From a virus: a DNA stretch of 28,151 nucleotides. The position numbers and the translations under genes are program-made. The notes under the pieces were generated by a model, which was not told where the DNA came from, made no database searches, and saw nothing but the letters and a program-made list of their open reading frames with translations. Each line of letters starts with the position of its first letter. Positions within the stretch are counted from its first letter, which is position 1. Shown here piece by piece: positions 1 to 28,151 of the stretch. The DNA lies in the IMG/VR virus record IMGVR_UViG_3300028534_000016, positions 1 through 28,151 of that record. The stretch is one strand, 5' to 3'.

Positions 1-160
1 CGCTAGGACTAAATCTTTTTCCAGTTATTAAATCACGAATAAATACGCCTTTATAATTATAATCAACTTTAATAAGAGTCATAACTGCTCTGTTATTAAT
101 ATGGCAACCTTTTATCACTACATATTTAGAATATAACCATTTTCTTATATTAATCATCAT
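1..160 (-). CDS. hypothetical protein, partial (runs off left edge)
   Basis: Hand-translated open frame MMINIRKWLYSKYVVIKGCHINNRAVMTL... continuing to position 1; not in the ORF track. Confidence 0.5.
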   Translation of the reverse strand, partial: MMINIRKWLYSKYVVIKGCHINNRAVMTLIKVDYNYKGVFIRDLITGKRFSPS

Positions 161-246
161 TAGTCATTTCAGTATGATATATCGAGAATGTTATCAATAT
201 ACCTATTAAGATTATAGACATATTCGCTATATTTGTATCTACCATA

Positions 247-426
247 TTATCTACTCACATCACATCTTTTTTCATTGTTTTCATATGGGTCATAAACCCC
301 GAAACTAAATACTTTTAACTGTAATTGTGTTTCTGTCAAATCTGGATGCATCAATCTATATATTACACCAACATACATAAACCATCCAACTATCACCAAT
401 ATTAATACTGTAATTACTTTATCCAT
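247..426 (-). CDS. small membrane protein (59 aa)
   Basis: Hand-translated MDKVITVLILVIVGWFMYVGVIYRLMHPDL...; AAGGAGGT RBS at 431-438; promoter motif at 446-468; one hydrophobic helix. Confidence 0.75.
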   Translation of the reverse strand: MDKVITVLILVIVGWFMYVGVIYRLMHPDLTETQLQLKVFSFGVYDPYENNEKRCDVSR

Positions 427-445
427 AATTACCTCCTTATCTTAT

Positions 446-468
446 TATTTAAATAATATATGATTAAA
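446..468 (-). promoter_or_regulatory. putative phage early promoter (TTTAATCATATATTATTTAAATA)
   Basis: Identical 23-mer at 18855-18877; core AWCATATATHAT recurs six times upstream of minus-strand genes; resembles the phiKZ early promoter core TATATTAC. Confidence 0.75.
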
Positions 469-476
469 AATAAATG

Positions 477-591
477 AAAAAAAAAAAAGATAGCGGTAAT
501 TATGTATCTCGCCAACTATCTTTAATGTAGATACATACTAAAGCAATAGTAATTATTGCTAATAGTACATACCCAGTTGATGATAGGTATA
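477..591 (-). other. structured intergenic element (stems, possible pseudoknot, U12 tract)
   Basis: Complementary pairs 501-509/529-537, 488-493/516-521, 542-548/554-560 and 536-540/563-567; A12 at 477-488 reads as a U tail on the minus strand. Confidence 0.45.
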
Positions 592-599
592 TTATAATT

Positions 600-1130
600 T
601 TAATTATCGTATGATGTTCCTTTTACTTTTACTTTCCCGGTATTAAGTAAATGTTGTAGGAAGTGTACTTTTTCTAAAATATGCTTAGCATATTCTTCAC
701 TTCCATTGTAACGCCACCATGTTTTATAGTAGTTATTGTTATTTGCTAAAAGTAAATTTTGTAACTTGCTAATAACATATATTTCACATACTTTTGGCTT
801 AGTAATAAGCATGGTCGTATATTTACTTCTATTCCATATGGTATCTTTAATCTTCATCTCTTTAAAGTACCAGTGTAAGTTAACATGATAAATACCCACA
901 TCATTATGGTCTGTAGATATTTGCCATCTACCACCCATAGACTCTTGCCAGTTAATAGCTGCTAGTGTTAATTGTAGGTTATATGGTAATCCTGCTACAT
1001 AACTCTTAATAATAGAGTTCTTTTCTTCAGTAGACATAGCTTTCCATTCTTGAGCAAGTTTCTCTTGTTCTGTGACTACTGCATAACTTGTATTTACTAT
1101 TAAAAAAAGAAGTATAATAATTTTTAACAT
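600..1130 (-). CDS. secreted lytic transglycosylase (SLT/lysozyme-like fold)
   Basis: N-terminal signal peptide; LAAINWQES catalytic Glu motif, GIYHVN, and RYNG...YA motifs. Confidence 0.75.
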   Translation of the reverse strand: MLKIIILLFLIVNTSYAVVTEQEKLAQEWKAMSTEEKNSIIKSYVAGLPYNLQLTLAAINWQESMGGRWQISTDHNDVGIYHVNLHWYFKEMKIKDTIWNRSKYTTMLITKPKVCEIYVISKLQNLLLANNNNYYKTWWRYNGSEEYAKHILEKVHFLQHLLNTGKVKVKGTSYDN

Positions 1131-1131
1131 A

Positions 1132-1293
1132 TTATACTCCTCTAACTAATCTACGATGAAAGTTCATGATGTAATCTCTTAAGATTAAACCTCTAGTTAA
1201 TCTAAACCAACCATAAGTGAATACATTCATAGGTATATCGTTTTCTAAACAACTATCTATGTACTCTGTTAATTCTTCTCTTTTATTACGCAT
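1132..1293 (-). CDS. hypothetical protein (53 aa)
   Basis: Hand-translated MRNKREELTEYIDSCLENDIPMNVFTYGWFRL...; fills the gap between neighbours; AAAGGA RBS. Confidence 0.6.
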   Translation of the reverse strand: MRNKREELTEYIDSCLENDIPMNVFTYGWFRLTRGLILRDYIMNFHRRLVRGV

Positions 1294-1507
1294 TATCTTT
1301 TCCTTTAAACTTATATATTTTACCAGGTTCTGTAGACATAATTTCTATTTCTATATCATCCACAATTATCCATTCCTCTTCTACTGTTCTTCTGCTAACC
1401 AACATGATATTATCTTTGTGAGTTAAAATATATTGTATTCTATTTTTATAAATAACAATATCATCATATGTTAACTCATTTACTATTAATTCTATATCGC
1501 TAACCAT
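1286..1507 (-). CDS. hypothetical protein
   Basis: ORF track; AGGAG RBS; packed in operon. Confidence 0.7.
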   Translation of the reverse strand: MVSDIELIVNELTYDDIVIYKNRIQYILTHKDNIMLVSRRTVEEEWIIVDDIEIEIMSTEPGKIYKFKGKDNA

Positions 1508-1515
1508 AACTACTC

Positions 1516-1611
1516 CTATCCTATTATGGAGCCAAATAATACGGCTCCTTTTGAAAACATAGATATAAAGAAGTATCCTATTAATCCGTATACGGCTAAT
1601 TTAAAATACAT
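1516..1611 (-). CDS. small hydrophobic peptide (31 aa)
   Basis: MYFKLAVYGLIGYFFISMFSKGAVLFGSIIG; AAGGAGGA RBS; fills the gap between neighbours. Confidence 0.55.
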   Translation of the reverse strand: MYFKLAVYGLIGYFFISMFSKGAVLFGSIIG

Positions 1612-1622
1612 CTTAATCCTCC

Positions 1623-1823
1623 TTATATTTTTACTTTTTCTAAATCAACTTGAACGTTGCTGCATTTATCGTTACTCCAAATAGTAACTGAACCATTTTC
1701 TACACCATACATATGTCCAGTAGGTTTCTTACTTAAAGGACCTACTTCTCTTGCTAACGTGCCTGCTTCATTTACTTCTACTAATTTCTCCACACCATCT
1801 ACTGTAATTTTGTTATAACTCAT
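1623..1823 (-). CDS. hypothetical protein
   Basis: ORF track; AGGAG RBS; directly downstream of promoter motif 1848-1884. Confidence 0.75.
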   Translation of the reverse strand: MSYNKITVDGVEKLVEVNEAGTLAREVGPLSKKPTGHMYGVENGSVTIWSNDKCSNVQVDLEKVKI

Positions 1824-1847
1824 GATTTACTCCTGTTATTGTATGTT

Positions 1848-1884
1848 TAATCTACTTTTATTATATATGTTCATAACTATTTGG
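1848..1884 (-). promoter_or_regulatory. putative early promoter within a 37-bp repeat
   Basis: 35/37 identical to 10261-10297; contains AACATATATAAT on the minus strand. Confidence 0.75.
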
Positions 1885-1886
1885 GA

Positions 1887-3008
1887 TTACATAACTAGAG
1901 ATAATTCTTCTTCAAATATTTTTAACTCATTCACAGTAAGGTTATGTTTACTCATTTCATCGCTCATTAGTTCTCTTATATTATCTGGTGTTATTTGGAA
2001 ACTATCTATTTTAGGCATGTCTAATAACTTATCTTGGTCTAGCTTAGTATCTTTCTTTTCTTTACTTTCTATCTTAATATAATAATTAGGATACTTATGC
2101 TTAACAGCATCTTTACTCTTTTTAAGAGAACTATCTTTGTTAACTAATATCCTTACATAACTATGTTCTTTTATCTTACGTATATCCTCGTCTAATAACT
2201 TATATACTGTGTCATCATCTATTCCGGAATAATTAAGTGTTTTAAATATCATACTATTTTTATTCGGTATAAAAATATATTCCATATCGTTATGTTCTTT
2301 ATCAATAGTGATGACCATACCACCTTTGTCTTCTTCTTCGTTATGTGTTAATCTATCAAAACTACCTTGTGCCAATATTCTACCATTAACACTATGTATG
2401 TGTATATGTCCTATACTAATATAATATTTAACTATATCTAAATAATCATTTTCGTTATGGCTACTTTCTAAAACTATCATAGGTAACTGATAATGAAACT
2501 GACCATGCATAATAGCTATATCTACTTGTGTTAAATGTTCTTCTTCCAATAACTTCTTAACATCTTCATATGTTTCACTAGCTTTATGTTTATACTCGTC
2601 AGGAACATATAAAATAGTTAAACCTAAATCTTCCATCTTCTCAATAGCTAATGTATCTATGTATTTAAAATCTAAATCTAAATTAGTTTCTTTTAATACT
2701 GTATTAAGTACTGACGCTTGGCGCCAATCATGTCCTGGTGTTCCTTCTAATATTCTTAACTTAATATTATTGTGTTTACAATACATAGCTAATGTAGTTA
2801 GCCACTCTAATGCTAATAGAAATGCTTTACTTCCGTTTACTAATAACTTATCGAATATATCTCCAGCTATAAATATAATATCCAAATGTTTAAATATTTT
2901 ATGGTTGTCTTCAAAATAGGTTCTTAAGTTAGCTACTATATTCTCAGTAGGGTTTTTATCGTGTCCTAAGTGTATATCTGATAATACTAAATATCTAATA
3001 GGTTTCAT
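1887..3008 (-). CDS. sbcD: SbcD/Mre11-like metallophosphoesterase nuclease
   Basis: SDIHLG, AGDIFD, GTPGHD, MHGQF and GHIH motifs; start placed at MKPIRY (AAGGAG RBS at 3014-3019). Confidence 0.85.
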   Translation of the reverse strand: MKPIRYLVLSDIHLGHDKNPTENIVANLRTYFEDNHKIFKHLDIIFIAGDIFDKLLVNGSKAFLLALEWLTTLAMYCKHNNIKLRILEGTPGHDWRQASVLNTVLKETNLDLDFKYIDTLAIEKMEDLGLTILYVPDEYKHKASETYEDVKKLLEEEHLTQVDIAIMHGQFHYQLPMIVLESSHNENDYLDIVKYYISIGHIHIHSVNGRILAQGSFDRLTHNEEEDKGGMVITIDKEHNDMEYIFIPNKNSMIFKTLNYSGIDDDTVYKLLDEDIRKIKEHSYVRILVNKDSSLKKSKDAVKHKYPNYYIKIESKEKKDTKLDQDKLLDMPKIDSFQITPDNIRELMSDEMSKHNLTVNELKIFEEELSLVM

Positions 3009-3079
3009 TATTGCTCCTTGAATCATCATTAATGTCCAATCTATATAAAAACAAAACAGACCCGACCCCGGAGCTAACG

Positions 3080-3350
3080 ATTACTGCTTGTTATTCTATT
3101 TGGGTAGTTATTTTTCTATATTTCAATTTATTCTTCTATTAATATTATTACAGCGATTAAAAGAATTAATTTAATTAAAAGAATACAATTCTATTACAGC
3201 ATATTTTGCTATTTATATTTTTCTATTTGCTATTATATGAAACTATATTAATCTAGTACATATAATTGTTAATATATAGTTTCCTACTGATGACCGAGAC
3301 AGCATTCTCGGAGAATGTAGAAGCTGGCAACCAGACAAGCTAATTACTGC
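3080..3350 (+). repeat. four direct ATTACWGC octamers (3080, 3147, 3193, 3343)
   Basis: Seen directly in a long AT-rich non-coding region. Confidence 0.55.
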
Positions 3351-3370
3351 GTATTAAAAATAAAACCTAT

Positions 3371-3447
3371 TCTCTTCTTTCTTTTTGAAAGGAGGGGGAG
3401 AGGGGCGCTAGCCCCTCTGTGGGGGAGGAAAACTTTTTCTTTCTTCT
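3371..3447 (+). other. mirror-symmetric pyrimidine/purine tracts around a GC hairpin (origin or ncRNA candidate)
   Basis: tcttctttcttttt-g-aaaggaggggg [agaggggc gcta gcccctct gt] gggggaggaaa-ac-tttttctttcttct. Confidence 0.6.
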
Positions 3448-3472
3448 AGTTTCTTAAGTTATGTTATAATGT

Positions 3473-3505
3473 TATAGTATGGAGCTAAATTAGCTCCATA
3501 CTATA
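3473..3505. terminator. palindromic hairpin, family copy 1
   Basis: tatagtatggagcta-aat-tagctccatactata, 15-bp perfect stem. Confidence 0.65.
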
Positions 3506-3555
3506 TGTGTATATTTTTTTTATATTTTAGATGATATATTATTTAAGGAAATATT

Positions 3556-4032
3556 ATGAAAATGTCAAGAACTGATATTAAACTCATTATACGTTATTTA
3601 GTTATAATGTATTTATTATATTTAGCAACTAAAATTATACAACCTGAATGGTTAAATTCTGTAGACTATTTATCAGGAACAGCATTATCAGTATTGGTTG
3701 GTTCTGTTTATGGTGCATTAGGATTAGTATTAAAAGCACACTTTAAATACGGTCCAAATAAAGACGATAAAGATGAAGACAATATAATTATCACGAAAGA
3801 TATAAAGATTGCTTCTAGGTACCTTATTTTATTCTATATGATGTATTTAATAACATATGTTACAAGCATTGAATGGTTAGAATCTGTTAAGGACATTAAA
3901 GACACACCAATGTCTGTTATATTAGGCTCAGTTTATGGTGCCTTGATTATAGTATTGGGTGCTCACTTTGAATATAAAGTAGATGATACTAATATAAACT
4001 TACCTAATGTAAATAGCGGTAATAGATATTAA
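3556..4032 (+). CDS. membrane protein made of two tandem 2-TM repeats (holin-like candidate)
   Basis: Internal duplication DIK..RYL...Y..YL.T....EWL.SV.....T..SV..GSVYGAL..VL.AHF.Y occurs twice; AAGGA RBS. Confidence 0.7.
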   Translation: MKMSRTDIKLIIRYLVIMYLLYLATKIIQPEWLNSVDYLSGTALSVLVGSVYGALGLVLKAHFKYGPNKDDKDEDNIIITKDIKIASRYLILFYMMYLITYVTSIEWLESVKDIKDTPMSVILGSVYGALIIVLGAHFEYKVDDTNINLPNVNSGNRY

Positions 4033-4048
4033 AAAAAAAAATAATGTT

Positions 4049-4077
4049 ATAGTATAGAGCAATAAGCTCTATACTAT
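4049..4077. terminator. palindromic hairpin, family copy 2 (bidirectional terminator candidate)
   Basis: atagtatagagc-aataa-gctctatactat between convergent genes; A-run just upstream. Confidence 0.75.
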
Positions 4078-4418
4078 TTACAATTGTATTTTGCTCTTAC
4101 TAAATCTATTTCAGATATCTTATATCCAGTTACTTCTTCATACCACATGACACTAGCATGTTTTACTAAACAAGGATATATTATATCAAATCCTGTACTA
4201 GCTTTTAACGCTGTTAAATCTAAAAGATGTTTGTGTGGATGAGTTATTGTATCGAAGTTATCAGCTAAATGACTACATATTTCGTTAAACAAAAAATCAT
4301 CATAAACGTTTACATCTAATTCATAATACAAATAACTAGACATGAGATAATGACTAACTAATTTATTAATAGGAGTAGACTTTACGTCTACTATCCTATT
4401 TCTTTCGTCTCTTTCCAT
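4074..4418 (-). CDS. stand-alone protein resembling NAD-dependent DNA ligase subdomain Ia
   Basis: SYLYYELDVNVYDDFLFNEIC resembles the LigA Ia YY..D.P.I.D..YD motif; start moved to MERDER (AAGGA RBS). Confidence 0.55.
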   Translation of the reverse strand: MERDERNRIVDVKSTPINKLVSHYLMSSYLYYELDVNVYDDFLFNEICSHLADNFDTITHPHKHLLDLTALKASTGFDIIYPCLVKHASVMWYEEVTGYKISEIDLVRAKYNCK

Positions 4419-6708
4419 TGTTTTTTCCTTTAACAGGAGCATTCTTCATAAGTTCCTTAACTTCTTCTAAAGATAACTTCTCTAAGTCTTCTCTAGTTAA
4501 GTTTTTAGGAATCTTATAGTTCTTCTTATCTTGTTTAATGTAATATCCCCATGGTCCTTCCAATACCGTAATGTTATCTTTGTCAAATCGTTGCACTATA
4601 GCTTTAGCTCTTTTCTCTTCTATGCGTTTGATTATCTCTAAAGCTTCTTGCAATTGAATCTCTTCAATATCGGTATCGTCTTTACCTAAGGAATAATACT
4701 TACCATTACAAACAATATGCGGACCAAATCTACCTTTATTAACCTTAACTTCATAACCCTCTTTAGTTGTACCTAATAGTTTAGGGTATGCTAAAAGTTT
4801 AAGTGCTTGGTCAATAGTTATGTCTTCAGCTCTCATACCTTTAGGAATACTAGCAACAGGTAGCTTCTCTTTACTATCCTCTTCTTTCTTACCAAGTTGC
4901 ACATATTCTCCAAATCTACCCATTCTACGATAAATAGTGATTCCTGTATTAGGGTCTACTCCAACTTCTTTGTGTTCAGAATAATTTACTCTTTCACCAT
5001 CAGATTTCTCATTTACTGTAGTTATGAAACCAGTATAAAAGTCTTTAATAACTTCTTGCCATTTCTTTTTACCTTCAGCTACTTCGTCAAACTCTTCCTC
5101 AATCTTAGCAGTAAATTTTAAGTCAACTATTTTAGGAAAGTTTTCTACTAAGTAATCATTAACAACCATACCGATACCGGTAGTAGCTAATTTTTTATCA
5201 TCAGTCTTTTCTACATAACCTCTATTCATAATCGATGTAATAGTGGTAGCATATGTAGATGGTCTACCGATACCTTCAGTTTCTAACTTCTTAATAAGTG
5301 TAGCTTCGTTATATCTACTAGGGGGTTTAGTAAAGTGTTGTTCTGTAACTAAGTTTGTCTCTTTAAAGATAGTTCCTTTAGATACATTAGGTAAAAACTT
5401 ATCTTGGTTATTATTACCAGTACCATCATCTGAACCACTATTATAGACTTTAAGATAACCAGGAAATAAGATTTTAGTTCCTTTAGCTACAAATTCATAG
5501 TTCTTATCTTTACCACCTAAGATTTTATAAGTAGTATTAGCTACTTTAGCTTGTTGCATCTGTGTAGCTACAGTACGTTTCCATATGAGGTCATATAACT
5601 TAAATTCATAAGCATCAAGGTATGGTTTAACCATATCTGGAGTAAGACCTATGTTAGAAGGACGAATAGCTTCATGGGCTTCCTGTGCTCCTTTAGCTTT
5701 CTTACCGTATCTGCGTGGTTCTTGTAAAACATAATCATTACCAAAAGTTTTAAGAATAAATTCTTTAGCAGCTTGTAATGCTGTATTAGATAAGTTAGTG
5801 CTGTCTGTACGCATATATGTAATTAAACCACCAGTATGTCCGGGTATTCTCATTTGTCCCTCATAGAGTTTCTGTGCAGTCGACATAGTGACTTTGGGAG
5901 ACATATTGAGATTAGAAGAAGCAGCTTGTTGTAGTGATGATGTAATGAAAGGAGGCGGAGGCGTTCTCTTAGTTTCTTTCTCTACAATATCGTCTAAAAC
6001 ATAATCACTACTATCACAATCTTTCTTAATAAGAGTAGCTTCTTGTTCGTTTCTAACATTAGCTTTTTTACCATTTACTTTTGCTAACTCAGCATTAAAC
6101 TCTGGTTTAGATAAGATAGCTAGTTTTAACTTCCAGTATTCTTCAGGAATGAAAGCATTTATCTCTTTATCTCTATCAGCTATGATTCTAACAGCAGCAG
6201 ATTGTACTCTACCAGCACTTAAACCATATTTAATTTTAGTCCATAATAATGGTGATAAAATATAACCAACTATTCTATCTAGGACTCTACGAGCAGTAGC
6301 AGCATCAGCTAAATTATAATCTATCTTTCTAGGATGTTTCATTGCTTCTAAGATAGCTGATTTAGTAATCTCGTGAAAGACTATACGTTTATAATCTTTA
6401 AGTTTAAGAACCTTCTCTAAGTGCATTGCTATTGATTCACCCTCACGGTCATCATCTGTAGCTAGCCACACTGTAGTATTAGGTCCTATAAGAGATTTTA
6501 ATTCTCTAACAACTTTAAACTTATCTTTAGTAACATTGAATTCTGGTTCAAAGTTATTTTCAGGATCAAATCCTAACTTGTTTTTCGGTAAGTCGGTGAC
6601 ATGTCCGAAACTAGCCTTTACAACAAAGTCTCTTCCTAATATTTTCTCTATAGTATTACGTTTACCAGGAGATTCAATTATGACTAAATTATCTACACCT
6701 TTACTCAT
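4396..6708 (-). CDS. topA: DNA topoisomerase I (type IA)
   Basis: Toprim IIESPGK and ATDDDREGE; SAGRVQS; catalytic ITYMRTDS; AQEAHEAIRP; GIGRPSTYA; C-terminal GRFG/GPWG repeats and a basic tail, no zinc ribbons. Confidence 0.97.
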   Translation of the reverse strand: MSKGVDNLVIIESPGKRNTIEKILGRDFVVKASFGHVTDLPKNKLGFDPENNFEPEFNVTKDKFKVVRELKSLIGPNTTVWLATDDDREGESIAMHLEKVLKLKDYKRIVFHEITKSAILEAMKHPRKIDYNLADAATARRVLDRIVGYILSPLLWTKIKYGLSAGRVQSAAVRIIADRDKEINAFIPEEYWKLKLAILSKPEFNAELAKVNGKKANVRNEQEATLIKKDCDSSDYVLDDIVEKETKRTPPPPFITSSLQQAASSNLNMSPKVTMSTAQKLYEGQMRIPGHTGGLITYMRTDSTNLSNTALQAAKEFILKTFGNDYVLQEPRRYGKKAKGAQEAHEAIRPSNIGLTPDMVKPYLDAYEFKLYDLIWKRTVATQMQQAKVANTTYKILGGKDKNYEFVAKGTKILFPGYLKVYNSGSDDGTGNNNQDKFLPNVSKGTIFKETNLVTEQHFTKPPSRYNEATLIKKLETEGIGRPSTYATTITSIMNRGYVEKTDDKKLATTGIGMVVNDYLVENFPKIVDLKFTAKIEEEFDEVAEGKKKWQEVIKDFYTGFITTVNEKSDGERVNYSEHKEVGVDPNTGITIYRRMGRFGEYVQLGKKEEDSKEKLPVASIPKGMRAEDITIDQALKLLAYPKLLGTTKEGYEVKVNKGRFGPHIVCNGKYYSLGKDDTDIEEIQLQEALEIIKRIEEKRAKAIVQRFDKDNITVLEGPWGYYIKQDKKNYKIPKNLTREDLEKLSLEEVKELMKNAPVKGKNNGKRRKK

Positions 6709-6718
6709 TTAGTTTCCT

Positions 6719-7078
6719 TTATTTTATCATTCCTAATACAGTATACCAATATTTTCTAACATATGGATTAGGATGTTTATTTTTTATTATTTTCATAGCT
6801 AACAATGTATGTTCGTACCAATGTTCACTATACTCTCGCGTTTCAATCATAATACCTGCTACGTCTATCTCTGGTAATATTTTATCATCACAATAACCTG
6901 TTCCTTCCTTATATGGATTAGTAATAAGATATCTAATCATTTTAGTTATCTTTTTACAATTAGTGTTAATATAGGGTTCATCTATATCTATTCCTCTTAA
7001 ACTACTTATAAGAAAACCAAACTCATGCGGTTTAGTATCTACGTATACCCAATCTTGAATCTGTTCTTTATTGTTCAT
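6719..7078 (-). CDS. hypothetical protein
   Basis: ORF track; start moved to MNNKEQ (GGAG RBS). Confidence 0.7.
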   Translation of the reverse strand: MNNKEQIQDWVYVDTKPHEFGFLISSLRGIDIDEPYINTNCKKITKMIRYLITNPYKEGTGYCDDKILPEIDVAGIMIETREYSEHWYEHTLLAMKIIKNKHPNPYVRKYWYTVLGMIK

Positions 7079-7616
7079 CACACACTCCATCAAAGTCCAT
7101 AGTTATTAACCATTCATGAGAGTTAATATTTTTAAGCTGCATACAATATACCATGCTCTGTTCAGTTATTTTTGCTATTACATTACCGATATAATTATGT
7201 ATATCACAAATATCATTATCTTTTGAATTTATATCGTTATTAATTAGTTCCAAATTATGTATCTTTACAAAGTTATAAGTTATTACTTCTTTAGTAGTAA
7301 ACAACATAGTAAAAAAATCTTTAATTTTATCGAATAAAGATTTCTTTAATTTTGTTTTTATAAGATCACTATTTATTCTAAAATAGCGATTCCCTGGTAT
7401 CGATATATATTTATCATATTTACCATTGATAGTTATAGATATACCTAATGCATCTATCAGATTAAATCCCATGGCTATATTTATATCACAACCACCACCA
7501 GATATTTCTTTTAATAACGCACCTAAATCACTATACCAAACATCTGTATTTGGGTTAGTGTTATAATAAACCACACCATCTTTACATATCTTTATTTTAA
7601 TTATGGTTACTTCCAT
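7068..7616 (-). CDS. hypothetical protein
   Basis: ORF track; overlaps both neighbours in the operon. Confidence 0.7.
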   Translation of the reverse strand: MEVTIIKIKICKDGVVYYNTNPNTDVWYSDLGALLKEISGGGCDINIAMGFNLIDALGISITINGKYDKYISIPGNRYFRINSDLIKTKLKKSLFDKIKDFFTMLFTTKEVITYNFVKIHNLELINNDINSKDNDICDIHNYIGNVIAKITEQSMVYCMQLKNINSHEWLITMDFDGVCDEQ

Positions 7617-8247
7617 TATTTACCCTTTTCTCTTCTATAATCATTACGAAATCATTAAGACCATCATATGGCACCCAATTATGATCTTCTTTAACAATAT
7701 ACTTATCACTATTCTTATATAGTTCATCCCAAAACTCTTTAGAACTAACACACCCACCATCTCCTTCGGAAATTAGTACCAATCTACGGCCTTTTAAATC
7801 ACGTAAGACATCTACCATAAAGTTATCGCAGTACGGAGGCCATATTGACAATATTGTCTTTTTATCTGGATATTTATTTATCGCACTTACAGCATCTAAG
7901 TTTTCTAAATTATCTATACTTAAATCAGACATAACTCTCTCATACCATGGATCATCCTTAAGTGTAGTCATATGTATGTTAGTGTTATATTTATTATTTA
8001 AATAAAAACCAATAATTCCTGTTCCTGCGTTTATTTCTAAAACTTCCTCATCTTTCAAGATTTCTGCTAAGATTTTAAAATTCTCTGAATGTAAAGCAAT
8101 CCAGGCGTAGTCAGTGTATTTACTACGAATAGATATACTTGTTTGTAACCTATTATTTTTGATATACGACTCGTGACTATTTCTTTCTGTTTCTTTAATC
8201 CGTTTACTCATATCGTTAAGTAACTTTTTAGTTTTATGTTCATCCAT
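7597..8247 (-). CDS. class I SAM-dependent methyltransferase-like protein
   Basis: VLEINAGTG motif I, LDAVSAI, LSIWPPY, LISEGDGGC. Confidence 0.65.
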   Translation of the reverse strand: MDEHKTKKLLNDMSKRIKETERNSHESYIKNNRLQTSISIRSKYTDYAWIALHSENFKILAEILKDEEVLEINAGTGIIGFYLNNKYNTNIHMTTLKDDPWYERVMSDLSIDNLENLDAVSAINKYPDKKTILSIWPPYCDNFMVDVLRDLKGRRLVLISEGDGGCVSSKEFWDELYKNSDKYIVKEDHNWVPYDGLNDFVMIIEEKRVNNGSNHN

Positions 8248-8278
8248 TATTTAACTCCTGTTATTATTTGTCTATCTT

Positions 8279-8295
8279 AATGATATATGTTTAAA
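8279..8295 (-). promoter_or_regulatory. putative early promoter (TTTAAACATATATCATT)
   Basis: Motif copy ~30 bp upstream of the start at 8247. Confidence 0.7.
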
Positions 8296-8345
8296 AAATA
8301 ATACATAATAAATCACATTTAACTGAAAATATAAAAGGATACATT

Positions 8346-9398
8346 ATGAGCATCATAACTACTATAGATTACACTGTTAACCAAGAAGAACTAAAAGAGA
8401 CAGAGATAGCGTTAGAGGAACAATTACATAATTTAGATTTAGTGATTTCACTTATGTTAGATACCGAATCCGAAACTATTCCTGAATCAATACAAGAGAT
8501 TACTGGTTTCGAAGTAAGCACTGAAGATAAAGATGATGTAAGTACTTTTAAAGAGAAACTTAATCAAGTCTATAAAGATATTAATAGTTATATTTTTAGA
8601 ACATTTAAAAGGTTCACTCCGTTAACATCTAAGTCTAAAGAGTATAAACAACAACTTATAGAGAAAGCTATTAGTGATATTGAGGATGGTACTCTTGTTC
8701 CTAAAGAAACATTAGAACAAAGTAAACTAACTTCTCTTAATAACAAGTTAGCTCCTTTTTATGCTACCGGCTATAGTTTATCATCAGGTGCTAATGACTT
8801 AAGTAATTATATTAGTAATATAGTTGACTTAACTAATCGCTCAGGAAGATTTATTAAAGGACTCATGGACTTTAACGAGAAGTTAAAAACTTCAGGAGAT
8901 GTGCCTAGATTAAATGGTATCTTAAATATTAAGAAGAACATACATGGCGTTAAGAGTACTGTAGTTAGAAAACGTACTATCACTGATTTTAGAATGTCTA
9001 TTATGAACAAATGGTTTAGTAGTACAGTAACTATAGTTATGTTATATGGTAGACGTGAAGGAGGTGTTAAGTTAAGCACTGAGAAATACGTATTAACTAA
9101 TATACCTAAAATAGGCACAGCTAATAACTCACAAACTATTAAATTATTACAAACAGCATTATCTGTAGGTAAACAACTAGATAAAGTAAATGGTGATTTA
9201 AATAGAACTATTAAAATCATTACTCGAGATAGTACTATGGCTTTACTAGATGAAAACATAGATAAGAAAAAAAGGTTTTTATTGGCTAGATTTAACGAAG
9301 CAGTAACTGTTTCTCTTATTAATTTATATAAAGATGTATATACAATAGATGACGTAGTACTCATGTATGTTAATAAATTATACGAAAGAAAAAAATAA
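8346..9398 (+). CDS. putative internal head protein with acidic propeptide
   Basis: Acidic N-terminal ~65 aa ending in VSTE (matches the S/A/G-x-E phiKZ-type prohead protease site), followed by a basic helical body. Confidence 0.55.
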   Translation: MSIITTIDYTVNQEELKETEIALEEQLHNLDLVISLMLDTESETIPESIQEITGFEVSTEDKDDVSTFKEKLNQVYKDINSYIFRTFKRFTPLTSKSKEYKQQLIEKAISDIEDGTLVPKETLEQSKLTSLNNKLAPFYATGYSLSSGANDLSNYISNIVDLTNRSGRFIKGLMDFNEKLKTSGDVPRLNGILNIKKNIHGVKSTVVRKRTITDFRMSIMNKWFSSTVTIVMLYGRREGGVKLSTEKYVLTNIPKIGTANNSQTIKLLQTALSVGKQLDKVNGDLNRTIKIITRDSTMALLDENIDKKKRFLLARFNEAVTVSLINLYKDVYTIDDVVLMYVNKLYERKK

Positions 9399-9408
9399 AA
9401 GCAAACAA

Positions 9409-9438
9409 TAACACTAAGAACCATTGTTCTTAGTGTTA
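9409..9438. terminator. palindromic hairpin, family copy 3
   Basis: taacactaagaac-catt-gttcttagtgtta between convergent genes. Confidence 0.75.
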
Positions 9439-9445
9439 GTTTCTT

Positions 9446-9961
9446 TTAATTATATTCAGCAATAAGTGAGTCAATCATGAATTCAAATAACTTACTTCGT
9501 TCTTTTCTGGTAATATAGTTACTATTAATTCGGAAGTTTATTTTTAAATCATTATCTGTACCATATGCTTCGTTGTAGTCAACAGTTATTTCTAATTTGG
9601 TTTCTACAGTAAGAGCTTGGAACAATCTATTACGAGGTATGTTTAAAATTTCGACACCGTTATAGTAGCATTCTCTTAGTAGTTTAGTTGCTAAATCCGA
9701 AGTTCTTTTGTTATATTTAAAGGAGATATAACAATCTGAATCATTTTCGTGACCGCTACAACAGTATTCAGTTTGTACAAAATCAATCTTGTTTAGTGTA
9801 ACTATTAGTTTGGCGATTAAACTATCTAAACTAACATTGTCACTATCCTCATTAAGAACATATAACCCAGTAATTTTATTTAATCTAGGGTTATAGGCTA
9901 ACTCAATATCATCTTTATAGGTTAATTTTTCTAACCAATCTATCTCTTCACATACATTCAT
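9446..9961 (-). CDS. hypothetical protein with TEYCCSGH motif
   Basis: LN......T..CCSGH is reminiscent of the TYW3-like TTSSCSGR N-terminal motif; function unknown. Confidence 0.6.
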   Translation of the reverse strand: MNVCEEIDWLEKLTYKDDIELAYNPRLNKITGLYVLNEDSDNVSLDSLIAKLIVTLNKIDFVQTEYCCSGHENDSDCYISFKYNKRTSDLATKLLRECYYNGVEILNIPRNRLFQALTVETKLEITVDYNEAYGTDNDLKINFRINSNYITRKERSKLFEFMIDSLIAEYN

Positions 9962-10245
9962 TCTTCATCCTTACACTGTATTACAAAATTATCATACATA
10001 TTATAAACGCCTATATTGGCAGCTAATACGATATAATCTGAACCATAACAAATATCTGTAAAATAATCATCGTAACTAATTTCTTCTGTAGTAGAACCAC
10101 TTAAGAATCCAGGATTAATTTTAGTGATACTAATGTATTTGCTACTAAATTTGACATTATGAGATTCTTTAATAATGATTATTTCACCTCCAGCATAAAC
10201 ACTACTAGATATTAAGAACATTAGTATTAATACTTTTTTTAACAT
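9958..10245 (-). CDS. secreted hypothetical protein
   Basis: Start moved to MLKKVLILMFLISSSVYA (signal peptide; AAGGAG RBS). Confidence 0.7.
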   Translation of the reverse strand: MLKKVLILMFLISSSVYAGGEIIIIKESHNVKFSSKYISITKINPGFLSGSTTEEISYDDYFTDICYGSDYIVLAANIGVYNMYDNFVIQCKDEE

Positions 10246-10260
10246 TACTTTCTCCTTATG

Positions 10261-10297
10261 TAATCTACTTTTATTATATATGTTTATAATTATTTGG
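10261..10297 (-). promoter_or_regulatory. putative early promoter within a 37-bp repeat
   Basis: 35/37 identical to 1848-1884. Confidence 0.75.
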
Positions 10298-10359
10298 AAC
10301 ACTATATAACCTGTACATATACTATATTGGTTGAATAATTAAAATAGAAGGAATAATCT

Positions 10360-10779
10360 ATGAGTACTGATATTAAGAATCAAGATACAGGAATGTTTAC
10401 ACCTGAAGAACAAGAAATTTTAGAGTTAACTAAAAAAGTAAGAGTTGATACTCTTAAGAAAATGGTAGAACAAGGAGTACCTGAAAGATCAGGAGACATC
10501 AGAGTACTAGTTGAGTTATCATCATCATTAGATAAAGTAATTAATGATACGGCTACTAATAGACTTAAAATGCAAGACACACAAAACAATAAAGCTAATG
10601 CTGAAATGATAGTAGCTGCTATTATGGCTAAGAAAGATACTAATGTTAATGTTAATATAGATAGACCTTCTGAGTTACCTGATGAAGTAATTGAAATAGA
10701 AGTAGTTCCTGGACAAACTGATATTAATCCAGCGAAACTTAACCCTAGTGAATTTTTACCACAAGATATAGAGGAATAA
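10360..10779 (+). CDS. hypothetical protein
   Basis: ORF track; AAGGA RBS; helical N-terminal half and acidic Pro-rich tail. Confidence 0.8.
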   Translation: MSTDIKNQDTGMFTPEEQEILELTKKVRVDTLKKMVEQGVPERSGDIRVLVELSSSLDKVINDTATNRLKMQDTQNNKANAEMIVAAIMAKKDTNVNVNIDRPSELPDEVIEIEVVPGQTDINPAKLNPSEFLPQDIEE

Positions 10780-10792
10780 AAAAAAATAAGAT

Positions 10793-10821
10793 ATACTAGA
10801 TAACCATAGGTTATCTAGTAT
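10793..10821. terminator. palindromic hairpin, family copy 4
   Basis: atactagataacc-ata-ggttatctagtat between convergent genes; A-run upstream. Confidence 0.75.
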
Positions 10822-10825
10822 GCTA

Positions 10826-11368
10826 TCAATATGTCTTTTCAAAATAGTTATCTGGAACTTTGTTACAAATATTACTATCATAATATTCGTTACCGTAGAT
10901 ATAAAATAGTTCCTCTACTTTCTCGTCATCAATAATTCCGTTAGTGGTATCAGCCATAATGTCTTTCTTTGCTTTATCGACATCTAATTTCGCATACTGT
11001 GATTCACCCCACAATATGACCATACTATCTTCTGTCATATACGGTAATAAAACAACTAACATCTTTTCGATATTGTAATCTTTGTTTTTATTACCTAATA
11101 CATATTTTATATGTACATTAGCTGGGTCACTAGTATCTATTACTGTTTCTTCTTTTTCGTCAAAATCAAAAGCATAACCAAAATAGTTATAAAATAGATT
11201 ATTACATCTACTATTTGCGTCTATCCCTTTTGGTACTTTAGTTATCTCCTTATATTCTTTTTCATCATGTTCAAAATTATATTTTGACTCTTCTATCCAC
11301 TTCATGATATCTGGTCTAGTTCTTAAATCTAACTTAATATCTAAATAACATTCATAATATATTGACAT
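10826..11368 (-). CDS. hypothetical protein
   Basis: ORF track; TAATG translational coupling with the upstream gene. Confidence 0.75.
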   Translation of the reverse strand: MSIYYECYLDIKLDLRTRPDIMKWIEESKYNFEHDEKEYKEITKVPKGIDANSRCNNLFYNYFGYAFDFDEKEETVIDTSDPANVHIKYVLGNKNKDYNIEKMLVVLLPYMTEDSMVILWGESQYAKLDVDKAKKDIMADTTNGIIDDEKVEELFYIYGNEYYDSNICNKVPDNYFEKTY

Positions 11369-12018
11369 TATATTTCCTTTAAGTCTAAGCTAATAGTGAT
11401 TTCTTCACCATTTATCTGCTGCAATAACTCTTGTTCTTCTTGTATTCTCATATTATCTTTTTCCACTAGAGATACTAACTCCTCACACTTTTTCTTTATA
11501 CGATTAAATGCTATTTCAATATCGTTAGTTAATGTATTTAAATTAGATTCTCTTGTTAACTCTAAAACAGGAATAGTATCAATTACTACTTTATGTCTTT
11601 TTTCTAATGTTAAATATTTAAGAAGATTATTCCAAAACCCAAGCACAGGAACCCATTCGTAAATATAATATTCCTCTACTTCAAAATGGTCAGATAGTTC
11701 AGGTAGATCAAAAACAATATCTCTAACTATCCCTGAATTATTTTTTAGTGATATTTTAAATCGGTCACTTGCGATAAGTATCAATTTTATACCTTCATAT
11801 CTTTCACCTATTGATTCTGGTAAAAAACGAATGTCATTTAGGGTATACCGTATGGTTTCTCCGTTTACTCTTCTTTTTATTTTAAATTCAAGAATATTAT
11901 CTACTATCTTAATGAAAGTTTGAACATAAAAATGTTTACCTTTTATGCTAAGCTTACCCGGTAACTTCTTTGTTTCGCTCATTAATGTTTTTATTCTATC
12001 ATCTTCAAATTCTATCAT
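11368..12018 (-). CDS. hypothetical protein with C-terminal coiled coil
   Basis: ORF track; AAGGAG RBS. Confidence 0.75.
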   Translation of the reverse strand: MIEFEDDRIKTLMSETKKLPGKLSIKGKHFYVQTFIKIVDNILEFKIKRRVNGETIRYTLNDIRFLPESIGERYEGIKLILIASDRFKISLKNNSGIVRDIVFDLPELSDHFEVEEYYIYEWVPVLGFWNNLLKYLTLEKRHKVVIDTIPVLELTRESNLNTLTNDIEIAFNRIKKKCEELVSLVEKDNMRIQEEQELLQQINGEEITISLDLKEI

Positions 12019-12029
12019 TTGTTACTCCT

Positions 12030-12368
12030 TTAAAAAGTACTATTTCCTGTACCATAATATACTATTTCTATATTTTTAGCATCTATTTGTTTTTCAGTAT
12101 ACCAACCACCTATAACATACATGTCTTCTTTAAACTCTAACTCCAGATACTCCTCTTTAGTTAGTGTGATTAAATATATATCGTCATCATATGTTGTATC
12201 ATAATTATTATGATCACATACAAATACCACAGGACCCATATTGTTTTCACCATAAAACGTATTATAAATAGGACCTATTTGTGGCACTAATCCATTTTCA
12301 AGAATAGATTCTCTATTTGACGGTAAGCTTTTATGGTATAACATTATAGTTTCATTATTACTGCTCAT
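12030..12368 (-). CDS. ADP-ribosyltransferase-fold protein (Tpt1/KptA C-domain-like)
   Basis: LYHKS...RESILENGLVP, VFV, and WYTEKQI pattern typical of this domain. Confidence 0.55.
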   Translation of the reverse strand: MSSNNETIMLYHKSLPSNRESILENGLVPQIGPIYNTFYGENNMGPVVFVCDHNNYDTTYDDDIYLITLTKEEYLELEFKEDMYVIGGWYTEKQIDAKNIEIVYYGTGNSTF

Positions 12369-12393
12369 TGTTAAGCTCCTATTATTTCATTAT

Positions 12394-12915
12394 TTAACGC
12401 ATATCACTCATTGCGATAGCTAATTTTAAAGCTTCGTCTATGTCGTCGACATATTTTATTGTGGGGTGATTATGGTATTGTGTTTTGTTAACAAGATATT
12501 CCTGTTTTCCAACAATGATAATATTTTTATTACTAACAATACACATGCCCAAATAAACAAAATTACCAGTTTGTCGTCCTTTATTAAATTCAAGTATACA
12601 GGTATCGGACTCTAAGAATTTTTCCAAATCTTTTTTAGAATCTAAGATAGTCTTATCTCCAAAAAGATCGTCTAACCTGGTTCTAAAAAATTGTATGTAA
12701 TTTTTTAAATTACCATATAACTTTCTTTCTGTTTCAGGAAAATTTTCTATCCATCTTTTTTTAGCCTTTTGTAATATTTCATACCTATACATTGTAAAGG
12801 TAGTTAAATAGATGTCTTCTTTTAGATTATTTTTTACATTCAATATGTAATCAACTTTCTTTATAAACTCAGGGTATTTATAATTAGTACTTAAACTAAT
12901 AAATATTTTATTCAT
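12394..12915 (-). CDS. nucleoside 2-deoxyribosyltransferase-fold protein, probably lacking the catalytic Glu
   Basis: KIFIS N-terminal strand; DLEKFLESDTCIL...GNFVYLG....NKNIIIVG...HP pattern, with Y where the family has E. Confidence 0.5.
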   Translation of the reverse strand: MNKIFISLSTNYKYPEFIKKVDYILNVKNNLKEDIYLTTFTMYRYEILQKAKKRWIENFPETERKLYGNLKNYIQFFRTRLDDLFGDKTILDSKKDLEKFLESDTCILEFNKGRQTGNFVYLGMCIVSNKNIIIVGKQEYLVNKTQYHNHPTIKYVDDIDEALKLAIAMSDMR

Positions 12916-13447
12916 CCCTATCTCCTATTTTTTCTTCTAAATCCCTCATGCATTTTTCTTTCTTATCTAAAGGGATCTTATTTATTTTTGCCGAATATTT
13001 CCAATACACATCATCTATGATATTTTTAAGATGAAATAAAACTAATCCATCTCTAATATCACTATTTGTAGTTTCCACTTCTAACAACTTCTTAATAACA
13101 GTCCAATTATCGTTATCTGTTATTTTTAATAAACTACATAACTCCGATAGTACTTCTTGTGTTGTATTATCTTGGTTATGGTTAGAAGTTATTTTCTTAT
13201 CTGTAATTGTGAAGTAATGTGCAGGAACACCATTCCAAAAATGACTCATAGTTGGGAAATACTCTTTATTAGTATATGGAATCATATCACCGTTAGCTAA
13301 TCTACGCTTTACAATATACCCGTCGATAAAAGCTTTCTTAAATACTGCTAATTCATCATCAGCTATAGCTAAACCACTTTTACAATCTTCTAAATTAACC
13401 AATTCCCAACCATTATCTGTTTTAGTCCATACTTTTATTTTGTTCAT
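12908..13447 (-). CDS. hypothetical protein
   Basis: ORF track; start moved to MNKIKVW (GGAG RBS). Confidence 0.7.
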   Translation of the reverse strand: MNKIKVWTKTDNGWELVNLEDCKSGLAIADDELAVFKKAFIDGYIVKRRLANGDMIPYTNKEYFPTMSHFWNGVPAHYFTITDKKITSNHNQDNTTQEVLSELCSLLKITDNDNWTVIKKLLEVETTNSDIRDGLVLFHLKNIIDDVYWKYSAKINKIPLDKKEKCMRDLEEKIGDRDE

Positions 13448-14703
13448 TATTTTCTCCATTATATGTTAGATATTTTTCAACATCTTTTGGTTTGGTGTTC
13501 GGTGACAAGCTTTCACCTCTACACAACTCTAAGAAATTACGATACCATTTATTACCAACTCTGTATTTGTAGATCTTAGAAATTTCGTGTTCTAAGTAAT
13601 CTTCCAACTTAGAAAATTTATCATACTTAATACGAATTAACGGAATTCCGTGTATGTATGCTAAAGTATCCTTTTCTTTATCTCTTTCTTTTATACGTTT
13701 AAAAGTTTTTTCTCCACCAAATATCTTTACAGGTTTAAAATGTTGCTCGCCATCATACTCTATAAGTATATTGAGTTCTGGTAAATAGAAATCATACTTG
13801 TATCTACTTCCTGGTAAACTATATTGTCTCACATATTTTATGTTTGCGGTATCTAAATAGGTCTTTATTCTTTTCTCTCCTTTAGAAGACTTACATACTG
13901 GACAACCATTACGATGACTAGTGTGATCTGTTGGTATTTGTTCAAAATCACCATGTATAAGGCAAGTTATTGTTACTGGTATTTTGTTATTATTTGTTAT
14001 TAATATAATTAACTTTATCATAATTATATTTATTACCATGTACTAGTCTTGATTTCTTTATAAAATCTTCTTTTGTGGGTGTTTGGTTTAAACGATTGAG
14101 TTCTTGACCACACTTAGTACATCCTGTTGTTGAATTTAAATGTGAATTAGGGTACATTAGTTGTGTTCCATGTATAGGACAAATAATTTTTATTTTATTA
14201 AATGCTCCAGTATATTCTGTTACAGAATAATCAAACTTATCACCGTGTTTAGCTTTCGATTCTTTGATAAACTCTTCAGTAGTTTTGGTGTTTTTTAAAT
14301 CAGTAGATTCTTTGCCACACTTAGAACAACCATTACCGCTAGTATGTGAACTAGGTCTAATACTAAAATCTCCATGTTTAGGGCAAGTAACATCTACTTT
14401 ACTTTTATCATCAACATATTTTACATTATCATATAGGTATTTGTTACCGTGTTTAGCTATAGCTTTTTCTATAAAAGATTCCTTAGTTCCTCTTTTAGAA
14501 GCACGCATAGCTTCTATGCCGCACTTAGGGCAACCATTTTTGGATATTAAATGCTTATATGGTGTTTGTTTAAATTTACCATGTAACGGACACATAATCT
14601 CTACATGCTTATGCATACTTTTAAAATCAGTATTGTCGTAGTTAAATTTATTACCGTGTTTAGCTATTGCTTTATCTAACCAAATTTGTCTTTTATCTTT
14701 CAT
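13422..14703 (-). pseudogene. free-standing homing endonuclease (four CxxHG...CxxC zinc repeats plus Vsr/PD-(D/E)xK-like nuclease) disrupted by a 10-bp duplication
   Basis: Repeats of F...A..KHG.KY.Y....Y......V.I.CP.HG.F...P..H....GC.KC; C-terminal SKGE..I, YDFY, IEYDGEQH; tttgttatta duplicated at 13983-14002 breaks the frame. Confidence 0.85.
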
Positions 14704-14741
14704 GTTTTTCCTTTATTTAATTATTGTATTTATCCTATATT

Positions 14742-14758
14742 AATGATATATGTTTATA
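14742..14758 (-). promoter_or_regulatory. putative early promoter (TATAAACATATATCATT)
   Basis: Motif copy upstream of the endonuclease gene. Confidence 0.7.
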
Positions 14759-14794
14759 ATAATATAGTATGTAGTATTAATTAAAGGATAAATT

Positions 14795-16945
14795 ATCATT
14801 TTATTTTTAGAAGACTGGAAAAAATATCCAGAAGCTATAGTTGATTTAAAAACAACTAATAAATCTGCATTAGAATTATCGATGTTGTTAAAACGCATGG
14901 GAATAAAGAACCATTTATTTATTTTAGCATTACATGATCCTGATTTACAAGGAGTAAATCCGTTTAGTCCTGATTTAACAATGGAACAAAAAGTAAAAAT
15001 AGCACATGAATGTAGACACAATCCGTGGTATGCCATAAGGGAAGTAATAAGGCTACCTGCATCGTCCGGTACTGAACCGTTGCGTTATAGATTAAATAGA
15101 TTTAATGTAGCGCAAATGTGGTTGTATTTTAATCATGTCACTACTTTAGGTATAGCGCCAAGACAAACTGGTAAATCAGTAGCATCAGATGTACTCATGA
15201 CAATTTTAATGTCCTTTATGACCGTCAATACAAAAATGATGCTACTTACAAAAGATGATAGCCTTAGAGTAGGTAATGTTACTAGGCTTAAAGACATATA
15301 TAAAGAATTGCCAGATTTTTTACAACTAAAAGATCGAACAGATACAAATAATACAGAAAAAATAACAATCAACGCACTTAATAACGTATATACTACTTCG
15401 GTGGCTCAGCCCTCGACTAAAGGTGCACTGAAATTAGGACGCGGCGCTACGATTCAAAATGTGCATATTGATGAGGCGGCCTTTATTAAGAACATTGATA
15501 TTACTTTACCGGCACTATTAGCTGCTACTGGTGCAGCTAGGGATAACGCTAAAGCCGCAGGGGAACCTTATGGTAATATCTTAACCACTACAGCAGGTTA
15601 TCTTAATTCTAAAGAAGGTAAATATGTATATGAGGAAATATACAAGAAAGCCATGCCGTGGACAGAAAAACTTTATGACTGTAAAAATGAAGAAGAGTTA
15701 GTAGATGTTATTCGTAAAAACTCTCCTGGTAAAAAAGTTATGGTTCTTCTTGAATTCAACCATAGACAACTAGGATATACCGATGAATGGATGCGTCAAA
15801 AGATTGAAGACGCTATGGCTGAAGGAGACGCAGTATTAGCTGACTTCCTTAACATATGGCCAGAAGGTTCAGAGTCTTCTGCTATACCTAAAAACCTACT
15901 TAAAATACTTTTTGATTCAATACAGAAAGAACCCTATGTAGAAATCTCCTCTTACGGTTATGTTACTCGTTGGTATAAAACAGAAGAAGAGATAGAAACC
16001 TTACTTAAAGACAGATATATGACTATCTCTTTAGATACATCAGATGCTGTTGGTAGGGATGATATAGCTATGACTCTAAGAGATGATAAAACAGGTGCTA
16101 CGTTAGCAGCAGGACAGTATAACGAAACTAACCTTATTACCTTTTCAGAATGGTTAGTCTCTTGGTTAGAACGATTTCCTAACTTAACTATGATAATAGA
16201 GAGAAGAAGTTCCGGAGTAGCCATTATAGACAACTTACTTAAAATCCTACCTGCTAAAGGTATGGACCCGTTTAGAAGGTTGTTTAATTGGATAGTAGAC
16301 GAAGCATTAGAGTACCCAGCTAGAGTAGAGGAAGTGTTTAGAAGAAACTTAGAACAGAGAGATCCTTCTTTGTACGTTAAGTACAGAAAACATTTTGGGT
16401 ATGCTACATCAAGTGGTGGTAGAGCTAGTAGGGATGCATTATACGGAAATACTATATTGAGTGCGATTAAGTACACTGGTAACGCAGCACATGATAAAAA
16501 CTTAGTAGACCAAATAGCAGGGTTAACTGTTAAAAACGGTAGAATAGACCACAAAACTGGTAGTAAAGATGACTTAGTTATTTCATGGACATTGGGTTAT
16601 TGGTTCTTAACTAGCGCTAGAAATAAAGAGTATTACGGTATACCTAATAACATAGTGTTGAGTACAGTTATTAACAACGTGTTAGAGAAAGATAATAATA
16701 AAGAGAAGATAGAAATGCAGAGGTATCAAGTAGCTCTTAAAGAATATATAGATAATCTGTTAGAAGAGTTACGTAAAATAAAAGATCCAGTTAGATCGCA
16801 TATGTTGACTAATAAGATTAAACACTTATATAAAGACATAGATACTAGTTATGTGCAGCCAGTTAATATAGATAGTGTATTAGAAACTATAGAGTTAGAG
16901 AAAGCAAAAAAACAAGCAACACAAACAACATACTATAACTACTAG
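14795..16945 (+). CDS. terL: terminase large subunit, phiKZ-like
   Basis: Walker A PRQTGKS, Walker B VHIDEAAF, TTTAG coupling motif, RNase H-like SLDTS, KDDLVISW; open frame extends 29 codons upstream of ATG 14882 to ATC 14795 behind AAAGGA. Confidence 0.92.
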   Translation: MILFLEDWKKYPEAIVDLKTTNKSALELSMLLKRMGIKNHLFILALHDPDLQGVNPFSPDLTMEQKVKIAHECRHNPWYAIREVIRLPASSGTEPLRYRLNRFNVAQMWLYFNHVTTLGIAPRQTGKSVASDVLMTILMSFMTVNTKMMLLTKDDSLRVGNVTRLKDIYKELPDFLQLKDRTDTNNTEKITINALNNVYTTSVAQPSTKGALKLGRGATIQNVHIDEAAFIKNIDITLPALLAATGAARDNAKAAGEPYGNILTTTAGYLNSKEGKYVYEEIYKKAMPWTEKLYDCKNEEELVDVIRKNSPGKKVMVLLEFNHRQLGYTDEWMRQKIEDAMAEGDAVLADFLNIWPEGSESSAIPKNLLKILFDSIQKEPYVEISSYGYVTRWYKTEEEIETLLKDRYMTISLDTSDAVGRDDIAMTLRDDKTGATLAAGQYNETNLITFSEWLVSWLERFPNLTMIIERRSSGVAIIDNLLKILPAKGMDPFRRLFNWIVDEALEYPARVEEVFRRNLEQRDPSLYVKYRKHFGYATSSGGRASRDALYGNTILSAIKYTGNAAHDKNLVDQIAGLTVKNGRIDHKTGSKDDLVISWTLGYWFLTSARNKEYYGIPNNIVLSTVINNVLEKDNNKEKIEMQRYQVALKEYIDNLLEELRKIKDPVRSHMLTNKIKHLYKDIDTSYVQPVNIDSVLETIELEKAKKQATQTTYYNY

Positions 16946-16965
16946 GATTAACCTAGTAGTTATAG
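16933..16965. terminator. palindromic hairpin, family copy 5, overlapping both stop codons
   Basis: ctataactactagg-attaa-cctagtagttatag. Confidence 0.75.
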
Positions 16966-17462
16966 ATTTCTTGCATCTTGGCACGAATGTGAGGCGTAAA
17001 ATAACCTTCCGATTTTATGTAGAAAGATCTATCATTAGGGTTAACAGTGTCTGAATAATCTGAATCTTCAAAAACTATAATATTACCTACAGTTTTGTTT
17101 TGTCTAGCTAACTTGATATCTTTTCTTTTGTTACCACAAGAGAGACTTTTAATATATGGGTCTAAGTGATTCTTAATAATACGAAAAGCATTATATTCAA
17201 ATTCGTAGTAACGTTTATCTAGAGTTAACTTATATTCATCATAAGCAATGTGACCGTTTTCCATCCAAATAGTATCAGTACACCAAGAAGAGATGATTTG
17301 TATCTCTACTTGGTAATGAAGACATAACTTAGCTAAGTACTTACAGTTTAACTCTAAGATAGTTAATGCATCATCAAAGTTTTCAGGGTCGGTACCTAAT
17401 TCAGGTAAGATAGTTCCATCTATGTCTAGTAATAGTAAATTAGTAAGTGATTTCATAAACAC
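16953..17462 (-). CDS. HAD-superfamily phosphatase
   Basis: LLLDIDGTI motif I, IISSW motif II, IVFEDS motif IV; capless type similar to RNA-repair HAD domains. Confidence 0.75.
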   Translation of the reverse strand: MFMKSLTNLLLLDIDGTILPELGTDPENFDDALTILELNCKYLAKLCLHYQVEIQIISSWCTDTIWMENGHIAYDEYKLTLDKRYYEFEYNAFRIIKNHLDPYIKSLSCGNKRKDIKLARQNKTVGNIIVFEDSDYSDTVNPNDRSFYIKSEGYFTPHIRAKMQEIYNY

Positions 17463-18015
17463 GATACCCCGCTAATCCATTTTCAGCATCAATAGAATAT
17501 CCTAATAGTTTTAATAACCATTTAACGTCATCTTGTGACCATTGTTTTAAAAGTACTTCTGTTAAGTCTTTAATATCTAAAGTATCTAACTTTTGTTTAG
17601 CAAAGATAACATATTTAGAAGTTTTATTAAAACGTTTGTCAGCATGACTAATTGGGTCTTCTTCACGCAACTTTTTTAAACGCTTTATTATGTTTTTAGG
17701 CAGAACATAATCATCGGTAGGTACTATTTTTGCTTTGTGTAGATCTACAGGCGGTTGTTCCAACAGATGATTAAGTGTGATACGTTTAGTCATTTCTCTC
17801 CTTACCAAGATATGGCATTTATGTTCTTCAGTATAAACTGATACGGTAGCGTAACATATTCCATTAAATTTACCAGATATAATAATATCATAACTATATT
17901 CTTCTAAATCTATATTAAATAAATTCATAGCTAGTTTAATAGCTGTTCCCTCTATACCTTTGTTTAGTCTTTCTGATTGTTTTTTAGACAACAGTGCTTC
18001 TACTTTATGATTCAT
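17440..18015 (-). CDS. hypothetical protein
   Basis: ORF track; start moved to MNHKVE (AAGGA RBS). Confidence 0.7.
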   Translation of the reverse strand: MNHKVEALLSKKQSERLNKGIEGTAIKLAMNLFNIDLEEYSYDIIISGKFNGICYATVSVYTEEHKCHILVRREMTKRITLNHLLEQPPVDLHKAKIVPTDDYVLPKNIIKRLKKLREEDPISHADKRFNKTSKYVIFAKQKLDTLDIKDLTEVLLKQWSQDDVKWLLKLLGYSIDAENGLAGYRVYEITY

Positions 18016-18415
18016 TCTTATCCTTAGTTTGTATTGTTTCATTAAGTAACTCACAGATAGCATGTGCTTGATTTATTTCACTTGTAGCAAACATATCTGT
18101 AATAGTTACATTTTTACATTTTTCTTGTAGTTCCTTAAAGAGTTTAGGATTCTCTTTAAAATAGATTCTCCATAGTTCTAAGTACTTCATCCAAAGATCA
18201 TCAGGGTTAAGATTATTGAGTGGTGGTTTACCTTTACCTACCCGCCAATCAAAAGAAATCTTATCATAACCTTTAACTTTAAGTTGGTACATCTCTTCAA
18301 TAGTATAACCATTCTTTAAACGAGCTATAAGTGAGCTACAGCGTTTATCTCCTTTACTGCTAACCTCATAGTATGGTTCACCTTTTTTAACTCTTCTAGC
18401 CCATTTATACATCAT
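18005..18415 (-). CDS. phage protein, possibly NADAR-like
   Basis: YEVSSKGDKR.S....L....TIEE.YQ..VKG, Y..LW......NP, TD.F.....NQA; the fold call is tentative. Confidence 0.45.
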   Translation of the reverse strand: MMYKWARRVKKGEPYYEVSSKGDKRCSSLIARLKNGYTIEEMYQLKVKGYDKISFDWRVGKGKPPLNNLNPDDLWMKYLELWRIYFKENPKLFKELQEKCKNVTITDMFATSEINQAHAICELLNETIQTKDKNES

Positions 18416-18827
18416 CTTTACTTTCAGTAATTACTCCATTAGTTGCACGAAGTTCTTTCTTGGTAATTAACTCATTTAGATAAGTTAAAATATCGTCTCG
18501 TTTAAATTTCTGTAAGAGTGTATACAGTATTACATTTTTGTTTCTTTCAGTAAGTATCATTTTAGCCACAACATTAGTAGTATAACTAATAAATGATTCC
18601 ATATTGTAATTACCTTTATAACTGTATGCTAAAGAATTAAGTGGTTCTTTAATAACAACTGGTACAATATATAAGTTATTAAAATAATAAGTATCTATAT
18701 TTTTTATAACCCAAATGTTAGCTTCTCTAGATGCTTTATCTTCAGATAACCCATTTAGTCTTTGTTCTATGTATTTCTGATCATACAGTAATTGATATAA
18801 CTCTCTTTTATTTTCTGGACATTTCAT
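18405..18827 (-). CDS. hypothetical protein
   Basis: ORF track; GAGGAG RBS; first gene after a promoter motif. Confidence 0.75.
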   Translation of the reverse strand: MKCPENKRELYQLLYDQKYIEQRLNGLSEDKASREANIWVIKNIDTYYFNNLYIVPVVIKEPLNSLAYSYKGNYNMESFISYTTNVVAKMILTERNKNVILYTLLQKFKRDDILTYLNELITKKELRATNGVITESKDDV

Positions 18828-18854
18828 TTTATTCTCCTCTTATGTTATGTGTTC

Positions 18855-18877
18855 TATTTAAATAATATATGATTAAA
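18855..18877 (-). promoter_or_regulatory. putative early promoter
   Basis: Identical to 446-468. Confidence 0.75.
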
Positions 18878-18926
18878 TATTTGTAACAAATTACTTCAAT
18901 AGAAACAACAACACAAAAGGCAAAAT

Positions 18927-20249
18927 ATGAATATACCAACTATAAAACATAATGTTGTAAAAAGAGATATCGTTACATTTGAATTACTAGATTTACCTAA
19001 CAGTGATTATTTTAGTATAGATATATCTTTTTGTACAAGTACTAAAGTAGAAGAAGATTATAAAAAGATTTATGGTAAAGAGATATTCGGAGCAACACAT
19101 CTATTGGAGCATATGTCTTTTAAAAGTACATTAGATTATGATACTAAGGAAGTAGAGTCTCTGTTACGTAATTATTCAAAACATAATGCAACTACTGGGT
19201 TTAGTAACTTAAGATTCTTTGCTACTACATCTACAGAGTACAGTAACCTAATAGCTAGAGTAATAACTAATATTGCTTATAATACACTTAATAAAGTAAA
19301 TGAGGAAGAATTTGAAACAGAGAAAGGCGTAGTACTTAATGAGTTAAGAAGATATCTTAATGACAGAAACACTACCACTTATTTTAATTATGTGGATAAG
19401 GTATTACATAATGGTGTAGGTAATAATCTTATGGGTACATTAGAAACTGTTGAAAATATTACTTTAGAAGATTTACAAAGACTAAAAGCTATGTTATTAA
19501 CACATAATAAGATAACTGTTTCATTAACTTATGATAGTAGTACTGATTTAGATATCGAACACCTTATGAATGCTATCGAAAAAGATATAGAAATAATTAC
19601 AATGGGTATAAAAGAAGAATATAGACATATTGATTATGTTTATAATAATCCAGAAAACACTTTAAAAGAACCAGGTAAATATATTCTTACGGATGAAAAA
19701 GTAAGAGAAGAAAATAGCATCATACACATCACTACAGACAGTACAACTAATGATAGAGTTAGAGGAATAGCTTTTGATCTATTAAACAAAATATCTCCAG
19801 ATACTAGTTTTAAATATTATTATAGAGAAAAACACGGAATTACATATGGTGCCAGTATTGGCAGTATGCGTAATGGTTATAACAATAACTATACTGTATT
19901 TAATGTTGATGTTAAATCATCAGATGTAGATTTAGCTATAGACCTTTATCCTAAGGTACTTAAAGAAACGTTAGAAATATTAGACGAGGAGTTATATGAT
20001 AAAGTCATTAACAAAATGATACTTGACGAAATAACCAATCTTAATCTTAATAAGCATTCACATATTTTTTTAGATAGACTATATGAAAAAGAAACATTTG
20101 TAGCATTAAAGGATATATCTAATACTGATTTAACTAAGTATAGTAAGGAAGCTATAGAGAGATTATCTACTTTAGAGAAAGTGAGAAGTTTTATTAAAGA
20201 GTTATTAGATAAGCACACAAATAATGAAACAGTTATTACAATTAGTTAA
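18927..20249 (+). CDS. M16 (insulinase) family zinc peptidase
   Basis: GATHLLEHMSF inverted HxxEH, NATT, EKGVVLNE third ligand, C-domain REKHGITY. Confidence 0.9.
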   Translation: MNIPTIKHNVVKRDIVTFELLDLPNSDYFSIDISFCTSTKVEEDYKKIYGKEIFGATHLLEHMSFKSTLDYDTKEVESLLRNYSKHNATTGFSNLRFFATTSTEYSNLIARVITNIAYNTLNKVNEEEFETEKGVVLNELRRYLNDRNTTTYFNYVDKVLHNGVGNNLMGTLETVENITLEDLQRLKAMLLTHNKITVSLTYDSSTDLDIEHLMNAIEKDIEIITMGIKEEYRHIDYVYNNPENTLKEPGKYILTDEKVREENSIIHITTDSTTNDRVRGIAFDLLNKISPDTSFKYYYREKHGITYGASIGSMRNGYNNNYTVFNVDVKSSDVDLAIDLYPKVLKETLEILDEELYDKVINKMILDEITNLNLNKHSHIFLDRLYEKETFVALKDISNTDLTKYSKEAIERLSTLEKVRSFIKELLDKHTNNETVITIS

Positions 20250-20287
20250 TAAGATATAGTATAGCTAATAGCTATACTATATCTTAT
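20249..20287. terminator. palindromic hairpin, family copy 6
   Basis: ataagatatagtatagct-aat-agctatactatatcttat, 18-bp stem between convergent genes. Confidence 0.78.
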
Positions 20288-20886
20288 ATGTGTTTTATTT
20301 TATAATAAATACTTTTTTTAACTGGTATCCATTTTAAAATACCACTAACAAAAACTAATTCATTATTGTAATGTTTGTATCCATAAAACAAATTAAAGTT
20401 ATTCATATCACTAACATATTGTTGTATGTATAATAACGGAATAATGTTTTTATTTATCTTAGGATGCATAGTATTTGAACTAATTAATGGTTTATTAACC
20501 GTTTCTAATTTAAAATATTTATCTATTAAATAAGTAACATAGTTATCCAATACGTTATCAGGATAAACATGGTCTACTCTGAAGTTCCATATAGTATTGG
20601 CATCAACAATATCATTGTCTACAGTATCATCTAACCATATCCATATAGTCCATTTATACCATTGGTATTCTAACCAGTCTAGTAACTTATTTTTAAAAGT
20701 TTGTTTAGGTAATACCTTATCTTTATTAAAGAAAGCTACCTCTATATTTTTGCGCTTAAAATATGAATAAACAACATTCCTTGCCTTTTCTCTATATGGA
20801 TAAACTAAATAAATCATAATCGGATTTAATAGCTTAACCAATAGAGATGTTAGTGTGATGATGATGTAGTACGTGTATTTTTTCAT
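20284..20886 (-). CDS. hypothetical protein with N-terminal membrane anchor
   Basis: ORF track; hydrophobic N-terminus; TAATG coupling to the upstream gene. Confidence 0.7.
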   Translation of the reverse strand: MKKYTYYIIITLTSLLVKLLNPIMIYLVYPYREKARNVVYSYFKRKNIEVAFFNKDKVLPKQTFKNKLLDWLEYQWYKWTIWIWLDDTVDNDIVDANTIWNFRVDHVYPDNVLDNYVTYLIDKYFKLETVNKPLISSNTMHPKINKNIIPLLYIQQYVSDMNNFNLFYGYKHYNNELVFVSGILKWIPVKKSIYYKIKHI

Positions 20887-21857
20887 TAGTAACTCTTTTC
20901 GTTAACGTAATGCTCTACAGCACTAATGAATTCTTTCAGTTTTAATTTAGTTTTGTTAGTGTCTAAAATGTTAGCTAGTCTTGTTTTCTTATATGTTTTA
21001 TTGTTACTAGCACTAAACATCATAGCGATCCATGTAGGGATATGTTCAGTACCCATTAAGATAGTTTCACTGGCACCAGGACCATACCAACTATTACTAA
21101 TGATATTAATAACTACATTAGTATTAATTAAACCAGATTTAGCTTCACCTACAGCTATCTTAATGTTTTCCACTAAACCATCTAATTCTAATGTAGTGAT
21201 ATCTAATTTATTAACAATAGATTCAACTACATTCTTGTTAATAGGTAAAGATAACTTAGTATTTAAAATCTTATTTTTAACAGTAGCCACATCGCTCATA
21301 TCAGGAGTTCCGTTAACATGCATCATATAGAAATAAAATAGTGAAGCAATTTCAACATTCAATTTCTCTACAGGACTTAACATTAACGCGCTTGTTAAAC
21401 TAGTACTTACCCAGAAAGCAAAACCAGCAGCATAATTCTTTTGAACATTTCTTAATACACCATAGTTCTCTTCTAAGAAATCTAGTGTTAGTAATGTTCT
21501 AACTATGGTAAACTCAAATCCACCACCATCTCTAATGATATCTTTTAGATTAGTGAAATCACCTTTTTTAGGATTTACAAATTTACGTAAATCAACTGCT
21601 AAGATATTATTGTTTCTAACATCTTGAAATGCTAAAGGATGTTCCCATAACGGCAACTTTTGTTCTTCATCATTTTTACCAGTAATAAATACTAACTTAG
21701 TATCTGTACCATTTTCATATTCGTAATTAAGATTGTTGTCATCAGCTTCTACAAGATATTTACTAATCGCGTCAGTAATTTTACTTGTATTAATCATGCT
21801 ACCTATAGATGTTTCATATGGGTCTACTATTGTCTCTAACGATAATTCTTTTTCCAT
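20886..21857 (-). CDS. conserved phiKZ-like phage protein (probably virion-associated)
   Basis: PYETS, P.W.HP, VDLR, EHIPTWIAM motifs recalled from phiKZ-like phage proteins; not verified by search. Confidence 0.55.
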   Translation of the reverse strand: MEKELSLETIVDPYETSIGSMINTSKITDAISKYLVEADDNNLNYEYENGTDTKLVFITGKNDEEQKLPLWEHPLAFQDVRNNNILAVDLRKFVNPKKGDFTNLKDIIRDGGGFEFTIVRTLLTLDFLEENYGVLRNVQKNYAAGFAFWVSTSLTSALMLSPVEKLNVEIASLFYFYMMHVNGTPDMSDVATVKNKILNTKLSLPINKNVVESIVNKLDITTLELDGLVENIKIAVGEAKSGLINTNVVINIISNSWYGPGASETILMGTEHIPTWIAMMFSASNNKTYKKTRLANILDTNKTKLKLKEFISAVEHYVNEKSY

Positions 21858-21961
21858 TGTATTAACCTTATAATATATTTAATCAAGAAATAGTGGTCTT
21901 CATTAATTAGTTCTTTTTTGTTCTTTCACATTTCTTTGAATATTTAACGGAGGTATTACTT

Positions 21962-22309
21962 ATGGCGATGTTAAGCATCATAGATTATATAGACATTAAC
22001 TGTAAAGGTTATCATAACGCCACAACATGGCAGGTAGCATTAGATCCTGACTTTACACAAATCATAGATGAATCTATTGAAGATAAAGTAAATGTACAAA
22101 CATGGCACACTATGTTACCTAAAATAGATGGTAGTGGTTATTACGCTGATCTAGATAATCTATATGCTAGAGCAAAAGTACATATAGATAACTCTGTTTC
22201 AGAATGGTTTATAATGGAACCTAAAAATCAAAACAAACAAAAAATTATAGTAACTGAATTAGATGGTACTTTAACAGAGTACGACAGTATTGAAGACAAT
22301 TTTAATTAA
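21962..22309 (+). CDS. virion structural protein, single Ig/Fn3-like domain
   Basis: HNATTWQVALDPDF...LYARAK...SEW, paralogous to the N-terminus of the next gene; GGAGG RBS. Confidence 0.6.
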   Translation: MAMLSIIDYIDINCKGYHNATTWQVALDPDFTQIIDESIEDKVNVQTWHTMLPKIDGSGYYADLDNLYARAKVHIDNSVSEWFIMEPKNQNKQKIIVTELDGTLTEYDSIEDNFN

Positions 22310-22320
22310 TAGGAAATAGA

Positions 22321-24582
22321 ATGGCAAATATTAAAATAAGCATAGACGCACCAATATTACCAGATGGTAGTGGGTTAGTGCATGAATCGACAGATTGGAG
22401 AATTTCTAGATATCCTGATTTTACAAGAACGGAGTATCTTGTTTATGAATCATTAGCAGATACAGAAAATTTAACTACACTATATTATAACGACGAATTA
22501 GATACTGCACTTTATGTAATCGTTAGATATAATTATAATAACGGATTATCTTCTGAATGGTCAAGAACTATACCTATTAAATCAGGACAAGTTGGATTTA
22601 AAGTATCTTCTACTGTAGTACTCACACCTAAAGTAGATGCTAAAGTTCTTATAACAAATAGAACTAAAGAAGTTAAGATAGAATCTTCTCCTATGAAATT
22701 ATACGCTGGTGTAGGTGAACATATTGCTACTTCTTATCTTATCGAAGATGGTAACGGTAATGTTGTTTTTTCTAGAGAAGAGGACAAAGAAAATTTAACT
22801 AGTTTAACTTTAAATTATGATTTTTTTAAAGATGACAAAGTATTTGTTGTTAGAGTTAAGTATCATACTGATGTAAATGTTGAGAGTAATTATGGTACAT
22901 ATTTACTAGATACCGATATTACTAATAATAATGTTTATGATGTCAAGTTAGTTAATACTCCTAAATTAGAATCTGACGTATATTTAGAAGTAATTCCTTT
23001 TGTTTCAGATTTCTATAGTATGGATGTAATTATTCAAGACCTGAATGGTTTAACTGTAGCAAGTAATTTAGGACAAACTACATTAACTCCTGTTATTAGT
23101 ACTAACGGATTAAGTATAGGTGAAGATTACTGTATCTTAACACGCATGCGTTTTACCAATAACGTAGTTAGCCCGTATTATAAAGTATGGTGCGGGTCAT
23201 TAGTAGATAATGTAATCTTACCTAAAGATCCTAATGCTACATATATTAACGAATATACTTTTACACAGGAGTTCTTACTAAAAGGATATACTGTACAATC
23301 TAGTATAGAGTTAGTGAATGGTGATATTCTTTTAACTAAACACCATGATAATAACATCTATTACTATACTATGTACGCTGATACATTAGTAGAAAGAGGA
23401 ATAGTTGGTTCTCTTAATGGTTACTCTGATTTAATGGACGAACAATACTTAAACTTTATTCCTCTAAGTAATGGTAAATTCATAATCGATTATTATGCTG
23501 TTAGTGAAGTACATAGCGGTAGTCCGTTATATAATGACATCATTAGTGGTGACACAGATAGCACAGTAACTATCGTTGATGATGGTGAGAATATTATTAA
23601 ATATGCTCCTAGATTTGCTTTATTTTCTTATGACCCTGTTAACCATATTTTAACTAAAGAACAAGAAGTTATTAGGGAAGATGAAGAGTATACTACTTCT
23701 GTAGCTAACTCATATGAAGTTATGGGTGATTATATTTACTATATTCCCGCTATGTATAGTGACGGTAGTACATTAAGTATTAGAACTGTAAATATTAATG
23801 ATTTAACAATCACTACTAAAGAAGTTCTTCCTGATGAGAATATTAAAGCATATGCCAACTTAGCATACTATAGTCCTACACAATTAATGATTACAGGCGG
23901 TGCTACTTTACCTTACCAAGTAGATAATAATCCTATTACTGCTGATAGAGTAAATGATATAGTTTGGTTATATGATATCAATACTGGTACATATATTGAA
24001 CTAACAACATTACCAGCAATGGATACTTCTTTATTCTGTTTACAATCATATGTGTTGCGTAATTATGATATTATGTTTGTAAATGGAGTTTATAGTGGTG
24101 CTAGTTTAGGGAATCAAGATACATATATTTATGATGTTTCAGAACAAACATTTATTGTACAAAATATCGATATGTTTGATTCTATGGCTTATCGTAATAC
24201 TGTAAGACTACGTAAAGGTGATGTTTTACGTATTTCAAGTAGAACTACTGATCCACAATTAGTATACCTATATCCTGCTACTAGAGCAGATGAAATTATC
24301 ATTGCTAGTAATGATAGTGTAGATAGAGTTACTAACCTAGTTGTTAATGCTGGTGAAACTATTACTATAACTAACCCATACCTCTACGATACTGTAGATG
24401 TCTTAGGTACTAGTGATACAGATACTGGTGTGTTACAATGGTTAGATGGCGAAACTATTCTTGAGTTCAGATATAAAGATCTATTAGTTCCACATGATAG
24501 AACTTTAACAGAATCTGAAGCTGCTAAATATGACACAATTACTACGTTAGCTGGTGCTACTTTAACTGTTGTTCCTGACTAA
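22321..24582 (+). CDS. tail/baseplate-associated protein (Ig/Fn3-like repeats plus kelch-like propeller)
   Basis: HESTDWRIS...SEWS and HIATSYLI repeats; LMITGG...VWLYD and MFVNG...TYIYD blades; acidic, Thr-rich. Confidence 0.6.
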   Translation: MANIKISIDAPILPDGSGLVHESTDWRISRYPDFTRTEYLVYESLADTENLTTLYYNDELDTALYVIVRYNYNNGLSSEWSRTIPIKSGQVGFKVSSTVVLTPKVDAKVLITNRTKEVKIESSPMKLYAGVGEHIATSYLIEDGNGNVVFSREEDKENLTSLTLNYDFFKDDKVFVVRVKYHTDVNVESNYGTYLLDTDITNNNVYDVKLVNTPKLESDVYLEVIPFVSDFYSMDVIIQDLNGLTVASNLGQTTLTPVISTNGLSIGEDYCILTRMRFTNNVVSPYYKVWCGSLVDNVILPKDPNATYINEYTFTQEFLLKGYTVQSSIELVNGDILLTKHHDNNIYYYTMYADTLVERGIVGSLNGYSDLMDEQYLNFIPLSNGKFIIDYYAVSEVHSGSPLYNDIISGDTDSTVTIVDDGENIIKYAPRFALFSYDPVNHILTKEQEVIREDEEYTTSVANSYEVMGDYIYYIPAMYSDGSTLSIRTVNINDLTITTKEVLPDENIKAYANLAYYSPTQLMITGGATLPYQVDNNPITADRVNDIVWLYDINTGTYIELTTLPAMDTSLFCLQSYVLRNYDIMFVNGVYSGASLGNQDTYIYDVSEQTFIVQNIDMFDSMAYRNTVRLRKGDVLRISSRTTDPQLVYLYPATRADEIIIASNDSVDRVTNLVVNAGETITITNPYLYDTVDVLGTSDTDTGVLQWLDGETILEFRYKDLLVPHDRTLTESEAAKYDTITTLAGATLTVVPD

Positions 24583-24597
24583 TAATATTGAAATGAC

Positions 24598-24631
24598 TAT
24601 ACTACTAAGAGCTATAGCTCTTAGTAGTATA
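24598..24631. terminator. perfect 34-bp palindrome, family copy 7
   Basis: tatactactaagagcta|tagctcttagtagtata between convergent genes. Confidence 0.78.
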
Positions 24632-24633
24632 TA

Positions 24634-25845
24634 TTAATTTTGTTTTTTAACTATAGCTCTTAAAAAGAAATAGAGTATTAGTCCTGAAACTAAAGTAACT
24701 AGTATCCAGCTTGTTTTCTTGTTACTATATTTTTTAGCTACCTTATTAAAATCTTTTTTAATACGCAATATCTTTTTATTCTTATTCTTAGAATTATTCC
24801 AATAATTTTTAATCATAGATAATATATCTAAGATATCATCCATATAATTATTTTGGTAACCTTTACTATTAAGGTATTCTAGATTAACTGTAATAGAATA
24901 ACTGATGTCATCTTTAATTTTCTTAATACCATCTAAATCATTACTTAAATTGTATAATGTGGTTTTAAGTATCTCTTTATCTAAATTAGGCAATACAGTA
25001 CTTACTAAAGTTAGTACGTCATCTTTAATTAAGTCATTAGGTTTATCGATAACATCCATTAAATATTTAACATAACTATCTGGTCTATCTGTTATGTCTC
25101 TAATGCTAGTATCTCCTTCACTATCAGTTTGGTTAAGGCTAGTTGATAATATCCCAGTATCTTCATTAATGACTTCCATCATAACACCATATACATTTTT
25201 AAAGATATCTCTAACTCTACCTTGTACATCATTAGTTATGAGAATACTATTATCAGTATTTAAACGTTTGAGTTCTTTAACATGTAATCCGTTAGGAGGT
25301 AATACATCTAAGGCTCTATATTCGAATACCGCATTCCAACTTCCTAACTTTTTAAGTAAGAATCTATTACTCAATCTTTCATATGTTGCTTTAGCTACTG
25401 ATTCTTTTACTTTGTGCTTAAAACCATTACTGATTAAACTACTAATAGCTTTATATGCAAAAATATAGTATAGTTCTCTTAAAGCATCTTCAGTATTTTT
25501 ACCTACAGTACCTTTAGTTAAAAATGAATGCATTAAATATACTATGGTTTGGTATAGTGGATTACTACTAACTTTCCAACTAGGGTTAATTCCTTTAACA
25601 CTGTGTATATCTGAACGTAATTCGTTTTGGTCAATACCTAATATATCGTTAAAGAAAATATCTTCATCACGACTACTAAATCTAATATCATGTAACCCTA
25701 ATAAGTTACCTCCTAAGAATTCGATATATTCATCACTTTTAGTAGACCAATTGATTCTAAATATTTTAATTTTCTTATAAAGTTCATTATCATATTTTGT
25801 ACCCGCTAAATGCTTAGCGAATACATCCTTTATATCTTTATACAT
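24634..25845 (-). CDS. conserved phiKZ-like phage protein
   Basis: EFLGGNLLGLH.IRF, WKVSSNP, LS.RF.LK..GSW, D.Q.R.R motifs recalled from phiKZ-like core proteins; function not assigned. Confidence 0.6.
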   Translation of the reverse strand: MYKDIKDVFAKHLAGTKYDNELYKKIKIFRINWSTKSDEYIEFLGGNLLGLHDIRFSSRDEDIFFNDILGIDQNELRSDIHSVKGINPSWKVSSNPLYQTIVYLMHSFLTKGTVGKNTEDALRELYYIFAYKAISSLISNGFKHKVKESVAKATYERLSNRFLLKKLGSWNAVFEYRALDVLPPNGLHVKELKRLNTDNSILITNDVQGRVRDIFKNVYGVMMEVINEDTGILSTSLNQTDSEGDTSIRDITDRPDSYVKYLMDVIDKPNDLIKDDVLTLVSTVLPNLDKEILKTTLYNLSNDLDGIKKIKDDISYSITVNLEYLNSKGYQNNYMDDILDILSMIKNYWNNSKNKNKKILRIKKDFNKVAKKYSNKKTSWILVTLVSGLILYFFLRAIVKKQN

Positions 25846-26006
25846 TATTTCTTTCCGTATGTTTTATTTAACTGTTTTGAAACATTTTCAGCTATAGAAG
25901 GTTCTTTATCTTTTTCTGTTTTAGTTAAATTGACTTCTATTTTTTTAGGAGGTTCTTTTATCTTAATCTGCATACCAGTACCAGTTACTTGTGGTTCTAA
26001 TTCCAT
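25845..26006 (-). CDS. hypothetical protein (53 aa)
   Basis: Hand-translated MELEPQVTGTGMQIKIKEPPKK...; AAAGGA RBS; TAATG overlap with the next gene. Confidence 0.65.
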   Translation of the reverse strand: MELEPQVTGTGMQIKIKEPPKKIEVNLTKTEKDKEPSIAENVSKQLNKTYGKK

Positions 26007-26015
26007 AATATTCCT

Positions 26016-26615
26016 TTAATTGGTCTCGTCATTTAAGAGAACAGGACTAATGTCCCATACTTCATTATTATAATTATATGTTGCTGTTTGATAGATTTTA
26101 TCACCATTAATATTGATAGCAGTCCATGTTAATGTACAATTACCATATATCTCAACAACAGGAGCTGGGGATATATGTAAGTTATCATCGCCTCTATCTT
26201 TACCATTATAAGCAATACCTATCATATTAGCATCACCATTGATTTCAAAATTAACATCTTTATAGTTCTTATTAGGTATTTCCCAAAATAAAATAATATC
26301 ATTTTGATGTATAGTACTATAATCGATACCTATAGAATAAATATTGTTTCCTAATTTATCTTTATTAATATTTCCATTTACTTTATCTCTATTTGGTATT
26401 AATACATAGTTATTCTTTTCAAATACATATGTGTCAGATATATCTTTAGGTTTAGCTATCTTAGGAGATACTCTGCCTAACCAATATCCAAATAACTTAC
26501 CTTCAGTACCGTGTTTAACATTGAAGAATAATCTATCTCCCTTATTGTTATAAAATGCCTGTGCCTTCATTGGCTCAATACCTGTCCACGTTAACTTCTT
26601 AATTTTCATATACAA
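26016..26615 (-). CDS. hypothetical beta-rich protein
   Basis: ORF track; AAGGA RBS. Confidence 0.75.
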   Translation of the reverse strand: MYMKIKKLTWTGIEPMKAQAFYNNKGDRLFFNVKHGTEGKLFGYWLGRVSPKIAKPKDISDTYVFEKNNYVLIPNRDKVNGNINKDKLGNNIYSIGIDYSTIHQNDIILFWEIPNKNYKDVNFEINGDANMIGIAYNGKDRGDDNLHISPAPVVEIYGNCTLTWTAININGDKIYQTATYNYNNEVWDISPVLLNDETN

Positions 26616-26674
26616 TTCCTTCGATTAATTTCAATCATTAAGTAGTTTGTAAATAGTTTTTGTACTAAGAGAAT

Positions 26675-26947
26675 ATGAGTGAAAGGTTAACCATGAAAGA
26701 AAAATTACATAATTTTAATATAAAAATAAAAACACAACAGAAACAAAGAATAAGAAATTTAACAGAATTACAAACTAATATACTTGTAAATAGAACCGAT
26801 AATGATCCTTTACCATATGTTATACCTAGATTAAATATTGAAGAAGATTTATATAAGTTAAAAGACGTAGATAAAGCGGGAGAGTTAATAGCTAAACATA
26901 TAAAAGAAAATAAACACATAGCTTTAATTACAGACTATGACGCGGAT
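26675..26947 (+). CDS. recJ: RecJ ssDNA exonuclease (DHH family), exon 1
   Basis: Ends with HIALITDYDAD, the first part of DHH motif I. Confidence 0.9.
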
Positions 26948-27324
26948 AAATAATATATAATTGTCCTGGTTGATTAGTAATAATCAATTTAATATCTATC
27001 TAATTGCGGGAAACCCCTTAGAGCTCTATAGTACTACTTACAGCTAGAAATAGACTGTAATACTCCGGCCGTAATAGTGGTAAGGAGCATAGTAAAAACC
27101 TATAGAGATTGGGCAACCGACGCAGCGAAGTACCTAACCTGTAACTACAGTATGGTATGTGTTCAACGACTATCTCCGGCGGGAGAGTACACTCTAAGCA
27201 GAGTGGAAATGATAGACACCCTAGCTATGCATATAGTGGGTGAAGATATAGTCTGGTCTCTAGTGAGAGCTAGAGCAGTGGTAAGACCACGGATGTGTAG
27301 TAGCGATACATATCGAACATTACG
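26948..27324 (+). ncRNA. group I self-splicing intron (IA-like, no ORF), 377 nt
   Basis: 5' exon ends in U; P1 GGAU/GUCC with U.G pair; P aattgcgggaa (27002), Q ...cgcagc (~27116-27126), R gttcaacgacta (27161), S aagatatagtc (27243); P7 gacta/tagtc; P3 tctatc/gataga; terminal G at 27324; removal restores DYDADGINS. Confidence 0.95.
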
Positions 27325-28151
27325 GGAATTAATTCAGCAGTAATACTATCCTTAACTATGTCAGAAATATTTGGTTTAAAAGAAAATAAAGATTTTGTAG
27401 TTTTTGTTAATAGACGTTCAGATGGCAATGGTTTTAACAAAACATTATGTGATCGTATTTTAGATTATGATGCTAACACTAAGAAAATAGATTTAATTAT
27501 AACAGCAGACCATGGTTCCTCAGATGAAAAAGTAATACCGTTGTTTATAGAAAGAAATATTGATTTCTGTTTAACAGACCACCATGAAATACCTAAAGAT
27601 AATTATCCTAAATCAGCTACAGTATTTGTTAATAATCAAAGAGAAGATAGTACGTACAGTAATAAAGTATCAGGTTGTTTTGTAGCGTTTCTTACTATGG
27701 TGGCTACTTATGATAAATATTATAACCATATAGATATGGATAAATTTAATTTTCTATTACCATTTGTAGGATTAACTACTATATCTGACGTAATGCCTTT
27801 AGACGAAGTAATTAACAGAGCTATGGTTCAATTCGGTCTTAATGAGATGAATTCAGGAAGAAGATTATTGTGGCAAGTTTTAAGAAGAGAGATGGGTATT
27901 TTTACTAATATTAACAGTACAGAAATTTCTTTTAAATTAGCTCCTTTAATCAACACTGCTTCAAGAGTAGGGTGTGAAGATGTAGCTTATAATTTACTAA
28001 CAGCTACTAAAGAAGAAGATATTCGTAGAAACATTAAACGTTTACAGAAAGAGAGCAAAGTACGTAAGTTAGAACAGAAAAAACTTAATAGAAAATCTGT
28101 AGCACAAATAGCTAATCTACCGTATAAAAACTCAGTAGTGCTTTTATTAGA
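27325..28151 (+). CDS. recJ: RecJ exon 2, partial (runs off right edge)
   Basis: GINSAV..., RRSDGNG, LIITADHG, LTDHH, SGCFVAF, TISDVMPL...NR, FKLAPLINTASR. Confidence 0.93.

Follow-up and report, generated by a model that had tools for sequence, protein, structure and literature searches.

In a virus contig of 30% G+C, a 77-base stretch was found that reads nearly the same in either direction around a small GC hairpin. Read backwards, the left arm of this element gives the right arm exactly (14 + 11 nt identical); the two are not reverse complements, and the sequence marks the element as a likely mirror repeat of triplex-type design. Transcription of it is probable, since it lies between a promoter-like motif at 3231 and a plus-strand terminator at 3473-3521, and the arrangement of these signals would place it within a plus-strand leader or short RNA of ~283 nt. 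The explanation preferred here is a tentative one, held at somewhat below an even chance: the self-structure of the unwound DNA and/or of the transcript would act as an obstacle that aids premature termination before a gene encoding a 158-aa protein. A triplex-type design and a location in a transcribed leader ahead of a terminator are each likely, and they are compatible. A dedicated trans-acting function is not indicated.

The window, that is, the whole stretch of DNA that was analysed (28,151 nt), is the first 28 kb of the 138,469-nt IMG/VR virus record IMGVR_UViG_3300028534_000016, a contig with an estimated completeness of 53% (CheckV). The element is held in a 526-nt gap with an SbcD-like gene (minus strand) on one side and the 158-aa gene (plus strand) on the other. 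A minus-strand ligase-N-like gene and a type IA topoisomerase gene are found beyond the 158-aa gene. The genes and the parts of the element are as follows, with the GT between the central stem and the right purine tract belonging to neither.

1887-3029, minus strand: SbcD-like gene
3030-4073, unstranded: accessory block of ~1 kb, made up of 440 nt of non-coding DNA and the 158-aa gene, missing from relatives
3373-3386, plus strand: left pyrimidine tract, 14 nt, exact mirror of 3434-3447
3382-3438, plus strand: core of the element, aligned to the 5' 57 nt of a ~100-nt Defluviitaleaceae (G004) repeat, here called the Clostridial repeat
3387, plus strand: left linker, G
3388-3398, plus strand: left purine tract, 11 nt, G-rich, with an SD-like GGAGG; exact mirror of 3421-3431; counterpart of block A (third-strand block) of the Clostridial repeat
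3399-3418, unstranded: central 8-bp GC hairpin, stem 3399-3406 / 3411-3418, loop GCTA 3407-3410; at the turn position of the Clostridial repeat
3421-3431, plus strand: right purine tract; counterpart of block B (duplex purine block) of the Clostridial repeat
3432-3433, plus strand: right linker, AC
3434-3447, plus strand: right pyrimidine tract
3556-4032, plus strand: 158-aa gene, of no known family, with an internal repeat and hydrophobic stretches; the sole plus-strand gene here

The ~1-kb block is regarded as an insertion because it is missing in four relatives (SbcD 58-65% identical). In these, the SbcD-like gene follows other genes after a few to ~85 nt, and in one of the four it overlaps the preceding gene. 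A single homolog of the 158-aa protein was found (152 aa, 62% identical), on a 1211-nt contig (scaffold_486686, ENA sample ERZ23491059) that ends 91 nt upstream of it, and these 91 nt showed no significant similarity to the element region. A reading in which the right hairpin is conserved, with a compensatory change, in the first 30 nt of the homolog's contig was rejected: the similarity was not above that of shuffles (106/500), and an alternative alignment to the left arm was equally good. Searches of viral contigs with the 158-aa protein and the topoisomerase returned nothing. Neither gene orientation nor skew switches at the element, the small ORFs within the gap are without ribosome sites, and a tRNA/tmRNA scan found none. 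In an independent ENA assembly, with 99.95% identity over 6 kb and three differences, all outside the element, the element is unchanged; the element sequence is therefore not an assembly artefact.

The mirror symmetry was measured across the whole 138-kb contig by a gapped, information-weighted score, with 15 dinucleotide shuffles of the whole contig as the control. The element scored 38.0 bits with its centre at 3410, which is the contig maximum (the runner-up reached 31.3) and ~9 bits above the best of the shuffles, whose maxima ranged from 21.7 to 29.3 bits. All 25 of the 25 mirrored positions are identical, with one 1-nt indel where the linker G on the left stands against AC on the right. 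Each tract pair alone scores ~26 bits, the level of the shuffle maxima; the exceptional feature is that both tract pairs share one centre. The description given in the earlier note, of mirror arms that are not reverse complements around an 8-bp GC stem with a GCTA loop, was borne out by coordinates read directly from the sequence and by the contig-best score. The element had also been called strikingly G-rich for this genome, and the counts agree. There are six runs of at least five G or C in the contig, two of them inside the element, and only two non-coding sites in the contig reach 9/14 G or C, namely the element and 123292-123330. The element is single-copy in the 138 kb and in 11 kb of the second assembly.

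What would account for two exact mirror arms? As far as sequence can tell, triplex rules provide the only reading tested here that does so. Each block is pure, and each arm consists of a pyrimidine block followed by a purine block; with this switch from pyrimidine to purine, a triplex would have to be of the alternate-strand type. In PMC4666352, a pyrimidine-motif third strand is described as parallel, with T*A.T and C+*G.C triplets, and the alternate-strand triplex rules given there are obeyed at 25/25 mirrored positions. All 25 triplets would be canonical because mirror identity is combined with block purity. The earlier proposal of a mirror symmetry of the H-DNA type thus holds at the level of sequence.

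In a structure of this kind, unwinding or supercoiling of the duplex would allow the plus strand of one half to serve as third strand for the other. Its purine part would bind the purine strand in antiparallel orientation through G*G.C and A*A.T triplets, its pyrimidine part would bind the purines of the opposite strand in parallel orientation through T*A.T and C+*G.C triplets, and the central GC hairpin would close the loop and draw the two halves together. With the left half of the plus strand folded along the right-half duplex, a canonical triplet would be formed at all 25 positions. The spacer between the purine blocks is 22 nt, 20 of which are in the 8-bp hairpin. The element's own pyrimidine and purine tracts can form 8 and 7 Watson-Crick pairs plus 3 and 4 G.T pairs per arm, and the DNA hairpins of the arms were predicted at -3.9 and -1.2 kcal/mol. 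A true intrastrand triplex cannot form in the phage copy, as it is without the same-strand complementary pyrimidine block and the apex of the bacterial repeat described below. A quadruplex of the G-runs had also been suggested; its canonical three-tetrad form is ruled out, with only three runs of G4 or longer present. The length of the spacer (22 nt is long for classical H-DNA), the short arms, the single copy and the absence from other viral contigs were counted against the triplex explanation.

The triplex reading gains a comparison from a bacterial repeat. One genome per prokaryote species was scanned for two purine 11-mers with a 10-40-nt gap, and among the 12 matches in genome contigs one was relevant. 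This match, in a Defluviitaleaceae MAG, belongs to a dispersed repeat family with a unit of ~100 nt and about 35-40 members in the genome; DNA similarity searches in 25 relatives found it only as one weak match in one genome. The repeat unit runs in the order T-run, G, purine block A, short turn, block B, AC, T-run, apex loop, A-run and pyrimidine block C. Alignment of the core of the element to this unit scored 50 (shuffles: mean 14.6, maximum 22), a match that generic terminator-plus-RBS strings may inflate. Searched against the Defluviitaleaceae genome, the core gave E = 0.0016 within that genome, and the remainder of 3030-4080 gave no match. The T-run-G and AC-T-run linkers are common to phage and repeat and lie outside the demands of the search pattern.

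Variation among copies of the repeat follows the same logic. In 20 copies, block A agreed with reversed block B at 16.3/19 positions, compared with 14.2 +/- 0.3 for permuted partners (maximum 15.2 of 2000), and blocks B and C were Watson-Crick paired at 18.45 positions, compared with 15.5 when permuted. This co-variation, mirrored between A and B and Watson-Crick between B and C, indicates that the Clostridial repeat obeys the class I intrastrand-triplex layout. The phage copy is without block C and the apex 3' half, has a GC hairpin at the repeat's turn and carries nine extra mirrored pyrimidines per side. The alignment makes it likely that the phage element shares descent with the Clostridial repeat. 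The likeness could also reflect convergence rather than descent, because a T-run followed by GAAAGGAGG is a generic terminator-plus-ribosome-site string common in low-GC Firmicutes. The element may be a single rearranged copy of a triplex-type mirror-repeat DNA element, of the same kind as BoxC, PIT and TM-ECO. PMC4666352 reports that TM-type repeats occur at rearranged loci and that no function has ever been shown for BoxC/PIT repeats. The element may also have formed an edge of the insertion that was prone to recombination.

A check for the same architecture in jumbo phages, as the earlier note had advised, found none, and the bacterial repeat family is the sole look-alike. The whole intergenic region had no match by blastn among GenBank phages, and neither the 11-mer pair pattern (10-40-nt gap) nor the right-arm 18-mer was found in viral contigs. 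In metagenomes the 11-mer pair pattern gave at least 119 matches, none relevant; they were purine low-complexity sequence, poly-G junk, coding sequence (one a helicase P-loop) and Saccharibacteria tandem arrays.

A purely RNA-based explanation is a serious alternative, though an unlikely one. The element would be the 3' three-hairpin domain of a ~283-nt plus-strand ncRNA or leader that starts near G3239 and ends at 3473-3521, the hairpins would stabilise the RNA or tune termination and read-through into the 158-aa gene, and the mirror would be incidental. The predicted fold speaks for such an RNA. The plus-strand RNA of 3369-3449 forms three hairpins at -40.4 kcal/mol (MFE = centroid), and the minus strand folds only to -23.0 because 7/22 flanking pairs are G.U. 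The flanking hairpins reach -13.2 and -9.9 on the plus strand versus -5.3 and -1.9 on the minus strand, and the central hairpin reaches -16.8 kcal/mol on the plus strand and -15.5 on the minus strand. A strand-specific three-hairpin fold, as first noticed from the sequence, was thus recovered. The wobble pairs that had been attributed to the arm helices are present as well, but the left helix is not mostly wobble and its cap is U5, not GAAA: in the best left hairpin the loop is U5 (3382-3386) and the stem has 4 C-G, 4 U-A and 3 G.U pairs, and a GAAA-capped left register competes with the central stem.

The composition of the tracts tells against this RNA-based explanation. When C and T were shuffled inside the pyrimidine tracts, the fold was -37.0 +/- 2.7 kcal/mol, and the native -40.4 was matched by 10% of the shuffles (7.6% for the left hairpin, 40% for the right). 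The element's fold therefore appears, in these models, to be mostly a by-product of a U-rich tract beside a G-rich tract. Since the shuffles fold nearly as well, RNA pairing leaves the mirrored base order unexplained, and with the fold set by composition this order requires another cause. In both arms, C residues stand opposite the same three G's in mirrored positions, which pairing does not demand; a count made here gave 1 in 35 for the three G-C pairs alone.

Several more specific RNA readings were rejected. An SD-sequestering RNA thermometer of the fourU type has no start codon 5-12 nt after the paired SD, and the hammerhead and K-turn readings of CUGAUGA lack their partner motifs. A pseudoknot between the left pyrimidine and right purine tracts, and vice versa, was set aside because linkers of 1-2 nt are too short for 11-bp helices. 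The element itself does not read as an intrinsic terminator: the central stem is followed by G-rich sequence, and a U-rich tail is found only at the weak right hairpin.

The surroundings of the element bear on any explanation that involves its transcript. They contain the following transcription-related features.

3231-3240, plus strand: TATTATATGA, promoter-like motif with the phiKZ late-promoter core TATG
3259-3266, minus strand: ATTATATG, inverted second copy, directed at the SbcD-like gene
3286-3311, plus strand: ACUGAUGACC and a 6-bp hairpin (hairpin 3294-3311), between motif and element; paralog at 84091-84116
3473-3521, plus strand: terminator module, with a 16-bp palindrome (3473-3505), an 8-nt spacer and U8 (3514-3521)
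4049-4077, minus strand: inverted terminator module, with a palindrome and a minus-strand U10, immediately following the ligase-N-like gene; ends the minus-strand operon

Late promoters of phiKZ have been shown to carry a TATG core and to start transcription at the G (PMC7598289). A start at G3239 would equal the first base of a 13-bp inverted repeat at 3239-3283. TATTATATGA lies 130 nt upstream of the element and has four copies in the contig, all intergenic, at 317, 372, 389 and 325 nt before the next same-strand start codon; an SbcC-like gene is one of the genes downstream. Among the 5915 10-mers with at least four copies, only 72 are all-intergenic, and apart from this motif nearly all of those belong to U-runs, palindromes, group I intron cores or ribosome sites. 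TATTATATGA was absent from three related phage records, where GGGGGAGG was found at coding or unrelated sites only. The paralog at 84091-84116 is located downstream of another TATTATATGA copy, differs by two compensatory pair changes and is followed by a 41-nt purine tract. Given a hairpin at 3294-3311 with a compensatory paralog, the plus strand here appears to be under RNA-type constraint. A matrix built from 9 early-promoter copies finds 13 copies, all on the minus strand; a plus-strand look-alike at 3523 was rejected with 12 bits, compared with at least 22 for members.

Downstream, the plus-strand terminator module starts 26 nt after the element and is not preceded by an ORF on that strand. 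Of the phage's 36 long AT-rich palindromes, seven qualify as terminator modules, for which a complete run of eight U had to follow on one strand within 20 nt (spacer 5-9 nt). Four of these are placed directly after a same-strand stop codon, two end longer non-coding stretches, and the seventh, at 3473-3521, follows no ORF. Only two palindromes are found in divergent gaps, 3473-3505 and 123254-123284, and both are directly preceded, on the strand read towards them, by a non-coding G-rich site. The two G-rich sites have a 10-mer in common, and the one at 123292-123330 is then followed by a U-run.

Taken with the four TATTATATGA copies and their TATG core, the compensatory paralog and the terminator module without an upstream ORF, the predicted RNA 3239-3521 (~283 nt; z = -6.35) adds to the case for a functional RNA. 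A precedent is also available in phiKZ, where terminators in 5'UTRs yield abundant short RNAs, with 17 candidates (PMC10914365). Set against this, folding z-scores are similar on both strands and driven by palindromes, TATTATATGA has no counterpart in the related records, and the region and three other long leaders gave nothing in Rfam at gathering and E-value thresholds (the region's best E was 0.6, on a palindrome). The earlier suggestion that the element is the 3' domain of an ncRNA draws contextual support from the downstream terminator without an ORF, the upstream promoter-like motif and the compensatory paralog hairpin, but not by the element's own fold, which is mostly compositional. 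Under the preferred explanation, by comparison, the element would be an obstacle in a long untranslated leader, as a DNA triplex and/or three RNA hairpins, and this obstacle would contribute to early termination before the 158-aa gene is reached.

That the element has no function at all is quite unlikely. It would then be foreign or low-complexity DNA in decay, such as a former terminator-plus-ribosome-site region, that came along with the inserted gene, and the mirror would have arisen from chance and slippage in simple sequence. A single copy within an accessory insertion, with no homolog in the phage collections searched, is what such a relic would look like, and each arm alone falls within the shuffle maxima. 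The SD-like strings also fit, as neither GGAGG is followed by a start codon (ATG, GTG or TTG) or an ORF. A chance origin is harder to reconcile with the joint mirror score, which exceeded the best of 15 shuffles, or with the nine mirrored bases per side beyond the part common to the Clostridial repeat. No known mutational process yields mirror repeats, as opposed to inverted or direct ones, and the two assemblies, which show differences at other positions, agree exactly over the element.

A role in replication priming was judged highly unlikely. Chimalliviruses have no recognisable primase and have an RNase H integrated in their polymerase, and RNA-DNA hybrids have been suggested to start their replication (PMC13648698). 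For a primase-less, nucleus-forming phage, it was considered that a transcript from the TATG-type promoter (3239) would lay G-rich purine RNA on the template, that the hybrid would be locked by a triplex (H-loop) of the displaced mirror purine strand or stabilised by the G-tracts, and that the polymerase-bound RNase H would trim the primer. The literature on the absent primase (PMC13648698) alone makes this idea plausible. On the RNA-like strand, the tracts consist of purines only and are rich in G, and the gap holds four same-orientation ATTACWGC octamers (7 in the window versus 1.96 expected). RNA primers of comparable kinds are known from ColE1 RNA II, mitochondrial CSB II and the retroviral polypurine tract. 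The AT-rich core, the SbcD-, topoisomerase- and ligase-like neighbours, and the 10-mer shared with the other non-coding G-rich site and its U-run point the same way. Other observations tell against this role: there is no orientation or skew switch at the site and no canonical three-tetrad quadruplex, and the absence of the block from relatives is odd for an origin. A search of the 53%-complete fragment for RNase H and for a DnaG zinc ribbon turned up neither.

It is scarcely credible that the minus strand is the functional one, as a C-rich RNA with two exposed CCUCC (anti-SD-like) stretches acting on ribosome-binding sites, like the C-rich sRNAs RsaE and RoxS, or as part of an SbcD leader. The C-rich stretches do remain unpaired on this strand, and one of them equals nine bases of the usual 16S 3' tail. 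Minus-strand transcripts arriving from the right should end at the module 4077-4049 with its U10, the sole minus promoter-like motif (3266-3259) is downstream of the element in that direction, and no early-promoter copy lies between. For a packaging signal, which had also been raised, nothing was found in support.

If the triplex reading is true, the element would be a compact natural alternate-strand, hairpin-bridged H-DNA motif. It would belong to a virus whose DNA is replicated and transcribed in a compartment free of ribosomes, in which non-B DNA and R-loops can be expected to play a part, and it would link bacterial intrastrand-triplex repeats to the edges of phage accessory gene cassettes. 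If the reading is wrong, the element would be a curiosity inside a non-coding leader. The analysis also provides leads on the transcription layout of an AT-rich jumbo phage, namely a promoter-like motif with four members and leaders of 317-389 nt, and a terminator with 5-9 nt between hairpin and U-run.

Several known systems resemble the element in part. With R-loop and G-rich primer sites (ColE1 RNA II, CSB II and the polypurine tract) it shares a purine run rich in G on the RNA-like strand, with a U/T-run after it; it differs in not being conserved in relatives. The conserved terminator of phiKZ is a hairpin with a pyrimidine arm and a purine arm, then TTAT (PMC10914365). One site, 3411-3428, comes within 3 mismatches of its 18-nt core on either strand (0.08 expected) and has the same arm composition. 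In contrast to that terminator, only 5 pairs form here, the tail is an A-run, C and T-run without TTAT, and the terminators of this phage itself combine an AT-rich palindrome with a U-run. The short RNAs derived from phiKZ 5'UTRs (Putzeys et al., 2024, PMC10914365) would be similar in layout: a terminator module separates a promoter-like site from the start codon of a small gene that was inserted separately, and a structured RNA of a few hundred nt is predicted. The phage type appears related, and the motif suggests a putative transcription start here. The phiKZ examples differ in having no described mirror repeat.

The closest parallels in sequence design are found among triplex-forming DNA. 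The element shares with H-DNA mirror repeats (PMC11667243; PMC4666352) an exact purine/pyrimidine mirror with a canonical triplet at every mirrored position. It differs from them in being alternate-strand, in having a 22-nt spacer that pairs with itself instead of a few unpaired bases, and in its short arms (11 + 14 nt). The BoxC, PIT and TM-ECO repeats described by Holder et al. (2015, PMC4666352) and the Defluviitaleaceae repeat have in common with it a mirrored purine block, flanking pyrimidine or T-runs, a G-rich composition, an intergenic position and a rearranged locus. Compared with these repeats, the element is single-copy and in a phage rather than in many dispersed copies, and it has a GC hairpin at the turn and no same-strand Watson-Crick pyrimidine block. 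In the element, the third-strand purine block mirrors the duplex purine block at 11/11 positions, and its pyrimidine tracts mirror on both sides as well, so that it is two-fold symmetric and would be class I and class II at once.

The sequence TATTATATGA occurs four times in contig G000, the whole phage record, and each copy is intergenic. The next same-strand gene downstream begins 317-389 nt from the copy; these genes are the 158-aa gene, a 76-aa gene, the SbcC-like gene and a 286-aa gene. TATTATATGA is a candidate promoter class of TATG type with long structured leaders. Its copies are listed here with the repeats of the 526-nt gap that holds the mirror repeat (the element, window 3373-3447).

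Window 3231-3240: TATTATATGA
G000 83927: TATTATATGA
G000 89426, minus strand: TATTATATGA
G000 123330, minus strand: TATTATATGA
Window 3080, 3147, 3193 and 3343: ATTACWGC octamers, all in one orientation, four within 270 nt
Window 3156-3183 and 3201-3228: AT-rich tandem and direct repeats, in the same gap as the four octamers

Over the window, ATTACWGC was observed seven times against 1.96 expected. The whole contig also contains 13 strong copies of a different promoter motif, of early type, all on the minus strand, and the copy at 1846-1884 differs by two bases between the IMG/VR contig and the independent ENA assembly.

ACUGAUGACC followed by a 6-bp hairpin is present twice, at window 3286-3311 and at G000 84091-84116 (L152), and the two hairpins differ by two compensatory pair changes. 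The latter copy lies within a 76-codon frame (G000 83933-84163) that lacks a ribosome site and is possibly non-coding. UGAUGACC is found eight times in the contig, five of them intergenic. Besides the element, the only non-coding G-rich site of G000 lies at 123292-123330 (L128); it begins 10 nt past a TATTATATGA copy and has GTGGGGGAGG in common with the element. After this site come a U-run and a palindrome of the family described below (123254-123284).

A repeat of about 100 nt, to which the element core aligns, is dispersed in about 35-40 copies in a Defluviitaleaceae MAG (G004; L142, L155-L194). Covariation between its two purine blocks follows mirror symmetry; a third block is their Watson-Crick partner. 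By DNA similarity, the repeat was not detected in 25 related genomes except for one weak match. Separately, a unit of about 25 nt containing GGAGGGGGAGGAAA forms tandem arrays, each preceded by a complementary C-rich stretch, in a Saccharibacteria MAG (L143, L148, L149) and in metagenomes (L021, L045, L061, L067, L090).

Elsewhere in the window, a group I intron was identified at 26945-27275 (Rfam RF00028, 89 bits), and related cores sharing 10-mers with it lie near 53.1, 53.6, 111.0 and 136.5 kb of G000. The 214-kb contig that encodes one SbcD relative (P0120, 53% identical) was deposited under the name Campylobacter coli, which may hint at the host of the wider clade.

Long AT-rich palindromes number 36 in the whole contig. 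In those with a U-run, a spacing of 5-9 nt separates the hairpin from the U-run downstream, so that the two do not directly adjoin. Inverted copies of a terminator module of about 48 nt (palindrome, spacer, U-run) flank the 158-aa gene at window 3466-3521 and 4032-4077, with a compensatory stem change between them. The U-runs of both predicted terminators point inward, so that both would keep transcription out of this gene. In T4-type phages, genes are shuffled by promoter-stem-loop cassettes, and the bracketed layout of the 158-aa gene is reminiscent of these.

Follow-up and report, generated by a model that had tools for sequence, protein, structure and literature searches.

A phage gene for a RecJ-like exonuclease that is cut in two within its catalytic motif raises the question of what lies between the halves, and whether they are still made into one protein. 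We addressed this question in the first 28 kb (28,151 nucleotides, hereafter the window) of the IMG/VR record IMGVR_UViG_3300028534_000016, which is 138,469 bp long and 53% complete according to CheckV. The record comes from a phiKZ-like jumbo phage whose genome is about half assembled. At the recJ locus, gene callers annotated separate products of 92 and 487 amino acids, between which an initial annotation, made from the DNA letters alone, had placed a group I intron without an open reading frame (ORF). Our analysis makes it very probable that positions 26948 to 27324 of the window hold an IA-type group I intron that is competent to splice, inserted at DYDAD/G of the RecJ gene of this AT-rich phage (the slash here and below marks a splice site).

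The intron and the gene it interrupts

The identity of the element was assessed by covariance search, taking a score above the gathering score (50 for RF00028) over the whole model as membership of group I. The family RF00028 matched positions 26945 to 27275 of the window, on the plus strand, with 89.3 bits (E-value 7.3e-22) over model positions 1 to 253, the full length of the model. This was the sole Rfam family found in the window, and the intron boundaries that had been proposed earlier proved exact to the base. The 377 nt of the intron have a G+C content of 41%, peaking at 45 to 47% in windows of 200 nt, compared with 22 to 31% in the flanks and 30% in the genome, and their minimum free energy has a z-score of -2.8. 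The intron is devoid of any coding frame that runs through it, with stops in all frames. A lone frame of 88 amino acids starting at GTG had no match in Pfam or PHROG, overlaps the ribozyme core, and enters exon 2. No homing endonuclease ORF was found within the intron, in agreement with its earlier description as ORF-less. A scan for promoters and terminators around the intron returned nothing above chance. Other kinds of insertion were considered as well. An intein was rejected since the frame closes after a single codon, a group II intron since there is no match and the size does not fit, and a programmed bypass since the insertion is a structured ribozyme of 377 nt rather than a short gap.

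Exon 1 ends with GAC GCG GAT (that is, ...GCGGAT) at 26947, the intron starts with AAATAA at 26948 and ends with TTACG at 27324, and exon 2 starts with GGA ATT AAT TCA at 27325. The terminal guanosine (omega G, 27324, plus strand) is the sole G that gives an in-frame join (D/GINS) at the 3' splice site. Joining at UUACG/GGA yields DYDAD/GINS in frame, and the joined exons read ALITDYDAD/GINSAVILSL. The context of the intron-less site is GACGCGGAT/GGAATTAAT. Meanwhile, the frame of the unspliced RNA gains a single codon (AAA) and then meets TAA. These readings bear out what the initial annotation had claimed on the terminal G, on a GAT/GGA join that restores DYDADGINS, and on a stop after one extra codon in the unspliced RNA.

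The gene on both sides of the intron is a recJ. Exon 1 (26675 to 26947, plus strand, 91 codons) ends in TDYDAD, the DxD part of DHH motif I, and matches positions 2 to 75 of PHROG 2484 (RecJ-like ssDNA exonuclease). Exon 2 (498 codons, plus strand) runs from 27325 to the end of the window at 28151 and on to genome position 28821. It holds the rest of the DHH domain followed by the DHHA1 and RecJ_OB domains (PF01368, PF02272 and PF17768, all above cut-offs, in the conserved order and uninterrupted by stops), and matches positions 90 to 339 of the same PHROG. On the full record, the joined exons encode a protein of 589 amino acids. Its closest solved structures are bacterial RecJ proteins, the best being that of Deinococcus radiodurans (5f54), and it has the motifs DYDAD at the end of exon 1, TDHH, and FGGHKQAAG (the GGH motif).

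The join itself is supported by homologues. The sequence TDYDADGINSA is colinear with 18 of them, exon 1 is colinear with the N-termini of the intron-less ones, and uninterrupted homologues of about 580 to 600 amino acids are continuous across the join, where they read TDYDxDG(I/V)NSA. Motif I of one such uninterrupted homologue aligns to GDYDADGV of a solved RecJ. Motif I of DHH enzymes supplies the aspartates that hold the catalytic metal ions, which places the intron inside a catalytic motif. Loss of these DxD ligands would render a RecJ inactive.

Six related introns in one genome

The recJ intron is one of six in this phage. Besides it, RF00028 gave five matches in the genome, three of them above the cut-off, and the recJ copy has the highest score of the six. 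Two copies lie in the DNA polymerase gene (genome 52853-53294 and 53437-53848, plus strand; pol_I1 and pol_I2) and two, on the minus strand, in the genes of other RNA polymerase subunits (67581-68105 and 136307-136786; the 67k and 136k copies). All four are inserted after GAU and all carry a GUAGCGA loop on P9.2. The last copy, of about 1.26 kb (110852-112109, minus strand; positions 2852-4109 of locus L009; the 110k copy), splits the gene of the RNA polymerase (RNAP) beta' subunit, whose exons cover positions 4 to 484 and 486 to 538 of PHROG 2986. Its cut, GGAGATT/...ACG/TCGATGGCGAC, restores GDF/DGD, a catalytic motif of the NADFDGD type. Downstream (3') of this intron we observed a fragment of 117 amino acids that resembles an endonuclease, followed by another piece of RNAP (108403-110289).

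The secondary structure of the recJ copy, P1 to P9.2, was written by hand from the Rfam alignment. All 97 base pairs of P2 to P9.2 are standard and P1 was read directly from the sequence, which upholds the complete P1, P3 and P7 pairings described in the initial annotation. In P1, the 5' strand GGAU/AA (26944-26949) faces the internal guide UUGUCC (26961-26966), with U26947 opposite G; the U.G pair that had been noted at the 5' splice site is thus present. The helix has just four exon pairs and two intron pairs, and P10 appears weak as judged from the sequence (G.U, G.U, or a shifted AAUUA with UAAUU). P2 (26970-26987) is a hairpin of 7 bp with a GUAA loop, whose stem sequence is specific to recJ; among the paralogues, 5 of its 7 pairs are changed on both sides. 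The 5' strand of P3, P4, P5 to P5c (with a GAAA loop on P5b), P6 to P6b and the 5' strand of P7 occupy 26995-27173. They are followed at 27174-27205 by P7.1 (CUCC with GGAG) and a compact P7.2 (CACUCU with AGAGUG, closed by an AAGC loop), both of them perfect hairpins (intron positions 227-238 and 243-258, respectively). The P3' strand, P8 and the 3' strand of P7 (AUAGUC) follow at 27211-27253, and P9, P9.1 and P9.2 at 27258-27314, all on the plus strand. P9.2 presents the invariant GUAGCGA loop on a covarying stem (helix 21, fully paired in all copies, with 3 doubly changed pairs). Because of the extra hairpins P7.1 and P7.2 between P7 and P3', the intron would belong to subgroup IA and look IA2-like, an assignment made on the P7.1 and P7.2 criterion alone. 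More than half of viral introns are of subgroup IA2 (PMC11835236).

Comparison of the six paralogues supports this structure. Across them, 89.8% of the cells are paired, against 28 to 43% when the 3' partners are slid by 1 to 3 columns, and 41 pairs are doubly changed, against 6 to 17 in the slid versions. Among 500 shuffles, none reached any of the observed covariation measures. The compensating changes fall mostly in P2, P3, P5a, P5c and P9.2, and P7 is invariant in the six copies. P1 was kept outside this count, and the covariation between exon and guide was read directly. The recJ copy and pol_I1 both have the exon end GGAU/ and the guide GUCC, whereas pol_I2 combines AGAU/ with GUCC at the cost of one mismatch. 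The 136k copy pairs AGAU/ with GUCU, the 67k copy GGAGAU/ with GUCUU, and the 110k copy GGAGAUU/ with GAUCUUU.

The recJ intron and the RNAP beta' intron are nearly the same ribozyme, with 289 of 293 identical positions from P3 to the terminal G (178/179 from P3 to P7 and 111/114 from P3' to the terminal G). The core differs at four positions: C186U and A265G each leave a wobble pair in place, and the other two are loop changes, one in L8 and one in L9. The two copies differ chiefly in the guide/P2 module and in P7.1-P7.2: identity is 24/40 over L1, guide and P2, and 23/37 over P7.1-P7.2, which also contains an indel of 43 columns. The guide/P2 module of recJ is nearer to that of the second DNA polymerase intron, with GUCCUG followed by a hairpin with a GUAA loop. 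The recJ copy is also the shortest of the six, its P7.2 being a simple hairpin where the other five copies carry an extra hairpin of about 19 nt. The six copies thus share blocks in differing combinations, which makes the family a mosaic. In the phage collection, the window had no close DNA relatives, only partial matches to the intron cores of other phages; the best matches to the recJ intron were introns of other phages with 71 to 74% identity over part of the query.

The RNAP beta' intron encodes what the recJ intron lacks. An ORF of 274 amino acids (genome 111262-112083, minus strand) sits between its 5' splice site and its guide, which lies about 850 nt from that splice site, so the endonuclease gene is placed in the P1 loop. 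This ORF matches PHROG 559 and 9084 (homing endonuclease, E-value 4e-51) and Pfam DUF723. Two free-standing paralogues of the enzyme occur elsewhere in the assembled genome. One is intact and 534 amino acids long (genome 96554-98128). The other, in the window at 13422-14703 on the minus strand, has DUF723 zinc repeats and a nuclease domain in two frames, separated into a zinc-repeat ORF and a nuclease ORF by an exact tandem duplication of 10 bp (tttgttatta twice, 13983-14002). No nuclease family was matched by the genes that flank recJ and no endonuclease paralogue adjoins it; the nearest free-standing one is this broken copy, 12.3 kb away. The alternatives raised in the initial annotation, an endonuclease that was lost or one that works in trans, take concrete form in the sister intron and these paralogues.

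Origin and activity of the recJ copy

Based on these comparisons, the recJ copy most likely arose by ectopic spread within the six-copy family, because its core is almost identical to that of the RNAP beta' copy while its guide and P2 fit the recJ exon and resemble those of a DNA polymerase intron. The core would later have been kept alike, or recently copied, by recombination. Since the recJ intron has no endonuclease gene, any present mobility would need an enzyme acting in trans or recombination during co-infection. The window paralogue at 13422-14703 is a possible trans-acting enzyme for it.

The distribution of split and intact alleles bears on this origin. A search for intron-less recJ alleles, one of the checks proposed at the outset, found the DxDxDG motif uninterrupted in all 70 testable relatives (31 IMG/VR loci and 39 JGI/ENA metagenome loci), 12 of which have the same GGAT/GG site. 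The Rfam scan covered the 31 IMG/VR loci, where RF00028 had no match, and the 39 metagenome loci were judged by the DxDxDG motif. A full HMMER search with exon 1 also returned two far relatives, P0124 and P0126 (48% and 46% identity). P0124 is an ORF of 90 amino acids that ends exactly in TDMDCD, and P0126 is one of 115 amino acids that reads TDYDVD followed by 8 codons. In addition, the homologue P0016 (491 amino acids) starts 7 residues past the insertion site. Their protein ends make it probable that P0124, P0126 and P0016 are interrupted at this site too, and P0123 is another candidate. P0036 was rejected as a split allele, as its cluster contains a full-length member of 584 amino acids. 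Protein searches of IMG/VR with exon 2, P0124 and P0126, and of metagenomes with P0016, returned nothing.

Two other homologues displayed irregularities away from this site. P0127 (199 amino acids, on a Logan contig of 1652 bp) is continuous through motif I and ends a few residues past DHH (TDHHQIKYNHY, LFFVY, stop), which may be a second insertion site or a mere contig end. In locus L080 (match 1257-2993), the RecJ match extends over 1737 nt for 495 query residues, some 250 nt above expectation, and an insertion elsewhere in that recJ is possible.

These alleles give some weight to a quite conceivable alternative that we do not favour, namely that the recJ intron has long occupied a homing site common to many phages, once had its own endonuclease, and came to resemble the RNAP beta' copy through later gene conversion of the core. 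The ends of the P0124 and P0126 ORFs, at DxDxD/ or 8 codons beyond, would fit such a shared site, and the mosaic make-up of the six copies would fit the conversion. A hint of a lost ORF is that the recJ intron opens with 14 bases, AAAUAAUAUAUAAU, that align with the last codon, the stop and the next bases of the sister endonuclease ORF, AAAUAACAUGUGAU. Both introns begin with AAAU, and the match would fit a deletion of the ORF between AAAU repeats; the stretch is AT-rich and the match weak. However, every one of the 70 testable relatives is intron-less, including the 12 with the same GGAT/GG site, and the far split alleles are known by their protein ends.

If the recJ copy did arise by ectopic spread, possible routes are ectopic homing, reverse splicing and gene conversion between copies. 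The support for reverse splicing as a route to new sites is circumstantial only (PMC3984707). The insertion sites of the family fall in the DxD of RecJ, two NADFDGD motifs of RNAP, and the catalytic aspartate of the DNA polymerase. From this we draw a bolder reading that is rather unlikely to hold in full: the six introns would form one recombining family, in which a GUCC or GUCU guide reads RGAU and lands the intron after the GAU aspartate codons of metal-binding motifs, gene conversion keeps the core uniform, and the guide/P2 module is swapped to fit new sites. If true, the recJ copy would be a case of natural retargeting by module swap, possibly through reverse splicing.

We infer splicing of the recJ intron from its sequence and from established group I chemistry. 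P1 would form between the guide UUGUCC and GGAU/AA, an external guanosine bound in P7 would attack after U26947, and the freed exon end would attack after G27324, giving a ligated mRNA for the 589-aa RecJ. A ribosome on unspliced RNA would halt one codon into the intron, releasing a 92-aa fragment and keeping the ribozyme free of ribosomes. Production of RecJ would then depend on splicing, as the initial annotation had put it.

The interrupted allele occurs in more than one assembly. Junctions between exon and intron are spanned by contigs of three sequencing runs, which belong to two studies. One contig of 2419 nt extends from exon 1 to intron position 73 with zero differences, and contigs of the second study, which lead from the intron into exon 2, differ at about 7% of positions (7 of 207 in the intron, 43 of 474 in the exon). 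No intron-less joint was seen among the DNA contigs covering recJ, and none of the listed runs in which the sequence occurs is an RNA run. Among the 21 differences listed for exon 2 of this second strain, 10 alter an amino acid, for the most part conservatively, and none introduces a stop codon. In the intron, 7 differences are listed: 6 lie in loops or preserve pairing, and that at intron position 257 would disrupt a P7.2 pair if no compensating change is present. A separate JGI contig encodes a 92-aa exon 1 product that is 91% identical and has the same end, DYDADK. In runs X1 and X3, contigs break within window positions 26969-27300, where their depth is 5 to 10 times that over the flanking exons; a multi-copy intron family in the sample would have both effects.

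It is very improbable that the intron is decayed or inactive, leaving recJ a pseudogene, or a gene for just the 487-aa protein that starts at Met 27358 without motif I. Such decay could account for the missing endonuclease, for the shortness of the recJ copy and its loss of the P7.2-region hairpin that the other five keep, and for the two products annotated by gene callers. Against it, the recJ copy scores at the top of the six with every core helix intact, and the two exons, which are open and in phase, are conserved in a strain that has diverged by about 9%, with changes that are mostly silent or conservative. Moreover, the conservation of exon 1 would lack an explanation if only a RecJ without DxD, and hence inactive, were made. 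That the insertion is an assembly chimera of intron cores repeated in the metagenome, as the breaks and the raised depth over the core might suggest, can practically be dismissed in view of the 2419-nt contig that runs from exon 1 into the intron without differences, the contigs that join intron to exon 2 in three runs of two studies, the guide and P2 that are unique to the recJ copy and fit the recJ exon, and the separate JGI contig with its own DYDADK end.

For annotation, this means that the phage RecJ is one protein of 589 amino acids, of which the 92-aa and 487-aa entries each represent one half. At least three other metagenomic alleles probably need to be corrected likewise.

Relation to known systems

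That group I introns interrupt active-site codons of phage genes for DNA metabolism is textbook knowledge, and the element described here is itself of an ordinary phage kind. What is new is the set of six related introns, the near-identical sister that bears an endonuclease, and the same split in a second strain. The host gene is also uncommon. The initial annotation did not recall recJ among known intron hosts, and we found no report of a recJ group I intron in the searchable full-text literature, where reviews and surveys list other host genes. It seems that recJ has rarely or never appeared in papers as a group I intron host, and motif I of RecJ can be added to the catalytic sites targeted by selfish elements in phages.

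The closest known relative of the recJ intron is the RNAP beta' intron of the same phage. Both share the ribozyme from P3 to the terminal G and both interrupt an aspartate-rich metal-binding motif (DxDxD/G and GDF/DGD, respectively), but the RNAP beta' copy has its own 274-aa endonuclease ORF, the guide GAUCUUU, a different P2 and a longer P7.1-P7.2, all of which the recJ copy lacks. One genome thus offers a natural pair of introns with cores about 99% identical, one with an endonuclease in its P1 loop and the other ORF-less with a different guide and P2. This pair is a substrate for studying how introns reach new sites, how recombination homogenizes their cores, and whether an intron-borne endonuclease serves an ORF-less sibling.

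The layout of the RNAP beta' locus recurs in phiKZ, where gp180 is followed by gp179, which we take to be an endonuclease, then by a stretch of 41 nt with a 93% match to the recJ intron, and then by gp178. Another jumbo phage that forms a nucleus, PhiPA3, offers a functional parallel. The gp210 intron in its virion RNA polymerase gene encodes a nicking HNH endonuclease, homes, and hampers phiKZ (PMC11620839). Like the recJ intron, it is a group I intron placed beside the catalytic aspartates of an essential nucleic-acid enzyme; unlike the gp210 intron and its HNH enzyme with a competitive role, the recJ intron encodes nothing.

In the described cases of collaborative homing, the endonuclease gene adjoins the intron-bearing gene. 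The recJ phage resembles these systems in having an ORF-less intron at a conserved site of DNA metabolism and free-standing endonuclease genes elsewhere in the genome, and differs from them in that its nearest paralogue is distant and broken by the 10-bp duplication. In collaborative homing, ORF-less phage introns are served by free-standing endonucleases that cut the intron insertion site (PMC3984707).

In architecture, the recJ intron recalls those of Staphylococcus phage Twort and of T4 td, nrdB and nrdD, which, reportedly according to Landthaler and Shub, belong to subgroup IA2. The likeness lies in the compact form, the P7.1 and P7.2 hairpins, the occurrence of several introns per genome in genes of nucleotide or DNA metabolism, and the early in-frame stop after the 5' splice site. 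The host genes are different, and DNA similarity to the recJ intron is not detectable beyond the conserved core elements. Jumbo phages commonly harbour group I introns, and Jug phages have about 18 of them per genome (PMC12880540).

Finally, related introns at different rDNA sites have been taken as evidence of reverse splicing (PMC1299323; PMC3984707). As in rDNA, the siblings described here occupy non-homologous sites, with a guide matched to 4 to 7 exon bases. The recJ family differs in that its members occupy protein-coding phage sites, each of which ends in GAU or GAUU, and in that its copies are mosaic, a feature that speaks for DNA recombination no less than for an RNA route.
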